DNA of 63,826 nucleotides, the filler included, from a candidate division TA06 bacterium SM23_40 (GTDB taxonomy: Bacteria > LJUI01 > SM1-40), in the NCBI GenBank assembly GCA_001303705.1. It is 5 parts of 5 records of this genome, joined end to end, with 100 filler letters (N's around TTAATTAATTAA, not from the genome) between each part and the next. Parts side by side here need not be neighbours in the genome. Positions count along the whole stretch, not along the records: positions 1 to 8,051 come from LJUI01000118.1; 4 more parts are not named here. The stretch is one strand, 5' to 3'. The position numbers and the translations under genes are program-made. Shown here in pieces: positions 1-63,826 of this stretch (position 1 is its first letter; every line of letters starts with the position of its first letter). Below the pieces are notes generated by a model. That model made no database searches. It was not told the DNA's origin and saw nothing but the letters and a program-made list of their open reading frames with translations.

Positions 1-1774
1 GTCCTGCATAGATGACCTGGCCGCCCATCTCGCCCGGGCCCGGGCCCAGATCGACGATGTAGTCGGCGGAGCGGATGATGTCGGCATCGTGCTCGACGAC
101 AAGAACAGTATTTCCCCGATCGGCAAGGCCGCGGAGCACTGAGATGAGTTGCCCGACGTCGCGGGGGTGGAGGCCGATGCTCGGCTCGTCCAGCACGTAG
201 AGGGGGTTCACGAGCGAGGTTCCCAGTGCCCTGGTGAGACTGATCCGCTCTGCCTCGCCGCCCGACAGGGTCCGGGACTGGCGGTCGAGCGTGAGATAAC
301 CGAGGCCGACGTCGAGGAGATAACGCAGGCGGCTCGCGATCTCCCCGATGATGAGGTTGGTCGCGTCGTCGTGGGGTCTGGATCCGCCATCGTGGAAGAA
401 CTCGTAGCAGCGGTCTATCGGCATTCGGTACAAGTCGGAGACAGTCTTTCCGCCGAGACGGTACAGGAGCGTTTCCTCCCTGAACCGGGTGCCGCCGCAC
501 ATGCTGCAGGTGCGGTAGGCGCGGTACTTGGAGAGGAGCACGCGGATGTGCATTTTGTAGCTCTTCGACACCAGCCACTCGAAGAATCCTTCGACGCCAT
601 AGAAATCCCGGGTCCCTTCCCAGATCATCTGTCGGTGCTTCGCGCTCAGGTCCGAGAAGGGTACATCGGTCGGGATATTGCGGCGCCGGCAGAAGCGGAG
701 CAGGTCGTCGGTTCCCTCTTCGAACGCCGGCGTGGTCCACGGCCTGATCGCTCCTTCCCGGAGTGACTTGGCTGGGTCCGGAATGACGAGTTCGGGATCG
801 ATCTCGATGGTGCGCCCGAATCCCCGGCAGTTGGGACAGGCTCCCAGGGGGCTGTTGAACGAGAAGAGGTTCGGCACCGGATCGCCATAGGAGATGTCGC
901 AGTCCGGACAGTGAAGGTCCTCGGAGAACGTCATCTGGCGGCTGCCGGACAGAACGACGATGATCTGCCCTCTGCCGTACCGGCCTGCGGACTCGAGAGA
1001 GTCGATGATCCGTGTCCGTTTCTTCCTGTCGAGCCGTATCCGGTCGAGGACGAGGACGAGCTGGGGATGAGTCCCCTGTGCGGCACGGGTCCGGCCAGGG
1101 GGGCGGGCCGTGCGCGTGGTACCGGCCCTGCGCCGGGTCCGGCGATCGGATCCGGAGAAGACGCCAGGCAGCGCCTTGCTCAGGATGGTCTGGGGGTCGG
1201 AGTTCTCCCTGAGGTCCAGGATCGTGGCGTCGACCCACAGGCGCACGAACCCCTGGCGTTGCAGTGCCGCTGCCAGATCGGCCGGATCGATCGAGGCCGT
1301 GACCGGCAGGGGGAAGGCTATGATGGCCTCTTCTCCCGGCGCGACATCTAGCAGCCTGTCGAAGACCCTCTCCGGAGTATCACGCGTCACCTCCCTGCCG
1401 CAGCCGCCGCAGTACAGCGTGGCCGCCCGGGCGAACAGGAGCTTCACGAAGTCTGTGATCTCCGTCATCGTACCCACCGTCGAGCGGGAAGTCTTGACCG
1501 GATTCGTCTGGCTGATGGCGATGGCTGGCGGAATGCCGGAGATACTGTCGGCCCGGGGCTTGTCCATGCGGTCGAGGAACTGGCGGGCATAGGGAGAGAA
1601 TGTCTCGACATACCGCCGCTGGCCCTCGGCGTACAGCGTGTCGAACGCGAGACTCGACTTGCCTGAGCCGCTCACTCCGGTGACGACGACGAGTCGATTG
1701 AGCGGAATATCGAGGTCGATCTGCTTGAGGTTATGTTGTGCTGCTCCCCGAATGGAGATGTGCTTCGATTGCAT
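1..1774 (-). CDS. uvrA: Excinuclease ABC subunit A, 5' part (runs off the window; start approximate)
   Basis: Absent from the ORF track. Manual minus-strand translation gives MQSKHISIRGAAQHNLKQIDLDIPLNRLVVVTGVSGSGKSSLAFDTLYAEGQRRYVETFS...SRSTVGT, a CxxC zinc finger, and ...EHDADIIRSADYIVDLGPGPGEMGGQV. Confidence 0.95.
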   Translation of the reverse strand, partial: MQSKHISIRGAAQHNLKQIDLDIPLNRLVVVTGVSGSGKSSLAFDTLYAEGQRRYVETFSPYARQFLDRMDKPRADSISGIPPAIAISQTNPVKTSRSTVGTMTEITDFVKLLFARAATLYCGGCGREVTRDTPERVFDRLLDVAPGEEAIIAFPLPVTASIDPADLAAALQRQGFVRLWVDATILDLRENSDPQTILSKALPGVFSGSDRRTRRRAGTTRTARPPGRTRAAQGTHPQLVLVLDRIRLDRKKRTRIIDSLESAGRYGRGQIIVVLSGSRQMTFSEDLHCPDCDISYGDPVPNLFSFNSPLGACPNCRGFGRTIEIDPELVIPDPAKSLREGAIRPWTTPAFEEGTDDLLRFCRRRNIPTDVPFSDLSAKHRQMIWEGTRDFYGVEGFFEWLVSKSYKMHIRVLLSKYRAYRTCSMCGGTRFREETLLYRLGGKTVSDLYRMPIDRCYEFFHDGGSRPHDDATNLIIGEIASRLRYLLDVGLGYLTLDRQSRTLSGGEAERISLTRALGTSLVNPLYVLDEPSIGLHPRDVGQLISVLRGLADRGNTVLVVEHDADIIRSADYIVDLGPGPGEMGGQVIYAG

Positions 1775-2269
1775 TGGCAACACCAGTTCTGTGGGACTCC
1801 CGCCCGCGTCAGCTGGTTGTCTCCTGAGGCTACCTGTCTGGTGCGCCCGGGCGTCCTGGGTGTGGGAATCGAGGGTCTCCTTGACGTTCTCTTGGACGGG
1901 CCCAGGAGTGCAGACGGCGGCGGCACGTGCGCGGTTCCGGTCTTCCTCTTCGTCCGCGTTTCCTGGGGCACCTCCGCCCGGGTGCTCCGGCCCCCGAGGA
2001 CGGAGAGGCGGAACAGCAGCCGGGCGACGTGCCCGGCCTGAGACGGATTCGGCAGCGCTCCGGGCGCTGCCGACCTCGGGGTACGGCCGTCGACATGATG
2101 ATGCACCAGGTCCGAGCAGGCTGTCAAGCGCCTTTCGGGCCTGTGGGGGTCCTCCAGACTCTGTTCCGGCTTCGGAAGGATCGGGAGGATTGTGCCAGAG
2201 GATTGCGTGATCATGACCTATGGAGACGGGAGGGGGAATGGAGATCGGTTTTTTGCCGAGGTTTCGTGC

Positions 2270-2298
2270 TTGACAGCGGCAGGAATTTGCGCTAGACT
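2270..2298 (+). promoter_or_regulatory. sigma-70-type promoter of selenoprotein paralogue 1
   Basis: TTGACA-17 nt-TAGACT; flanks TTCGTGC and TTTGCGC are shared with the promoter at 3767-3795. Confidence 0.65.
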
Positions 2299-2443
2299 AG
2301 TAGCCTAGTGGATTGTGTTGTGGCAAGCCCGGCGCGATCCCCCAGCGTCGGGTCTATTCGTAGTAATAGGGGAGTGGTCTGGGAGGATCTCTCGCGCCAC
2401 TTCTCTGTCGGGATCTCGAGAGAGAGGACAAAGGAGGGAAAGG

Positions 2444-3505
2444 ATGCGACTACTTGGCCTCGGTGTGGGAGCGATGATGCTCCTGGTTCTGGGCCTCGCT
2501 GTCATAGTCCCAGCCCAAGAGATATTTATCTGGGACCACGATAAGGGCGCAGACAACATGTTTTACGATCCAGAGGGCGCAGGCTACGTCGGGTGCGAGT
2601 TCGGGGTCCAGCGGGCCCTGACTCGGAACGGCTATACCCACGAGACGCTTCTCTATCTTCCTATGGATCTCAGCCAGTATGATGTGGTCTTCGTCATACT
2701 CGGCTGGTGGTGCTGAGCCGGTGCATCGACGATTGCTCCGGCGGAGCAATCTCGGTTGATGGAGTTCATGGATGCCGGCGGAAGTGTCTACGTGGAGGGG
2801 AACGATTTCGGTTACTCACACCGCTACGATCCGATCTACGAATACTTCGGCTGCACTTACACAGGGGACGGCAATTCCTCCTTCAATGTCGACCATCTCT
2901 ACGGAGAAGCGGGGACGATGCTGGATGGGAGGCATCTCCGGTATATGTACGGCCAGGGTCCCGATGTCTATGTTGACATGATAGAGAGCAATGGCGGCAC
3001 GATTCTGTTCCGCGACCAGATCAATGCCGGACGACTGATCAAGTGGGACGGTGAAGATCACGACTATCGCTCGATGCATTCCACATATGTGTTCGGCGCG
3101 ATGATCGATCAGACCCCCCCCGACACCAAGGATGATGTGATGGCCGCATACATGGGCTATCTCTTCCCGTCGGTCGTGGTGAATCTCGAGCCGGACGCGA
3201 CGACGATTCCCCAGGGTGGGACACTGGGCTACACGGCGACGCTCGTCAACAAGACCGACCAGCAGCAGACGATCTATGGACGGGCGAACGTGTACCTGCC
3301 CGGCGGTTCGCCGTTCCCGGGTAATCCCGTTGTGGCGCCGACTCAGGTTACTTTGAATGCCGGCGCGACGGTGACGGTGCACTACTCACATCCGGTGCCC
3401 GCGGGTGCTCCGCTGGGAGTGTACACGTATGAGGCGCAGGTGGGAGTGCCGCCGGCCAATCTGATCGATGACGATCTGTTTGAGTTCGAGATCGTGGCGC
3501 CGTAG
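2444..3505 (+). CDS. Putative secreted selenoprotein, 353 aa with UGA=Sec at codon 91 (GWWC-U); alpha/beta N-terminal domain plus shared C-terminal domain
   Basis: AAGGAGG RBS, ATG 2444, signal peptide. Track ORFs 2315-2716 and 2756-3505 are in the same frame, separated only by TGA 2714-2716. The paralogue has the same TGA. SECIS-like hairpin follows. Confidence 0.85.
2725..2756 (+). promoter_or_regulatory. Putative bacterial SECIS element (paralogue 1)
   Basis: Perfect 9-bp stem GATTGCTCC-GGC-GGAGCAATC (2731-2751); 23 nt between UGA and loop; lower stem ATCGA/TCGGT with a bulged C. Confidence 0.75.
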
Positions 3506-3766
3506 GCCGCGGTGCGGCGATAGGTGTTCGCGGCGGGGGGAGCTCGCGAGCATCGAAATGAAACGAGAGAAGAGGACGGGTCTTGGGCGAACTGCTCCGA
3601 GGCCCGTCGTTCTCGTGTGCGGCTGGAGCCTCAGCGTCATGCGGCCGTTGACCGGGGGCTGAGCGCGCCCCTGCCATCGGTCCGGGGAGCGCAGTGTCCG
3701 GGCACGGGTTCGTCCGGTGCGGGATACGATGTACTTGAGAGATCCCACGTCCGGTGCGGTTCGTGC

Positions 3767-3795
3767 TTGACAGATTGCCGATTTTGCGCTATGCT
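3767..3795 (+). promoter_or_regulatory. sigma-70-type promoter of selenoprotein paralogue 2
   Basis: TTGACA-17 nt-TATGCT, homologous to 2270-2298. Confidence 0.65.
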
Positions 3796-3936
3796 CACAT
3801 TCCAGCAGGTGGCTCCGTGGCCTGTGCGACGGCACCCCCGCCCTCGGCAGGTCTAACGGGATAGCGGGAGGCAGGCGGCCAGCGGTGCTGCGCCTTCCCG
3901 TCGGGATCCGGGAACAGAGGCAGAAGGAGGAGAGAG

Positions 3937-4998
3937 ATGCGACGATACTACCTGCCAGTCGCAGCCATCGCCCTCATGACGATGGGCCTGGCTGCAATGG
4001 CGCAGACACAGGAGATACTCATCTGGGATCATGACACAGGTGCCGACAACATGTTCTACGACCCTGAGGGCGCGGGATATGTCGGCTGCGAGTTTGGCAT
4101 TGAGCGTGCGCTGGAGCAGAATGGCATTGAAGCTACGACCCTCCTCTATCTCCCGGCCGACCTCAGCCAGTACGATGCCATCTTCGTCGTCCAGGGATGG
4201 TACTGCTGAGGGGGCGGAAATCAGATTGGTCCGGTGGACCAAACACGATTGATGGAGTACATGGATAGCGGCGGAAGTGTCTACCTCGAGGGGAACGACT
4301 TCGGGTACCTCCACGCATACGATCCCCTCTATCCGTACTTCGGCTGCATCTATGTGGGAGATGGCAATTACTCTTTCAATGTCGACCACCTCTACGGCCA
4401 GCCGGAGACGATCCTGGATGGATTCCATCTCCGGTATATGTATGGTCTGGAACCCGACTACTATGTGGATGAGATAGCGGCTGATGAGGGCACGATCCTG
4501 TTCCTCTGCCAGCAGAACAAGGGCCGGGCGGTGAATTGGGATGGTGCCGGGCACGACTACCGCGCGATCCACTCGACGTTTGTCTTCGGTGCGATGATTG
4601 ATCAGATGCCGCCTGACACCAAGCAGGAAGTGATGGCAGTATATCTGGACTACCTCCTGCCTGAGGTCGTGATCGATCTGGCGCCGCAGGCGACGACGGT
4701 TCCCCAGGGAGGGACGTTGAGCTATGTGGCCGGGCTGACGAACAGGACGGATGAGGTTCAGATGGTCTGGGGACGCGCGAATGTGTACCTGCCCAATGGC
4801 AATCCGTTCCCTGGCAATCCGGTGGTACCGCCGACTCCGGTGACGTTGAATCCGGGTGCGACGGTGACGGTGAACTACTCACATCCGGTGCCTGCGGGTG
4901 CGCCGCTGGGAGTGTACACGTATGAGGTGCAGGTGGGAGTGCCGCCGGCGAACCTGATCGATGACGATCGGTTTGAGTTCGAGATCGTTGCGCCCTAG
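3937..4998 (+). CDS. Putative secreted selenoprotein paralogue 2, 353 aa with UGA=Sec at codon 91 (GWYC-U)
   Basis: AAGGAGG RBS and signal peptide. Track ORFs 3937-4209 and 4234-4998 are in the same frame, separated only by TGA 4207-4209. Collinear with 2444-3505 over the whole length. Confidence 0.85.
4219..4250 (+). promoter_or_regulatory. Putative bacterial SECIS element (paralogue 2)
   Basis: TTGGTCC-GGT-GGACCAA stem-loop (4226-4242); 23 nt between UGA and loop; lower stem AATC/GATT. Confidence 0.75.
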
Positions 4999-5466
4999 TG
5001 CATAGTGAGGGGCGATGCCCGTGGCGTTGGGGGGAGGCGCGGGTGTCGTAATAAGAAAGGAGAACGGGTTTCGGGGTGTTGGTCCCCGGGGCCCGTTCCG
5101 TCTTTGATGCGTGTGAGGTGCTGGCGCCTCGCGCGGATAGTACTTCTCGGCCGGGCGCGGCGAAACACATCCATAGGACGTGGGCGGTTGCCTTTCGTGT
5201 CTGGCACCAAGTCTACTTTCGATCCTACCATTGACACGTCCTCACCGGATCGCTACTATCGATCGGCCTCAATCTTCTGAGTTCGAGCTGACGGGATCCG
5301 CGTGCCGCTCATCTGCGCAACTACTATTGAACTCCACGGAAGTTCGGATTCGGTGAGCGCGGCACCATATGGGCGATGTGGGGCGTCAGGCTGAGTCCGT
5401 GCGAGGCGATTGCGCTGACGGGCAGAATGGCGCAGCGAACCTCGGAGAATGCGGGAGGACAGGGGA

Positions 5467-6441
5467 ATGGATTCGATCAACCTCGACCCGGCCATGTATG
5501 AGTCTCTTCTCCCGTGGCTTCTCGAGGGGGAGCCATGGGTGCGGTATCGCACGTTGACCGACCTGCTCCGGCGGAAGCCAGACGACTCTGAGGTCGAGGC
5601 GGCGAGGAATGCCGTGCCCGACCACCAACTGATCCGTCCGATCCTGGCTCGTCAGAAAAGGAACGGCTGGTGGGGAAGGAAGAAGGACCTCCACACCTGG
5701 TGGCCCAAGAACAATACCACATTCTGGCTCGTGGGGACCCTGGCGGACTTTGGCCTGACGATCGAGGACGAACACGTATCTCGGGCATGTGCATGCATAT
5801 TCGACACCCAACTCGAGAGCGGCGGATTCCTCGGCTATAATCCGGATCAGGCCGCTGACTGTCACACCGGCATCCTGACAGAGTCGTTGGCCAAGGCCGG
5901 GAAGATCGGCGATGCGCGCCTGGAACGCGCATACCGCTGGCTGCGTTCACGTCAGCGACTCGATGGCGGATGGTGGTGTAAGGATACCGGACAACCCGGG
6001 CGGCCGAGGGAGGCGGAGCCGAGCTGCGCCCTCGCGACGATGTTTGTGCTCGGCGCTTTCGCGCACCATCCTCGGCTGCAGAAGAGCGATGTGGCCCGGC
6101 GGGGAGTGGAGTTTATGCTCGGTTGCTGGGAGAAGCGAGGTACGATCAAGTATGCGGGCCACGATTCGCAGATCGGAACAAACTGGGGAAAACTCAAGTA
6201 TCCATATACGGACTACCGGATACTCAAGTACCTCGATGTCGTCTCGAGGTTCCCCCACGTCCGCGGAGACCGGAGGGTCCGCGAGATGGCCGGGATCCTG
6301 GTATCGAAGCGAGGTCCGGTCGGTCGATACACTCCCGAGTCGATTCACAAAGTGTGGCACAAATTCGACTTCGGACAGAAGAAGAATCCGTCGAGATGGA
6401 TCACGGCGCTAGCACTTGGTGTAGTGCGCCGCATTCTGTGA
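5467..6441 (+). CDS. Prenyltransferase/squalene-cyclase-repeat (alpha/alpha toroid) protein of unknown function
   Basis: QW-like motifs (ILARQKRNGWWG, FDTQLESGGF, WLRSRQRLDGGWWC) and C-terminal PSRWIT. Confidence 0.7.
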   Translation: MDSINLDPAMYESLLPWLLEGEPWVRYRTLTDLLRRKPDDSEVEAARNAVPDHQLIRPILARQKRNGWWGRKKDLHTWWPKNNTTFWLVGTLADFGLTIEDEHVSRACACIFDTQLESGGFLGYNPDQAADCHTGILTESLAKAGKIGDARLERAYRWLRSRQRLDGGWWCKDTGQPGRPREAEPSCALATMFVLGAFAHHPRLQKSDVARRGVEFMLGCWEKRGTIKYAGHDSQIGTNWGKLKYPYTDYRILKYLDVVSRFPHVRGDRRVREMAGILVSKRGPVGRYTPESIHKVWHKFDFGQKKNPSRWITALALGVVRRIL

Positions 6442-6580
6442 CGGTCGACCACTCGGAAAATGGCTTGCCACCGATGTGTCGAGTGTGTAGTATGGTGTCC
6501 GCAGGAGACACACCGGTACGTAGCATTCACTCCTATCTGTCCATTCTTGACTTCACTCAATGTAGTGGAGGGGAGCGGCG

Positions 6581-7339
6581 ATGAAGAGTCTGGTCAATAT
6601 CGAAACATTACCCGAGGCGGCGCGGAAGCGGATCGTCCCCTTCTGCGAGCAGATGCTCCAGCTCCATGGCGAAACGATTGAGTCGATGGTCGTCTACGGC
6701 AGCGCCACCGGGCTCAACTTTGTGCCGAAGCGCTCCGATGTCAATCTGCTCATCGTTGTCAGCGAGCTAGGGTACGAGACCCTGCGCCAGAGCCTCAGAC
6801 TGGTCGATCGCGGGATCAAGAAGAAGATCGCAGCGCCTCTTTTCCTCACCAGGCAGAACATCGAGCGCTCGCTCGACGTCTTTCCCATAGAATTCCTGGA
6901 GATGAAGGAGAACCATGTTGTCATCTACGGGGAGGATCCGCTAGAGGGGATCGAGATCGATCCCGAGCGGCTGCGGCTCGAGTGTGAGGAGCAGCTACGG
7001 GGGAAGCTCGTGAGGCTGCGCCAGGCGTATCTCGAGGTGGGCCTCGGGCGTAAAGGGATCGAGATGCTGCTCAAAGAGTCGCTGAGCGCGCTCATCCCGA
7101 CGTTTCGCGCGATGCTCCGTCTCAAAGGGCTCGGACCGATTCGGGAGAAAGAGAAAGTGATCGACGCACTTGCTTCGCAGTTCAATGTCGACGGACAGGC
7201 GTTCCTCGAAGTACTGCACGACCAGCAGGCCGACGAGAAGATCGGGAAGCAGGACGCGGAGACGTTCTTCGGCAAGTACCTCGAGGCCCTCGATCAGCTG
7301 ACAGTGGCTGTAGATCGCCTGTTCGAAGGAGGGGAATGA
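6581..7339 (+). CDS. Nucleotidyltransferase-domain protein (LemA/TPM-associated type)
   Basis: VVYGSA...SDVNLLIV motif and DVFPIEF; overlaps the TPM gene. Confidence 0.75.
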   Translation: MKSLVNIETLPEAARKRIVPFCEQMLQLHGETIESMVVYGSATGLNFVPKRSDVNLLIVVSELGYETLRQSLRLVDRGIKKKIAAPLFLTRQNIERSLDVFPIEFLEMKENHVVIYGEDPLEGIEIDPERLRLECEEQLRGKLVRLRQAYLEVGLGRKGIEMLLKESLSALIPTFRAMLRLKGLGPIREKEKVIDALASQFNVDGQAFLEVLHDQQADEKIGKQDAETFFGKYLEALDQLTVAVDRLFEGGE

Positions 7340-8051
7340 AGTCGATGATGGCCAGGGCGACAAGGGTGCTCTCACTCCTCATCGTGCTGCTTGTCTCCGT
7401 GCACTCCGGGAAGGCTCGCGCCCAGGAGGTGAGTCTTCCCGCCCCACGTGGATACGTGAACGACTTCGCGGACGTGATCTCGCCGGGCGATGAGTCGATG
7501 ATGGCCAACCTCGCCGGGGAGCTCGAGCGTGTGACCACGGCCCAGATCGCTGTTGTGACCCTCGAGACGACCCAACCGCTCGTGATCGAGGAGTTCGGTG
7601 TCAGGCTTTTCGAAGCGTGGAAGATCGGCCAGGCGGGGGAGGATAATGGACTCCTTCTTCTGTTTGCGCTTCAGGATCGCAAGGTGAGGATCGAGACCGG
7701 GTACGGGCTCGAGGGAGCGGTGCCCGACGCACTGGCCGACCGCATCATCCGGGACACCATGGTGCCGTTCTTCAGACGCGAGGAGTACAGCCAGGGCCTG
7801 CTCCAGGCGACGGTGCAGCTCGCCGACCTGGTCGCCCGCGAGTACGGGGTCGAGCTCGCCTCTCTGCGCTCCGTGCCGAGAGCAGTGCCTCCGCCGCCTT
7901 CGGCCGCGCGATGCGGACCCGGCCTCCTCACGCTGATCTTCTTCATGATCATTATGATACTCTTCGGCAGGCGAGGAGGTCTATTCTGGCTCTTGCTCTT
8001 CGGCCTGGGCATGGGGCGTCGTCCTGGCGGATACTGGTACGGGTCTGGTAT
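7336..8051 (+). CDS. TPM-domain (YgcG-like) membrane protein, 3'-truncated by gap
   Basis: GYVNDFADVI, WKIGQAGEDNGLLL, RIETGYGLEGAVPD; TM helix followed by the start of a Gly-rich tail. Confidence 0.9.
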
Positions 8052-8151
8052 NNNNNNNNNNNNNNNNNNNNNNNNNNNNNNNNNNNNNNNNNNNNTTAAT
8101 TAATTAANNNNNNNNNNNNNNNNNNNNNNNNNNNNNNNNNNNNNNNNNNNN
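8052..8151. other. Artificial contig linker
   Basis: N44-TTAATTAATTAA-N44 (stops in all six frames). Confidence 0.98.
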
Positions 8152-10265
8152 CCGAGTCGTTCATGAAGGCGGACTACGGGGCGATGGCCTATCTGTCGGC
8201 GGTCCAGCCGTCGTATACGATTCCGAACCACGACTTCGACAAGCAGCTGTATCAGGGTATCTACGATCTGGGGATCTGGACGATCGGGTATGCGGAGAAC
8301 CATGCGAATGCGTGGATCATCCCGGTGCACGGGTCCCTGGCCGAGGCGAACATACGGATGTATCTGTGGCTCGGGGATCCGGAGACAGATGTATGGACCG
8401 CGGTTCCCCAGGATATGACGGTCAGCTACCCGGCAGCGATCCCGATCGGCACGCAGCCCGTGACGGTGAGCGTGTCGATGGGAGGGAGCTCTGTCGAGGA
8501 TGCGCTCGTCTGTCTGTTGAAGCCGGGCGAGGTGTATGAGGCCGGGTATACGGACGCTGCGGGGCAGGTGACGCTGACGGTATCGCCCACGGTGCCCGGA
8601 CAGATGGCGGTGACGGTGACCGCCCACAACGGCCTGCCGTATACGGGGACGATACAGGTGATTCAGCCTGAGGGTCCATATATCATTCTCGACGAGTATC
8701 TGATCGACGACAGTGTCGGCGGCAACAATGACGGACAGGTCGATATCGGCGAGCCGATCAGGCTCCCCGCTGCGCTCAAGAACGTCGGCGTGGAGGCCGC
8801 TCAGGATGTCGATGCCGTGCTGGCGACCGACGATCCGTACATGACGATCAGCGACAACTACGAGTACTACGGGGACATCAACCCTGACCAGGTTGTCTGG
8901 TGCCCGGACGACTACGACTTTGAGGCAAAGGCGGTCTGTCCTGATGGCCATACGGCAGGGTTCTCGATCACAGCCGAGGACATCTACGATTCGACGTGGA
9001 CGAGCGCGTTCAACATTCCGGTGCACGCGCCGGTGCTCGCGTTTGAGTCGTACATCATCGACGACACCGGCGGCGGCAATGGCAATGGCCGTCTGGAGCC
9101 CGGAGAGACGGCGGAGCTGACGGTGACGCTCGCCAATGAGGGTTCGGGATTTGCTGCCTCGGTGGAGGCGACGCTCTCGACGATCGACCCGTATGTGACC
9201 GTGGTGAGCGGGAGTGCGAGCTACGGGAACATCGCTGCGGGCGGCACGGGCGTCGGTTCGCCGGCGTATGTGGTCGAGGCAGCGGCTACTGCTCCTGAGG
9301 GTCGTCAGGCGCAGCTCGATCTGACCGCGGAGGCGCAGGCCGGGTATGTGCGCTACGATGCCTGCTGGGTGACGGTAGGCGGCATCTTTGACGACATGGA
9401 GCAGGGGCCTGCCGGGTGGACGCACGAGGTGGTCACTCCAGGGTATTACGATCAGTGGCACCAGTCGACGGAGCTCAACCACACGCCCGGCGGTTCGGTA
9501 AGCTGGAAGTGCGGGGATACGGGTCCTGGCAACTATGCCGACTCGCTGGATGCAGGTCTGATGACGGTCGAGCTGATCCTGCCCGAGAATCCCGTGTTGA
9601 CGTTCTGGCACTGGATGGATGCAGAGGCATCGTCGATGTACCCTGACAGTGCGTACGACGGCGGTTTGGTCGAGATCTCGATCGACGGCGGGCTGAACTG
9701 GACCCAGATCATGCCTGAGGAGGGGTATACGCACGCGATCCGCCCGGGTTCGGACAACCCGCTGCCCGGTGGGACCATGGTCTACTCAGGTTCCTTTGGC
9801 TGGACGCAGGCCATGTTCGATCTGGCCGCCTATTCGGGGCAGACCGTGCAGTTCCGGTTCCGGTTTGCGTCTGACTGGGGGGTAAACCGTGAGGGCTGGT
9901 ATATCGACGATGTGTTGATCGCCGGTCAGCCAGCGGTGACGGTCATGGTAGAGCCTGATGCGTATGAGGTGCCGCGCGGCGGCACGCTCGGGTATACCGC
10001 GACGGTCCAGAACCTGAGCTCGTCAGCACAGAGCTTCTACGGTCTGATCGAGGCGTGGCTGCCGAACGGGTCACCGTACAGCGGGAATCCGCTTGTCGGT
10101 CCCCGGCCGGTGACGCTTGCTCCCGGCGGGAGCCAGTCTGTGCACCTGGAGCATCCGGTGCCGGCCGTTGCGCCGCTGGGTGAGTATCTGCTTCGGGTGA
10201 AGGTGGGGAATCCGCCTGCTGATCTTCTCGATCAGGACTTCTTCCATTTCCGAGTGGTTCCGTAG
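8152..10265 (+). CDS. Gingipain-like C25 peptidase, C-terminal part (5'-truncated), with Ig-like and MAM/InhA-like domains and the shared C-terminal domain
   Basis: YLWLGDP, VEDALVCL, VTAHNGLPY, repeated IDD..GNxxGxxxxGE motifs, VEISIDGGLNW, FRFRFASD..VNREGWYIDDV. Confidence 0.8.
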
Positions 10266-10585
10266 GAGGGCGGTGCTGACGTCGCGAATGAGATCAACGT
10301 TGACTTCGCTCTTCTCATGATGAGACAAGAGAAGTCATTGTGACGAACAGGGGCGCGGTACGAGGATCTGTGAGGGGGAAGAATCCTCGCCGCGCCCCAC
10401 AGTCCTCAAGACGGTTTGCAAGACCGGTGTGGCGCAGTAGCATCTGTCAAGATCGATTGTCGAAGTGGATCCGGCGTCCGATTTCGGGTCGTCACGCGGG
10501 GTCCGAGGTTGGTGGTTCCGCACAGCCGTCAGCGTAAGACGCTGGGGATGGTCGGCAGGGCACACGTTGATCATAGGAGGCTCAC

Positions 10586-11242
10586 ATGGCTGAGGCCGCG
10601 ACTAGTCCGGTGATCGAGGAGATCGTCGATTCCATTCTGTCTGTCCAGGGCGAGAGGACGTTAGAGCTGGTGCAGAAGGCCCTCGACCAGGGGGTGGACC
10701 CGATGACCGTCGTTAACGATGGGCTGACGTTCGGCCTGCGCCAGCTCGGGGAGAGGTACGAGCGGGGGGAGGCGTACATCCCTCACCTCATGATCGCCGG
10801 CGATGCCGTCGGCCGGGCGATGAAGATACTCGAGGTACATCTGCCGAAGGAGGCGCCGGGGAGGGAACGTCCCACCGTCCTCATCGGAACGGTCAAGGAC
10901 GATATCCATGATCTGGGCAAGAACCTCGTGGCCACGATGCTTTCTGTTTCCGGGTTTCGGGTGGTCGATCTGGGGAAGAATGTGAGTGCTGAGGCGTTCG
11001 TCGAGAAGGTGAAGGAGGTGAAGCCGCGGCTTCTCTGTCTCTCGGCTCTGATGACGACGACGATGCTCAATCAGCGCGCCGTCGTCGAGGCGCTCAAGGA
11101 GGCGCAGGAGCGGGAGGGCCTCAAGATCATGGTCGGCGGCGCCCCCGTCTCCGCGGAATGGGCGGAACAGATCGAGGCCGATGCGTACGCCGAGGATGCG
11201 ATGGAGGCGGTGCGCAAGGCGAAGGAGCTACTGGGTGTGTAG
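10586..11242 (+). CDS. Methyltransferase corrinoid (B12-binding) protein, MttC/MtgC-like
   Basis: DIHDLGKNLV (DxHxxG), LSALMTTT, IMVGGAP; GGAGG RBS. Confidence 0.92.
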   Translation: MAEAATSPVIEEIVDSILSVQGERTLELVQKALDQGVDPMTVVNDGLTFGLRQLGERYERGEAYIPHLMIAGDAVGRAMKILEVHLPKEAPGRERPTVLIGTVKDDIHDLGKNLVATMLSVSGFRVVDLGKNVSAEAFVEKVKEVKPRLLCLSALMTTTMLNQRAVVEALKEAQEREGLKIMVGGAPVSAEWAEQIEADAYAEDAMEAVRKAKELLGV

Positions 11243-11295
11243 CGTGTGTCGCTACGCGTGGCGTGTGTCGCTGCCCGTGGCGTGTGTCGCTACCT
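11239..11295 (+). repeat. 3 x 19-bp tandem repeat starting at the corrinoid gene stop
   Basis: GTRGCGTGTGTCGCTRCNY units at 11239, 11258 and 11277. Confidence 0.8.
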
Positions 11296-11437
11296 CCTCG
11301 GTGCACGATTGATCGGGGGGGTGAGGGCGGTTTCATAGTGATGGTTGTGGAGAAGGGGTCCTGCTGAGGTATGGACCTGTGAAGGGTCGGCGCTGCTGAC
11401 GCCGTGCCGATAGGGAGGACTTCAAAGAGGGGGAGCG

Positions 11438-12955
11438 ATGGCGAGAGAGACGACGCAGGGTGACGAAGTGCGAACCGAGGGGCGCTCGGTGCCGCGGAGG
11501 CCGCGCCTCTCTTTGCTTGAGCGATCAACCATTGAGCGGATCGTCGATGAGGCGCGCGAGCTCTTGCAGTCAGTCGGAGTCATCGTCGAGGAGCCCGAGG
11601 CGTTGGATCTGTTGGCAGATGGCGGCGCTGAGGTGGATCTTGAGCAGAAGCGGGCCCGCCTCACAGCACCGATGGTGGAGAAGGCCCTGGCGACGGTTCC
11701 CCGCCGCGTCGAGCTATTCGATCGTGCGGGCACGGCAGCGGTCATCTATGCCGGCGACAGGGTGCAGTTCGATCCGGGATCGGCTGCCCTCCATGTGCTC
11801 GATGCCGATACGCGTCGCATCCGAAAAGCGACGACCGAAGACATCATCTCCTTCGCGAAGCTCGCCGAAGGCCTGGATGAACTCGATGCCCAGAGCACAG
11901 CCATCATCGCCGCAGACGTCCCGGAGGCGATCGCGGACAGCTATCGCCTCTACCTTCTGCTGCAGTTGACGGAGAAACCGATCGTCACGGGTGCGTTCAG
12001 CGGCGAGGGGCTGCTGGTGATGCATCGTCTTCTGGCCGCATCCTCAGGAGGTGAAGGAGGGCTGAAGGCGCGGCCGAGGGCCGTGTTCGATGTCTGTCCG
12101 TCACCTCCTCTGCTCTGGAGCCAGGCCACCTGCCGCAATCTGGTCGACTGTGCCCGCTTCGGACTTCCCGCCCAGCTCGTCTCTATGCCGCTGGCCGGCG
12201 CCACCGGCCCTGTCACGCTCATCGGCGCGGTGACCCAGCATGCTGCTGAGAACCTGAGCGGGATCGTCATCCACCAGCTCGCATGCCCGGGCGCCCCAAT
12301 TATCTGGGGGGGGTCGCCGGCCATCTTCGACATGCGCGAGGGGACGACGCCCATGGGCGCGGTGGAGACGATGATGATCGACTGCGCGTACGCGGAGGTG
12401 GGCAAGCACTTCGGCTTACCCACCCACACGTATATGGGATTGAGCGATACGAAGGTGCTCGACATGCAGACCGGGCTCGAATCAGGGATGGGCACGGTGC
12501 TTGCGATCCTCGCCGGGATAAACCTCGTCTCTGGGGCGGGCATGCTCGACTTCGAGAGCTGCCAGAGCCCGGAGAAACTCGTCGTCGACTGCGAGATCAT
12601 CGGCATGGCTCGTCGCCTGTCGGCCGGGCTGGCGATGCGGGACGAGGAGCGCGTGCGGTCACTCTATACGGAGGATCACAACACGACCTTTCTCACCCTC
12701 GAACATACGCTGAGGTGGCTCAAGGATGAGCAACGCATTCCTTCATTCATTATAGATCGTGCTGGTCGGCGGAGGTGGGAGGAGCGCGGCGGCACTGACG
12801 TAGTCGCGCGGGCCAGGAAGCGGGTGCAGGAACTCGTCGACACGTACGAACCGCGTCCCCTGTCGGGCGAGGTGATGAGTGAGATCGAGAACATTGTGCG
12901 GAGCGCGGCGGCAGCAGCCGGTGCAGAGCGATTGCCCGGGAGTACGATCGAGTAG
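11438..12955 (+). CDS. mttB: Trimethylamine methyltransferase (MttB) superfamily, non-pyrrolysine type
   Basis: MPLAGATGPVTLIG, AENLSG, PGAPIIWG, GLSDTKVLDMQTGLE, SGAGMLDF; no in-frame TAG. Confidence 0.9.
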   Translation: MARETTQGDEVRTEGRSVPRRPRLSLLERSTIERIVDEARELLQSVGVIVEEPEALDLLADGGAEVDLEQKRARLTAPMVEKALATVPRRVELFDRAGTAAVIYAGDRVQFDPGSAALHVLDADTRRIRKATTEDIISFAKLAEGLDELDAQSTAIIAADVPEAIADSYRLYLLLQLTEKPIVTGAFSGEGLLVMHRLLAASSGGEGGLKARPRAVFDVCPSPPLLWSQATCRNLVDCARFGLPAQLVSMPLAGATGPVTLIGAVTQHAAENLSGIVIHQLACPGAPIIWGGSPAIFDMREGTTPMGAVETMMIDCAYAEVGKHFGLPTHTYMGLSDTKVLDMQTGLESGMGTVLAILAGINLVSGAGMLDFESCQSPEKLVVDCEIIGMARRLSAGLAMRDEERVRSLYTEDHNTTFLTLEHTLRWLKDEQRIPSFIIDRAGRRRWEERGGTDVVARARKRVQELVDTYEPRPLSGEVMSEIENIVRSAAAAAGAERLPGSTIE

Positions 12956-13117
12956 GGGCTGTGAACGCTGACGATTTCCGAGACCCGGGAGCGTCTCGCT
13001 CGAGGTCGATCGATTTGAGACGCAGCTGTCAATACGCGAGGAAACCCCCCGCGGTCGCATGCGGCATGCCCGACAACGGCCTGCCTGAGGGTGATCGAGC
13101 CGGCACCGCAGGCGTCA

Positions 13118-13249
13118 GTAACCCACAGAACCTACCAGCGTCCCCGGGAATGCCAGTAACCTACAGAACCTACCAACGTCCCCGAGACAACGTCCCCGGG
13201 AATGCCAGTAACCTACAGAACCTACCAACGTCCCCGTGTGCGTCCCCGG
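13118..13249 (+). repeat. Cluster of the dispersed ~29-bp repeat GTAACCTACAGAACCTACCAACGTCCCCG (3 full copies plus partials)
   Basis: Copies at 13118-13146, 13156-13184 and 13208-13236; same family as 35579-35651 and 36228-36257. Confidence 0.9.
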
Positions 13250-14088
13250 CGCGCGACGGCGAGGAATTTCCTCCGCCAGCTCTGTCCGCGGACGAGTGCG
13301 ATGCTGTGGTGGGAGAGGTCGGTGCGGATCGGCTCGAACCGGATCCACCGGACGAGGTCGAAGCCGGCGGATTCGAGAAGCGTCTTCACCTGGTTTCTGG
13401 TGAAGACGCAATGTGTTTCTTCCATCTCCATTGTCTCCATCGGCGAGCCGAGCGACCAGATCTTGGTGACGAAGTCCTGGAGATCTCGCTTGCTCAGGCG
13501 ATAGCGATCGGGTCCGAGCTTTGCTGGATTGATGGGGCGGTAGCGGAAGGCATCGGCGAATCGGGTGAGAAGCTCTCTGCCTCTCGCGTCGAGCGACACA
13601 TCCACGGTCCCATGGCCGGGATCGAGATGGTCGAGGAGGAGGTAGCGGCCACCCGGCCGCGTCACTCGGGCGATCTCCCGCACGGTCAATGATGTTTCTT
13701 CCGGCCTGCCGAAGAGCTCCACCCCGAAGAGCTCCACCTCGTGGAGCATCTGTGAAGTAATAACAGCGTCAAAGCTCCTGTCGCGGAAGGGCAGGTATGG
13801 TGCACGCGCCACGGCGCCCAGCGCGCACGGGCAGGTTACGCGCAGGTCCTGCAGGCGATGCGGGGATTCGTCGATGCCGGCGAGCCAGACGGTACGTCGT
13901 TCTCTCGCCTTAGCAACTTCTGCCAGCATCATCCCCCAGCCGCATCCTATGTCGAGGATCGAAGCCGCATCGCCCAGATGCTCGAGGATGAGCTGCACTC
14001 TGGTCTCATCGTCCTCGACCCATCGCTTGGCCAGCTCGCGGCTCTGGCAAAACTCTGCAGCCTGCCGGTCGTACAGTGGTTTTCGCAT
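13222..14088 (-). CDS. Class I SAM-dependent methyltransferase
   Basis: ILDIGCGWG, LPFRDRSFDAV, RVTRPGG. Contains a 15-bp tandem duplication (VELFG x2, 13709-13738); the stop lies inside the repeat cluster. Confidence 0.85.
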   Translation of the reverse strand: MRKPLYDRQAAEFCQSRELAKRWVEDDETRVQLILEHLGDAASILDIGCGWGMMLAEVAKARERRTVWLAGIDESPHRLQDLRVTCPCALGAVARAPYLPFRDRSFDAVITSQMLHEVELFGVELFGRPEETSLTVREIARVTRPGGRYLLLDHLDPGHGTVDVSLDARGRELLTRFADAFRYRPINPAKLGPDRYRLSKRDLQDFVTKIWSLGSPMETMEMEETHCVFTRNQVKTLLESAGFDLVRWIRFEPIRTDLSHHSIALVRGQSWRRKFLAVARRGRTRGRW

Positions 14089-14257
14089 GGGATCGACGTG
14101 CCCGTTGATGTCGATTCGTTGGTGAGGATCGATCTGCCGGGTGCGGGTTCTGAGTCAAGCGGGAGAGCCGGGCCTGCGGTGATACCCTGGCGGTGAGGGC
14201 CGTGTGGTGATGCTCCCCGGATACTGTTTGCTCTGCCCGGCCGAGGATCTCTCCATC

Positions 14258-15253
14258 TCAGCCCGTGGTGTCCGCGAGTCCGGGGAATCCTCCCGCGGAT
14301 CTGGCCTTGCGCACGGCGCGCAGGATCGCTCTCCTCAGCATCTCTGCCGCGACGTGTCCGACGACATCATGGCGCGCAGGGATCTCCCCCGTTGCGGCGG
14401 CGAATATCGTATCTCCGTCGGCAGACATGTGGACAGGGCGGATCGCTCTCGCCAGGCCGTCGTGGCCCATCTCGGCTATCTTGATCGTCTCTTTGTGGGA
14501 GAGCGCGGCGTTGGTGGCAACGAGCCCGATCGTCGTATTCCCTCCGGGTCCCTGGGGCGGCGGTGTGGGAAACGGTCGCACGGGGTCGAGCAGTTCCGGT
14601 AGCAGGTCCTCGAGCTCGACGAAGCCCTGCCCGTCGTCCCGGCGTGCTCCGGCGATCGTCGTACCCGTCTCCCAATCGAATATGTTGCCGATCGAGTTGA
14701 CTGCTACGATCGCACCGACGGCGAGGCCGTTGGGGAAGCGCACCGCGCTCGATCCGAGACCGCCCTTTGTTGCCCGCGCCATGCCCCGGAGCTTCCCCAC
14801 TGTCGCCCCTGTTCCTGCGCCGACTGCACCCTCTTCGACCGGCAGCTCGCGTGCCGCCCGGCAGGCCCGAAGTCCCATCTCCGCGTCGGGCCTGACATCG
14901 TTCCTCCCGATCCCCAGGTCGTACAGGATGGCGCCGCATACCGCGGGCACGATGCCGTGCGAGGTGGGCCAGCCGATGCCCCGCTCTTCGAGATACCGCA
15001 TGATGCCGCGGGCAACATCGAGCCCGAAGGTCGAACCTCCGGAGAAGAAGACGGCATTGCGCCTCTCGTTCGTGCGTGTGGGGCCGATGCTTGTCGTGCC
15101 GAAGGTGGCGGGCATGCCTCCGCGCACGTCGACTCCGGTGACGGCCCCATCACCGAGGAGGATGACGGTGCACCCGGTCAGGGCCGTCTCATCCTGAGCG
15201 TGCCCGACGGTGATGCCGGGCACGAGCGTGATCGTGTCGTTGTCCGCTTCCAA
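14258..15253 (-). CDS. P1/S58 family peptidase (DmpA-like L-aminopeptidase/D-esterase)
   Basis: ITVGHAQD..LTGCTV, GVDVRGG, GAVGAGTGAT, KGGLG, NTTIGLVATNA, DGDTIFA. Confidence 0.92.
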   Translation of the reverse strand: MEADNDTITLVPGITVGHAQDETALTGCTVILLGDGAVTGVDVRGGMPATFGTTSIGPTRTNERRNAVFFSGGSTFGLDVARGIMRYLEERGIGWPTSHGIVPAVCGAILYDLGIGRNDVRPDAEMGLRACRAARELPVEEGAVGAGTGATVGKLRGMARATKGGLGSSAVRFPNGLAVGAIVAVNSIGNIFDWETGTTIAGARRDDGQGFVELEDLLPELLDPVRPFPTPPPQGPGGNTTIGLVATNAALSHKETIKIAEMGHDGLARAIRPVHMSADGDTIFAAATGEIPARHDVVGHVAAEMLRRAILRAVRKARSAGGFPGLADTTG

Positions 15254-15274
15254 CAGAGTGGCTCCGCTGCTCGC

Positions 15275-16693
15275 TTAGAGGGTGAAGTAGTCTTTGAAGT
15301 CGGGATCGAATCCCTTGGGCCAGTACTCTCCGGTCACTGAGTTGAGGGAGTACTCCCCCTTGTATTTCCCCCGCACAATGTCCCGTAGCGCGGTGATGAG
15401 CGTGTCGATCTCCTCGACCGTGTTGTAGATGCCAAAACTGACACGGACCATTCCCGGTATCGATGATCGGTCCCCGCGCAGGATGTCGGCGATGACCATC
15501 CGTACCTCGTCGGGCGTGAGGTGAAGAAGGCGCTTTACGTAGGGATGAGCGCAGAAACATCCGTTGCGGGTGCCGATGCCGTACTCACAGCTGAGGATCG
15601 CGGAGACGAGGGCGTGGGGGAGGTCACCGAGGGTGAAGCAGATGACTCCGAGGCGGTCGCGGTCCAGGGAGGGGAGGCCGTACAGGACGAACCCTTCCAC
15701 CTCGGTCATACGGTCGAGGGCGTATCGGGTCAGCTCACGCTCGTGCTCGGCGATCGTCTCCAGGTCTATCTGTTGGAGTGTCTCGATCGCCCTTGCGAGC
15801 GCGACGGCGCCGACGACGTTTGGCGAGCCCGCCTCCTCCCGGTCCGGAAGTCCTGCCCAGTGTACCTGATCCGGTGTGACGATGGAGACCGTGCCCCCAC
15901 CCACGTAGTCGGGGTCGCCCTGCTCGAACAGGACGCGCGGGCCGATGAGGGCGCCGGTGCCGAAGGGAGCGTACATCTTGTGGCCCGAGAGAGCGACGAA
16001 GTCGAGGTGTTGAGGATCGCCTTCCGGCTTCACGTCGATCGCCCGGTGTGCGGCGAGCTGTGCCGCGTCGACGAGAATCGGGGCGCTTACTTTGTGCGCC
16101 TGATCGGCGATCTCGTGGATAGGGGTCAGACACCCAGTGACGTTCGATGCCCCGCTCACTGCGACGAGCGCCACGCGATCTCCGTACTTGTTGAGCTTCG
16201 CCTGCAGATCATCGAGGTCGAGCTCTCCGTTATCATGGACGAGCACGTGTTCCACGTGCGTCTGCTGTCTCCAGGGCAGGTCGTTCGAATGATGCTCGAG
16301 AAGGGTGGAGATGACGACGGAGTCGTTGTTGAGGGGGATGCGCCGCGAGAGCTTGTTGATGGCTTCGGTTGTATTCTTACCGAAGATGACGGTATTTCGC
16401 TCCGGGTCCGCGCCGACAAAGGAGGCTACGCGCTTGTGCGCCTCCTCGTACGCGTGGGTGGCGACTTGCGACTTGAAGCCGGCCCCACGATGCACACTTG
16501 AGTACCACTCCAGGAACTTCGTGACCGAGTCGAGGACCGGCCTGAGGGCCGGTGTGCTCGCGGCGTTGTCGAAGTTGATGTACTGCCGGAGCGAACCGTC
16601 GAGGACGGGCACCCGGGTTTCGATTCCGACGATCTGTGAACGGAGGTCCGTGATATGGAGGGTGGCGTGTCGGGCCTTTGTCGTATCTACCAT
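15275..16693 (-). CDS. Class V PLP enzyme (cysteine desulfurase/selenocysteine lyase-like, SufS/CsdA type)
   Basis: NFDNAAST, VHRG, EHHSNDLPW, VDAAQ, SGHKMYAPFG, EAGSPN, RNGCFCAHP; start at 16693 or 16756. Confidence 0.9.
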   Translation of the reverse strand: MVDTTKARHATLHITDLRSQIVGIETRVPVLDGSLRQYINFDNAASTPALRPVLDSVTKFLEWYSSVHRGAGFKSQVATHAYEEAHKRVASFVGADPERNTVIFGKNTTEAINKLSRRIPLNNDSVVISTLLEHHSNDLPWRQQTHVEHVLVHDNGELDLDDLQAKLNKYGDRVALVAVSGASNVTGCLTPIHEIADQAHKVSAPILVDAAQLAAHRAIDVKPEGDPQHLDFVALSGHKMYAPFGTGALIGPRVLFEQGDPDYVGGGTVSIVTPDQVHWAGLPDREEAGSPNVVGAVALARAIETLQQIDLETIAEHERELTRYALDRMTEVEGFVLYGLPSLDRDRLGVICFTLGDLPHALVSAILSCEYGIGTRNGCFCAHPYVKRLLHLTPDEVRMVIADILRGDRSSIPGMVRVSFGIYNTVEEIDTLITALRDIVRGKYKGEYSLNSVTGEYWPKGFDPDFKDYFTL

Positions 16694-17072
16694 AGTGCGA
16701 TATCCATTCTCCAGATGCGGGCATGCTGTGACCGGCGAATGCCGCAGGTCGGACACGTTGCGTCATGACCGATTCGCCTGAAGAACTCGCCGGACGAGTG
16801 CTTCTCCCTGATCCGGGGTCTCGTTCGGCGGAGGCCAGCTCGGCCGTTCTTACTGGATTGTGATGATACCATCCACCATGTATCCGGTCAAGGCCAAAAC
16901 CGGCGAGGATGGGGAGCCTCGAGCGCGGGGCCTGAGGCGGGTTATTGGTGGCTGACGTGGAGCGCGGGATCTTGTGGCGGGCTGTCGGTCCTTGATATGG
17001 AGCGCGGCGCTTGTCGCGGGAACGACCCTGAGTTGACGCGAAGGTTGCTGCCTGCGGCGAAAAGACTAATAG

Positions 17073-17102
17073 TTGACATCAGTGCTTAAAATGTGGTATA
17101 AG
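17073..17102 (+). promoter_or_regulatory. sigma-70-type promoter
   Basis: TTGACA-18 nt-TATAAG with an extended TG. Confidence 0.6.
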
Positions 17103-17322
17103 GGAGGATGGATGACGCTCCGGCAGGTGTGCTGAGCCGTCCCTCTGGGCGCTTTGTCAGCCGAATTGCCCGGGGGACGAGGCGTCTGTGGCAACCTGCC
17201 TGGGAATCTGTGCGAGAGGCGCGAGCCCGAGGCTCGTGCGAGAAACTCCGGGATAGACGAAGGCAGTGACCCGGTGGAGTGGAGGTCTCTCCGGTGTAAG
17301 GACTTGAGAGGAGGCTGTTCTC

Positions 17323-18642
17323 ATGCGTACGCTCAAGATGACAGGGATCCTCGTGGTGGCCGTATTTCTAGTCCTGGGAACGTGCGGCGCCAGCGAGAAC
17401 GAATGGACGTACCTCGGCCTTGCCGCCGACAGCGTCCAGTGTGTGGCGGTCGATCTAACGAACAGCCAGATCGTCTATGTCGGCGCTCTCACGGGCTGCT
17501 GGAAGACGACTGATGGCGGATCAAGCTGGTCTCGGCCGTGCGAGTATGACTTTCCGTTCAAGGAGCTGGTGATGGATCCGGATGTGCCGGATGGGGTATG
17601 GGGGATCTGGGGGCTGGGCAGCTGGTCGGACGGCGTCTGGGTGACGACAAATGGCGGCCTCGATTGGAATGTTTCTCATTGGATGTACTGCGGCGATGCT
17701 TTGGCGATGTGCGCGGGCAACCATGATGTGTTGTACGCCGCTTCCTGGAACCCGGACCCGCCCTACGCGAGCGGGGGCATCTGGCGCACCACCAACCACG
17801 GCAGTCAGTGGTATGGAGACTGGTTAGACCAATACTCCTTCCGGTGCGTAGCCGTCCACCCGTCAGATCCCGATGTGGCCTATGCGGGCTGTGACGGGGG
17901 GACGCTGTTCAAGACGGAGAACGGCGGCGGGCTCTGGACTCCGTTGCCGATCACGTCGCTTCCCGTCCGGTCGCTCGGCATCGATTCATTCGAGCCCAAT
18001 ACGGTCTATGCGGCGATCGGCGCGGGGAGTTACTCGGACGGAATATACAAGACCCTCGATGGCGGGGCTTCGTGGGATGTCGCCTTGTGGTGGTACAAGG
18101 CAAGCGCCCTGGCGCTCGAGTGGGAGAATCCGGAGGTGATCTACGCCGGCTCGGATGAGGCCGGGGTGGCGCGTTCCCTCGATGGCGGCGTGTTCTGGGA
18201 AGTCATCAACGAGGGTCTCACGAACCAGGATCTCGAGTATATCGCGATCGATCCCTCGGACCGGAGGGCTGTGTACGCCGCGACGGGAGGGGGAGTGTTC
18301 CGCTACGAGTGGGAGCCGGCAGTGGGGATCTCGCTCGAGCCCGACTCCACGCTGATACACGGCGGCGGGACGCTCAGCTTCCGGGTCTCGCTATGCAATC
18401 ATACTGATGAGTGGCAGACGTTCTGGCTGCTCGCGCACGCGTTTCTTCCGGGCGGCGGCTCCGTGCCAGTCGAGAGGCCGGTTCGCATGACGATGCCCCC
18501 GCAGACCTGTCGCTCCGTTCACCCCGATCTTCCCGTGCCTATGGCTGCACCGATCGGAGAATACCGGTTCAGGACATACCTCGGCACGCCGCCGAGCGAT
18601 GCCTGGGATGTGGCCAGCTTCAGATTTACGATCGCCCCCTGA
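17323..18642 (+). CDS. Secreted BNR/VPS10-type beta-propeller protein with the shared C-terminal domain
   Basis: Signal peptide; Asp-box repeats (KTTDGGSSW, TTNGGLDW, KTLDGGASW, RSLDGGVFW); CTD from ~18320. Confidence 0.85.
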   Translation: MRTLKMTGILVVAVFLVLGTCGASENEWTYLGLAADSVQCVAVDLTNSQIVYVGALTGCWKTTDGGSSWSRPCEYDFPFKELVMDPDVPDGVWGIWGLGSWSDGVWVTTNGGLDWNVSHWMYCGDALAMCAGNHDVLYAASWNPDPPYASGGIWRTTNHGSQWYGDWLDQYSFRCVAVHPSDPDVAYAGCDGGTLFKTENGGGLWTPLPITSLPVRSLGIDSFEPNTVYAAIGAGSYSDGIYKTLDGGASWDVALWWYKASALALEWENPEVIYAGSDEAGVARSLDGGVFWEVINEGLTNQDLEYIAIDPSDRRAVYAATGGGVFRYEWEPAVGISLEPDSTLIHGGGTLSFRVSLCNHTDEWQTFWLLAHAFLPGGGSVPVERPVRMTMPPQTCRSVHPDLPVPMAAPIGEYRFRTYLGTPPSDAWDVASFRFTIAP

Positions 18643-18857
18643 ACGGCAATCGAGGACCGATGACAGAACCAGGGGAGTGAGTTCCGCTTCTGACGGCTGC
18701 TCGGAACGGATGAGGAGGTTGCAGCAACTCACTGAGCAAGCGTACGAGCCGGGGATTGGGTCGAGAGTTGCCGTCCGGCACGCTCGTCCTCCCCGGCATT
18801 CTGTTCCTGTGCTTGCGGGCGCGCGGTCAGCCCATTCCCCGAGGAGAGAATCGAGAG

Positions 18858-19340
18858 ATGCTCAGCGAACAGGTGAACAAGGCCGGGAATGGTGAGTATC
18901 CTCGTGCTCCCGTCGTTGCCGTCGGGGCAGTCGTCACCTGGGGCCAGCGAGTGCTTCTGATCCGTCGGGGTGCGGAACCCGGGCGCGGCGAATGGTCGAT
19001 CCCGGGAGGAAAGCTGGAGCTCGGGGAGAAGATCACCCAGGCAGCTCAGCGCGAGATATGGGAAGAGTGCGGAATAGAGATCGATGTCGGAGACGTGGTG
19101 GGGGTGACGGAGCGGATCATCCGGGACGATCAGGGGCGGATTCGATTTCACTACATACTCGTCGACGTGGCGGCAGCCCCGGCGGGACATCCGCCCGCCG
19201 TCGTGAAGGCCCGGTCAGACGCCCTGGAGGTTCGGTGGGTAGAGCGCACCGAGCTGACGGACTACGCCCTGCCCGCCGAGACACTAACAGTCATCCGCCG
19301 CGCCTTCACAACCAGCACCCCCCCCGAAGATTGGGGTTGA
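18858..19340 (+). CDS. NUDIX hydrolase (ADP-ribose pyrophosphatase-like)
   Basis: Nudix box GGKLELGEKITQAAQREIWEECG; FHYILVD. Confidence 0.92.
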   Translation: MLSEQVNKAGNGEYPRAPVVAVGAVVTWGQRVLLIRRGAEPGRGEWSIPGGKLELGEKITQAAQREIWEECGIEIDVGDVVGVTERIIRDDQGRIRFHYILVDVAAAPAGHPPAVVKARSDALEVRWVERTELTDYALPAETLTVIRRAFTTSTPPEDWG

Positions 19341-19503
19341 CAGGGGGATGGGGATATGGTATGTGTGGCTCCGTGGGGTAGGGGGCTCCACGCCTTTTTT
19401 CTTCCAAATATCGTCTGATATGTGGAACCTGCAGGGGCTGCCGTGCGTTACAGAAATGGGCACAGGGCAGGCACCTGTAGCCCTTTCGTGATGGGAGATA
19501 TCG

Positions 19504-20424
19504 TTGAATTCTCAGTTGAAGCTCGAAGGGGGGTTGGATCTTTTGCGGAGAACGCGGGGGACATCGTCCGCAACCGGCAGCCGCGGCGTGGACTGCACAG
19601 AGGACAGAGCGCTCCGCCTCTATCTTGAGGAGATCGGCGAGGAGCAGCTGCTTACCGCCGAGGAAGAGCGCGAACTGGCCGAGCGGGTGCGGAGGGGCGA
19701 TCGCGAGGCGTTGGAGCGCCTTGTGAAGGCAAACCTCAGGTTTGCAGTCGATGTCGCCAAGAGGTACCGCCCGTCCGGCCTCAGTCTCCTCGACCTCATC
19801 AACCAGGGCAATCTGGGCCTCATCGAGGCGGCAAAGCGCTTCGATCCTGATAGGGGGTTTCGGTTTATCACCTACGCCATCTGGTGGGTGAGGCAGTCGA
19901 TCCTCCAGGCGATCGCGGAGCAGTCCGGCATCACCAGGCTTCCCCTCGAAAAGGCGAACATGGCGTACAAGATCGGGCGCATGAGGCGGAGGTTCGGGCA
20001 GGAACATCACCGTGATCCCACGGTTCGCGAAATCGCGCTGGAGCTCGATGTCAACCCTCGAGATGTGCAGCTGGTGCAGGAGGCCCTCGGGTCACCCATC
20101 TCCCTTGACGGCGTCTGGGCCGGGGAGGGTGACGAGGAGCTCTCGGGACGGTTTCTCGATCCCGACGCGAGCCGGATCGACGACGAGCTCTCGGAACGAT
20201 TCTTGCAGCGAGATATCGACTCCGCGTTAGAGGTACTTACGCCGCGCGAAGGCCGCATCCTCAGGCTCTATTTCGGGATCGACGGAGAGAAGGTTCAGAC
20301 GCTGCAGCAGATCGGGGACGAGCTCGGTCTGACCAGGGAGCGCGTGCGGCAGATCAAGGAATCAGCGATCAAGAAACTCCGTCGGCTGCCAGAGGGAAAA
20401 CGTCTCAAGGCCTATCTCAACTAG
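19504..20424 (+). CDS. RNA polymerase sigma-70 factor (RpoD/RpoS family, no region 1.1)
   Basis: LVKANLRF, DLINQGNLGLIEAAKRFD, FITYAIWWVRQ, LTRERVRQI; start may be 19534. Confidence 0.93.
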   Translation: MNSQLKLEGGLDLLRRTRGTSSATGSRGVDCTEDRALRLYLEEIGEEQLLTAEEERELAERVRRGDREALERLVKANLRFAVDVAKRYRPSGLSLLDLINQGNLGLIEAAKRFDPDRGFRFITYAIWWVRQSILQAIAEQSGITRLPLEKANMAYKIGRMRRRFGQEHHRDPTVREIALELDVNPRDVQLVQEALGSPISLDGVWAGEGDEELSGRFLDPDASRIDDELSERFLQRDIDSALEVLTPREGRILRLYFGIDGEKVQTLQQIGDELGLTRERVRQIKESAIKKLRRLPEGKRLKAYLN

Positions 20425-20572
20425 ACGCACACTCTTCTCCTCTATAGGGCTGCCTTCCTCCGGAGGGAGGTAGCCCTTGCGACTATTCTTCTCTCAGAGC
20501 GGGGCCCTGGCTCTCTGCCCGGACTCGGCCGATCGGGTTGCACAGGCCCGTGGAAAGAGTTGAGTTGCACCC

Positions 20573-20601
20573 TTGACAAGTTGCTCCGTTCATAGTATAA
20601 A
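20573..20601 (+). promoter_or_regulatory. sigma-70-type promoter
   Basis: TTGACA-17 nt-TATAAA. Confidence 0.7.
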
Positions 20602-20798
20602 GCAGTCCTGTATCCCTCTCGGGTCAAATGGTCGGCGAGGGATGCCGGTTGGGCTGGGTTGCTGCTGACCCTGCGGCCACATCTGTCCGTGGCGGCAGAT
20701 CTGGACCTGGCAGGTTGACGGTTGGCTGTGGTTCTTGGCCATCGCTCCTCAGCCGATGGCCTGAGATTGAGAGTTGCCGGAACAGGAGGAGGATCGAC

Positions 20799-22421
20799 AT
20801 GCGTTCGTCCCAGGTGGTTCTGACACTGTGGAAAGGGCTGGCTATCATCTGTTTGGTGCTCGTGGTTGCGGGATGCCAGAGAGCGGGGCGTGAAGAGGTC
20901 TTGGCCAGGGTCGGTTCGGCGAGGATCACCCAGGCCGATTTCGATGCCTTGCTCGAGGAGGTGCCACCTTACGCCCGGGCGCAGTATACGACTGAGGAAG
21001 GTAAGAAGCAGCTCCTGGACATCATGGTCCGATGGGAGGTGCTCTCGAGGGCCGCGCGGGATGAGGGGATCGACAAGCGCGAGGATATAGCGACACGGCT
21101 CAACAGCATCGAGAAGCGGCTCTTGTCCGAGACATACGATGGAGAGGTACTTCGGGCGATGGCCGGAGTTCCGCGCTCCGACTTTGAAGCCTATTACCGG
21201 GAGCACAAGGAAGACTTCAGGATCAAACCGTCCGTCACGGTCTCCCATATTCTCTTCGAGACCGAGGAAGAGGCGCTGGCGGCACGTCAGCGGCTCGAGG
21301 ACGGCGAGGACTTCGCGGCTCTCGCGGGCGAGCTGTCGAAAGATCTGGCGACCAGAGGAGCAGGCGGCTCTGTGGGCGTGGTTGTCAAAGATGAGCCGAT
21401 CCCCGGACTGGGCAACCTCGAGGAGTTCGTCGTTGCCGCCTTTGCCCTGCCCGTCGGCCAGGTGAGCCATCCTGTCGAGACCTCGCGTGGCTATCATCTG
21501 ATCAAGGTCACCGGCAAGGATGCGGGCGGGTATGAGGAACTCGATACAGTTATGGAACGGATCCGGGATGAGATACTCGTCTCAGACGAAGATATCGAGG
21601 CCTACTACGGCGAGAATCCGGACGAGTTCATCGAGCCCGAGAAGGCTGATGTCAGGCACGTGCTGTGTGAGACAGAAGCGCAGGCGCGGCGCGTGTTGCG
21701 GCGGCTCGAGGGAGGCGCGGATTTCGAGGAGATGGTAGAGACCTATTCGACCGATCGCGGCACGAAGAACCGAGGGGGACGTATAGGATTCGTTACGAAG
21801 GGCCGCCGCATTCCCTACGTGGGCAGCTCGGAGGAATTCGAAGAGGCCGTCTTCGCGCTCCAGCCCGGCGAGATTGGAGGCCCGATTCACACCGACAAGG
21901 GCTACCACGTCATCAGAGTCGATTCTCGCGAGGAATCGTACACGAAGACACTCGACGAGGTGCGCGATGAGGTGAGACGGAAGCTGTTGCCCGAGCGTCA
22001 GCGACAGGGCGCCGAAGACGCCTACGAGGCGCTGAAGACGCGGTACCGCGTGAGGATCATGGGGGAGGAGGAGCCAGAAGTCGGGCAGCACACGTTCGAC
22101 GACCTGTTCAAGCTTGCTGAAGAGGCTCAGGCACAGGAGAAGCCCGAGGAAGCGATCAACTATTATCGAGAAGTGATGAACCGTTTTCCCGATCACAGGG
22201 AGGCGTATAAGGCGCAGTTCATGATCGGGTTCGTCTACTCAGAGATGTTGACCGACTACGACAAGGCGAAGGTGGCATTCCAGGTCGTCATCGACCGCTA
22301 TCCTGAATGCGATCTTGCAGATGATGCGCGGTGGATGATCGACAATATGGGCACGAATGCGGTGCCCTTCGAGCCGACGGGAACTTTGACTGCTGACAAG
22401 ACGACGATGGGGATGAGCTAG
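20799..22421 (+). CDS. Lipoprotein foldase with two PpiC/parvulin domains and a C-terminal TPR
   Basis: Lipobox VVAGC; two SHIL/RHVL...GxDF..LA...GG..G..GYHxI motifs; TPR-like tail. Confidence 0.88.
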   Translation: MRSSQVVLTLWKGLAIICLVLVVAGCQRAGREEVLARVGSARITQADFDALLEEVPPYARAQYTTEEGKKQLLDIMVRWEVLSRAARDEGIDKREDIATRLNSIEKRLLSETYDGEVLRAMAGVPRSDFEAYYREHKEDFRIKPSVTVSHILFETEEEALAARQRLEDGEDFAALAGELSKDLATRGAGGSVGVVVKDEPIPGLGNLEEFVVAAFALPVGQVSHPVETSRGYHLIKVTGKDAGGYEELDTVMERIRDEILVSDEDIEAYYGENPDEFIEPEKADVRHVLCETEAQARRVLRRLEGGADFEEMVETYSTDRGTKNRGGRIGFVTKGRRIPYVGSSEEFEEAVFALQPGEIGGPIHTDKGYHVIRVDSREESYTKTLDEVRDEVRRKLLPERQRQGAEDAYEALKTRYRVRIMGEEEPEVGQHTFDDLFKLAEEAQAQEKPEEAINYYREVMNRFPDHREAYKAQFMIGFVYSEMLTDYDKAKVAFQVVIDRYPECDLADDARWMIDNMGTNAVPFEPTGTLTADKTTMGMS

Positions 22422-22446
22422 CAGTTATCTCTCCGCTCGCTTTTCG

Positions 22447-22480
22447 GGAAAGGCCCCCTCTGCAGGGGGCCTTTCCGTTT
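22447..22480 (+). terminator. Intrinsic terminator-like hairpin
   Basis: GGAAAGGCCCCCT-CTGC-AGGGGGCCTTTCC followed by GTTT, downstream of the foldase stop. Confidence 0.7.
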
Positions 22481-22553
22481 GACAGCCGCGATTCGATATG
22501 GTAGGCTGTGCCCTGCAGCAAAGCCGCCTCGTACAGTCGCGTGAGGAGTGGAC

Positions 22554-23534
22554 ATGAGTCTCGAGCTCATCCTTGCACCTATTGTAGACGATCTCCTGGA
22601 AGTGGGGCGCGCCCTGGAGGAAGAGCTCCGGTCGGAGATACCGGCGGTCGACAGGGTGACGCGCCATTTGCTGAGTGGCCGCGGGAAGCTCCTCCGGCCG
22701 GCGCTCGTCATCCTCGCCTCGAGAAGTATCGGGGAAGGGGTGTCGAAGAGTGCCATTCGTGCCGCTACTATGATCGAAATGATCCATATGGCCACGCTCG
22801 TCCACGACGATATGGTGGATGGTGCCGAGACGAGGCGCGGCATCGCAACCCTCAACCACAAATGGAGCGATCGCGTCTCCGTCCTCGCAGGAGACTATGT
22901 CTATTCAAGGGCTCTCGCTATGCTGTCGCACGAGGAGATGCACCCGATCCTCGGGATCGTCGCCGAAACGGTCTGCCGCATGAGCGCTGCAGAGCTGATT
23001 CAGACCGACCGGCGTGGGGACGTGACAATGCGGGAGGAAGAATATCTCTCGATTGCCGGCGACAAGACAGCCTCTCTGATACGTGCATCCTGCCGGATCG
23101 GCTCCGTGTTAGCAGACGGGAGCAAGGCGGATAGAGAGGCGCTCTCCGACTTCGGATGGAATTTCGGGATCGCGTTTCAGATCGTGGACGATCTGCTCGA
23201 TTTCGTCGGTTCGGGAAGAAAGATGGGAAAGCCTGTCGGGGTCGACCTCCGCGATGGGCGGGTGACCCTACCCCTTCTCTACATGTTGAAAGAAGGATCG
23301 ACGGAAGAGCGTCAGCGGATCGCTCAGATGCTCGATGTCTGCGGCGTAGGCACCGAGGAGTCGTGGGAAGAGGCGATCGCGCTCGTGAAGGAGCGCGGCG
23401 GAGTGGAACGGACGAGAGAGGTAGCCGGGACGTACACAGAGAGAGCGAAGGAGGCGATCGACACTCTTGCGCCGTCTCAGGCGAAAGATACGCTGTTGCT
23501 GCTTGCTGACTTCGTGGTAGACCGTGATGGGTAG
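22554..23534 (+). CDS. Long-chain polyprenyl diphosphate synthase (IspB/HepT/DmkB-like)
   Basis: GKLLRP, HDDMVD...RRG, KTA, FQIVDDLLD, GKPVGVDL..G. Confidence 0.93.
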   Translation: MSLELILAPIVDDLLEVGRALEEELRSEIPAVDRVTRHLLSGRGKLLRPALVILASRSIGEGVSKSAIRAATMIEMIHMATLVHDDMVDGAETRRGIATLNHKWSDRVSVLAGDYVYSRALAMLSHEEMHPILGIVAETVCRMSAAELIQTDRRGDVTMREEEYLSIAGDKTASLIRASCRIGSVLADGSKADREALSDFGWNFGIAFQIVDDLLDFVGSGRKMGKPVGVDLRDGRVTLPLLYMLKEGSTEERQRIAQMLDVCGVGTEESWEEAIALVKERGGVERTREVAGTYTERAKEAIDTLAPSQAKDTLLLLADFVVDRDG

Positions 23535-24618
23535 TACAGTCCGAATGCGGAGTCGGGCCTTCTGGTGGGGCGCGGTCATCGCGGTGGCGTGCATCGGCGG
23601 CTGGGGCTGCTCATCTTCATCCTCCACTCCCGGGGTCTGCGAGCAGAGCCGCGCGCTGATCGGCACAGTCGTGACTATAAAGGCCCATCATCCGGATCGT
23701 CGCTTGGCCGAGGAGGCGATCGATGCGGCATTCGCCGAGATGGCGCGAGTCGAGAAGATATGTAGCTGGCGCGGAGCGCAGAGCGAAGTCGCCGCGGTCA
23801 ACGCACAGGCGGGGGGCTGGAGTGAGGTGGGGCCCGAACTGATGGAACTCGTGCGAAGATCGCACCACTGTTCCCTCCTGAGCGACGGCGCCTTTGACAT
23901 TACGGTGGGTCCGGTCGTCGAATTGTGGGGCTTTGAACAGGGAGGGGGATGGGTCCCATCACCAGAGGAGATCGATGGTCGTCTCGGTCTGGTCGATTTC
24001 CGTGCACTGGAGATCGACACGGCGGTCGGGCGGCTGAGGACAGCCCGCCCGGGCATGGGCCTCGATCTGGGGGGTGTGGCGAAGGGGTACGCAGTCGATC
24101 AGGCGATCTCCCTGCTACGGGAGCGAGGTGTGCTGGGGGCGCTTGTCGATGCGGGAGGCGATCTGCGGGCGATCGGTCTGCGCCCTGACGGGAAGCCCTG
24201 GCGGATCGGGATCAAGCATCCGCGTGAACCGGGTCATGTCCTTGCCACTTTCGAACTCGCTGATGGAAGTGTTGCGACCTCAGGGGACTATGAGCGGTAC
24301 TTCACAGCGGGGGGGATCCGGTACCATCATCTTCTCGACCCGCGAACCGGAATGCCGGCCCGAAAGGCGGTGAGTGCGACTGTCTGGGCTTCCGATGCTT
24401 GTACCGCCGACATGTGGGCAACTGCCCTGTTTGTGATGGGGCCGGCCGCCGGCCTCGGTCTCGCCGAAGACCTCGATGGCATTGACGCATTGATCGTCGA
24501 GGCTGCCGAGGGAGGACTGGTGGCATCGCTTTCGAGCGGCCTCGCGGGGCGTATCGATCTCATTGACCCGGCATTGACGGTACGCTGGGCAGACGCCGGG
24601 GACCTCAGGGAGCATTAG
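23527..24618 (+). CDS. apbE: FAD:protein FMN transferase (ApbE/FmnB), lipoprotein
   Basis: GAFDITVGP, LDLGGVAKGYAVD, DAGGD, PWRIGIKHP, ATSGDYERYF, YHHLLDPRTG. Confidence 0.95.
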   Translation: MGSTVRMRSRAFWWGAVIAVACIGGWGCSSSSSTPGVCEQSRALIGTVVTIKAHHPDRRLAEEAIDAAFAEMARVEKICSWRGAQSEVAAVNAQAGGWSEVGPELMELVRRSHHCSLLSDGAFDITVGPVVELWGFEQGGGWVPSPEEIDGRLGLVDFRALEIDTAVGRLRTARPGMGLDLGGVAKGYAVDQAISLLRERGVLGALVDAGGDLRAIGLRPDGKPWRIGIKHPREPGHVLATFELADGSVATSGDYERYFTAGGIRYHHLLDPRTGMPARKAVSATVWASDACTADMWATALFVMGPAAGLGLAEDLDGIDALIVEAAEGGLVASLSSGLAGRIDLIDPALTVRWADAGDLREH

Positions 24619-24623
24619 AAGAG

Positions 24624-25622
24624 ATGCAAAAAGTGGAGATGCGGAAGGCTCTGTTCTGGGAGGCCAGGGATGATGGAAGGGTAGAATGTCGGCTCTGTCC
24701 GCATCACTGTCTGATCGCCCAGGGAAAGCAAGGAATCTGCCTGGGCAGGCGAAACGAGGGTGGCGTGCTCTATGCGGCCAACTACGGAAGGACGACGAGC
24801 CTTGCCCTCGATCCGATCGAAAAGAAGCCCCTGTACCATTTCCATCCCGGAACCGGCATTCTCTCCATCGCGCCGAACGGATGCAACTTCGCCTGCCCGT
24901 TCTGTCAGAACTGGCAGATCTCGCAGAAGGAATCTCCGACAGAGGAGATCACCCCCCAGGAACTTGTCGACCTGGCCCGCGGCAGGGATTCGGTAGGAGT
25001 GGCCTACACGTACACCGAACCGCTCATCTGGTATGAGTTCCTTCTCGATGCCTGCAGCGTAGTGCGCGAGCACCGTCTGTCGAACGTACTCGTTACGAAC
25101 GGCATGATCGAAGAGGAGCCGTTGCGCCAGCTCCTGCCCTTGATCGATGCGATGAATATCGACCTGAAGTCGATGGACGAGAGTTTCTATAAGAAGGTAG
25201 TAAAGGGCAACCTCGAATCGGTTCTCAGAACGATCAGACTGGCGAAGGAAAGCTGTCACGTGGAGCTCACTCATCTGGTGGTACCAGGTGCTACCGACTC
25301 GCCTGAGCAGATTAATCGACTGATCGACTGGATCGTCGAACTGGGGGACGATACGCCGGTCCATTTCTCGCGCTACTTCCCCCACTACAACTACGACGTT
25401 CCTGCCACTCCAGTCGAGACGCTGGTGGAGATATGGAACAGGGCCCGGGAGCGGCTGCGTTTCGTCTATCTCGGTAACATAGCTATCGAGGGGTCGAGTG
25501 ACACTGTCTGCCCCCGGTGCGGGGTGACCGCGGTGCGGAGATCGTACTACTCAGTCGATCTCTCCGGCCTGAGCAACGGTCGCTGCGGGGCTTGTGGCGC
25601 AGACCTTAACATCGTGCGGTGA
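24624..25622 (+). CDS. amrS: AmmeMemoRadiSam system radical SAM enzyme
   Basis: CRLCPHHC, DPIEKKPLYHF, CNFACPFCQNW, YTYTEP, HFSRYFP. Confidence 0.93.
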   Translation: MQKVEMRKALFWEARDDGRVECRLCPHHCLIAQGKQGICLGRRNEGGVLYAANYGRTTSLALDPIEKKPLYHFHPGTGILSIAPNGCNFACPFCQNWQISQKESPTEEITPQELVDLARGRDSVGVAYTYTEPLIWYEFLLDACSVVREHRLSNVLVTNGMIEEEPLRQLLPLIDAMNIDLKSMDESFYKKVVKGNLESVLRTIRLAKESCHVELTHLVVPGATDSPEQINRLIDWIVELGDDTPVHFSRYFPHYNYDVPATPVETLVEIWNRARERLRFVYLGNIAIEGSSDTVCPRCGVTAVRRSYYSVDLSGLSNGRCGACGADLNIVR

Positions 25623-25631
25623 GGCACTCTG

Positions 25632-26051
25632 TTGATCCTGGTGCACAGCAGGAGATCTCGTGATCCGCGAGGGAGGCTGCGGAGCCTGCTGACCCCGGGG
25701 GATGTTGCGCTCATCATTGTTCTCCTTCTCGCTTCAGGCGGTAGCATTGTGGTGCTGCGGGCCGCGCTCGCGGCAGGAGAATACTGCGTTATCTTCGCGG
25801 GGGACGAGGAGTTCGGGCGATTTCCGCTGTCGAAGGATCGCACCGTCCATGTCCCTGGTCCGCTCGGCACCACGGATGTGGTCATTCGGCAGGGCTCTGT
25901 CCGGGTTGTCGACTCGCCCTGTCCCCACAGAGTATGTGTGAGCATGGGGGAGAAGCGCCGTTCGGGTGAGACGGTCGCATGCGTCCCGAATCGAGTACTC
26001 GTTCTGGTTTGTAGCAGGCGGGGGAGCGGTGTGGATGCGATCACCAGGTAG
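25632..26051 (+). CDS. NusG domain II (DUF1312) protein
   Basis: N-terminal TM helix; SPCPHRVCV..G...GETVACVPNRV, VDAI. Confidence 0.88.
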   Translation: MILVHSRRSRDPRGRLRSLLTPGDVALIIVLLLASGGSIVVLRAALAAGEYCVIFAGDEEFGRFPLSKDRTVHVPGPLGTTDVVIRQGSVRVVDSPCPHRVCVSMGEKRRSGETVACVPNRVLVLVCSRRGSGVDAITR

Positions 26052-26598
26052 GGAGACCCGTTCGTCGTGGAGCACATACGCGATCAGTCGTTTGTCGTTG
26101 CTCGTGGCGGTGGGGATTGCTCTGTACGTCGTCGAGGGTTATCTGCCGCGGCCGGTCCCCTGGATTCGGCTCGGGCTCTCGAACGTGGTGACGCTGGTGG
26201 CACTGGTCGGGTTCGGTTTCGGTGAGGCATTCGCCGTCGGCTTCCTCCGCGTCCTCCTCGGGGCACTCATCTCGGGGTCGCTCTTCTCGCCCGCCTTTCT
26301 CTTCTCGCTCGTGGGCGCCGGGGCGAGCGTATCGCTGATGGGCCTCACTCACCTTCGGTGGAAGCGTGTCTTTAGTCCGATAGGGATATCGATCTTCGGG
26401 GCGCTGGGCCACAACATCACACAACTTACGCTGGCCTATCTGCTCTTCGTCAGAAAGTTCGAGTTGCTTCTCATGGCCCCCTTTGTTATCTTTCTATCGG
26501 TGATCATGGGAAGCGTGGTCGGGGTGGCCGGGGTACTGCTCCTCGATGGCATGGAACGGGCCGGGCTTCGACACCGGGAGCACCTTGCCTCCGGCTGA
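26035..26598 (+). CDS. Gx transporter family / heptaprenyl diphosphate synthase component I-like membrane protein
   Basis: P.PVPWIRLGLSN, SPIGISIFGALGHNITQL; ATG 26035 overlaps the NusG-II gene. Confidence 0.88.
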   Translation: MRSPGRETRSSWSTYAISRLSLLVAVGIALYVVEGYLPRPVPWIRLGLSNVVTLVALVGFGFGEAFAVGFLRVLLGALISGSLFSPAFLFSLVGAGASVSLMGLTHLRWKRVFSPIGISIFGALGHNITQLTLAYLLFVRKFELLLMAPFVIFLSVIMGSVVGVAGVLLLDGMERAGLRHREHLASG

Positions 26599-26642
26599 TC
26601 TGCGCGGATACTTCTCGCATCGGAAAGGGGGAATCGAACCGA

Positions 26643-26909
26643 GTGCCGCTTCGTAGAAAACGGACTGGTGTGCTTGTCCTCATTCTCATCGTCGGGGCTC
26701 TGGTGGGCAGTGGATTGGGGAAGATTCTCGGGGCCGTCATCCCTGCGGGGCCGGCAAGAGACTTCTTCATCCAGGTGGTCAATATCGGATTCTCGCCGTT
26801 CACGCTGGACCTCTCAGTGATCAGACTCACACTCGGGTTCACGTTCGAGATCAACATCATAACCATCCTCGGCGTATTGCTGCTTGCGTATGTCTTGAAG
26901 TGGTTCTAG
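26643..26909 (+). CDS. Small membrane protein (DUF4321-like)
   Basis: Two hydrophobic segments and TLDLSVIRLTLGFTFEIN. Confidence 0.75.
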   Translation: MPLRRKRTGVLVLILIVGALVGSGLGKILGAVIPAGPARDFFIQVVNIGFSPFTLDLSVIRLTLGFTFEINIITILGVLLLAYVLKWF

Positions 26910-27020
26910 GACTGAGATCTCTTCCTGTCCGGTTCCGCTGCAGACCGCCGGCCCTGGCGAGGTGGCTCGCGCGGCGCGGTGGTCAATCCCTGTTGGTGCT
27001 GAGGGAAGGAGGCGTGTTCG

Positions 27021-27209
27021 ATGTTCGGGAATATTGGACTTCAGGAGATATTGATTATCCTTCTCATCGTTCTGCTCTTGTTTGGGGCAAAACGGATTCC
27101 TGAAGTTGCGCGGGCTTTGGGAAAGGGGATCAAGGAGTTCAGGGATTCGATGAAGGAGATCGGAAAGGATATTGAAGGAGACACGGGAGAGGAGAAGAAA
27201 GAGGGCTGA
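27021..27209 (+). CDS. tatA: Twin-arginine translocase subunit TatA/E
   Basis: GLQEILIILLIVLLLFGAKRIPEVARALGKGIKEF; AAGGAGG RBS. Confidence 0.95.
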   Translation: MFGNIGLQEILIILLIVLLLFGAKRIPEVARALGKGIKEFRDSMKEIGKDIEGDTGEEKKEG

Positions 27210-28090
27210 TGGAGCGACGGCAGAGAACGACGAGAGAAGATGATCGCGCCATTCTAAGGACCATCAGGAGACGGTTGGGCTATCAGGCGCTCTTCGACGT
27301 ACCTGACGTGGAAGCAGCGATCGATCTGGCGGTGCAGTCGAAGTTGAGCGCCGTTGAGCTCAACATGAACGCTCCCCACTTCTATCCCGAGCGCTACCCG
27401 AGAGGGAAGCGTCGGGAGCTGCGCCGTCGGGCGGAGGATGGCGGCGTCGTCCTCCTTCTCCACGCGAACGAGGAGATCGATCTCTGCTCCTTCCGGGAAG
27501 AGATCAGGTGTGGCAGCATCGAGCTCGTGGCAAGGACGATTGAGTTCGCTGTCGACCTCGGAGCGCTGCGTGTGACGATCCATCCGGGGAGGCTGGCGCC
27601 GCTGTTCGGTGTTGAAGGAAGATATGTCTCCCTATTCGAGAAGTACCCCGGCGGGTTTGCCAATTCATTCCGCGACAGCATCATGGGCATCTCGCCCTTC
27701 CTCGACCCGCGCGTCGACGTCTGCTTCGAGAATGTAGGCCCGTTCCACGATCCGATCACCCATCCGCTGCTGGAGGAGCTCTGGGCGAGTGTAGATATCT
27801 ATCTGGCCTGGGATCTGGGCCATACGCACTTGCTGCAGCGGCGTGACCCGGACAGAGGTGAGCTGGAACAACGGTTCTTCCGGCGGCACCTCGACCGGGT
27901 GCGCAACTGCCATGTGCACGATAACGATGGAAAACGAGATAGCCACGACGTCATCGGCCGGGGGACTGCCGACATCCGCAGCTATCTCGAACTCCTTGCC
28001 GGTACTCAGACCTGGTTCATCTTCGAGGTACGCCCGCACGAGCGCGCACTCGAATGTCTTCGCGTCTTCGAGAGCTGGCTTGAGCCCTAG
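27209..28090 (+). CDS. Sugar phosphate isomerase/epimerase (AP-endonuclease-2 TIM barrel)
   Basis: TIHPG, CFEN, WDLGH, HVHDNDG..DSH...GRG, IFE metal ligands. Confidence 0.85.
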   Translation: MERRQRTTREDDRAILRTIRRRLGYQALFDVPDVEAAIDLAVQSKLSAVELNMNAPHFYPERYPRGKRRELRRRAEDGGVVLLLHANEEIDLCSFREEIRCGSIELVARTIEFAVDLGALRVTIHPGRLAPLFGVEGRYVSLFEKYPGGFANSFRDSIMGISPFLDPRVDVCFENVGPFHDPITHPLLEELWASVDIYLAWDLGHTHLLQRRDPDRGELEQRFFRRHLDRVRNCHVHDNDGKRDSHDVIGRGTADIRSYLELLAGTQTWFIFEVRPHERALECLRVFESWLEP

Positions 28091-29901
28091 CTCACCTCGA
28101 TAACTCTCCGATAATCCTCGATCCGTGCAGCCTTTCTCTGTTCCTGCAGCCACGAATCGTATGTGTCGTGCCCTCTCTCCTGTCGCAGCCGCGCCTTCAG
28201 CATCATCCGCTCGGACTCAAATGTCTCTTCGTTCATGGGGATCTTCTCATTGCATCGGATGAAGAAGTAGCCGATATTGGTTGGCACCGGTCCGCGCACT
28301 TCGCCGGCCTCGAGGGTGAAGGCTGCACCCTGGACCTGGGTCCTGGGAGGGACGCCCCGGATGTACGTACTGCGAGTGACGAGGGAGGTCTCGTACACCT
28401 CGAGCCCTTCGGCCGCAGCGACCTGTTCCAGACTTCTTCCCTCAGCCAGCCCCTCGGTGACACGCTCGGCCTTCTCGAAAGCCTGCTCCATCTTCTTCTC
28501 TCCCCGCACCAGGCCCTCCATCTGAGGCCGCAGTTCCTCGAGGGAGGGAGTGTACGCGGGGAATTTCTCGTCCACCTGGCAGACGAAGTAGCTATCCCTC
28601 CCGGCGAAGATGGGGCTGATCTCTCCGATCGCGTGCTCGAAACCGAAGTCGTTGACGAGATCCTTGAGGATCGGTTCGATTCCTATCGGGATGATACCGC
28701 GGGGGAATTCATCCGTCTTCATCAGCTTCAGCCCGTGGGCCTCTATCGCTTCCTCGAACCCTAACTCGTGGGCATCCATCCAGAAACTCCGCGCGGTCTC
28801 CTCGAGCGCTGCCAGTGTCTCCCAGCTCGGCCGTGGCTTTATGAGGATGTGTCTGGCCTTGATCTCGTCCCGGCGTTTCACGTCGATCTTGATGATGTGC
28901 CAGCCGTACCGCGTCCTGAATGGTTCGGAGAACTCCCCCGGCTTCAGGGAAAATGCGATCTCCTCGAACTGGGGGACCATCTGCCCGCGCTGGACCATGC
29001 CGAGATCTCCTCCCCGTGCCGCGGATGTGGGGTCATCGGAGCGTTCTTGGGCGAGCTGCGCGAAATCTGCTCCGTCCAGCAATTCCTCATGAATCTGCTC
29101 GATCTCTTCTTTCGCTACGAGTATGTCGGCATCGCTGGGCTCCCGCACCACCTTGACGAAGTTGAGCCGGACCAACTCCGGTTTTCCGAACATCCCCTTA
29201 TTCTCCGCATAGCAGGCGGCGAGTTCCTCGTCGGTCGGCTCGGGCACTGTTCCCTCCATCTCTCGCGGGTCGACCCGGATATAGCTCAGATCGAACTGCT
29301 CATGTTCTTCGCGGTACGCCTCGCGCACATCAGCATCGCTTACCTGAACTGCGGCGAAAAAGTCGATCATCAGCTTTTGTCGCGGAAGCGCCGTGCGCAA
29401 GTCAGCCTCGTACTGGCGCAGCCAGGGGGCGGCCTGGGGATTGGCGAGAAGCTGGTTGTATCTCGCGAAGTCGAAGCTTCCGTCTTCCAGCCGGAAAGCC
29501 TCGTTATACAGGATTGCAGGTGGTGGGTTCGAGCGGATCGCCCCCACGAGCTCTCTATCTGTGACGATGATTCTCCGCCGCCGAACCTCTTTGTCCAGAA
29601 TCATCTCCTCGATGATCCTATGCCAGGTCTCCTCCTCGACTATCATCACCTCGTCGTCCGGGAGGTTCCTCACACCCTTCTCAGCGAGGGCCTGTTCCCA
29701 GGCCTGGCCGACCCGATAGCGGAAGTAGTCGGCACGAATCGGCCTGCCATTGACGCGCCCGATGATCCCTGCTTCGCGGTTGCGCCTGCTCTGTCCCTTA
29801 AGCCCTCCCTGGCCGAGCTGCAGATAGACGAACCCGACGACGAACGAGACGGCGACGACCAACATGATCGTCTTCATGTTGCGGCGCATGCTCTGCATCA
29901 T
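28087..29901 (-). CDS. PpiD/SurA-like membrane-anchored peptidyl-prolyl isomerase
   Basis: MMQSMR N-terminal anchor, SurA_N-like region, GADFAQLA..SDDP.SA.RGGDLG...GWHIIK. Confidence 0.9.
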   Translation of the reverse strand: MMQSMRRNMKTIMLVVAVSFVVGFVYLQLGQGGLKGQSRRNREAGIIGRVNGRPIRADYFRYRVGQAWEQALAEKGVRNLPDDEVMIVEEETWHRIIEEMILDKEVRRRRIIVTDRELVGAIRSNPPPAILYNEAFRLEDGSFDFARYNQLLANPQAAPWLRQYEADLRTALPRQKLMIDFFAAVQVSDADVREAYREEHEQFDLSYIRVDPREMEGTVPEPTDEELAACYAENKGMFGKPELVRLNFVKVVREPSDADILVAKEEIEQIHEELLDGADFAQLAQERSDDPTSAARGGDLGMVQRGQMVPQFEEIAFSLKPGEFSEPFRTRYGWHIIKIDVKRRDEIKARHILIKPRPSWETLAALEETARSFWMDAHELGFEEAIEAHGLKLMKTDEFPRGIIPIGIEPILKDLVNDFGFEHAIGEISPIFAGRDSYFVCQVDEKFPAYTPSLEELRPQMEGLVRGEKKMEQAFEKAERVTEGLAEGRSLEQVAAAEGLEVYETSLVTRSTYIRGVPPRTQVQGAAFTLEAGEVRGPVPTNIGYFFIRCNEKIPMNEETFESERMMLKARLRQERGHDTYDSWLQEQRKAARIEDYRRVIEVS

Positions 29902-30204
29902 GGTCCCTATACCCCTTTCAGTTGGCGATTGCAGTATCTATATAGCATCTTTCCTCCTCAGATTGCAAGCAGATTCGGTATCGATTGAGCCACTTTCGCG
30001 GTGATCCGCCGTTGCATCTGCCCGGGTGTCGGGAGCCAGGAGAGAGGGATCGGGAGGCAGGAGAGATGCGCCGGGAAAGGGGAGAGAGGTTGTCGGGATT
30101 TATTGTCTTGACAGCCCGAAGGGCACCATAGTAGACTGCACGCGGGATTGATCGCGTGCATCGTGTAATGCACACTCTCCGGTACGGATCTGCGAGCCGA
30201 CGAC

Positions 30205-33200
30205 ATGGAACACGCTGGATTTGTCCATCTTCACGTGCATACCGAATACAGTCTGCTGGACGGAGCATGCAGGATCGACGAGCTCGTTGGCCTCGCTCGC
30301 CGGTACCAGATGCCGGCGCTGGCGATTACCGACCACGGCAACATGTTCGGTGCGATCGAGTTCTATCAGGCGGCCGTCCGCGATGGGATCAAGCCCATCA
30401 TCGGGTCCGAGTTCTATGTAGCGCCGGGCAGCCATCGGGAGAAGAAGTCGACTGGGGGGATACCCGAGGCCTCGTTCCACCTCGTGCTCTTGGCGAAGAA
30501 TGAGGAAGGGTACAGGAATCTGATGAAGCTCTCGAGCGCGGGATATCTCGAGGGCTTCTACTATCGCCCACGGATCGATAAGGAGCTCCTCTCGCAGTAT
30601 GGGTCGGGACTCGTGGGGCTGTCTGCATGTCTGAAGGGGGAAGTCGGGTACTACGCCTGCCAGAACAGGATGGACGAGGCGAAGCGGGCAGCGTTCGAGT
30701 ACCGTGAAATCCTGGGCGATGGTAACTTCTACCTCGAACTACAGGATTTCGGACTGGAGGAGAACCGTCTGGCGAACAGAGCGGCGCGGGATATCGGAGA
30801 GCAGCTCGGGATCCCGGTCGTCGCGACGAACGACTGTCACTATCTGCGCCGGGAAGACGCCCGCGCCCATGACGTGTTGCTCTGCCTTCAGACGGGAAAG
30901 ACGCTCGATGATCCAGGGCGGCTCCGGTTTCAGCGGGACGAGCTGTACTTCAAGTCTCCTGAGGAGATGATGGAGCTCTTCGCCGAGGTCCCTGAGGCGG
31001 TAGAGAACACGATCGAGATCGCCGAGAAGTGCAATCTGCAGCTGGGGCTGGGCGGCGGCAGAGTTCTTCTGCCGCACTATCCGCTCCCCGAGGGCTATCG
31101 GTCTGCGGACGAATATCTTGAGTACCTCGCAAACCGCGGCCTGGCCGAACGGTACTCCAAGGTCACAGAGGGTCTGCGGGAGCGCCTCGAATACGAGCTC
31201 GCTACGATTCGCAATATGGGGTACTCCGGGTACTTTCTGATTATCAAGGATCTGATCGATGCGGCGGAGAGGAAGGAGATACCGGTGGGGCCCGGTCGCG
31301 GGTCGGCCGTCGGGAGTCTCGTCCTCTATGCTCTTGGGATCACTGATGTCGATCCACTTCGATACCACCTCATCTTTGAGCGTTTCCTCAATCCCGAGCG
31401 CGTCTCGATGCCGGATATCGATATCGACTTCGGTGACGAACGGCGTGACGAGATCATAGAGTATGTGATCAAGAAGTACGGAGAAGAGAGCGTCACGCAG
31501 ATCATCACGTTCGGATCGATGATGGCGCGGGCGGCGATTCGCGACGTGGGCAGAGTGCTCAACATACCCTATTCAGAGGTCGATCGAATCGCCAAGCTTG
31601 TGCCGTTCGGGCCGGGGATGACGCTGGAGCGGGCCATCGAGCGAGTTCCCGCCCTGCGCGAGCTCATCGACTCCGACCCCCGGTATGGTGAACTGATGAC
31701 CATCGCCAAGAAACTCGAGGGACTGGTGCGCCACGCCTCTACCCATGCGGCCGGTGTGGTAATCGTGCCGGGCAAACTGACCGACCATGTCCCACTGTTC
31801 AAGAGCACGAGCGGAGACGTGGCGACTCAGTATTCGATGTACTCCCTCGAGGCTACCGGTCTGTTGAAGATGGACTTCCTCGGCTTGCGCACCCTGACAG
31901 TCATCGAGAATACGGTATCGGCGTTGAGAGCGCGCGGGGTGCCGATCGATATCGGAAGTGTGCCGCTTGATGACCAGGCGACGTTCGAACTCCTCGGGAG
32001 AGGGGAGACTACCGGTATCTTCCAGCTCGAGTCGAGTGGAATGCGAGACATATTGACGAAGCTGAAGCCGGAGACCTTCGAGGATCTGATTGCCGTTCTC
32101 TCTCTCTATCGCCCCGGGCCGCTGGGGGGAGTGAGCATTGACGATTTCGTCCAGCGGCGGCAGGGCAAGAAGAAGGTCTCCTATCCTCACCCGCTGCTGG
32201 AGCCCACACTGAAGGAGACATATGGCCTTATCATCTACCAGGAACAGGTGATGGAGATTGCCAGCACCTTGGCCGGTTTCAGCCTGGGAGAGGCCGACAT
32301 TCTCCGGCGGGCGATGGGGAAGAAGAAGCAGGAGGTGATGGACGAGCAGCGGAAGTCTTTCGTCCAGGGAGCGAAGAGACGGGGCGTAAAGGCGTCAGCG
32401 GCGAACAAGATATTCGATCTGATGGTGCCCTTCGGCGGCTATGGGTTCGCAAAGTCACATAGCGCCGGGTACGCCGTCGTTTCGTACCGGACCGCATACC
32501 TGAAGACGCACTACACGGCTGAGTACATGGCTGCAACGCTGACGAGTGAGATGGGGAACTCAAAGCGGGTGATGGCGCTCGTCGCGGAATGCCGCCGGCT
32601 CGGTCTTGGCGTCCTGCCCCCTGATGTGAACGAGAGTCATCACTCGTTTCGCGTCACCGATGGGGGGTTGAGGTTCGGCCTGGGGGCAGTGAAGAACGTT
32701 GGCCGGGGCGCAGTTGAACAGATGACCGAAGCGCGTGAGCATGGCGGACCGTTCAAGAACTTGGTCGATTTCTGTTCTCGCGTCGATACGCGCCAGGTGA
32801 ATAAGAGAGTTGTGGAGAGTCTCGTAAAGGCGGGCGCGTTCGACAGCCTGGGGCGGCCCCGCGAGGAGTTGGCAGCGTCGCTCGACTCGGCGTTCGAGTT
32901 GGGGGGGAAGAGACGGCGCGCGAGAAGTAGGGGGCAGGTTTCGCTCTTCGATCACGATGCGGGGACGGTGCCTGTGGTGGGGGCCGGTGAGGATGTCAGG
33001 AAGTGGTCGCTCACGGAACTCCTGGCTATGGAGCGGGACGTACTGGGATTCTATATGTCGGGGCATCCGCTCGATCGCTGTCGGCAGGAACTCGAGGAAC
33101 TGACGACGGTGACGACGTCCGACGTCGAGTTGATGAGCGATGGGAGCTCAGTCATCATCGGAGGCATCATCGGTGATATCAGGAAGATCCGGGATCGTCG

Positions 33201-33377
33201 CAAGAACGAAATGGCGTTCATCACACTTCAGGACTTTGTCGGTGAGATCGAAGTTGTCGTCTTCTCCGATCTTTTCGAGCGCAGCCGCGCCGTGCTGGTT
33301 CCAGAATCGATCGTCCTGATCCATGGGAGGACCTCGACGAAGGAGGAACAAGAGCCCAAGGTCGTGGCACAGAGACT
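30205..33377 (+). CDS. dnaE: DNA polymerase III alpha subunit, 3'-truncated by gap
   Basis: FVHLHVHTEYSLLDG PHP domain, GPGRGSA, MPDIDIDF, KMDFLGL, YGFAKSHS. Confidence 0.98.
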
Positions 33378-33477
33378 NNNNNNNNNNNNNNNNNNNNNNN
33401 NNNNNNNNNNNNNNNNNNNNNTTAATTAATTAANNNNNNNNNNNNNNNNNNNNNNNNNNNNNNNNNNNNNNNNNNNN
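33378..33477. other. Artificial contig linker
   Basis: N44-TTAATTAATTAA-N44. Confidence 0.98.
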
Positions 33478-34937
33478 GGCTCGCGAGCGAGGCGGTGACC
33501 ATGTTGGAGATCGAGGCGGACATTATCGAGGCCGCCGTCGACAGGCTGGCCCAGGGGGAGCTACTCGCCGTAGAGCCCCTGTCCAGGGGAGGAGAAGCGG
33601 TCTATCTCAGGTCACTCCACACTGCTGAAGTGGGCGCGTCGCGTCGGCTGGCCGGGCTACTCTCGTCAGATGTGCTTCCGATACGGATCGACATACAGCG
33701 GGCTATCGAGTGGTTCGAGAGTCGGGAAGAGATCGCCCTTGCCCCTGCACAGCGGGAGGCTGTGGGGAAGGCGATCACGAGCAAGGTCCTCGTCATAACG
33801 GGTGGGCCGGGCACGGGCAAGACCACCCTCATCAATGGCATCATCCAGATACTGGAGAAGAAGGATCGGCGCATCCTCCTCTGCGCTCCGACCGGACGTG
33901 CCGCGAAGAGACTGAACGAGGCGACGGGTCGGGAGGCGAAGACGATCCACCGGCTCCTCGAGTTCAGTCCCAAGGCGATGGAGTTCATGCGCGGTCAGCA
34001 CAATCCGCTCGACGCGGACATAGTTGTCATAGATGAGGTATCGATGGTCGATGCCGTTCTCTTCTATCACGTGCTCAAGGCGCTGCCGCAACATTGTCAG
34101 CTCATTCTCGTCGGCGATGTCGATCAGCTCCCGTCCGTGGGGCCCGGGAGTGTCCTGAGGGAGGTTATCGGCTCCGGGGTCGTGGATGTGGTCAGGCTGA
34201 CAGAGATATTCCGTCAGGCCAGGGAGAGCCTCATCGTCGTCAATGCACATCGCGTCAACCGGGGTGAGATGCCTCTATTGAAGGCCGAGGGGCAGGACGA
34301 TTTCGTCTACATCGAGAGGGAAGAGCCGGACGAGATAGTGGCGCTGATCAAAGATCTCATATCGGAGAGGATACCTGAGCGCATGGGGGTCGATCCTCTT
34401 GATGATATTCAGCTGATCACTCCCATGCATCGCGGGCTCCTCGGCGCGAGGAACCTCAATGCTGAGCTGCAGGCCCTGCTCAATCCGCGCGGTGCATCGA
34501 TTATGCGGGGCAGCCGGATGTTCCGCGTGGGGGATCGCGTGATGCAGATCCGGAATAACTACTATCTTGAGGTGTACAACGGGGATATCGGCCGGATCGT
34601 CGATATCGATGACATAGAGAAGATGGTCTCGGTGCGGTATGAGGATCGGGTGGTGAGCTATGAGTATTCTGATCTGGATGAGCTCGTTCTCGCCTACGCC
34701 TGCTCGATCCACAAGTCGCAGGGGAGCGAGTTCCCGGTCGTCGTCATGCCCCTTCACACACAGCACTACGTGTTGCTCCAGCGCAACCTGCTCTATACAG
34801 GGATCACGCGCGGGCGGCAGACGGTCGTAGTCGTGGGGAGCAAAAGGGCAATCGCCATCGCGGTGAAGAACAGCAAGATCAAGACGCGCTTCACGCGGCT
34901 GGCCGAGCGACTGACTGCCCTCGCTTCACAAAGTTGA
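33478..34937 (+). CDS. recD2: RecD2-like ATP-dependent helicase, 5'-truncated
   Basis: GGPGTGKTT, APTGRAAKR, TIHRLL, DEVSM, GDVDQLPSVGPG, YACSIHKSQGSE, LLYTGITR. Confidence 0.93.
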
Positions 34938-35027
34938 GTTGTGGTTCTCCTTTCCCTGCCTGCCGGTAGGATACTCTCTGATTGCTTTCTCGGGCCGAGG
35001 GCCCTCTGATTGCGCGGTGTGAGCGAC

Positions 35028-35537
35028 TTACCAGCGTTCATATCGTACCAGTTCGGAAAGAGGCTTGCGGGTCTTGGGCCGCCGGCCGTCCGCCGGATAG
35101 CCCAATGGTGTGAAGGCGACGGGCTCGACTCCCCGGGGCAGGCCGAGCACCTCGCGTGCCGCCTGAGGATCGAACGCACCGATCCAGCATGTGCCGAGCC
35201 CTGCGTTGGTCGCTGCAAGGATGAGGTGGTCCATGACGATGGCCACGTCGATGTAACAGCGCATCATGGGTTCGCGGCTCGCGGCGCAATCTTCAGGGAT
35301 CCCGCAGGCGCAGATGACGAACGGAGGTTGCACGAACCATTCTCTGTTGTAGATGCGCCGCAGTTCAGCCTCGCGGCCCGCAGTCGTGATCACGATGAGC
35401 TGAAACGGCTGCTCGTTCCCGGCAGTGGGCGCAAGGCGCGCCGCCTCGAGTACCTCCGCGAGCTTCTCTTCTTCTACAGGATCGGGTTTGTACGCCCGGA
35501 TACTGCACCGTTCCCGGACGAGTTCTGGAAACTCCAT
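35028..35537 (-). CDS. Nitroreductase family protein
   Basis: RCSIRAY, APTAGNEQP, GLGTCWIG, LGYP. Confidence 0.93.
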   Translation of the reverse strand: MEFPELVRERCSIRAYKPDPVEEEKLAEVLEAARLAPTAGNEQPFQLIVITTAGREAELRRIYNREWFVQPPFVICACGIPEDCAASREPMMRCYIDVAIVMDHLILAATNAGLGTCWIGAFDPQAAREVLGLPRGVEPVAFTPLGYPADGRRPKTRKPLSELVRYERW

Positions 35538-35578
35538 GGTCTCTCTCCTTCCCCATCACGTCAGTTCTAGTACCCTCC

Positions 35579-35651
35579 CGGGGACGTTGGTAGGTTCAGA
35601 AGGTTACGGGTGCCTCCCCACCCGGGGACGTTGGTAGGTTCTGTAGGTTAC
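35579..35651 (-). repeat. Two copies of the dispersed ~29-30-bp repeat (reverse orientation)
   Basis: CGGGGACGTTGGTAGGTTCAGAAGGTTACG at 35579-35608 and CGGGGACGTTGGTAGGTTCTGTAGGTTAC at 35623-35651. Confidence 0.9.
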
Positions 35652-35745
35652 TCCCGCCCGGGGGACGGTGCTTGGCGATTGAAGGCTGTTCTGCGCAGTC
35701 CCCTCACCGCGGCATTCTCAGATAGTGAGGGTTGTTTTTCCGAAT

Positions 35746-36120
35746 CTAGCCTCCGAATGCGATGTGTACCGGCGATCCGTCGGTCACCGTGCGAAACAGG
35801 GTGGCATCGCCCAGTACTTTGCCCACGACATTGACCGGGCTATATGCCCGCGGCCGCTCGTCAGTACTCGATGGGGTCGGTCCGAAGAAGATACAGAAGG
35901 CGCGACCGGCCGGCCAGTACGCGAGCTCGCCCACCTCCACGTCTACCCGGGCCTCCGGTTCCTCTTCTGCGGCCACAGGAATCTCGAAGTAGATCTCATC
36001 GCCCCAGGTAGTAGCGCTGCCCTCGATCGGGAGCGCGCCCCGGATGCGTCCCGCTGTAGGGGTATCGTTGAGTTGAGCGGGCAGCGTCACCGCTCCAGCC
36101 GTGATCGTTATTTCGGTCAT
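35746..36120 (-). CDS. Cyclophilin-like fold protein (DUF369/TM1367 type)
   Basis: LNDTPTA..I..ALPI, WGDEIYF, GELAYWP.G.AFCIFFGPTP. Confidence 0.88.
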   Translation of the reverse strand: MTEITITAGAVTLPAQLNDTPTAGRIRGALPIEGSATTWGDEIYFEIPVAAEEEPEARVDVEVGELAYWPAGRAFCIFFGPTPSSTDERPRAYSPVNVVGKVLGDATLFRTVTDGSPVHIAFGG

Positions 36121-36227
36121 TGTAGGCGTCTCTCGCGGGTCGTTTGATGGGGAAGCTATGATAGATTTGGCCTTGCCCCCTGTCAAGCAGAATGTAGGTG
36201 TGTGGATGGGTACGCGCACAAGAGGGG

Positions 36228-36269
36228 CGTAACCTTCTGAACCTACCAACGTCCCCGAGAACGTCCCCG
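36228..36269 (+). repeat. Dispersed repeat copy, exact 30-bp inverse of 35579-35608, plus a partial copy
   Basis: CGTAACCTTCTGAACCTACCAACGTCCCCG at 36228-36257, then AACGTCCCCG. Confidence 0.9.
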
Positions 36270-36361
36270 AGGATTTTGGTGGACTGGGGGGAAGAGGCTG
36301 TGGTATCATCTAATGGGGTTGGTCGGCAGGGTATTGCATCTTCACATGGGGACGTGTGCGT

Positions 36362-36883
36362 ATGGCGGAGATACTGACGCGCGAGGAGTTGTGGGGTTAT
36401 CTGAATGCAGATCCTCCTCTGGTGCAGGGGATGGTCGATCCGGATCTGCAGGTTCAGGTCGACGGAATCGAATTGACCGTGAGGCAGGTCGCGAGATTCG
36501 CTGATGCCGGCCGGATCGGAGTATCGGAGGATGAGCGTGGGATATCGAGGACGGCTGTGCTCGAATTCGATGAGGAGGGATGGATACACCTGCCGCAGGG
36601 ATGTTATAAGGCGCTGTTCAACGAGATCATTGCGGTCCCGAGGGATGTGGTGGCGATCGCGAGGCCGAGATCGACGCTTCTGAGAAATGGGATGACCGTG
36701 CATACCGCCCTCTGGGATTCCGGGTACGTGGGCAGGAGTGAGAGCCTCCTCGTTGTCTATAACCCATATGGTTGCCGCGTAAGGAAGGACGCCCGCCTGA
36801 TCCAGCTCGTCTTCTTCAAGTTGAGCAGACCGGTGAGGGTCGGCTATTCGGGACGGTACTCGGGAGAGAACATCGACGAATAG
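36362..36883 (+). CDS. dut: dUTPase (archaeal-type / dCTP deaminase-like)
   Basis: QVQVDGIELT, RPRSTLLRNG, TALWDSGY.G, QLVF, GYSGRY. Confidence 0.82.
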   Translation: MAEILTREELWGYLNADPPLVQGMVDPDLQVQVDGIELTVRQVARFADAGRIGVSEDERGISRTAVLEFDEEGWIHLPQGCYKALFNEIIAVPRDVVAIARPRSTLLRNGMTVHTALWDSGYVGRSESLLVVYNPYGCRVRKDARLIQLVFFKLSRPVRVGYSGRYSGENIDE

Positions 36884-36947
36884 CTGCCGCACCGTTCCAT
36901 CGGTAAACTACCCTAAGGCATGGGTGTACCGCATACAGGGAATGATT

Positions 36948-37595
36948 ATGATCGAGGTAGAGCTGATTTCGATTACGCCGGACGCCGAGAGAGTGATCGA
37001 ACAGGCAGGTAGAACGGCCTACCTCTCGTTCGACAGGGCGAAGGAAGGAAGCCAGGCCAGGTTCATACGGATGCTGGTAAAGAGTGGGCACCATTCGGTT
37101 CTCGAGCACGCGTACGCATCCTTCCGCATCAGGGGCGGGTCGAGAGCGTTTACGCACCAGCTGGTACGGCATCGACTCTGCTCGTTCACCCAGCAGTCTC
37201 AACGCTATGTGGATGAGCAGAGCTTCTCCTATACCGAACCGGAGTCGATCAGTGCGACCGAGGAAGCACATACCCTCTTCGTCGACCTAATGGATCGCGC
37301 CAAAGATGCCTACTCGAAGCTGCGGCAGCTGGGGATCCGCAACGAAGATGCGAGGTTTGTACTTCCCAATGCGGTCCAGAGCGAGATCGTGGTGACGGCC
37401 AATTTCAGAGAGTGGCGCCACGTCATCGCCCTGCGAGGGCGTGCGGATGCCCAGTGGGAGATACGGAGGACGATCATTGAGATTCTGAAGATCCTGAAGG
37501 AGCGGGCTCCTACTGTGTTCGAGGATTTTGAGATCGATGGAGGGAGGCAGCTCGTTCTTCACGCAGGGGATGCGGGAGAGAGAGGCAAGGACTGA
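36948..37595 (+). CDS. thyX: FAD-dependent thymidylate synthase
   Basis: GHHSVLEH, SRAFTHQLVRHR..SFTQQSQRY, EDARFVLP, NFREW, AQWEIR. Confidence 0.97.
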   Translation: MIEVELISITPDAERVIEQAGRTAYLSFDRAKEGSQARFIRMLVKSGHHSVLEHAYASFRIRGGSRAFTHQLVRHRLCSFTQQSQRYVDEQSFSYTEPESISATEEAHTLFVDLMDRAKDAYSKLRQLGIRNEDARFVLPNAVQSEIVVTANFREWRHVIALRGRADAQWEIRRTIIEILKILKERAPTVFEDFEIDGGRQLVLHAGDAGERGKD

Positions 37596-37636
37596 CGACG
37601 GGGTGTGAGCCCGTCGTCAGAGCTGTCTATAGTACT

Positions 37637-38320
37637 ATGATGGAAGATAGGCGTGCAGTTCCGGATTGCCATACGGGTACCACGCAGGATGAGGGGATTC
37701 GTCTGTTTGATGAATCCCCTGTAGCGTATGACGAGTGGTTCGAGCGTAACTGGTGGGCCTACCAGTCGGAGCTCCGCCTTGTGCGGAGGCTCATCCCCGA
37801 GGCGGGATTGGGCCTGGAGATCGGGGTGGGGACGGGGAGATTCGCCATCCCGCTGGGGATCGGGCTCGGGCTGGATCCTGCATATAATATGGTAGCGATT
37901 GCGCGCCGGCGGGGCCTCCAGGCGGTCGCGGGGAGGGGGGAGGAGCTCCCGTTTCCGGATGGCTGTTTCGACTTCGCGCTCCTCGTCACGGTGATCTGCT
38001 TTGTCGCCGATCCCCGACTGCTCCTCGCCGATGTGAGGAGGGTACTGAAGAGGGGAGGCAGGCTCGTCCTTGGATTCATAGACCGGGAGAGCGAGCTCGG
38101 CGCCTCGTATGAGGCACGCCGTGAGGAATCGAACTTCTGCCGGGCGGCAACGTTCTACTCCGCAGCCGAGGTTAGGGCAATGGTGGAGGGTGCGAGGTTC
38201 GGGGGTGTCGAATTGCACCAGACCCTGTTCGGGAAGCCGTCAGCGATCCGTGGGCTCCAGCCGGCACGGGAGGGGCACGGCGAGGGCGCGTTCGTCGTTC
38301 TTGCGGCCGGCGCAGAGTGA
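37637..38320 (+). CDS. Class I SAM-dependent methyltransferase (type 11)
   Basis: YDEWF, GLEIGVGTGRF, EELPFPDGCFD. Confidence 0.9.
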   Translation: MMEDRRAVPDCHTGTTQDEGIRLFDESPVAYDEWFERNWWAYQSELRLVRRLIPEAGLGLEIGVGTGRFAIPLGIGLGLDPAYNMVAIARRRGLQAVAGRGEELPFPDGCFDFALLVTVICFVADPRLLLADVRRVLKRGGRLVLGFIDRESELGASYEARREESNFCRAATFYSAAEVRAMVEGARFGGVELHQTLFGKPSAIRGLQPAREGHGEGAFVVLAAGAE

Positions 38321-38538
38321 TATCGACCGTTGCTGCGGTCCCCGGCAGGAGGATCGAGCAGTATCTCGCGTGCAGATCGCCTGCATCTGAATGGAGAACT
38401 CGAGTGTCTGGCCCGCACCGGTCGGTCGCGTCCCTGCAGTCTTGTGCTCAGGGGATTCGCGCGCGGGGCTCAGGCACGTATGCACGAGGGAAGACGCAGG
38501 GGGAGAGGTGAGGACTCTCCGAAAGGAGGAAGGTCATA

Positions 38539-40872
38539 ATGCGTAGGTCAAAGGAGAGGATGATGAGGGCGCTCGCTGCGCTTCTGGCCTCGGCGATCGT
38601 GCTCTCCAGCGGGCCTGTGGGGATCCATGCGGCCGCGCCCCGGTGGATCTCGTTCAGCGGAGCGGGTGACGCTCAGGCTCCCAGGGTCGAGGCTCTGGGG
38701 ACATCCCTGGAGAAGACAGTGGTTGCCGTTCAGGTGCCAGGGGTCTGGGTCGAAGACGTCATCGCCGGCGAGGGCACGCGGTTCCAGCGGCTGAGGCTCC
38801 CCGGATGTGGGACTGTTCTGGAGGTGGGGAGCCCTGAACTCCCCGCGGTTCGGGTCACGATTGCCGTCCCGTTCGGCGCTCAGCCGACCGCCAAGATAAT
38901 TGAGGCCTCTGTACAGCGGTACCCGGGCTTCCGGGTCTATCCCTGTCAGGAGCCGACGATCGATCAGGAGCCGACGGTCGGTCCCGATGCATCTCGCTCT
39001 CTCGCCATCAATCGGGAGGTCTATCGGCGAGATGCGCTCTATCCCGCACAGTGGACCTGGTTGGGCATGTCGGGCATCTGGCGCGATCTCAACGTCGTTG
39101 TCGTGGAGATTGCTCCATTCCGATTCAATCCTGTGAGCGGCAATCTCGAAGTAGCGACGTCGATGATTGTCGAGATCGGGCACAATGCGCAACCCGGAAC
39201 AGGGTTCGTGCGGGACGGACAGGCGAGCGTATCGCCGGCATTCGAGCGCCTCTATCGCGGCGAGCTTCTGAACTTTGATGCGCTCAGCCTCGAGAGAGGC
39301 AGTCTCGACGACCCGGGCACTCAGTATCTGTTCATTACGCCTCCCTGTTTCGAGACTATTATCGAGCCGCTGGTCGACTGGCACCAGCGGCGTGGATTGA
39401 GGACAGAGCTGCTCTCGATCTCCACGACCAGTCCGCAGGTGGTCAAGGATGAGATCGTCGAGCGCTACAATAACGGCGAGCTCGACTACGTGCTCCTCGT
39501 GGGGGACGTCAACCACATACCGGCATACTACTGGAGCGGGCACCTGAGTGACTACTGGTATGCATGTGTTACCGGCGCCCCGGATCTGTACGCCGATCTG
39601 GCAGTGGGCAGGCTCTCGGCGACATTGGGGAGTCAACTTGCGGTGCAGGTGGAGAAGATACTTGCCTATGCGACATCGCCGCCGGCAGACGATTGGCTGA
39701 CGAGTGTGCTCATGGTGGCTCACGAGGCGGGAGTGGAGACGAAAGAGTACATCCGTACTGTCACACTTGCCGGCAGCGGGCTGACGATCGATACAGCCTA
39801 CGGCAATGAGCCCACCGGTACTAATGCCGCAGTGACCGCTGCATTGAACGAGGGCCGCAACATCGTCAACTACAGGGGTCCCGGCTCGACCACTGCATGG
39901 GCGGGCTGGAGCTATCTCGGTGAGAGCTGGACTAACGGCAACGTCTATGCGCTGACGAACGGGGACAGGACTCCCATCGTCTTCAATATCGCCGCCTACA
40001 CCCACTCGATCCCGGATACTTGCCTGGGAGAAGCCTGGCTCAACCACACCTGCGGAGCCGTCGCGTCGCTCGGCGCCTCTGATCCGCCCTATACGGCGCC
40101 GAACTTCGACTTCGACATTGGGCTGTTCGATGCAATCTACAACGAGGCCATCTGGAACATCGGGTATGTGCTGAATTATGCCGATGCGGAGATCATCCCC
40201 CAGGGCTTCTGGGCTCAGGAGAATGTGAAGATGTACTTCTGGCTCGGCGATCCTGCCACCGAGGTGTGGACGGCGGTGCCGATCGCGCTGGACGGTTCGC
40301 ACCCCGGGACGGTTCCGCTGGGGCCCAGCAGCTTCACGGTGTCGGTGACATCGGGTGGGACCCCTGTCGAAGGAGCACTGGTCTGTCTGTGGAAGGGCAC
40401 AGAGGTCCATCTGACCGACAGCACGGATATCAATGGTCAGGCGACGTTCTCGATCAACGTGGGAACTCCAGGTGTCGTATATGTCACTGCAACGAAACAC
40501 GACTATCTGCCCTATGAGGGTGAGGCGGTCGCCGGTGACCCGCCCGTGACGATCACCCTCGTCCCCGATCAGACCGTTGTTGCGCGGGGCGACACGCTGA
40601 GGTTGATCGCGTACGTCGAGAACACGACCAACACCGCCCAGACATTCGATGCCTGGACGATTGTTGAGCTGCCCAACGGCAATCCCTTCGGGCCTGTTGC
40701 GGGCCCCCGGCAGGTGACGCTTGCGCCGTATGCGTCAGCCCAGAAGATCCTGGAACACGAGGTGCCGGAGAACGCTCCGCTCGGGCAATATACCTACTCC
40801 GGGAACCTCGGTGCCTATCCGGATGTTGTGTGGGACGAAGATGCATTCGACTTCGACGTCATCGCCGACTGA
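38539..40872 (+). CDS. Secreted gingipain (C25) homologue with propeptide, apparently non-catalytic, plus the shared C-terminal domain
   Basis: Signal peptide, GSPELP propeptide, YVLLVGD, SDYWY, DLAVGRL, YFWLGDP; NYRGPGS and FNIAAYT at the catalytic His/Cys positions. Confidence 0.88.
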   Translation: MRRSKERMMRALAALLASAIVLSSGPVGIHAAAPRWISFSGAGDAQAPRVEALGTSLEKTVVAVQVPGVWVEDVIAGEGTRFQRLRLPGCGTVLEVGSPELPAVRVTIAVPFGAQPTAKIIEASVQRYPGFRVYPCQEPTIDQEPTVGPDASRSLAINREVYRRDALYPAQWTWLGMSGIWRDLNVVVVEIAPFRFNPVSGNLEVATSMIVEIGHNAQPGTGFVRDGQASVSPAFERLYRGELLNFDALSLERGSLDDPGTQYLFITPPCFETIIEPLVDWHQRRGLRTELLSISTTSPQVVKDEIVERYNNGELDYVLLVGDVNHIPAYYWSGHLSDYWYACVTGAPDLYADLAVGRLSATLGSQLAVQVEKILAYATSPPADDWLTSVLMVAHEAGVETKEYIRTVTLAGSGLTIDTAYGNEPTGTNAAVTAALNEGRNIVNYRGPGSTTAWAGWSYLGESWTNGNVYALTNGDRTPIVFNIAAYTHSIPDTCLGEAWLNHTCGAVASLGASDPPYTAPNFDFDIGLFDAIYNEAIWNIGYVLNYADAEIIPQGFWAQENVKMYFWLGDPATEVWTAVPIALDGSHPGTVPLGPSSFTVSVTSGGTPVEGALVCLWKGTEVHLTDSTDINGQATFSINVGTPGVVYVTATKHDYLPYEGEAVAGDPPVTITLVPDQTVVARGDTLRLIAYVENTTNTAQTFDAWTIVELPNGNPFGPVAGPRQVTLAPYASAQKILEHEVPENAPLGQYTYSGNLGAYPDVVWDEDAFDFDVIAD

Positions 40873-41015
40873 TTCGGGCTCTCTGCTCCTGCCGGGGGCC
40901 GCTCCGGCGGCAGGCAGGGAAGAGCGCTGACCGACGGAGAGAAGACGTGCGCGAGGGCAGCAAGCATTTATCATTCCGGTGCTTACGCTGTGGCCGGGGA
41001 GGCGGCCGAAAAAGC

Positions 41016-41045
41016 TTGACAATCCGGTCTGATTTCGAATATAAT
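41016..41045 (+). promoter_or_regulatory. Consensus sigma-70 promoter
   Basis: TTGACA-18 nt-TATAAT. Confidence 0.75.
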
Positions 41046-41187
41046 GGAATCAGCATTCGAGGGGCCCACGAGTAGGGGGTTCGTGAGGAATGAGGGGTCC
41101 CTTTGTGTTTGTTACCGTTGGGTGGGCGGTTACGGGATTGATGTGGGTCTATGCCGCCTCTCCGCCAACCTCGAAAGGAGGAAGGGT

Positions 41188-41374
41188 ATGGTAGTCTCAG
41201 GAAGGAGCAGGGGGATGTTGGGACTCGGCGGGCTTCTGGCCCTGGCCGTGCTGCTCTGTGGCTTGCCGTTGCAGGCTCAGGCCCGGTGGATCTCGTTTGG
41301 CGGCCTCGATGACGCTCAGGCCCCCGACGTTCAGGTCCTGACCAGCAATGTGGAGAAGACCGTGATAGCCGTTG
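41188..41374 (+). CDS. N-terminus of a second C25-type secreted protein, truncated by gap
   Basis: AAAGGAGG RBS and signal peptide; RWISFGG.DDAQAP.V...EKTVIAV matches the start of the mature 38539 protein. Confidence 0.8.
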
Positions 41375-41474
41375 NNNNNNNNNNNNNNNNNNNNNNNNNN
41401 NNNNNNNNNNNNNNNNNNTTAATTAATTAANNNNNNNNNNNNNNNNNNNNNNNNNNNNNNNNNNNNNNNNNNNN
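41375..41474. other. Artificial contig linker
   Basis: N44-TTAATTAATTAA-N44. Confidence 0.98.
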
Positions 41475-41477
41475 CGT

Positions 41478-42278
41478 ATGAGAGAGGTCTGGACACTGTG
41501 GGAAAACACGAGGATGGTCGTCCTCGTCGCGCTCTCCGCCGCGCTGTACGCGGCGCTCTTGATTCCGTTCAAGGTGGTCGTCCCGATCATCCCCGGATTC
41601 ACTGAACTCCGCCCGGGAAACGCCATCCCCATCATCTGCTCGCTGGCATTCGGACCTGCCGCAGCGTGGGGGTCGGCGTTCGGCAACCTGATCGGGGACT
41701 TCTTCGGCACCCTGGGCCCGGGCAGCATCCCCGGCTTCCTCGGGAACTTCCTGTACGGGTACGTCCCGTACAAAGTCTGGGGACGCATGGGTCTTCTCTC
41801 GTCAGGCAAATCGCCCGGTGTCGGCTCCCCGCGGCGCCTTGTCGAATTCCTCCTCGCCGCCCTCCTCGCCAGCATGGTCTGCGGTGTCGTGATCGGATGG
41901 GGACTCGACACCCTCCGGCTCGTACCGTTCGCAGCCCTGGGCAACATCATCTTCCTCAACAATTTCATCGTTAGCGCCATTCTCGGCCCGATCCTTATGG
42001 GGCTCATCTATCCGCGTCTGGAACGATGGGGCATCACCTGGGGGAAGATCCTGGGGCCGAGAGCAGCGACTCCGTCGCGGTTCTCATGGCTGGGTGTTTC
42101 CCTCCTCTGGCTCGGCGCGGTGAGCGGCCTCGTCCTCGGCAACATGATCTCGATGGGCCTGTATGAGACGGGCTTTCTTGCCAGGGGGTTCGGCACCGGC
42201 GCGGTCGGCGAGATGGGCATCGCCGTTGGCCTCCTTCCCTCGATCGTCATTATTCTTCTCGGTGCTGCGCTCCTGTAG
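41478..42278 (+). CDS. ECF transporter substrate-binding S component (QueT-like family; substrate unknown)
   Basis: AALYAALL.PF, TELRP, FGPAAAWG.AFGNLIGD; multiple TM helices; upstream of the ECF ATPase. Confidence 0.82.
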   Translation: MREVWTLWENTRMVVLVALSAALYAALLIPFKVVVPIIPGFTELRPGNAIPIICSLAFGPAAAWGSAFGNLIGDFFGTLGPGSIPGFLGNFLYGYVPYKVWGRMGLLSSGKSPGVGSPRRLVEFLLAALLASMVCGVVIGWGLDTLRLVPFAALGNIIFLNNFIVSAILGPILMGLIYPRLERWGITWGKILGPRAATPSRFSWLGVSLLWLGAVSGLVLGNMISMGLYETGFLARGFGTGAVGEMGIAVGLLPSIVIILLGAALL

Positions 42279-42307
42279 AGCTGATCCTCCTGTGGCTGGT
42301 CCGTGGG

Positions 42308-42404
42308 TTCAGTGGTTCACCCGTGGGTGCAGGAGAGTGGCCCGCCTCTTTCAAGTCAGCCAGCTTCGTCTTCAGTGGTTCACCCGTGGGTGCAGGAGAG
42401 TGGC
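42308..42404 (+). repeat. Two identical 34-bp direct repeats separated by 29 bp
   Basis: TTCAGTGGTTCACCCGTGGGTGCAGGAGAGTGGC at 42308-42341 and 42371-42404. Confidence 0.9.
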
Positions 42405-42465
42405 TCTTCGGGTGTACGAGAGCGCCTCGGCGATCGGGTCTTGAGAAGTGCGGCCCTCCCGGCAT

Positions 42466-42525
42466 GCTATTGTCCTCGCTGCAATTGTCCTCGCTACTGT
42501 TGTGCTCGTTGCTATTGTCCGCGAT
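42466..42525 (+). repeat. Degenerate 4 x 15-bp tandem repeat
   Basis: GCTATTGTCCTCGCT-like units. Confidence 0.75.
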
Positions 42526-42599
42526 AGCGCTAATCGCGGTCGCCACGCCACTGCCGTACGCTTGGCCCCGGAGCTGCACCGCGGGACTTGGAGGCACAT

Positions 42600-44570
42600 G
42601 TGGATGCCGTTGAAGCGCGCGATCTGACGTTTTCCTATGAGGTGTCCGACGGTGCCGAGAGCAGGCCCGCCCTCGACTCCGTAACCTTCACCATCCCTGA
42701 AGGCCAGTACTGTTTCATCATGGGACGGAGCGGGGCCGGCAAATCGACCCTGTGCTTCGCCCTCAATGGCCTTGTCCCCCATTTCCACAAAGGAGAGTAC
42801 AGCGGTTCAGTCACCGTCTTCGGACGGCCGCTCGCCGATCTGCGCGTGGCGGACGCGGCAGAGACAGTCGGCCTCGTCTTCCAGGATTTCGAGGCCCAGC
42901 TCTTCTCCAGCCGTGCCGAGCTCGAAGTCGCATTCGCACCGGAGAACCTCGGGGCCGAGCGAACTGAGATCGAGAAGCGGGTACGACGTGCTCTGGAGCA
43001 GACCGGCCTCACCGGGTTCGAGCGTCGCCATCCCTCGAACCTCTCGGGTGGGGAGAAACAGCGCCTGGCCATCGCATCGGTCCTCTCCGCGGAGCCGCGC
43101 CTTCTAGTGCTCGACGAACCGACAACCGATCTCGATCCCCTCGGGAAACACGAGGTGCTCGCCTCCGTCCGGGCTCAGCGTGAAGAGGGGAGGACGATCG
43201 TCATCGTCGACCACGAGACCGAGGAGGCCGTGGACGCCGATCGCCTCGTCATAATGGCGGAGGGACGAATCGTCTTCGACGGACCTCCCCGAGATGTGCT
43301 CGGCGATCCGGACTTCCTCCGACAACACGGCATCATGCCGCTTCCCGTGACCGAGCTCTGTCGGTCCCTCGGTATCAGAGAGATGCCGCTCACGGTCGAC
43401 GAGTGTGTGGATCTTCTCCGGTCTGAGGGATGGAAGATAGACAGAACCTCGGGCGGGCAGGGTGGGCCGGATGCATCTGAGGATGTCTCTGCCGCCTCGG
43501 AAGGCACTCCTCCTTTCGGCGATGAAGCGGCACGATCCTCCAACGGTGAGGCGGCGCGTCCGGGCGCCAGTGAAGCGGCGCGTCCATCCAGCGAGCAACG
43601 GGCTCGTTCCGCCGACAATGAAGGAGCGCCTCCCACCAACGACGAAGCGACACCTCGTGCCCGCGGCGCGAGCGATGCAGCCTGTGAACGCGGCGCGGCA
43701 GGCGGCCGCGAAATGGCAAGTGGCCCCGACGTAGGGCCACAGACAGACGCTCGAGCTGGCCGTGATGCCGGACCGCTGATCGACGTGCGCTCCGTGGAAT
43801 ACCGGTACGATGGCGGTCAGGAGGCACTGCGCGGCGTCGACCTCGCCATCATGCCCGGGGAGTTCCTCGCACTCGTCGGCCACAATGGATCGGGAAAGAC
43901 CACGCTCGTCCAGCAGTTCAACGGGCTGCTCACGCCGACCCGCGGCCGGGTCGTAGTGAAGGGGCGGCGCACCGAAGAGTGGCGCCGATCAGAGCTCGCT
44001 GCTGTCGTGGGATATGTCTTTCAGAACCCTGACCACCAGCTCTTCGCGTCGACGATCGAGGAAGAGGTGAGCTTCGGCCCGCGCAACTTCGGCATCGATG
44101 AAGCGGAGATCCGCACCAGAGTGGGAGAGGCCCTGGAGGCGGTCGGCCTTTCCGGCAGGGAACAGGAGGATCCGTTTTCCCTCACCAAGGGGGAACGCCA
44201 GCGGGTGGCCGTCGCCTCGGTCCTCGCCTCGCGCCCTGAGGCCCTGATCCTGGATGAGCCGACAACAGGGCTCGATTTCACGGAGACCGAGCGGATGATG
44301 GACATGGTCGCCGGGCTGAACCGGCAGGGCTACACGGTCATCGTCGTCACCCACTCTATGTGGGTCGCGTCGCGCTATGCGAAACGCATGGTGGTGATGG
44401 AGAAGGGATCGATCCTCCTTGACGGACCGACCAGATCCGTCCTCGAGCGGGAGGAGATCTTGCGCGAGGCACGCCTCCGCCGCCCGCAGATTGTCGAGCT
44501 CTCAGCCAGATTGGGCCGGGTGGCCTGCACGGTTGAGGAGCTCAGATCATACTTGAAGAAATCGGTATAA
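42600..44570 (+). CDS. ECF transporter fused double ATPase (EcfA-EcfA') with a long low-complexity linker
   Basis: GRSGAGKST/LSGGEKQR/LDEPT and GHNGSGKTT/FQNPDHQLF/LTKGERQR/LDEPT. Confidence 0.93.
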   Translation: MDAVEARDLTFSYEVSDGAESRPALDSVTFTIPEGQYCFIMGRSGAGKSTLCFALNGLVPHFHKGEYSGSVTVFGRPLADLRVADAAETVGLVFQDFEAQLFSSRAELEVAFAPENLGAERTEIEKRVRRALEQTGLTGFERRHPSNLSGGEKQRLAIASVLSAEPRLLVLDEPTTDLDPLGKHEVLASVRAQREEGRTIVIVDHETEEAVDADRLVIMAEGRIVFDGPPRDVLGDPDFLRQHGIMPLPVTELCRSLGIREMPLTVDECVDLLRSEGWKIDRTSGGQGGPDASEDVSAASEGTPPFGDEAARSSNGEAARPGASEAARPSSEQRARSADNEGAPPTNDEATPRARGASDAACERGAAGGREMASGPDVGPQTDARAGRDAGPLIDVRSVEYRYDGGQEALRGVDLAIMPGEFLALVGHNGSGKTTLVQQFNGLLTPTRGRVVVKGRRTEEWRRSELAAVVGYVFQNPDHQLFASTIEEEVSFGPRNFGIDEAEIRTRVGEALEAVGLSGREQEDPFSLTKGERQRVAVASVLASRPEALILDEPTTGLDFTETERMMDMVAGLNRQGYTVIVVTHSMWVASRYAKRMVVMEKGSILLDGPTRSVLEREEILREARLRRPQIVELSARLGRVACTVEELRSYLKKSV

Positions 44571-44606
44571 CCTTTTATGGTTATGCAACTAAACGAAAAG
44601 GCCAGA

Positions 44607-44620
44607 TGACCGAGATCTCT
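44607..44620 (+). repeat. 14-bp direct repeat, left edge of the hydrogenase block
   Basis: TGACCGAGATCTCT, also at 50822-50835. Confidence 0.6.
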
Positions 44621-44951
44621 CGCGCACACCGGTCAAGGCGCCAGAGCACGACACGCTTGACAGGAAGGCCGTGATGGCCTAGAGTCGAACTCGGATAGGG
44701 GCTCAGGCTCAACGCGACCACATAGGGGCCCAGGCTCAACGCGAGGTGGGAATCGGCCGGCCCCGTCTCTCAGCTACGGGTTTGAAGAGCCACGTCGGCC
44801 TTCGCCCAGGCCTCTGGAAAGGGGAAGAAAAGCCTGTACCGTGATTCCTTTCCCCAGCCAGCGCGGTTCATCATGAAGTGAATGCTGGCTTGGCCGATGC
44901 CCAGCCGTTGTAGGGCAGCGTGTGGACCTTGAACAGTCACTGCATCATTCA

Positions 44952-44970
44952 TGAACCACTCTGTGGTTCA
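44952..44970. promoter_or_regulatory. Palindromic putative operator upstream of the GYD gene
   Basis: TGAACCAC-TCT-GTGGTTCA immediately before the RBS. Confidence 0.45.
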
Positions 44971-44985
44971 CAAGGGAGGTGCACT

Positions 44986-45273
44986 ATGGCAACCTATATC
45001 ATCCTCAGCCAGGTTTCCCCTGCGGCATTCAGGGCCCCCGGGGAATTCAAGGATCTAGCTGAAGAGGTATCCTCCAGGATCAAGACCGAGTGTCCTGGGG
45101 TCACCTGGAAGGACAGCTACGCCACCACCGGTCGGTTCGACGTGGTGGATATCGTGGAAGCTGACGACACCGAGCAGGTGGAAAAGGCCGCCATGATCAT
45201 CAGAGCATATGGTCATGCCACGACCGAAACCTTGCTGGCGACGCCGTGGAAAGAGTTCCTGGCTATGCTGTAG
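44986..45273 (+). CDS. GYD domain protein
   Basis: MATYIIL...YATTGRFDVVDIVEADD...TETL.A; GGGAGGT RBS. Confidence 0.85.
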   Translation: MATYIILSQVSPAAFRAPGEFKDLAEEVSSRIKTECPGVTWKDSYATTGRFDVVDIVEADDTEQVEKAAMIIRAYGHATTETLLATPWKEFLAML

Positions 45274-45393
45274 TCCATTTTTCACAACTGCGTTGACTCT
45301 CTGTTCGTGCCGGGACTTCCACGACCATTCGTTTCGCATAGCGCGAGGCGACCCACATAGAGTGGGTGACTTCGCGCCTAGAGGAGTACCCAT

Positions 45394-46452
45394 ATGGCGA
45401 AGGAAGCATCATTTCTCAGTCGCCTCTGTAAGACGTGTGAGAATGTCACTGTCACCCTGGACTTCGACGAGGCCCTTAGTAGCGTGGTGAAAAATGCTGC
45501 TCAATGCCTGGAGGCCAAGGCCGGTTCGATACGGCTCCTCGATAAAACAGGCACCATTCTGGAGATCGCCGCCACGTTCGGGCTCTCCGAGACATATCTG
45601 CAAAAGGGGCCGGTGAAGATCGCCGAAAATCCGGTGGACCAGATGGCGCTGAAAGGGGAGACCGTTCAGGTCAGGGATGTCACCAAAGATCCCCGGATCC
45701 GATATCCGGAAGAGGCGAAACGAGAGGGCCTCAGATCTGTCCTCTGTGTTCCTCTCCGATGTGTGAGGAGGAACCTGGGGGTGTTGAGAATCTACTCTGG
45801 CGAAGAGCGGGAATTCACTCCACAAGAGATATCCTTCATCCAGGTTCTGGCCACTCAATCGGCCGTGGTCATCAAGAATGCCCTCAGGTACAGGAGGATG
45901 AAGAGCCTGAACTCGATCGGAAGAACCATCGCCTCCCATTTGGACATACAGAGCATCCTCAGTTTGATCAGCGAGAGTGCAACTCATGATATGTCAGGCA
46001 CTGGATCTTCGATCCTTCTCGTGAACAGGGAGACGGGCGAGCTCGAAGTTGTGGCCACCCACGGTCTGAGTGAGCGCTTTGTCCGGGAAGGGCCGGTCGA
46101 TATGGATGAATCGATACGCGAGTGCATGCAGGGAAAGGACGTGATCGTCGAAGATGTCAGCGAAGATCCCCGGCTGGAGCGTGCCGAGGAAGCCCGGAGA
46201 GAGGGAATACACTCCGTCGTGTGCGTCCCCCTCAAGTTGAACGAGGGTGTAATAGGAGGCCTGCTCGTCTACACAGCGTACAGATACGAAATCGACGAAG
46301 AAGACCTGGAATTCCTCCACACTCTGGCGGGCTTCGGAGTGGTGGCCCTGGAAAATGCGCGGCTCTATCGTCATGTCAAGAGAGACTACGACGATCTGGC
46401 CAAAGACGTCTGGAAGTGGTACGACTGGGGAGAGAGGGAACCTCGTATCTGA
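45394..46452 (+). CDS. Tandem GAF-domain protein without an output domain
   Basis: Two GAF repeats (GLSE.Y/F..GP, EG..SV.CVPL, G.L.IY/VY, A...NA.LY). Confidence 0.88.
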   Translation: MAKEASFLSRLCKTCENVTVTLDFDEALSSVVKNAAQCLEAKAGSIRLLDKTGTILEIAATFGLSETYLQKGPVKIAENPVDQMALKGETVQVRDVTKDPRIRYPEEAKREGLRSVLCVPLRCVRRNLGVLRIYSGEEREFTPQEISFIQVLATQSAVVIKNALRYRRMKSLNSIGRTIASHLDIQSILSLISESATHDMSGTGSSILLVNRETGELEVVATHGLSERFVREGPVDMDESIRECMQGKDVIVEDVSEDPRLERAEEARREGIHSVVCVPLKLNEGVIGGLLVYTAYRYEIDEEDLEFLHTLAGFGVVALENARLYRHVKRDYDDLAKDVWKWYDWGEREPRI

Positions 46453-46464
46453 ATCTTCTCATAG

Positions 46465-47544
46465 GTGAGGACATTGAGCACAGGTTACATCCTAGCCAAT
46501 GATGCATTCAGAGACTGGCTGAACATCTTGAGAAACGAGTTCACCGTAATTGGCCCGGTCCTCAAGAAGAGGGGGCCGATTGTTTTTGAGGAGATTCAGG
46601 ATGCAGGCGACCTGCACCTCGATTACTGTTCCACTATGCTGGGCCCGCGCAAGTTCATCTACCCTCCAACCCAGCGTCTTTTCAGGATCGATAACCAGAA
46701 TCATCGGGTGACAACGATCGAACCCGCCGATGCCGGCAACGCGGTCATCTTCGCGGTCCGTCCGTGCGATATGCAGGCTATATCGGTATTGGATCGGACC
46801 TTCCTCGGTGATATCGAGGATTTCTACTACCGGAAACTTCGGGAAGAAACACTGACTGTGGTGCTGAACTGCAACCGGGCCTGCGATGCGGGCTTCTGCG
46901 AGTCCATGGGCGCGGGACCCTTCTTGCGGTTAGAGGATGGGTACGATCTGGAGATGACCTCGATGGGGGAGAACTACCTCATCGAGATCGGCTCGAGACG
47001 GGGAGAAGGTCTGATAGAGAAGGCCGTCCATCGGAAAGAAGCCGCGTCCGGAGATTACGAAACGAAAGATGATCTGCAAAGAAAGGCCATCGCCTCGTTC
47101 ACCAAGCATCTGGAGACAGCGGGGCTGCCTGAGCTCCTGATGAGAAACCTCGACCATCCTGTGTACAGAGAGACCGCTGAGGCGAGGTGCCTCGGGTGCA
47201 CCAACTGCACCATGGTCTGCCCCACCTGTTACTGCTATGACATCGAAGATGATATGTCCTTCGACCTGACCGTCACAGAGAGACGCAGGCACTGGGATTC
47301 GTGCCAGGAGCTTCATTTCGCCCGGGTCCACGGGGGGAACTTCCGTTCGTCGAGAGAGGCGCGTCTCCGGCAATTCGTCACCCACAAGCTGGCAACATGG
47401 GTGGAGCAATACGGATGCTTCGGGTGCGTGGGCTGCGGACGATGCATGACCTGGTGTCCTACCGGCATCGACCTCACCGAGATGGCCAAGAGAATCCAGC
47501 AGGATTTCGAAACAGGCAGAGCCAGATGGTGGGCCTATTCATGA
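46465..47544 (+). CDS. hydB: Group 3b [NiFe]-hydrogenase (sulfhydrogenase) beta subunit, Fe-S
   Basis: RPCD, CLGCTNCTMVCPTCYC, WDSC, CVGCGRCMTWCPTGID. Confidence 0.9.
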   Translation: MRTLSTGYILANDAFRDWLNILRNEFTVIGPVLKKRGPIVFEEIQDAGDLHLDYCSTMLGPRKFIYPPTQRLFRIDNQNHRVTTIEPADAGNAVIFAVRPCDMQAISVLDRTFLGDIEDFYYRKLREETLTVVLNCNRACDAGFCESMGAGPFLRLEDGYDLEMTSMGENYLIEIGSRRGEGLIEKAVHRKEAASGDYETKDDLQRKAIASFTKHLETAGLPELLMRNLDHPVYRETAEARCLGCTNCTMVCPTCYCYDIEDDMSFDLTVTERRRHWDSCQELHFARVHGGNFRSSREARLRQFVTHKLATWVEQYGCFGCVGCGRCMTWCPTGIDLTEMAKRIQQDFETGRARWWAYS

Positions 47545-48365
47545 ATCCCTTGGAACCGAGAAGAGCGCTGGTGCGAGAGAAGATCCAGGAGAACAGGGAG
47601 ACCTATTCTCTGACCCTCTCTTTGGCTGATCACGACCATTTTTCGTATAGGCCGGGACAGTTCAACATGCTGGGTCTTCCGGGAATGGGGGAGGCTCCCT
47701 TCTCCTTTAGCTCGCTTCATCTCGAGAGGGGGCGCTTCACCCACACCATCCGGGAGGCCGGCAGCCTGACTCGATCTATCTGTCAGCTCGCCGCAGGCGA
47801 CATCTTATCCATTCGGGGTCCCTATGGGAATGAGTGGCCGCTGGAGAAGGCGAAGGGCAGGCATCTGATCATCGTAGGCGGCGGCATCGGGATCGCCCCC
47901 CTGCGGCCGGTGATCCGTCATGCTCTAGGCAACGGCGAGGAATACGGGCGGTTGTACTTCCTGCTGGGGGCACGAACGGAAGACGACCTGCTGTTCAGGG
48001 AGGAATTCGAGAAACTGACCGCCGGCCGGGATGGCACCCTGTTGATGACGGTGGATAGAGGAGAAAAGAAGGAGCTGTCACATATCCGGGAGGGGCTGGT
48101 GACGGCTCTGCTCGATGAGATCGATGTCGATCCCGAGGAGAGTATCACCTTCACGTGCGGGCCTGAGTTGATGATGAGATTCGTCGCCCGGCAGCTGATA
48201 CAGATGGGGCAGGACCCGTACGACATCTTCGTCTCTATGGAGAGAAGAATGAAGTGCGGGATCGCCCACTGCGGCCACTGCCAGATAGGAGCGATGTACG
48301 TGTGCAAAGATGGGCCGATCTTCCCATACGGCGATATCAAGAGATTCGCTGACACCATGTTGTAG
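47541..48365 (+). CDS. hydG: Group 3b hydrogenase gamma subunit (FAD/NAD(P)-binding, 2Fe-2S)
   Basis: PGQFNM, GEAPFS, RGPYGN, GGGIGIAPLR, CGPELMM, ERRMKCGIAHCGHC...C.DGP; ATGA overlap. Confidence 0.92.
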   Translation: MNPLEPRRALVREKIQENRETYSLTLSLADHDHFSYRPGQFNMLGLPGMGEAPFSFSSLHLERGRFTHTIREAGSLTRSICQLAAGDILSIRGPYGNEWPLEKAKGRHLIIVGGGIGIAPLRPVIRHALGNGEEYGRLYFLLGARTEDDLLFREEFEKLTAGRDGTLLMTVDRGEKKELSHIREGLVTALLDEIDVDPEESITFTCGPELMMRFVARQLIQMGQDPYDIFVSMERRMKCGIAHCGHCQIGAMYVCKDGPIFPYGDIKRFADTML

Positions 48366-48412
48366 CGGCCCTGACATGCTGCTGTAGCGGCGCTGACACC
48401 CTGTTGCAGGGG
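48347..48412 (+). repeat. 3 x 22-bp degenerate tandem repeat spanning the gamma-subunit stop
   Basis: CGCTGACACCATGTTGTAGCGG-like units at 48347, 48369 and 48391. Confidence 0.75.
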
Positions 48413-48438
48413 ATTGTGGCGGATTGTAGGGAGACGAT

Positions 48439-49206
48439 ATGGGGACCGGGAAGCGCATCGGCATATTCAAATACAGCTCCTGCGCGGGCTGTCAGTTCCA
48501 GCTCTTCTACTTTCAGCACTACGTTCTGGAAACGATTCAGGCGGTGGACATCGTCTACTGCAAGATGCTGCAATCGGGAGGGGAAGAAGATGGTCCTTTC
48601 GATCTGGCCTTGATAGAAGGGGCTATCACCGAGCAGTGGCAGGCGGATCAGCTGAAGAGGATACGGGAGAGGAGCGAACTGCTCGCACCCATCGGCTCCT
48701 GTGCTGTGTGTGGCGGTGTCCCGGCGATAAAGAACACTGCCCACGAGCTGGATGCCCAGAGAAGAGTGTACGAGGACATATCGGTTGTTCACTCTCTCAA
48801 GGCTCATCCCGTAGACCACTATGTCAGAGTCGACGGCTATGTCAGAGGCTGTCCGCCCGGAGTGAGAGACCTGGCAGAACTGGTCAAATCGCTGTTGCTC
48901 AACAAGACTCCCCGATTCCTCGATTACTCTGTCTGTGTGGAATGCAAGCTCGAAGAGGCTATCTGCGTGCTCGTCGCCTACCAGGAGCCGTGCATGGGAC
49001 CGGTCACCAATGCCGGTTGCGGAGCCCTCTGCCCGTCCCGCGGACGGGCCTGTTACGGCTGCTGGGGGCCGATGAAAGACGCCAATGCCAAAGCCCTGGC
49101 GGACCGATTCGAGAGAATGGGCCTCGGCCGTGAAGAGATCTACCGGAGGTTCACGGAGTTTGGAGAGCCCACGGTGGAATGGAAGCCGGGGCAGGTGAAG
49201 CCGTGA
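48439..49206 (+). CDS. hydD: Group 3b hydrogenase small (delta) subunit
   Basis: SCAGC, EGAI, GSCA..GG, GCPP, VCVEC, CMGPVT.AGCGALCP...CYGC.GP. Confidence 0.92.
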   Translation: MGTGKRIGIFKYSSCAGCQFQLFYFQHYVLETIQAVDIVYCKMLQSGGEEDGPFDLALIEGAITEQWQADQLKRIRERSELLAPIGSCAVCGGVPAIKNTAHELDAQRRVYEDISVVHSLKAHPVDHYVRVDGYVRGCPPGVRDLAELVKSLLLNKTPRFLDYSVCVECKLEEAICVLVAYQEPCMGPVTNAGCGALCPSRGRACYGCWGPMKDANAKALADRFERMGLGREEIYRRFTEFGEPTVEWKPGQVKP

Positions 49207-49387
49207 GCGAACCGCAAATGGAAGCCGGGGCAGGTGAAGCCATGAGCGAGCCGCAAATGGAAGCCGGGGCAGGCGAAGCGATGAGTGAACCGCAAATGGA
49301 AGCCGGAACAGGTGNNNNNNNNNNNGGTGAAGCCGTGAGCGAACCGCAAGCGGAAGCCGGGCAGGTGAAGCCGTGAGCGAACCGCAG
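49178..49387 (+). repeat. 39-bp tandem repeat (about five copies, 11-N gap inside) duplicating the delta/alpha gene junction
   Basis: AATGGAAGCCGGGGCAGGTGAAGCCGTGAGCGAACCGCA-type units starting at 49178, 49217, 49256 and 49295. Confidence 0.9.
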
Positions 49388-50629
49388 CACATCGAAGTTG
49401 AGTACCTGGCGAGGGTCGAGGGAGAAGCCGGCTTCCGGATCGTGCTCGATTCCCAGCCTGATATAGAGCTCAGGATCTTCGAGCCCCCTCGGTTCTTCGA
49501 GGGATTTCTCGTGGGGAGGAAATACCACGAAGTCGGAGATATCGTCTCCCGGATATGCGGGATATGCCCCGTCTCCCACATGACCACCGCGATCCAGGCT
49601 ATCGAGAAAGCGATGGGCATTCAGGTGAGCGAGCAGACGGTGCTGTTGAGGAAGATCTTCTCGCTGAGCCAGATCGCCGCCAGCCATCTCATCCATCTGT
49701 ACATGCTGGCCATGCCCGACTACTATGGGTTCCCCGGGGTGGTACAGATGATACCGGGACACAAGCCCCATCTCGACAGACTGATCAGGATGAAAGAGGC
49801 GATGAATGGACTCACCGCTCTCATCGGAGGAAGGGCCCTCCACCCGGTGACCAACGTCCCGGGCGGGTTCACACACATCCCTCGCCCCGAGGATTTCGCG
49901 TCCGTGCTGAAAGAGATCAAGGCTATACGGAAAGATGCTGAGCAGGCGGTGAGGGATATCGCGGCGCTCGAGGTCCCGGATTTTCACTCGGATTCCGTTT
50001 ATGTGGCTCTATACGATGAAACGGAATATGCCACGAACCAGGGACGGATCGTCTCCACCTCCGGTCTGGATATCAGCGTCGATCAGTACCCGGATTTCTT
50101 TGTCGAGTCTCAGGTTCATTACGCCTATGCGAAACAGACGGTGCTGGAAGGCGGAACTCCGATCATGGTGGGTGCTCTCGCAAGACTGAATATCAAGTTC
50201 GACAAACTCCAGCAGAAAACGAGAGACCTGGCTGCGGACGTCGGGTTCGCAGTTCCCGACTGCAACCCGTTCCACAACAATCTGGCCCAGGCTCTGGAAG
50301 TCTTCGATGCAATAGAGCGATGTATCCAGCTGATAGAGTCCCATGCTTTCAGGGACGAAGAGTTCAAGGTGGAAATCAGGGGAGGAGAAGGAGGCTCCGC
50401 CACCGAGGCTCCCCGGGGGCTTCTCTACCACTGGTATTGCATCGATAGGAGGGGAGTGGTGGAGAAGGCCAACTTAGTGACTCCCACCTCCCACAACTTC
50501 CTCAACATAGAGAAGGACCTCAAACAGCTGGTGGCTGAGAATCGCAAGCAGGATCGGGAGGCGATACGGCTCCTCTGCGAAAAAACAGTCAGAGCCTACG
50601 ACCCCTGCTTCTCCTGCTCGGTTCACTGA
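49373..50629 (+). CDS. hydA: Group 3b [NiFe]-hydrogenase large (alpha) subunit
   Basis: RVEGE, PRFFE, L1 RICGICPVSH, EAPRGLL.H, TPT, L2 RAYDPCFSCSVH. Confidence 0.95.
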   Translation: MSEPQHIEVEYLARVEGEAGFRIVLDSQPDIELRIFEPPRFFEGFLVGRKYHEVGDIVSRICGICPVSHMTTAIQAIEKAMGIQVSEQTVLLRKIFSLSQIAASHLIHLYMLAMPDYYGFPGVVQMIPGHKPHLDRLIRMKEAMNGLTALIGGRALHPVTNVPGGFTHIPRPEDFASVLKEIKAIRKDAEQAVRDIAALEVPDFHSDSVYVALYDETEYATNQGRIVSTSGLDISVDQYPDFFVESQVHYAYAKQTVLEGGTPIMVGALARLNIKFDKLQQKTRDLAADVGFAVPDCNPFHNNLAQALEVFDAIERCIQLIESHAFRDEEFKVEIRGGEGGSATEAPRGLLYHWYCIDRRGVVEKANLVTPTSHNFLNIEKDLKQLVAENRKQDREAIRLLCEKTVRAYDPCFSCSVH

Positions 50630-50821
50630 CAGCGGGCGGGGGCGACCCGCCGGTGGGGCCACCCGTCGGTGGCGAGTCGTCATAGCCGAGCCACGCTGTG
50701 CTTCGGCAAACAGTTGCTCCAGCAGGTTCGTGAAACACCCGCTGTTCAGTGGTCGCTGTCTGAACGCGCTTCCGACCAGGGACGGGAACCGATGCGCCGT
50801 CAGGCACGGCGTCGGCACCGG

Positions 50822-50835
50822 TGACCGAGATCTCT
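50822..50835 (+). repeat. 14-bp direct repeat, right edge of the hydrogenase block
   Basis: TGACCGAGATCTCT. Confidence 0.6.
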
Positions 50836-50942
50836 TAAGCATCGGCACAAAAGGTCCCCACAGCCTGGGCACTCAATGTCACCCCTGGGTGAGGGAACGA
50901 CACCACCCGGACTGAAACCGCACACAACCCGGAAGAAGACCC

Positions 50943-51734
50943 ATGCCGGACGTCTTTCTCTATCTCGAACGCGGGACGGCGCTCCACCGTCTCGACCCGA
51001 GAGCGAAGCTGGGGGCGCTCATCGGCATATTCATCATGCCCCTCTGCTTCAACCATCCGCTGTACGCATTGGTGATATTCGCAGTCGTCTTCGCCCTCGC
51101 AGTCTGGGCGCGGGCGCTGAGGAACGTGAGGCGACTGCTCGTGCTCTTCGTGCTCCTGTTCATCTTCAGCGCGACGATGTGGACCTTTTTCGTAAAGGGG
51201 CCGACCGTCCTCCTCCGCCTCGGCCCGCTGGCCGTCTCCCGGGAATCGCTCCTATACGGCCTGGCAATGGGCACCCGCCTGGTGGCGCTCGTTCTCGCAG
51301 GAGTCGTCTTTCTCTCCACGACCATGGTCGAGGAATTTACCTGGGCGCTGTGGCGCCTCGGGTTCCCGTTCGGCGCGAGCTTCGCGCTATCCACGGCCTT
51401 CAGGCTCGTCCCCACGTTCCTCGGGAGCGGTGCCGTCGTAGCCCAGGCCCAGAAGTCGCGCGGCCTCGAACTCGACAGAGGCAACATCTTCAGGCGCATC
51501 GCCCGCCACGCGCCCCTCCTCGTCCCGATCTTCGTCTCAGCGATCCGGAAGACCGACCTCCTGGCGATGGCCCTCGAATCGAAGGGATTCGGCTCGCGCC
51601 GCCGCAAGGCCACCTATCTTCAGTCCGTCATCGGCCCACGCGAGATCCTCGTTCTCGCCGCTATCGCCGTCGCAGTCACCCTCTGCATCGCCCTCCGCCT
51701 GCTCGGATATGGCATCATCCTCGCGCGCATGTAG
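50943..51734 (+). CDS. ecfT: ECF transporter transmembrane T component
   Basis: LHRLDPRAKL, FRLVP, AQKSRG, A.ALESKGF. Confidence 0.92.
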   Translation: MPDVFLYLERGTALHRLDPRAKLGALIGIFIMPLCFNHPLYALVIFAVVFALAVWARALRNVRRLLVLFVLLFIFSATMWTFFVKGPTVLLRLGPLAVSRESLLYGLAMGTRLVALVLAGVVFLSTTMVEEFTWALWRLGFPFGASFALSTAFRLVPTFLGSGAVVAQAQKSRGLELDRGNIFRRIARHAPLLVPIFVSAIRKTDLLAMALESKGFGSRRRKATYLQSVIGPREILVLAAIAVAVTLCIALRLLGYGIILARM

Positions 51735-52173
51735 TCTGCATTGTATCGTCTGTGTACACTTCTTGACAGACTCCCTCAAGAGTGGTAGAATCTCATTTGA
51801 AGAAGATTGGATTCCCGAGAACCTGCTCCTGTGAGCAGGTGATGCCCGGTGGCGACGGGAACCTCCTGGGTGATAACAGCATTGGATAGACCTTCTGAGA
51901 ACGGCGCCGAGCATCAGGGGCCGTTTTGTACTTTGGTCCGGGATCTGACGCGATCGTGGTTCGGGCGGCACAGGCCACAGATAGAAGGGACATCAAATGA
52001 GGCGGACATGCCGAGGGCTCATCACCCCCTGCCGTGCAGAGAGGAGGCACCTCGAAAGAGGTGGGCAGGGCGATTGCCCATCACCTCTGTGCCGCGCGAA
52101 CGGAGGATCCGACAATGAGACGGAGAGGGCGAGGGTTCATCACCCCCTGCCCTGCGGAGAGGAGGAACAGGAA

Positions 52174-53361
52174 ATGAGGTCCACATTGCGATGGGTGTTC
52201 GCAGGTTTCGGCGTGATCAGCCTGGTATCGGCAGTTCCTGCAACGGTCATTCACGTTCCTCTGGAGTACCCGACCATCTAGGCCGGAATCGATGCGGCGG
52301 TGGACGGCGATACCGTTCTCGTTGCAGATGGTACCTACACTGGGGACGGGAACCGCGACATTGACTTCTATGGCAAGGCAATCGTGGTAATGTCGGAGAA
52401 CGGGCCGGAGGCCACGATCATCGACTGTCAGGCGGATTCGCTCGATTCCCACCGAGGGTTCCAATTCTACAGTGAAGAAGGCCCGAGCTCGGTTGTGCGA
52501 GGATTCACGATTCGGAACGGGTATGCGTGCGGGGAGTTCCCGCAGACCTGTGGTGGTGCGATCCACTGTCTGGAGTCTTCTCCGACGATCGCCGACAATG
52601 TAATCAGGGGAAACACTGCGCAGATCGACGGTGGCGGGATCGCTTGCGAGTATCAGTCTTCTCCGATCATCGTTGGCAACACGATCACAGGAAATATGGC
52701 CTCCCGTGGAGGCGGGATCCTTTGCTGGCTCGAGGCTCCCGCGATGCTGATTGGGAATACGATCACGGGAAATGAGGCAGCCTATGGCGGCGGGATCGGG
52801 TGCTATTCTGTTTTCCCTCCGACAGTCGTCAATTCGATCATTTGGGGGAACAATGCCGGCACGGGACCGGAGATCTACGCGGCCGGGGGGTATCCAGTTG
52901 AAGTCACCTATTGTGATGTGGCGGGCGGGTGGGCGTGGGGCTCGCCGTGCATCGATGCGGGCCATCCGGACTCGCTCGACCCGGACGGCACACGGAGCGA
53001 CATGGGTGCCCACTTCTTCGACCAGGACGACTACCTGACGCTCTATCTGACGCCCGATGCGAGAGAGGTGTCGCCCGGAGGCACGTTTGGCGTGACCTAT
53101 ACCGCGATCAACCGGTGGGCAGAGCCCGAGCCCTTCTGGGTGCTCACGGAGGCCGTGCTGCCGGGTGGGGATACGTTGGACGTCATGGGGCCGGACGCGT
53201 ATACGCTGCCGGCCGATTTCACGGTGCAGCGACATTTCACTCATTCGGTCCCGCTGGGCGCACCCTCAGGCCGCTACTCGTATCAGTCGAGGATCGGCGT
53301 GCCGCCCTCGACGCTCTATGAGGACAGCTTCCAGTTCGAAGTGCTGGAAGTAGTAGAGTAG
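52174..53361 (+). pseudogene. Secreted right-handed parallel beta-helix protein with the shared CTD; in-frame TAG at 52279-52281 and an internal deletion
   Basis: EYPTI-TAG-AGIDAA where the paralogues have CAG (TIQ); lacks the GNIDxDPMF...DYRLL segment present in both paralogues. Confidence 0.75.
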
Positions 53362-53422
53362 TGCTCCAATGGGCGCACTATGCTGATGCCTCTCTGTGCC
53401 ACGGCGAGAAGAGGAGCGAAAA

Positions 53423-55459
53423 ATGATGTGCAGATGGCGATGGGTGGTCGCAGGCCTTGCCGTGATCGGGCTGGCATCGCCTGCTCCCGCAACAATCATC
53501 CACGTCCCGCTGGAGTACGCAACCATCCAGTCCGGGATCGACGCGGCGGTCAACGGGGACACGGTGCTGGTCGCCGATGGCACGTATGGCGGTCCGGGCA
53601 ATCGGGATATCGACTTCTGGGGCAAGAGCGTACTCCTCACATCTGAGAACGGACCCGAGTCGACGATCATCGACTGTGAGGGCACCCCGACCAACCCACA
53701 CCGGGGATTCCATTTCCACAATGGAGAGAGTGCAAGCTCAGTCGTAAGAGGCTTTACCATCAAGAACGGGTGTACGGCCTACGGTGGCGGCGTCTGCTGT
53801 GAGAACGCCTCCGCTCCGCGCCTGGTGGGCAATACCTTTCTGGGGAATGTCGCCAACAGTGGCGGGGCGATCAGGTGTGCGGGCTCTTCCCCCGCGATTG
53901 TCGGCAACGCGTTCATCGACAACACGGCCAATAGCGGTGGTGGCGGGATCTCATGCCTCTACGCGTCTCCGCTCATCTCGGACAACGTGATCAGGGAGAA
54001 TGCGGCGGGCTGGTTTGGCGCCGCGATCGAGTGCTGGGGCTACTCATCTCCCCAGGTGTTGAATAACAGTATCGAGGCGAACTACAGCAGGTACGGCGCC
54101 GGACTCTACTGCTACGATCACTCCTCTCCCATGATCAAAGGGAACACGATCAGCGGGAATGCGACCTACTACAGTGGCACGGGTATTCACTGCAAGGAGT
54201 ACTCGTCCCCGACCATTGAGGACAACACGATCACAGAGAATATGGCCGGAGGGGGACCTGGCGGAGGGATCTACACCCACGAGAACTGCTCTCCGACGAT
54301 CGTGGGGAATATCATCTCCGGAAATGCAGCCCCAGGGCTCTTCGGCTCCGGTGGGGGAGTCATGTGTGACGGGGGCTCTCCGACGATCTCCTACAACGTG
54401 ATCTCAGAGAATCTGGCTTCGGCGAATGGGGGCGGGTTTCACTGCACGGATGGTGCCGTCCTGGCGGTGGGCAACATGGTGAAAGAGAACGTGGCGGACG
54501 CAGGAGGGGGCGTCTGGGTGGCATCCTCTGGTATCGTCGGCTGGAATACGATCGAAGGCAATGCCGCCGAACACAGCGGTGGTGGTATGAGAATCAGCGG
54601 GTCGGTGCCTCCCACTGTCGTAGGCAACAGGATCGTGAACAACACCGGAGGGCGCGGTGGGGGTATCTGCTGCGTTTCCGCCGATCCCAGCATTACTGAC
54701 AATGTTATCGCGAACACCCTGGCCTCTCTCGGCCATGCCCAGGGGGGCGGCATCCACTGCTGGGGCGGATCCCCGCTCATCGCCCGCAACACCATTGCAA
54801 ACAACACTGCCTCAATGGAGGGCGGCGGCATCTCCTGCACCTTCAGCGCCTCCCCGATCGTGGTCAACTCCATTCTCTGGGGAGATACTGCAGCCACTGG
54901 ATTAGAGGTCTATCTGGAGGCGACGAGCTCGATCGTCATCACATATTCAGACGTGACGGAGGGGTGGCTCGGCGAGGGGAATATCGATGCCGATCCGATG
55001 TTTGTGCTGGAGGCAGGGGAGGACTACCGTCTCCTCTGGGGCTCACCGTGTATCGATGCGGGCCATCCGGACTCGCTTGACCCCGACGGCACACGGAGGG
55101 ACATGGGTGCGCACTTCTTCGATCAGGACGACTATCTCACTCTGTATCTGACCCCTGAGACTACCCAGGTATCACCTGGTGGCGAATTGCAGGTTCACTA
55201 CACGGTGATCAATCGACGGGCGGAGCCTGAGGAATTCTGGGTCGCTGCCGGGGTCATGACGCCGGGTGGCGATTCGCTCCTGATCATGGGGCCCGATCGT
55301 TACGTGGTGCCGGCGGAGTATACTGCCCGGGTTCCGGTACTTCACCACGTGCCACCCGCGGCACCGCTCGGCCACTATCACTATGGATCTGCGATCGGGC
55401 GGCGTCCTTCGATGTTTTACGACTGGGACGATTTTCGGTTCACAGTAGGGGAGCCGTAA
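53423..55459 (+). CDS. Secreted right-handed parallel beta-helix (pectin lyase-like, GGGI repeats) protein with the shared CTD
   Basis: Signal peptide; TIQ.GIDAA..GDTVLVADGTY; many N.I..N.A..GGGI.C...SP repeats; SPCIDAG.P...DPDGTR.DMGA. Confidence 0.88.
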   Translation: MMCRWRWVVAGLAVIGLASPAPATIIHVPLEYATIQSGIDAAVNGDTVLVADGTYGGPGNRDIDFWGKSVLLTSENGPESTIIDCEGTPTNPHRGFHFHNGESASSVVRGFTIKNGCTAYGGGVCCENASAPRLVGNTFLGNVANSGGAIRCAGSSPAIVGNAFIDNTANSGGGGISCLYASPLISDNVIRENAAGWFGAAIECWGYSSPQVLNNSIEANYSRYGAGLYCYDHSSPMIKGNTISGNATYYSGTGIHCKEYSSPTIEDNTITENMAGGGPGGGIYTHENCSPTIVGNIISGNAAPGLFGSGGGVMCDGGSPTISYNVISENLASANGGGFHCTDGAVLAVGNMVKENVADAGGGVWVASSGIVGWNTIEGNAAEHSGGGMRISGSVPPTVVGNRIVNNTGGRGGGICCVSADPSITDNVIANTLASLGHAQGGGIHCWGGSPLIARNTIANNTASMEGGGISCTFSASPIVVNSILWGDTAATGLEVYLEATSSIVITYSDVTEGWLGEGNIDADPMFVLEAGEDYRLLWGSPCIDAGHPDSLDPDGTRRDMGAHFFDQDDYLTLYLTPETTQVSPGGELQVHYTVINRRAEPEEFWVAAGVMTPGGDSLLIMGPDRYVVPAEYTARVPVLHHVPPAAPLGHYHYGSAIGRRPSMFYDWDDFRFTVGEP

Positions 55460-55526
55460 TCCGGGCCGGGCATCGTTCTATAGGTCGTGCGGGTCGTTCT
55501 GAACCCGCAGAGAGGAGGTACTCGAA

Positions 55527-56896
55527 ATGATGTGGACATGGCGATGGCTCATCATAGGTTTTGCCGTGATCAGCCTTGCATCGGTCGTTTCCGCAACGGT
55601 GATTCACGTTCCTCTGGAGTATGCGACCATCCAGGCGGGGATCAACGCGGCGCAGGAAGGCGATACGGTTCTGGTGGCTGATGGAACGTATACCGGTGTG
55701 GGGAACCGGGATCTGGACTTCGGTGGCGTGAACATGGTGGTGATGTCGGAAAGCGGGCGGGAGGCTACGATCATCGACTGCCAGTACCAGGGCCGTGGGT
55801 TCCACTTCCACAGCGGGGAGGGATCGACATCGGTAGTACAGGGGTTCACGATCAAGAACGGATCCGACTACGACGGGGGTGGTATCTTCGTCGAGAATAG
55901 CGAACCCGTCATCCGTGAGAACCGAATCACGAACAATACACTGGCTGACTGGTATCTGTACGGAGCAGGCATATGCTGTCGCGATGCCGCGCCTCACATC
56001 GTGAATAATCTCGTGGCCTACAACACGCTCGCCTACGATGGCGGCGGCATCTATATCAATGGCGGACTCACCATTGGAGACACCACGCTATTCGCCCTCG
56101 TGCGAGGGAACACCATCGTGGGCAACGAGACATTCTCCGGCTGGGGCGTCTCATATGGGGCCGGTATCCACGTAGAGGAAGCATCTCCTCTCATCGTGGA
56201 CAATTTGATCATCGGCAACATAGTCGACGTCGGCTGCGGCGGCGGGATCTCCTGCTCGGCTGCCTCGCCCACGATCGTCAACAACACGGTCAGCGCCAAC
56301 AATGGCAGTTCCGATGCCGGAGCGATCTACTGCGAGAACTATTCCTCCGCGACAGTCATGAACTCGATTCTGTGGGGCAACATCGCGTACGGGGGAAATG
56401 AAGTCGTGGTCACCGCCAGCAGTTCGATCGACATCACCTACTCGGACATCGAAGGCGGCTGGACAGGCCAGGGCAACATAGACGAGGATCCCATGTTCGT
56501 CTTTGCCGACAGGAGAGACTATCGTCTGCTGTGGGGGTCGCCCTGCATCGACGCCGGGCATCCGGATTCTCTCGGACGGTCTATCTGACGCCCGCGGATA
56601 CAACGATCCCGCAATACCCGTATGGGCATCTGGAAGTCGCATACACCGTGATCAATCGTCATCCGCAGGCGGAACCGTTCTGGGTTCTGACCGAGGCCGT
56701 TTTGCCTAACGGCAACCCCGTGACGGTCTTCGGTCCGGATCACTATGTATTGCCGGCCAATACGACAGTACAGAGGCATATCACTCACGATGTGCCGCCG
56801 GCAGCGCCTCCCGGCATGTACCAGTACCGATCGAAGATCGGCGTGCCGCCTTCGACGCTGTACGACGAGGACTGGTTCGTTTTCGAGGTGCTGTAA
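55527..56896 (+). pseudogene. Third parallel beta-helix paralogue, frameshifted at ~56573 so the CTD is in another frame
   Basis: ORF 55527-56588 ends HPDSL-GRSI*; the CTD (YLTP...EDWFVFEVL) continues in the 56531-56896 frame; 58 nt missing relative to the paralogues. Confidence 0.75.
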
Positions 56897-57018
56897 TCGC
56901 AGCCCGAATCGAGTCGAGGACACCGGGTAAGCCCGCTCTTCCAGGTTGAAGGGCTGGCCGTCTCGTGGCCGGGGCGTCGAGCATCGGGGGCCGTGTTGTT
57001 GCTTCCCGAGTGGTCCCT

Positions 57019-57118
57019 NNNNNNNNNNNNNNNNNNNNNNNNNNNNNNNNNNNNNNNNNNNNTTAATTAATTAANNNNNNNNNNNNNNNNNNNNNNNNNN
57101 NNNNNNNNNNNNNNNNNN
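57019..57118. other. Artificial contig linker
   Basis: N44-TTAATTAATTAA-N44. Confidence 0.98.
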
Positions 57119-57120
57119 CT

Positions 57121-57408
57121 GCGTACCTCATTAACGTGGGCCGAGGGAAACTCGTTGTCGAGTCTGCCCTCGTGCGGGCACTGAAGGCGGGGTGGATAGC
57201 GGGGGCGGCGCTCGACGTCTTCGAACGAGAGCCCCTCCCGGAGGAGAGCGAGCTGTGGGGACTCTCCAACGTCATCATCACCTTCCACATCGCGGGCACA
57301 ACGCCGCGATACTGGGACAGAGTCACCGAGATATTCGCCCGGAATCTCAGACTCTTCCTGGCAGGTGAGGGACTGAAGAACCTGGTAGACAAGGAGAGCG
57401 GGTACTGA
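57121..57408 (+). CDS. D-2-hydroxyacid dehydrogenase, C-terminal fragment
   Basis: YLINVGRG.LV, GAALDVFE.EPLP, NVIIT.H.AG. Confidence 0.9.
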   Translation, partial: AYLINVGRGKLVVESALVRALKAGWIAGAALDVFEREPLPEESELWGLSNVIITFHIAGTTPRYWDRVTEIFARNLRLFLAGEGLKNLVDKESGY

Positions 57409-57410
57409 GA

Positions 57411-58421
57411 ATGGTACAAGGAGGATCGAGGAGCGAAACATCGGCCGACGCCACGGAGATGACCAAGCAGGGCACAAGCCGGACCGGACTTGTATACCAT
57501 CCTTCATATCTGAGCCACATCGCCGGGCCCGGCCATCCCGAGTGTCCTGAGCGGCTCGAGTCGGTCATGTCGCACCTCGGAGAATGCGGACTGCTGGGTC
57601 GGCTCCAGACGATCGAGCCAACGGAGGCGGACATCGAGTGGATCGAGACCATCCACTCGCACGAGCACGTGGAGCGAATTCGCCGGTCGGCGGAGAGCAC
57701 GGTTGCGTTCCTCGACGCCGATACCGGCATCTCTCGCGATTCCTACCATGTCGCCCGCCTTGCCGTGGGAGGGGTTCTTGCGGCGGTGGACGCTGTCATG
57801 CACGGGATGATCGATAATGCCTTCGCCGCTGTGCGGCCGCCGGGACACCACGCTGAGCGTGCGCGGGCGATGGGGTTCTGCCTGTTCAACAACGTTGCGA
57901 TCGCTGCGGCCTATCTCCTCCGCTATCACCGGCTGAAGCGCGTGCTCATCGTCGACTGGGATGTCCACCATGGGAACGGCACTCAGGCGGCATTCTATGA
58001 CGACCCTTCCGTCCTCTATGTGAGCATACACCAGTATCCACACTACCCGGGCACGGGAGGGTTCAAAGAACGCGGAGTGGGGAAGGGGTTAGGGTTCACG
58101 ATCAACATACCGCTCGCCGCCGGGTCTGGCGGCCAGGAGTACTTCGAGGCATTCGAGTCGATCGTCCGTCCGGCCGCGGTCCGATTTCTCCCTGAGTTTG
58201 TCCTCATATCAGCAGGCTTCGATGCCCACCGTGAAGACCCCCTCGCCGGTATGGAGCTGACCGAGGGGGGATTCGCAGGGATGACACAACTTCTCAAAGG
58301 GATCGCCGAGAAGTGCTGCCAGGGCAGGATCGTCTCCGCGCTAGAGGGAGGATATCACCTCTCAGCTCTGGCGCGATCTGTCGAGTCTCATCTCCGTGTG
58401 CTTATGGGACCTCCGGGGTGA
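57411..58421 (+). CDS. Histone deacetylase family (class II-like) Zn deacylase
   Basis: HPECPERL, RPPGHHA, GFCLFNN, DWDVHHGNGT, SAGFDAH.EDPL, LEGGY; start 57411 or 57459. Confidence 0.95.
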   Translation: MVQGGSRSETSADATEMTKQGTSRTGLVYHPSYLSHIAGPGHPECPERLESVMSHLGECGLLGRLQTIEPTEADIEWIETIHSHEHVERIRRSAESTVAFLDADTGISRDSYHVARLAVGGVLAAVDAVMHGMIDNAFAAVRPPGHHAERARAMGFCLFNNVAIAAAYLLRYHRLKRVLIVDWDVHHGNGTQAAFYDDPSVLYVSIHQYPHYPGTGGFKERGVGKGLGFTINIPLAAGSGGQEYFEAFESIVRPAAVRFLPEFVLISAGFDAHREDPLAGMELTEGGFAGMTQLLKGIAEKCCQGRIVSALEGGYHLSALARSVESHLRVLMGPPG

Positions 58422-58426
58422 AGGCC

Positions 58427-60361
58427 TCACTCCCCGTCCTCCCAATCACATCGCTCCCACTCCAGATAGAGTCTTTCGAGACGGCTCGATAACGTTCGGT
58501 ACTCCGCGTTGAGGATGCCGACATTCTTTCCGTCGGCCCGTGCGGCCGAATGGACGATCGCCTCTGCGATCTCATTCATACGCGCTTCGACTCGCGCGAT
58601 CTCCTGTTCCACTTCCTGTGCTGTGCGAGGCGGCGGTTCTCGCCGGAGCTTTCTGCGGGCGGCCTCGCGGGCTGCGGCCGCTCGCTGACGCTCTTCCTCC
58701 TTCGCTCTCTTCGCCCTCGCCCGCTCTGCCTCCTGGGCGAGGCGCAGCTCCTCTGCTCTTTTGCCGGCGAAGTGAGAATAGTTCCCCCGGTATATGCGCA
58801 GTGCTCCATCGTTGCCCAGGAAGGCGACCTGAGTGACGACCTTGTCGAGGAAATAGCGGTCATGGGAGACGGTGAGGATCGTTCCGGGGAATTGGCCGAG
58901 CGCCTCTTCGAGGACAGTGCGGGAGGCGATGTCCAGATGATTCGTCGGCTCGTCGAGGATGAGGAAATTGACGCGGGCGAGCATGAGCTTTGCGAGCAGC
59001 AGCCGTCCTCGCTCCCCTCCGCTCAGGGAGCTGATCTGCCTGAATGGTTCGTCGCCGGTGAAGAGGAACCGCCCGAGAATAGATCTCAGGTCTCCTGACG
59101 GGATCGTCGGATCGACCTCCCACAGTTCCTCGACCAGAGTCTTTTCATCGTCGAGAGAGGACATCTCCTGATCATAGTACCCGGCGATGATCCCGCGGCC
59201 GATCTTCACGTCTCCGGCAGTCGGCTCCTCCTCGCCCAATATGATCCTGAGCAGGGTCGTCTTGCCTGCGCCGTTGGGTCCCACGATTCCTATCCGATCG
59301 CCGAGCCGGAGGGTGAGCTCGATCCCGTCGAACAGGGCGGTCTGACCATACCGCTTGCTCAGGCCGCGCAGCTCGAGCACATCGGATCCGCCGCGCATCT
59401 GCGGCGAGAACCGGAGGGCAATCGGGCGCCGCTCGCGCGGCCGCTCTATTCTCTCCAGCTTTTCCAGCATCCTGCGGCGGCTCTGCGCCTGCTTTGTTTT
59501 CTGGCCTGCGATATTGCGCCGGATGAACTCCTCCTGGCGCTCGATCTCTGCCCGCTGTAGCTCGTAGACTTTCCGTCGCTGGGCCAGCCCGGTGGCCTTC
59601 GCTGCCACGTAATCGCTGTAGTTGCCTCGATACTCCGTGAGGTGAGTCCCTTCGACTTCCACTACGCGCCGCACGGTGCGGTCGAGCAGGTAGCGATCGT
59701 GAGAGGTGATGAGGACGGCTCCGCGGTGTTCGGCGACAAACCGCTCGAGCCACTCGATGCCTTCGATGTCGAGGTGGTTCGTCGGCTCGTCGAGGAGCAA
59801 CAGGTCGGGTGCAGTCACCAGCAGCCTGGCGAGCGCAGCCCTGCTCTTCTCCCCACCGCTCATGGTATCGACTGACTGTTCGAGCTGTTCGGCATCGAAT
59901 CCTAGTCCGGAGAGAATCGCGAGGGCACTGTTTCTCAGGGTGTACCCGCCCTCGGCGCTGAACCGGTGCTCGAGATCGCCGTACTCCTGCATCAGGTGAG
60001 TCAGCTGTCGGTCGCTGGCAGCCGCCGCTCGCTCCATTTCGCGCTCCAGCTCGACCATGCGTTCACGCATCTGGAGGAGCTCGGCGGCGCCGCCCATAAC
60101 CTCTTCGATGAGTGGGCGGGAGGAGGAAAGTGAGACCTCCTGGGGCAGGTACCCCGCCCGTCTATTCGAGGCGAGTAAGACGGTACCCGAGTCCGGGTCG
60201 AGGTGGCCCGCAATGGTACGCAAGAGTGTGGTCTTGCCCGCACCATTCGCGCCCACGACGCCGATCCGCTCGCCGGCCGTGATGCGCAGCGAGATGCGAT
60301 CGAGCACGGTCTTTGTGCCGTACGATCTCGTGATATTATCGAGCGTAGCAACGACTGACAT
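58427..60361 (-). CDS. ABC-F family ATPase (Uup/YheS-like)
   Basis: Two NBDs (GANGAGKTT, SGGE, LDEPTNHLD, SHDRY), interdomain linker, coiled-coil tail, no TM segments. Confidence 0.95.
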   Translation of the reverse strand: MSVVATLDNITRSYGTKTVLDRISLRITAGERIGVVGANGAGKTTLLRTIAGHLDPDSGTVLLASNRRAGYLPQEVSLSSSRPLIEEVMGGAAELLQMRERMVELEREMERAAAASDRQLTHLMQEYGDLEHRFSAEGGYTLRNSALAILSGLGFDAEQLEQSVDTMSGGEKSRAALARLLVTAPDLLLLDEPTNHLDIEGIEWLERFVAEHRGAVLITSHDRYLLDRTVRRVVEVEGTHLTEYRGNYSDYVAAKATGLAQRRKVYELQRAEIERQEEFIRRNIAGQKTKQAQSRRRMLEKLERIERPRERRPIALRFSPQMRGGSDVLELRGLSKRYGQTALFDGIELTLRLGDRIGIVGPNGAGKTTLLRIILGEEEPTAGDVKIGRGIIAGYYDQEMSSLDDEKTLVEELWEVDPTIPSGDLRSILGRFLFTGDEPFRQISSLSGGERGRLLLAKLMLARVNFLILDEPTNHLDIASRTVLEEALGQFPGTILTVSHDRYFLDKVVTQVAFLGNDGALRIYRGNYSHFAGKRAEELRLAQEAERARAKRAKEEERQRAAAAREAARRKLRREPPPRTAQEVEQEIARVEARMNEIAEAIVHSAARADGKNVGILNAEYRTLSSRLERLYLEWERCDWEDGE

Positions 60362-60393
60362 CTACAGTTCCCGTCTCGAAGGCAATTCCGCAA

Positions 60394-60789
60394 TCACCCG
60401 AGCGCTTTGATCCAGAGCTTGCGCCTGCGGGGGCCGTCGAATTCACAGAAGAAGATACCCTGCCAGGTGCCGAGCACGAGCTCCCCGTTCTCCACCATGA
60501 CAAGCTCAGAGGACCCTACGATGCTCGCCTTGATGTGCGCCGCCGAGTTCCCCTCGGTATGTCTGTACCCTCCGTTGAAGGGAATGAGCTCCGTGAGCAT
60601 CTTCTGGATGTCCTCGCTCACCGAGGGATCGGCATTCTCATTGATAGTGACCGCCGCGGTCGTATGAGGCACGTACACACAGACGAGGCCATCATTGACC
60701 GATGCGGATCGCAGAGCCCGTTCCACCTTGCGTGTAACGTCGACAAAACAAGTGCGCTTCGATGTCGGTACGTCGATCTCGATGGGCAT
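60394..60789 (-). CDS. yjbQ: UPF0047/YjbQ family protein
   Basis: PHTTAAVTINEN.DP, H.EGNS.AHIK, LGTWQGIFFCEFDGPR.R. Confidence 0.95.
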   Translation of the reverse strand: MPIEIDVPTSKRTCFVDVTRKVERALRSASVNDGLVCVYVPHTTAAVTINENADPSVSEDIQKMLTELIPFNGGYRHTEGNSAAHIKASIVGSSELVMVENGELVLGTWQGIFFCEFDGPRRRKLWIKALG

Positions 60790-60872
60790 CGCCTCATCCC
60801 TCCCATGCTGATTGGTTCACGCACACCATACCACAGCTCCCGCCCACCGTCAACCGCCGGCGCCGTCCCCGA

Positions 60873-60901
60873 TTGACGGGGAAGGGGGGGTGTGGTATAC
60901 T
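60873..60901 (+). promoter_or_regulatory. sigma-70-type promoter
   Basis: TTGACG-17 nt-TATACT with an extended TG. Confidence 0.65.
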
Positions 60902-60931
60902 GGGGTGGTCGATTCTAACGCGAAGTAGGGG

Positions 60932-62548
60932 GTGATGAAGATGAGGGCGGTGGGAGTGGCTGTTGCCTGCGTCCTCGTGGCAGGGGCGGTTCTCGCCGGG
61001 CCGGGCCCATGCTCGTTCCGCTCGTCGGATGAGGGGAGGATCTGGGTGCGGGTTGTCGCGGATGAGTTGGGCCATGGGGGGGGCTCCATTGATGGGCTGT
61101 ATGCGCGCCTCACATCGTTCGGCGGCGTGCAGGGGACGGCGTTGAGTTTCGGGGATGTCGACGACGACGGTCTGCAGGAGATGTACGTCGACGACTATCC
61201 CGGCTACGCCGTCGACTGTTACGAATTCGACGATTCGCTCGACTTCACTGTGACCCAGGCCATTGAGTACGGGCTGCCCTGGGTGCTCGAGGATCTGAAC
61301 GGCGATGGCGCGGATGAGCTGGTGGTCCAGAGGGGTGACCCGGGTCTCAGCGGAGACGGCTATATGGACGTGTACACCTGGCAGGACAGCGTCTTCGTCT
61401 TCGTGCAGCGGTTCACGTTCCCCGAGATGAAGATGATCTATACACCCACTACCCTCGATCTCGACTTCGACGGCGACACCGAGATCATCTTCACCACCGA
61501 AGTCACATTTTCCCTGGTTTCATACGTGAGAGTGGCCTCGTGGGATCACGAGGGAGATACGCTCGCCCTCGTGTACACGTACTATCTCCTCGATGCCTAT
61601 GGCGGCATCGGAGCGGCCGATTTCGACCAGGACAGTCTGGGCGAATTCGTCGTCCCGACGATGAACGAGTTCGCCGTCTTCGGGGCCGATTCGGACTCGA
61701 TTCATTTCTCCGGATACGTGGGGGAGGTGATCGGCTTCTCCGAGCTCGCCCTCTCCTGGGATGCGCTGGGGGACGGGGACGTCCGACTCCTCCTGGGCTC
61801 GTGTCTCGGATTCGTCCCGGACAACTGGAGGTTCGAGGTACACCGGGCGGTGGGCGACGATACATTCACGTTTGAGACGTCCTTCGTGAGAGAATCGATC
61901 TACTCCGGCACGACGCATGGCGGCACGGGTGACACGGACAGGGATGGCAGGGAGGAAGCACTCCTCTCATTCTATCCCATAGCGATCCTGTTCGAATGGA
62001 TGGGGACCGGATATGACTCCACGTGGGCGCTCCATCTCCAGAATGATACCGGTACCCCGAAGGCATCACAGCTTCCTACATGGGACCTCAACAACGATTC
62101 CTACCCAGATTGGGTGTTCGCGGACCACCGGGACACCCTCTTCGTTTACGGATACAACATCATTCCTTCGCTGACGGTCGAGCTGACTCCCGATGCAACC
62201 GTGGTGCCGCGCGGCGGAGTCCTCGGCTTCGAGGCAACGCTCGTCAACCATACGCCCGAAGTCCAGGAGGCAGAAGGCTGGACCATGGCCGTTCTCCCCA
62301 ACGGGAATCCATACGGGCCGCTCCTCGGTCCGCAGAGGATCATATTGAATCCCTATCAGACGAGAGTGCACCACTTCGCCCACGACGTGCCGGAGAACGC
62401 ACCACTGGGGACCTATGCGTACACGGCGAAGATGGGAGAGTACCCGGCCGCCGTATGGGCGGTCGACTCCTTCGAGTTACAGATAGTCCCGGGCGCAATG
62501 CCGCCGGAAAGAGGCAGCGCTCCGGGACGGTCAGAAAGGAGCCCTTGA
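60932..62548 (+). CDS. Secreted FG-GAP/VCBS-like repeat protein with the shared CTD
   Basis: Signal peptide; DxD/NxDG..E repeats (GDVDDDGLQE, DLNGDGADE, DLDFDGDTE, DTDRDGREE); CTD ~62170-62490. Confidence 0.85.
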   Translation: MMKMRAVGVAVACVLVAGAVLAGPGPCSFRSSDEGRIWVRVVADELGHGGGSIDGLYARLTSFGGVQGTALSFGDVDDDGLQEMYVDDYPGYAVDCYEFDDSLDFTVTQAIEYGLPWVLEDLNGDGADELVVQRGDPGLSGDGYMDVYTWQDSVFVFVQRFTFPEMKMIYTPTTLDLDFDGDTEIIFTTEVTFSLVSYVRVASWDHEGDTLALVYTYYLLDAYGGIGAADFDQDSLGEFVVPTMNEFAVFGADSDSIHFSGYVGEVIGFSELALSWDALGDGDVRLLLGSCLGFVPDNWRFEVHRAVGDDTFTFETSFVRESIYSGTTHGGTGDTDRDGREEALLSFYPIAILFEWMGTGYDSTWALHLQNDTGTPKASQLPTWDLNNDSYPDWVFADHRDTLFVYGYNIIPSLTVELTPDATVVPRGGVLGFEATLVNHTPEVQEAEGWTMAVLPNGNPYGPLLGPQRIILNPYQTRVHHFAHDVPENAPLGTYAYTAKMGEYPAAVWAVDSFELQIVPGAMPPERGSAPGRSERSP

Positions 62549-62550
62549 GC

Positions 62551-63826
62551 ATGGGAGAGAAAACGAAGAGAAGGTCTGTCGCGCTGGTCATGATCGCCAT
62601 GAGCGTGCTTCTCGGCATCGCCTGTTCGTACCGGGTGGCCCAGAGGCCGCGGCTCGAGCGCCTGGAGCGCGCGTGGGAGAAGCGCGAGGCGAAGCAGGTC
62701 CCCAACGACTGGTGGTTCTTCCAGCGTGCGTACGGTCTCGGGAACATCAACCACGAGGCCTATCGGGAGGCGGTCGAGAGGGCCGAGGAGCTCCGTGACC
62801 GGGCGGCGGGAAGGGATGTGCCGACCGTATCGTGGACCCTGGCCGGGCCCACCAACATCGGCGGCAGGATTACCGCATTGGGCATCCATCCCGCCCACCC
62901 AAACACGATCTATGCCGGCGCAGCCACCGGCGGCGTGTGGAAATCGACCGACGGCGGGGTGGACTGGGATCCCATCTTCGATGAGAACCCGAGCCTGCCG
63001 ATCGGAGCCATCACAATCGATCCCGCCGATCCCGATCTCGTCTATGTGGGGACGGGGGAGGCGAATGCGAGCGGCGACTCCTATCCCGGGGACGGCGTGT
63101 ACAGGACAACGGACGGAGGAGATTCCTGGATCCACCTTGGACTCGAGGAGTCGAGCCACATCGGAAGGATCGCCATCAATCCGGACGATACGGACATCCT
63201 ATTCGTTGCTGCAACGGGTCAGCTATTCGATACCAACCCGGAACGTGGTATCTACCGTTCGACGAACGCGGGGACGACGTGGGACCAGGTACTCTTCCTG
63301 AGCGACTCCACTGCGGGGATCGACGTCGTCATCAATCCGGCGAATCCCTCCATCGTCTATGCCGCGATGTGGGAGCGCATCCGCCGCCCAGAAGAGCGGT
63401 CGGTGGGTGGGCTCACGAGCGGGATCCACCGGAGCACGGACGGGGGAGATACCTGGACGTTACTGACCCAGGGGCTCCCGGCACCATCGCCGACGGTGGG
63501 GAGGATCGGGCTCGCGATCGCCGCCTCTGATCCGAGTATCCTGTATGCGATCTACGCAGATCATCCGGGGTACTTCGCGGGGGTGTACAAGACGACCAAC
63601 GGCGGGGACAGCTGGTCCCGGGTGAACGACAGCGCTCTATCCTATATCTACAGCTCCTATGGCTGGTACTTCGGCAACATCAGGGTCGACCCGACCGACC
63701 CCGACGTCGCCTATGCCATGGGGATCGAGCTCTTTCGCACGACGAACGGCGGCAACTCCTGGTACGATATCAGCTACTATATCCACGTCGACCAGCACGC
63801 ACTCTGGATCGACCCAACGAACCCTA
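62551..63826 (+). CDS. Secreted BNR/VPS10 Asp-box beta-propeller protein (glycosyl hydrolase-like), runs off the window
   Basis: Absent from the ORF track. AAAGGAG RBS; MGEKTKRRSVALVMIAMSVLLG...W..AGPTNIGGRITAL...GGVWKSTDGG..W with further Asp boxes; open to 63826. Confidence 0.88.
   Translation, partial: MGEKTKRRSVALVMIAMSVLLGIACSYRVAQRPRLERLERAWEKREAKQVPNDWWFFQRAYGLGNINHEAYREAVERAEELRDRAAGRDVPTVSWTLAGPTNIGGRITALGIHPAHPNTIYAGAATGGVWKSTDGGVDWDPIFDENPSLPIGAITIDPADPDLVYVGTGEANASGDSYPGDGVYRTTDGGDSWIHLGLEESSHIGRIAINPDDTDILFVAATGQLFDTNPERGIYRSTNAGTTWDQVLFLSDSTAGIDVVINPANPSIVYAAMWERIRRPEERSVGGLTSGIHRSTDGGDTWTLLTQGLPAPSPTVGRIGLAIAASDPSILYAIYADHPGYFAGVYKTTNGGDSWSRVNDSALSYIYSSYGWYFGNIRVDPTDPDVAYAMGIELFRTTNGGNSWYDISYYIHVDQHALWIDPTNP

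Follow-up and report, generated by a model that had tools for sequence, protein, structure and literature searches.

Probable bacterial SECIS hairpins in the coding sequence of two tandem paralogues, probable selenoprotein genes of a candidate division TA06 bacterium

The SECIS element of Escherichia coli fdhF is a hairpin within the coding region whose apical loop, with a G and a U, is bound by SelB. The upper part of this hairpin suffices, its distance from the UGA must be fixed, the loop is of 4 nt and a bulged U lies in the upper stem. The two hairpins described here resemble it in their position inside a coding region and in their G/U loop, but differ from it in having a triloop and no bulge and share no sequence similarity with it. 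They lie in two tandem paralogous genes of candidate division TA06 bacterium SM23_40, within a window (the whole stretch of DNA that was analysed) of 63,826 nucleotides, filler included.

Bacterial SECIS (bSECIS) are stem-loops within the ORF, directly 3′ of the Sec-UGA, and the bSECISearch consensus consists of an apical loop of 3–9 nt on an upper stem of 4–16 bp, a G at one or both of the first two positions of the loop (as a rule a G followed by G or U), a spacing of 16–37 nt from the UGA, and an MFE of −7.5 kcal/mol or lower (PMC13188914). All four of these published features, as given there, were found in both window hairpins: the loop is GGC on 9 bp in paralogue 1 and GGU on 7 bp in paralogue 2, GG opens both loops, the spacing is 23 nt in both genes, and the folding energies are −12.3 and −8.3 kcal/mol, respectively, for the hairpins scored alone and −27.1 and −12.1 kcal/mol for the UGA plus 57 nt. 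No departure from this consensus was seen, and the hairpin of this family is unusually compact and uniform.

The catalogue in the same source lists 119 prokaryotic selenoprotein families, nearly all of them defined by a curated-model identifier (PMC13188914, Table 1). As in the CU, CxxU and UxxC families listed there, a single Sec stands next to or near a Cys in the window family, the motif types being those of known redox or metal-binding selenoproteins, and Cys-containing homologues exist in both cases, in the window family for its CxxU forms. The window family differs from the families listed in that no NCBIfam or Pfam model matched it, in a flavodoxin-like rather than thioredoxin-like fold, and in a signal peptide accompanied, in relatives, by a T9SS sorting domain. 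WOR-3, TA06 and Calditrich were not mentioned in the main text of the BSepDB paper, while the deep-Sep/BSepDB supplements could list the family; as far as these main-text sources extend, it does not appear in the current selenoprotein catalogues. A literature search returned nothing relevant on TA06 selenocysteine, WOR-3 selenoproteins, or selenoproteins with type IX secretion.

Two tandem genes with an in-frame UGA and a hairpin

Each paralogue contained exactly one in-frame TGA, immediately 3′ of a Cys codon, and translation with TGA read as U gave one open frame of 353 residues per gene (Table 1). A scan of the window for other TGA-interrupted frames listed 89 candidates, nearly all of them spurious overlaps in GC-rich DNA. 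They were rejected, since outside the two paralogues no credible gene had both a Cys beside the TGA and a triloop opening with G on a stem of 7 bp or more.

Table 1. Features of the two-gene locus, with positions counted along the window.
Feature	Position	Strand	Details
Sigma-70-like promoter match upstream of paralogue 1	2270-2298	+	TTGACA-17-TAGACT, consensus match only
Paralogue 1, probable selenoprotein gene	2444-3505	+	353 codons, ATG 2444, putative Sec codon 91, stop TAG 3503-3505
In-frame UGA of paralogue 1, putatively read as Sec	2714-2716	+	motif W-C-U-A-G
Probable SECIS hairpin 1	2731-2751	+	9-bp stem, perfect Watson-Crick pairs; 5′ arm GATTGCTCC 2731-2739, 3′ arm GGAGCAATC 2743-2751; loop GGC 2740-2742
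Sigma-70-like promoter match upstream of paralogue 2	3767-3795	+	TTGACA-17-TATGCT, consensus match only
Paralogue 2, probable selenoprotein gene	3937-4998	+	353 codons, putative Sec at codon 91; 70% identity with paralogue 1
In-frame UGA of paralogue 2, putatively read as Sec	4207-4209	+	motif Y-C-U-G-G
Probable SECIS hairpin 2	4224-4244	+	contiguous 7-bp stem 4226-4232/4236-4242; 5′ arm GATTGGTCC 4224-4232, 3′ arm GGACCAAAC 4236-4244 (exact match); loop GGT 4233-4235
Intrinsic-terminator-like hairpin after paralogue 2	5062-5098	+	15 pairs, then T-rich tail

The sequence-only reading had placed a hairpin with a G-led triloop (GGC and GGU) 3′ of the UGA in both genes, each loop starting exactly 23 nt past the UGA, and both points were borne out by reading the sequence. 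The stem pair that it had described as swapped between the paralogues is also real: a change from GCT to GGT in the 5′ arm (Ala to Gly) is matched by a change from GAG to GAC in the 3′ arm (Glu to Asp), the peptides over the hairpins being IAPAEQ in paralogue 1 and IGPVDQ in paralogue 2. One covarying pair between two paralogues is weak evidence for selection on RNA. At the base of hairpin 2, the second-outermost pair is an A·A mismatch, followed by a G–C pair, and its contiguous stem is therefore of 7 bp. This mismatch is a detail that the sequence-only reading had missed.

When the UGA plus 57 nt was folded, the fold of paralogue 1 had a z of −3.0 and was equalled by 2 of 200 shuffles; by the same global folding hairpin 2 is weak, with a z of −0.2 and 80 of 200 shuffles folding equally well. 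In paralogue 1, a longer lower helix extended down to the UGA; it was missing from the MFE fold of paralogue 2 and is thus not common to both genes. The window contained 8 perfect stems of 7 bp or more closed by a loop of 3 nt, vs. 5.8 ± 2.2 in 30 shuffles, and the single one of at least 9 bp was hairpin 1 (vs. 0.47 ± 0.72), i.e., hairpins of such size are not rare when the window is taken alone. The two hairpins stand above chance because they are placed after an in-frame UGA and are conserved family-wide. An intrinsic terminator was not indicated at either of them, with neither a sense-strand call nor a T-run at these positions, and the sole terminator call at the hairpin sites was on the minus strand, at hairpin 2.

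The Rfam scan of the window at gathering thresholds gave no match, and the tRNA scan of the window found no tRNA. In five related genomes with a UGA copy, SelA was over the cut-off in 5/5, SelB in 4/5, and a tRNA-Sec of at least 70 bits was present in 4/5. By analogy with these relatives, this organism probably possesses the Sec machinery as well.

Conservation and covariation across homologous UGA sites

A first search of genome contigs with a single protein as query found no relative. For the WOR-3 genomes, a profile spanning the post-UGA part only was used, and the stops were then located by tblastn. The sample comprised 95 distinct UGA sites of homologues, drawn from metagenome contigs, from WOR-3, Calditrichaeota and Phycisphaerales genomes (assigned by record titles) and from one further phylum. 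The stop codon at the homologous site was TGA in all 95, never TAA or TAG, and the reading frame continued across it in every case. The UGA was present in 29 of the best 30 WOR-3 loci and, in a second phylum, in 26 of the 27 loci that aligned across the site; orthologues from several lineages thus share an in-frame UGA at the homologous codon, as is asked of a selenoprotein. The Sec motifs among the 95 sites were CU, CxxU, UxxC and CUxxxC, with a Cys always beside or near.

Hairpins were searched for as at least 6 consecutive pairs closed by a loop of 3–5 nt that starts 14–33 nt after the UGA, the loop sequence being left out of the search criterion. That homologues with the UGA keep the hairpin was confirmed: a stem of at least 6 bp was detected at 89 of the 95 distinct sites, 15–26 nt from the UGA (mode 23 nt, 61/89 sites), and the remaining six had no such stem. 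The control frequency was 13.5% of 14,912 pseudo-sites taken from the same genes. The family helix was of 6–7 bp, with pairing at background by pair 8, and the loop was nearly always a triloop (GGC, GAU, GUC, GGA, GGG, GUU and similar), which opened with a G in 59 of the 60 distinct cores. When the perfect stem was scored alone, 35 of 70 family hairpins reached −7.5 kcal/mol; on the MFE fold of the UGA plus 57 nt, the bSECIS consensus (PMC13188914) was found at 82/95 UGA sites vs. 3/31 non-Sec sites. Hairpins of the CVGU subfamily and of some WOR-3 subfamilies were built of non-homologous codons; they lay 15–21 nt from the UGA, and MAFFT set them 2, 4 or 8 nt out of register.

The proposed covariation also extended beyond the two paralogues. 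In an ungapped alignment of 42 sequences, changes on both sides were observed in 8 of the 9 stem pairs. The covariation score was 0.427 vs. 0.144 ± 0.018 shuffled, with 0/500 shuffles as high, on an alignment anchored on the detected hairpins, which favours structure, and with shuffle-based statistics that overstate independence because the sequences are related. Sliding the 3′ partners by 1–3 columns gave scores of 0.065–0.137. The covariation included synonymous changes that offset non-synonymous ones in the partner arm, as in the change from Ile ATT with Gln CAA to Ile ATC with Arg CGA, or from Ala GCT with Glu GAG to Ala GCA with Val GTG.

Homologues without Sec did not carry the hairpin equally often, and a stem of at least 6 bp was present in 4 of 31, the control set being the non-Sec homologues other than the true CxxC forms (P0012, P0017, P0023 and P0114). 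Ten of these non-Sec homologues have a Cys codon in alignment with the site; their stems were of 2–4 bp, but for one of 6 bp whose loop (CCTT) is without a G. In the close orthologue L134, TGT TGA GGA is replaced by GGC AGA GCT (Sec to Arg) and IAPAER by IGWSER; its best stem was of 3 bp, the hairpin having been lost together with the Sec. The CxxU forms (CVGU and CPGU) aligned with the CxxC of the full-length P0012 (WCTGCG), P0017 and P0023. Among the homologues found, none had a Cys in place of the Sec in just the C-U arrangement that the window genes have, and two further phylum searches gave Sec forms together with Cys-less or single-Cys forms. Judged from these alignments, a Sec/Cys pairing can be demonstrated only for the CxxU subfamilies.

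Recoding at the UGA and competing explanations

With a probability of roughly 0.88, we consider both hairpins to be bSECIS that lie within the coding sequence of two selenoprotein genes, arranged in tandem and paralogous to each other. The selection on RNA structure suggested by the sequence-only reading is supported by the family-wide conservation, the covariation and the loss in non-Sec homologues. With the ribosome at the in-frame UGA, the hairpin some 14–16 nt downstream would still be folded, and its apical part, a short helix with a G-G/U-N triloop, would be bound by SelB carrying Sec-tRNA(Sec). SelB would then deliver Sec at the UGA in place of termination by release factor 2. Both the SelB binding and the actual insertion of Sec at the UGA are putative. 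The product would be a secreted protein of 353 residues whose flavodoxin-like α/β domain bears a Cys-Sec pair on one of its loops, where the pair would most likely act as a selenenylsulfide redox or metal-binding site.

That codon usage and a conserved peptide (I-A-P-A-E-Q-like) produced the palindrome as a by-product, with no role for the RNA, is very improbable. Pairing was kept over 60 distinct cores despite peptides varying as widely as IAPAEQ, IGPVDQ, LGQADQ, FSQYER, PGSVGT, ASRIGS and TVGSTE, synonymous third-position changes offset partner changes, the codon register of the hairpin differs among subfamilies, and the first loop base is nearly invariant (G in 59/60 cores). The hairpin does adjoin a conserved [ED]-Q motif that is also found in non-Sec homologues, yet there are non-Sec homologues with this same context and without the hairpin. 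Two further observations would fit such a by-product, namely that the number of hairpins of at least 7 bp in the window is close to that in shuffles (8 vs. 5.8) and that stems of at least 6 bp also occur at 4/31 non-Sec sites.

A slightly smaller chance is given to the UGA being a true stop that separates a 90-residue peptide from a separate 248-residue protein, with the hairpin serving attenuation, mRNA stability or translational coupling. The public gene calls P0003–P0006 (248 aa), which start after the UGA, and a protein library rich in post-UGA and N-terminal fragments of about 90 aa are in line with this explanation. The downstream piece, however, would be without a signal peptide, the frame is kept across the TGA at 95/95 sites, and stop-free full-length homologues span the site; moreover, the stop is always TGA and never TAA or TAG, no sense-strand T-run follows the hairpin, and the structural model folds both sides of codon 91 as one chain (pLDDT 86–97). 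Least probable of all is that the UGA is read as Trp or Gly, a standard residue instead of Sec, whether because the code has changed across the lineage or by near-cognate read-through. Of the 54 long ORFs of the window, 28 end in TGA and the genetic code is therefore not reassigned, each gene has a single in-frame TGA that is always beside or near a Cys, and SelA, SelB and tRNA-Sec occur in related genomes; these points stand against the general knowledge that UGA has been reassigned in some uncultivated bacterial lineages, and one 2026 paper reportedly deals with UGA-to-Trp.

The exported product and its wider family

On the preferred reading of the hairpins as bSECIS, the full-length product is a protein with a predicted signal peptide, a predicted flavodoxin-like α/β domain and a predicted Ig-like domain. 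In paralogue 1, an N-terminal hydrophobic, signal-like segment is followed by the α/β domain (residues ~26–240) and a C-terminal β-sandwich (~244–351). The AlphaFold2 model had a mean pLDDT of 91.8 and placed the UGA residue inside a single domain, with strand 81–85 and helix 99–110 flanking residue 91 in one confidently modelled chain (blocks around residue 91 at pLDDT 86–97). NCBIfam 20.0 gave no match at E ≤ 0.1 for P0001 and P0002, and the only Pfam-A match of P0001 at E ≤ 1 was LapA (E 0.28, 12 bits), far below the cut-off.

Foldseek matched the protein to the post-barrel domains of GH42 β-galactosidase and to OST48/Wbp1 of oligosaccharyltransferase (E 1e-10 to 1e-9, ~330–415 columns), in which an α/β domain is likewise followed by a β-sandwich; the GH42 domain presumably has a class I glutamine-amidotransferase-like fold. 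With identities of 9–16% and TM-scores of only ~0.4, these are structural neighbours only. Unlike GH42, the window protein is without a glycosidase catalytic barrel, and none of these neighbours is a selenoprotein.

Public annotation cuts the protein at the UGA: P0003–P0006, each of 248 aa, begin only after it, and P0003 is labelled ‘hypothetical protein’. The representative protein library likewise contains many post-UGA fragments and N-terminal fragments of ~90 aa, which indicates that the whole family is mis-annotated.

A wider reading is held tentatively, at somewhat less than even odds: the two genes may belong to a widespread, uncatalogued family of exported selenoproteins in which the Sec position (CU, CxxU, UxxC, CUxxxC) and likewise the SECIS hairpin were built anew several times over. 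As parts of that same reading, and with the same reserve, the hairpin would have been assembled out of non-homologous codons, in four registers or more, always 15–26 nt from the UGA and with a G-first triloop, and the exported proteins would have a signal peptide, joined in many relatives by a sorting domain for type IX secretion. If true, the family would offer a natural series in which to follow a recoding signal as it arises, shifts and disappears within a coding sequence, and would suggest that anaerobic bacteria of sediments carry out selenium chemistry on their cell surface or beyond it.

Because the curated models carried by nearly all 119 catalogued families include none that matches, one family would be added to the catalogue as far as its Table 1 covers it (PMC13188914), and this family would put Sec use in poorly known phyla. 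Its uniform, compact hairpin, the register shifts and the Sec-to-Arg revertant without a hairpin make it a clean comparative case, and at the level of sequence comparison these same features show the RNA structure, not the peptide, to be the probable object of selection. The Cys-Sec site on a predicted exported α/β domain suggests extracytoplasmic selenium-based redox or metal chemistry.

Two UGA-containing genes and their hairpins

Genes 1 and 2 lie in tandem and encode products that are 70% identical. In both, a Cys codon directly precedes the in-frame TGA (...LGWWC-U-AGAS... in gene 1 and ...QGWYC-U-GGGN... in gene 2; U, selenocysteine, Sec). Among ordinary stops in the window TGA is also the most frequent, terminating 28 of 54 long ORFs, and the genetic code is therefore standard. 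In the public annotation, the gene 1 product (P0003, 'hypothetical protein AMJ71_03450') has 248 aa, with a start codon after the UGA (window 2756–3505).

The sequence-only reading had described a SECIS-like hairpin after the UGA of both paralogues, with a common 23-nt spacing and one swapped stem pair, and reading of the sequence bore this out. The loop starts 23 nt past the UGA in hairpins 1 and 2 alike, and one stem pair is inverted between the genes, with C-G in the first and G-C in the second, through the codon changes GCT>GGT (Ala>Gly) on one arm and GAG>GAC (Glu>Asp) on the other. An A.A mismatch close to the base of hairpin 2 leaves a contiguous stem of 7 bp. No sense-strand T-run follows either hairpin. 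The window held 8 perfect triloop stems of at least 7 bp vs. 5.8 ± 2.2 in shuffles, and a single stem of 9 bp or more (hairpin 1) vs. 0.47; the 60-nt fold of gene 1 had a z of −3.0, and that of gene 2 was no better than shuffles (z = −0.2). Taken alone, the window hairpins were thus unremarkable, so the case depends on comparison with relatives.

Positions of the two genes, their hairpins and neighbouring features in the window
Feature	Position	Strand	Detail
UvrA	2-1783	-	
Sigma-70-like promoter match, gene 1	2270-2298		TTGACA-17-TAGACT
Gene 1	2444-3505	+	353 codons if the single in-frame TGA is read through
In-frame TGA, gene 1	2714-2716	+	
Hairpin 1	2731-2751	+	GATTGCTCC-GGC-GGAGCAATC
Sigma-70-like promoter match, gene 2	3767-3795		TTGACA-17-TATGCT
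Gene 2	3937-4998	+	353 codons if the single in-frame TGA is read through
In-frame TGA, gene 2	4207-4209	+	
Hairpin 2	4224-4244	+	GATTGGTCC-GGT-GGACCAAAC
Strong terminator-like hairpin after gene 2	5062-5098		
Secreted-looking protein	5449-6441		squalene-hopene-cyclase-like repeats
Secreted-looking protein	8163-10265		gingipain-type Peptidase_C25 C-terminal pieces, MAM-like and CARDB domains
B12-binding domain protein	10586-11242		followed by the MttB-family gene
MttB-family trimethylamine-type methyltransferase	11438-12955		Pfam E 9.5e-81

The 363 N in the window form paired 44-N runs 12 bases apart (8052–8151, 33378–33477, 41375–41474 and 57019–57118) and a single 11-N run (49315–49325).

Conservation and covariation among homologues

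An exhaustive profile-free search returned 1391 representative proteins at E ≤ 1e-3. Many of the best 150 of these start just past query residue ~101–115 and are therefore post-UGA fragments, and three ~90-aa proteins among the same 150 stop at the site (P0034 ...GWFC, P0099 ...GIYCVG and P0110 ...GWC). Because such post- and pre-UGA fragments are many in protein libraries, truncation of this family is systematic. Also among the best 150 were CxxC proteins crossing the site without a stop (P0012 WCTGCG, P0017 WCLSCS, P0023 WCIGCG and P0114 WCFSCD) and further matches that cross it with neither a stop nor a Cys there.

Homologue DNA was gathered in five rounds, together with stop-free WOR-3 controls. 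A stop was present at the site in 26 of 29 metagenome loci, in all six genome loci (from MAGs titled as Phycisphaerales, as WOR-3 in two cases and as Calditrichaeota, the last with two loci, and from one uncultured bacterium), in 29 of 30 loci from 272 genomes of the WOR-3 phylum (the remaining locus was unaligned over the site), in 13 of 30 loci from 79 genomes of the Calditrichaeota phylum (16 without a stop, one unaligned), and in 26 of 28 loci from 70 genomes of one further phylum (one without a stop, one too short). The controls were 20 stop-free paralogues from WOR-3 genomes, 11 of them aligned over the site. Removal of identical sequences left 95 distinct stop sites and 31 distinct sites without a stop at the aligned position (non-Sec sites), the latter from homologues other than the four CxxC proteins named here. 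The stop codon was TGA at all 95 sites, in the motifs C-U (47), CxxU (20), C-U-x-x-x-C (13), C-U-x-x-C (10), UxxC (3) and others (2).

All sites were searched for consecutive Watson-Crick or G-U pairs enclosing a loop of 3–5 nt that starts 14–33 nt past the site codon. At least six pairs were found at 89 of the 95 UGA sites (at least seven at 64) vs. 4 of the 31 non-Sec sites, and at 13.5% of 14,912 in-frame pseudo-sites in the genes of the first 58 sites, the real site ± 60 nt left out; the hairpin is thus present throughout most UGA-containing homologues. Over the 42 nt past the UGA, mean folding energy was −9.5 vs. −7.0 kcal/mol in same-gene windows (Mann-Whitney p = 7e-10). The 89 hairpins comprised 60 distinct 19-nt cores, in which pairing was sustained over pairs 1–7 and dropped to background level at pair 8 (13/60 cores). 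As tallied on these sites pre-selected for at least six pairs, the first loop base, a feature outside the search criterion, was G in 59 of the 60 cores (loops GGC 20, GAU 11, GUC 9, GGA 5, GGG 4, GUU 4, GUA 3, GUG 2, GGU 1 and CAG 1), and UGA-to-loop spacing was 15–26 nt, with 23 nt in 61 of the 89 hairpins.

The covariation first seen between the two paralogues extended beyond them. In a gap-free MAFFT alignment of 42 distinct main-register sequences, 78% of cells were paired vs. 62.6% in shuffles, eight of the nine pairs varied on both sides, and the seven inner pairs were formed in 35–42 sequences. The covariation score was 0.427 vs. 0.144 ± 0.018 in shuffles, none of 500 being as high, a significance that the shuffles overstate because the sequences are related and which applies to sequences anchored on the detected hairpin; the score fell to 0.065–0.137 when partners were slid by 1–3 columns. 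Some compensations join a synonymous to a non-synonymous change (Ile ATT/Gln CAA to Ile ATC/Arg CGA; Ala GCT/Glu GAG to Ala GCA/Val GTG), which selection on the peptide would explain poorly. Relative to the homologous codons, the hairpin of eleven further sequences was shifted out of register by 2, 4 or 8 nt, and in the CVGU subfamily it is formed by codons PGSVGT, aligned two codons upstream of the hairpin-forming codons of the window, the loop lying 21 nt from the UGA despite this shift.

In PMC13188914, a review from 2026, the bacterial SECIS consensus is given as a loop of 3–9 nt on an upper stem of 4–16 bp, a G at either of the first two loop positions followed mostly by G or U, a distance of 16–37 nt from the UGA, and a minimum free energy (MFE) of −7.5 kcal/mol or lower. 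Hairpins 1 and 2 (−12.3 and −8.3 kcal/mol alone) agree with all four points of the consensus as stated there. Scored in the same terms on the MFE fold of the UGA plus 57 nt, 82 of 95 UGA sites passed vs. 3 of 31 non-Sec sites; on the perfect stem alone, scored for the first 70 UGA and 30 non-Sec sites, 35 of 70 passed vs. 1 of 30.

Sites without selenocysteine

Ten homologues from the Calditrichaeota phylum have a Cys codon aligned at the site. Stems were 2–4 bp long in nine, while the tenth (motif C-G-T-C) reached 6 bp around a CCTT loop, in which the loop G is missing; the hairpin is not equally conserved in these ten Cys-codon homologues. In one genome of the further phylum, the orthologue at L134 (~1711–1794) reads ATG GGT ATG TAT ACC GGC AGA GCT GAT AAC AAT where its relatives have ...ACC TGT TGA GGA GAC AAC AAC, Cys-Sec-Gly (TGT TGA GGA) being replaced by Gly-Arg-Ala (GGC AGA GCT). 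Its hairpin codons are likewise changed, from ATC GCT CCG GCG GAG CGA to ATA GGC TGG TCA GAG CGG (peptide IAPAER to IGWSER), leaving a stem of 3 bp at best. By comparison with its relatives, L134 looks like a natural joint loss of Sec and SECIS.

Three Cys-less non-Sec homologues (L020, L024 and L027; motif PFTG/PYTG) carry a stem without a loop G that fails the bacterial SECIS criteria. In two it is G-U-rich, of 7–8 bp with loop ACAU, 28 nt past the aligned codon; in the third, 7 bp was reached only with a 6-nt loop. This stem could be chance or a relic.

The probable selenoprotein family, and Sec machinery in related genomes

Sec machinery was searched in five related genomes with a UGA homologue. 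SelA was above cut-off in all five (in a control of 14 genomes, in E. coli only) and SelB in four, the same four having tRNA-Sec at 70–76 bits. In the fifth genome, a 1.9-Mb MAG, the SelA match breaks off at position 321 of the 455-position model. In a related WOR-3 genome (G003:C34:8032–15431), selA (8032–9384) adjoins selB (9414–11291), and tRNA-Sec (15342–15431) lies on the same contig 4 kb away, a compact sel locus.

A third C-U type homologue (GWWC-U-GGGG; protein 43% identical) was observed on a metagenome contig (L028:3202–3243), with a hairpin of 10 bp and loop GGA 26 nt past the UGA, its extended fold of −27.1 kcal/mol equalling that of paralogue 1. As L028 shares its contig series with L003, whose DNA around the site is identical to paralogue 2, the source organism may have at least three copies of the C-U type gene.

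In an AlphaFold2 model from a 58-row alignment (mean pLDDT 91.8, pTM 0.82), a low-confidence N-terminal helix (MRLLGLGVGAMMLLVLGLAVIVPAQ), by eye a signal peptide, precedes an alpha/beta domain (residues about 26–240) and a C-terminal beta-sandwich (244–351). Residue 91 lies in the loop joining strand 81–85 to helix 99–110; by analogy with motif types of other families in Table 1 of PMC13188914, the Cys-Sec site might serve redox or metal binding. Foldseek neighbours were OST48/Wbp1 and GH42 beta-galactosidases (E about 1e-10, TM about 0.4), and relatives carried the T9SS sorting domains Por_Secre_tail, CHU_C and FlgD_ig. The beta-sandwich (~110 residues; window 3173–3505 and 4666–4998) had no Pfam match of its own and recurred at the very C-terminal end of numerous far larger representative-library proteins (such as matches ending at 947/951, 936/937, 608/608, 1200/1200 and 882/882), where a C-terminal sorting or anchoring domain would be expected to lie.

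NCBIfam gave no match at E ≤ 0.1, and Pfam at E ≤ 1 gave LapA only (E 0.28, 12 bits, far under its cut-off). Nearly all of the 119 selenoprotein families in Table 1 of PMC13188914 have a Pfam, NCBIfam or CDD identifier; relative to that table, the lack of a match to Pfam or NCBIfam models makes the present family seem uncatalogued. Full-text literature searches found nothing relevant on selenoproteins together with WOR-3 or type IX secretion.

UGA placement, family-wide conservation, covariation and four-of-four agreement with the published consensus uphold the SECIS-like interpretation. The hairpins are very probably (roughly 0.88) genuine bacterial SECIS elements, one in each of two paralogous members of an exported, widespread and apparently uncatalogued selenoprotein family. 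The bacterial SECIS is a well-known kind of element; what is new is the selenoprotein family, the phyla in which it occurs, and the clear view it gives of how a SECIS is retained, shifted and lost inside a coding region.
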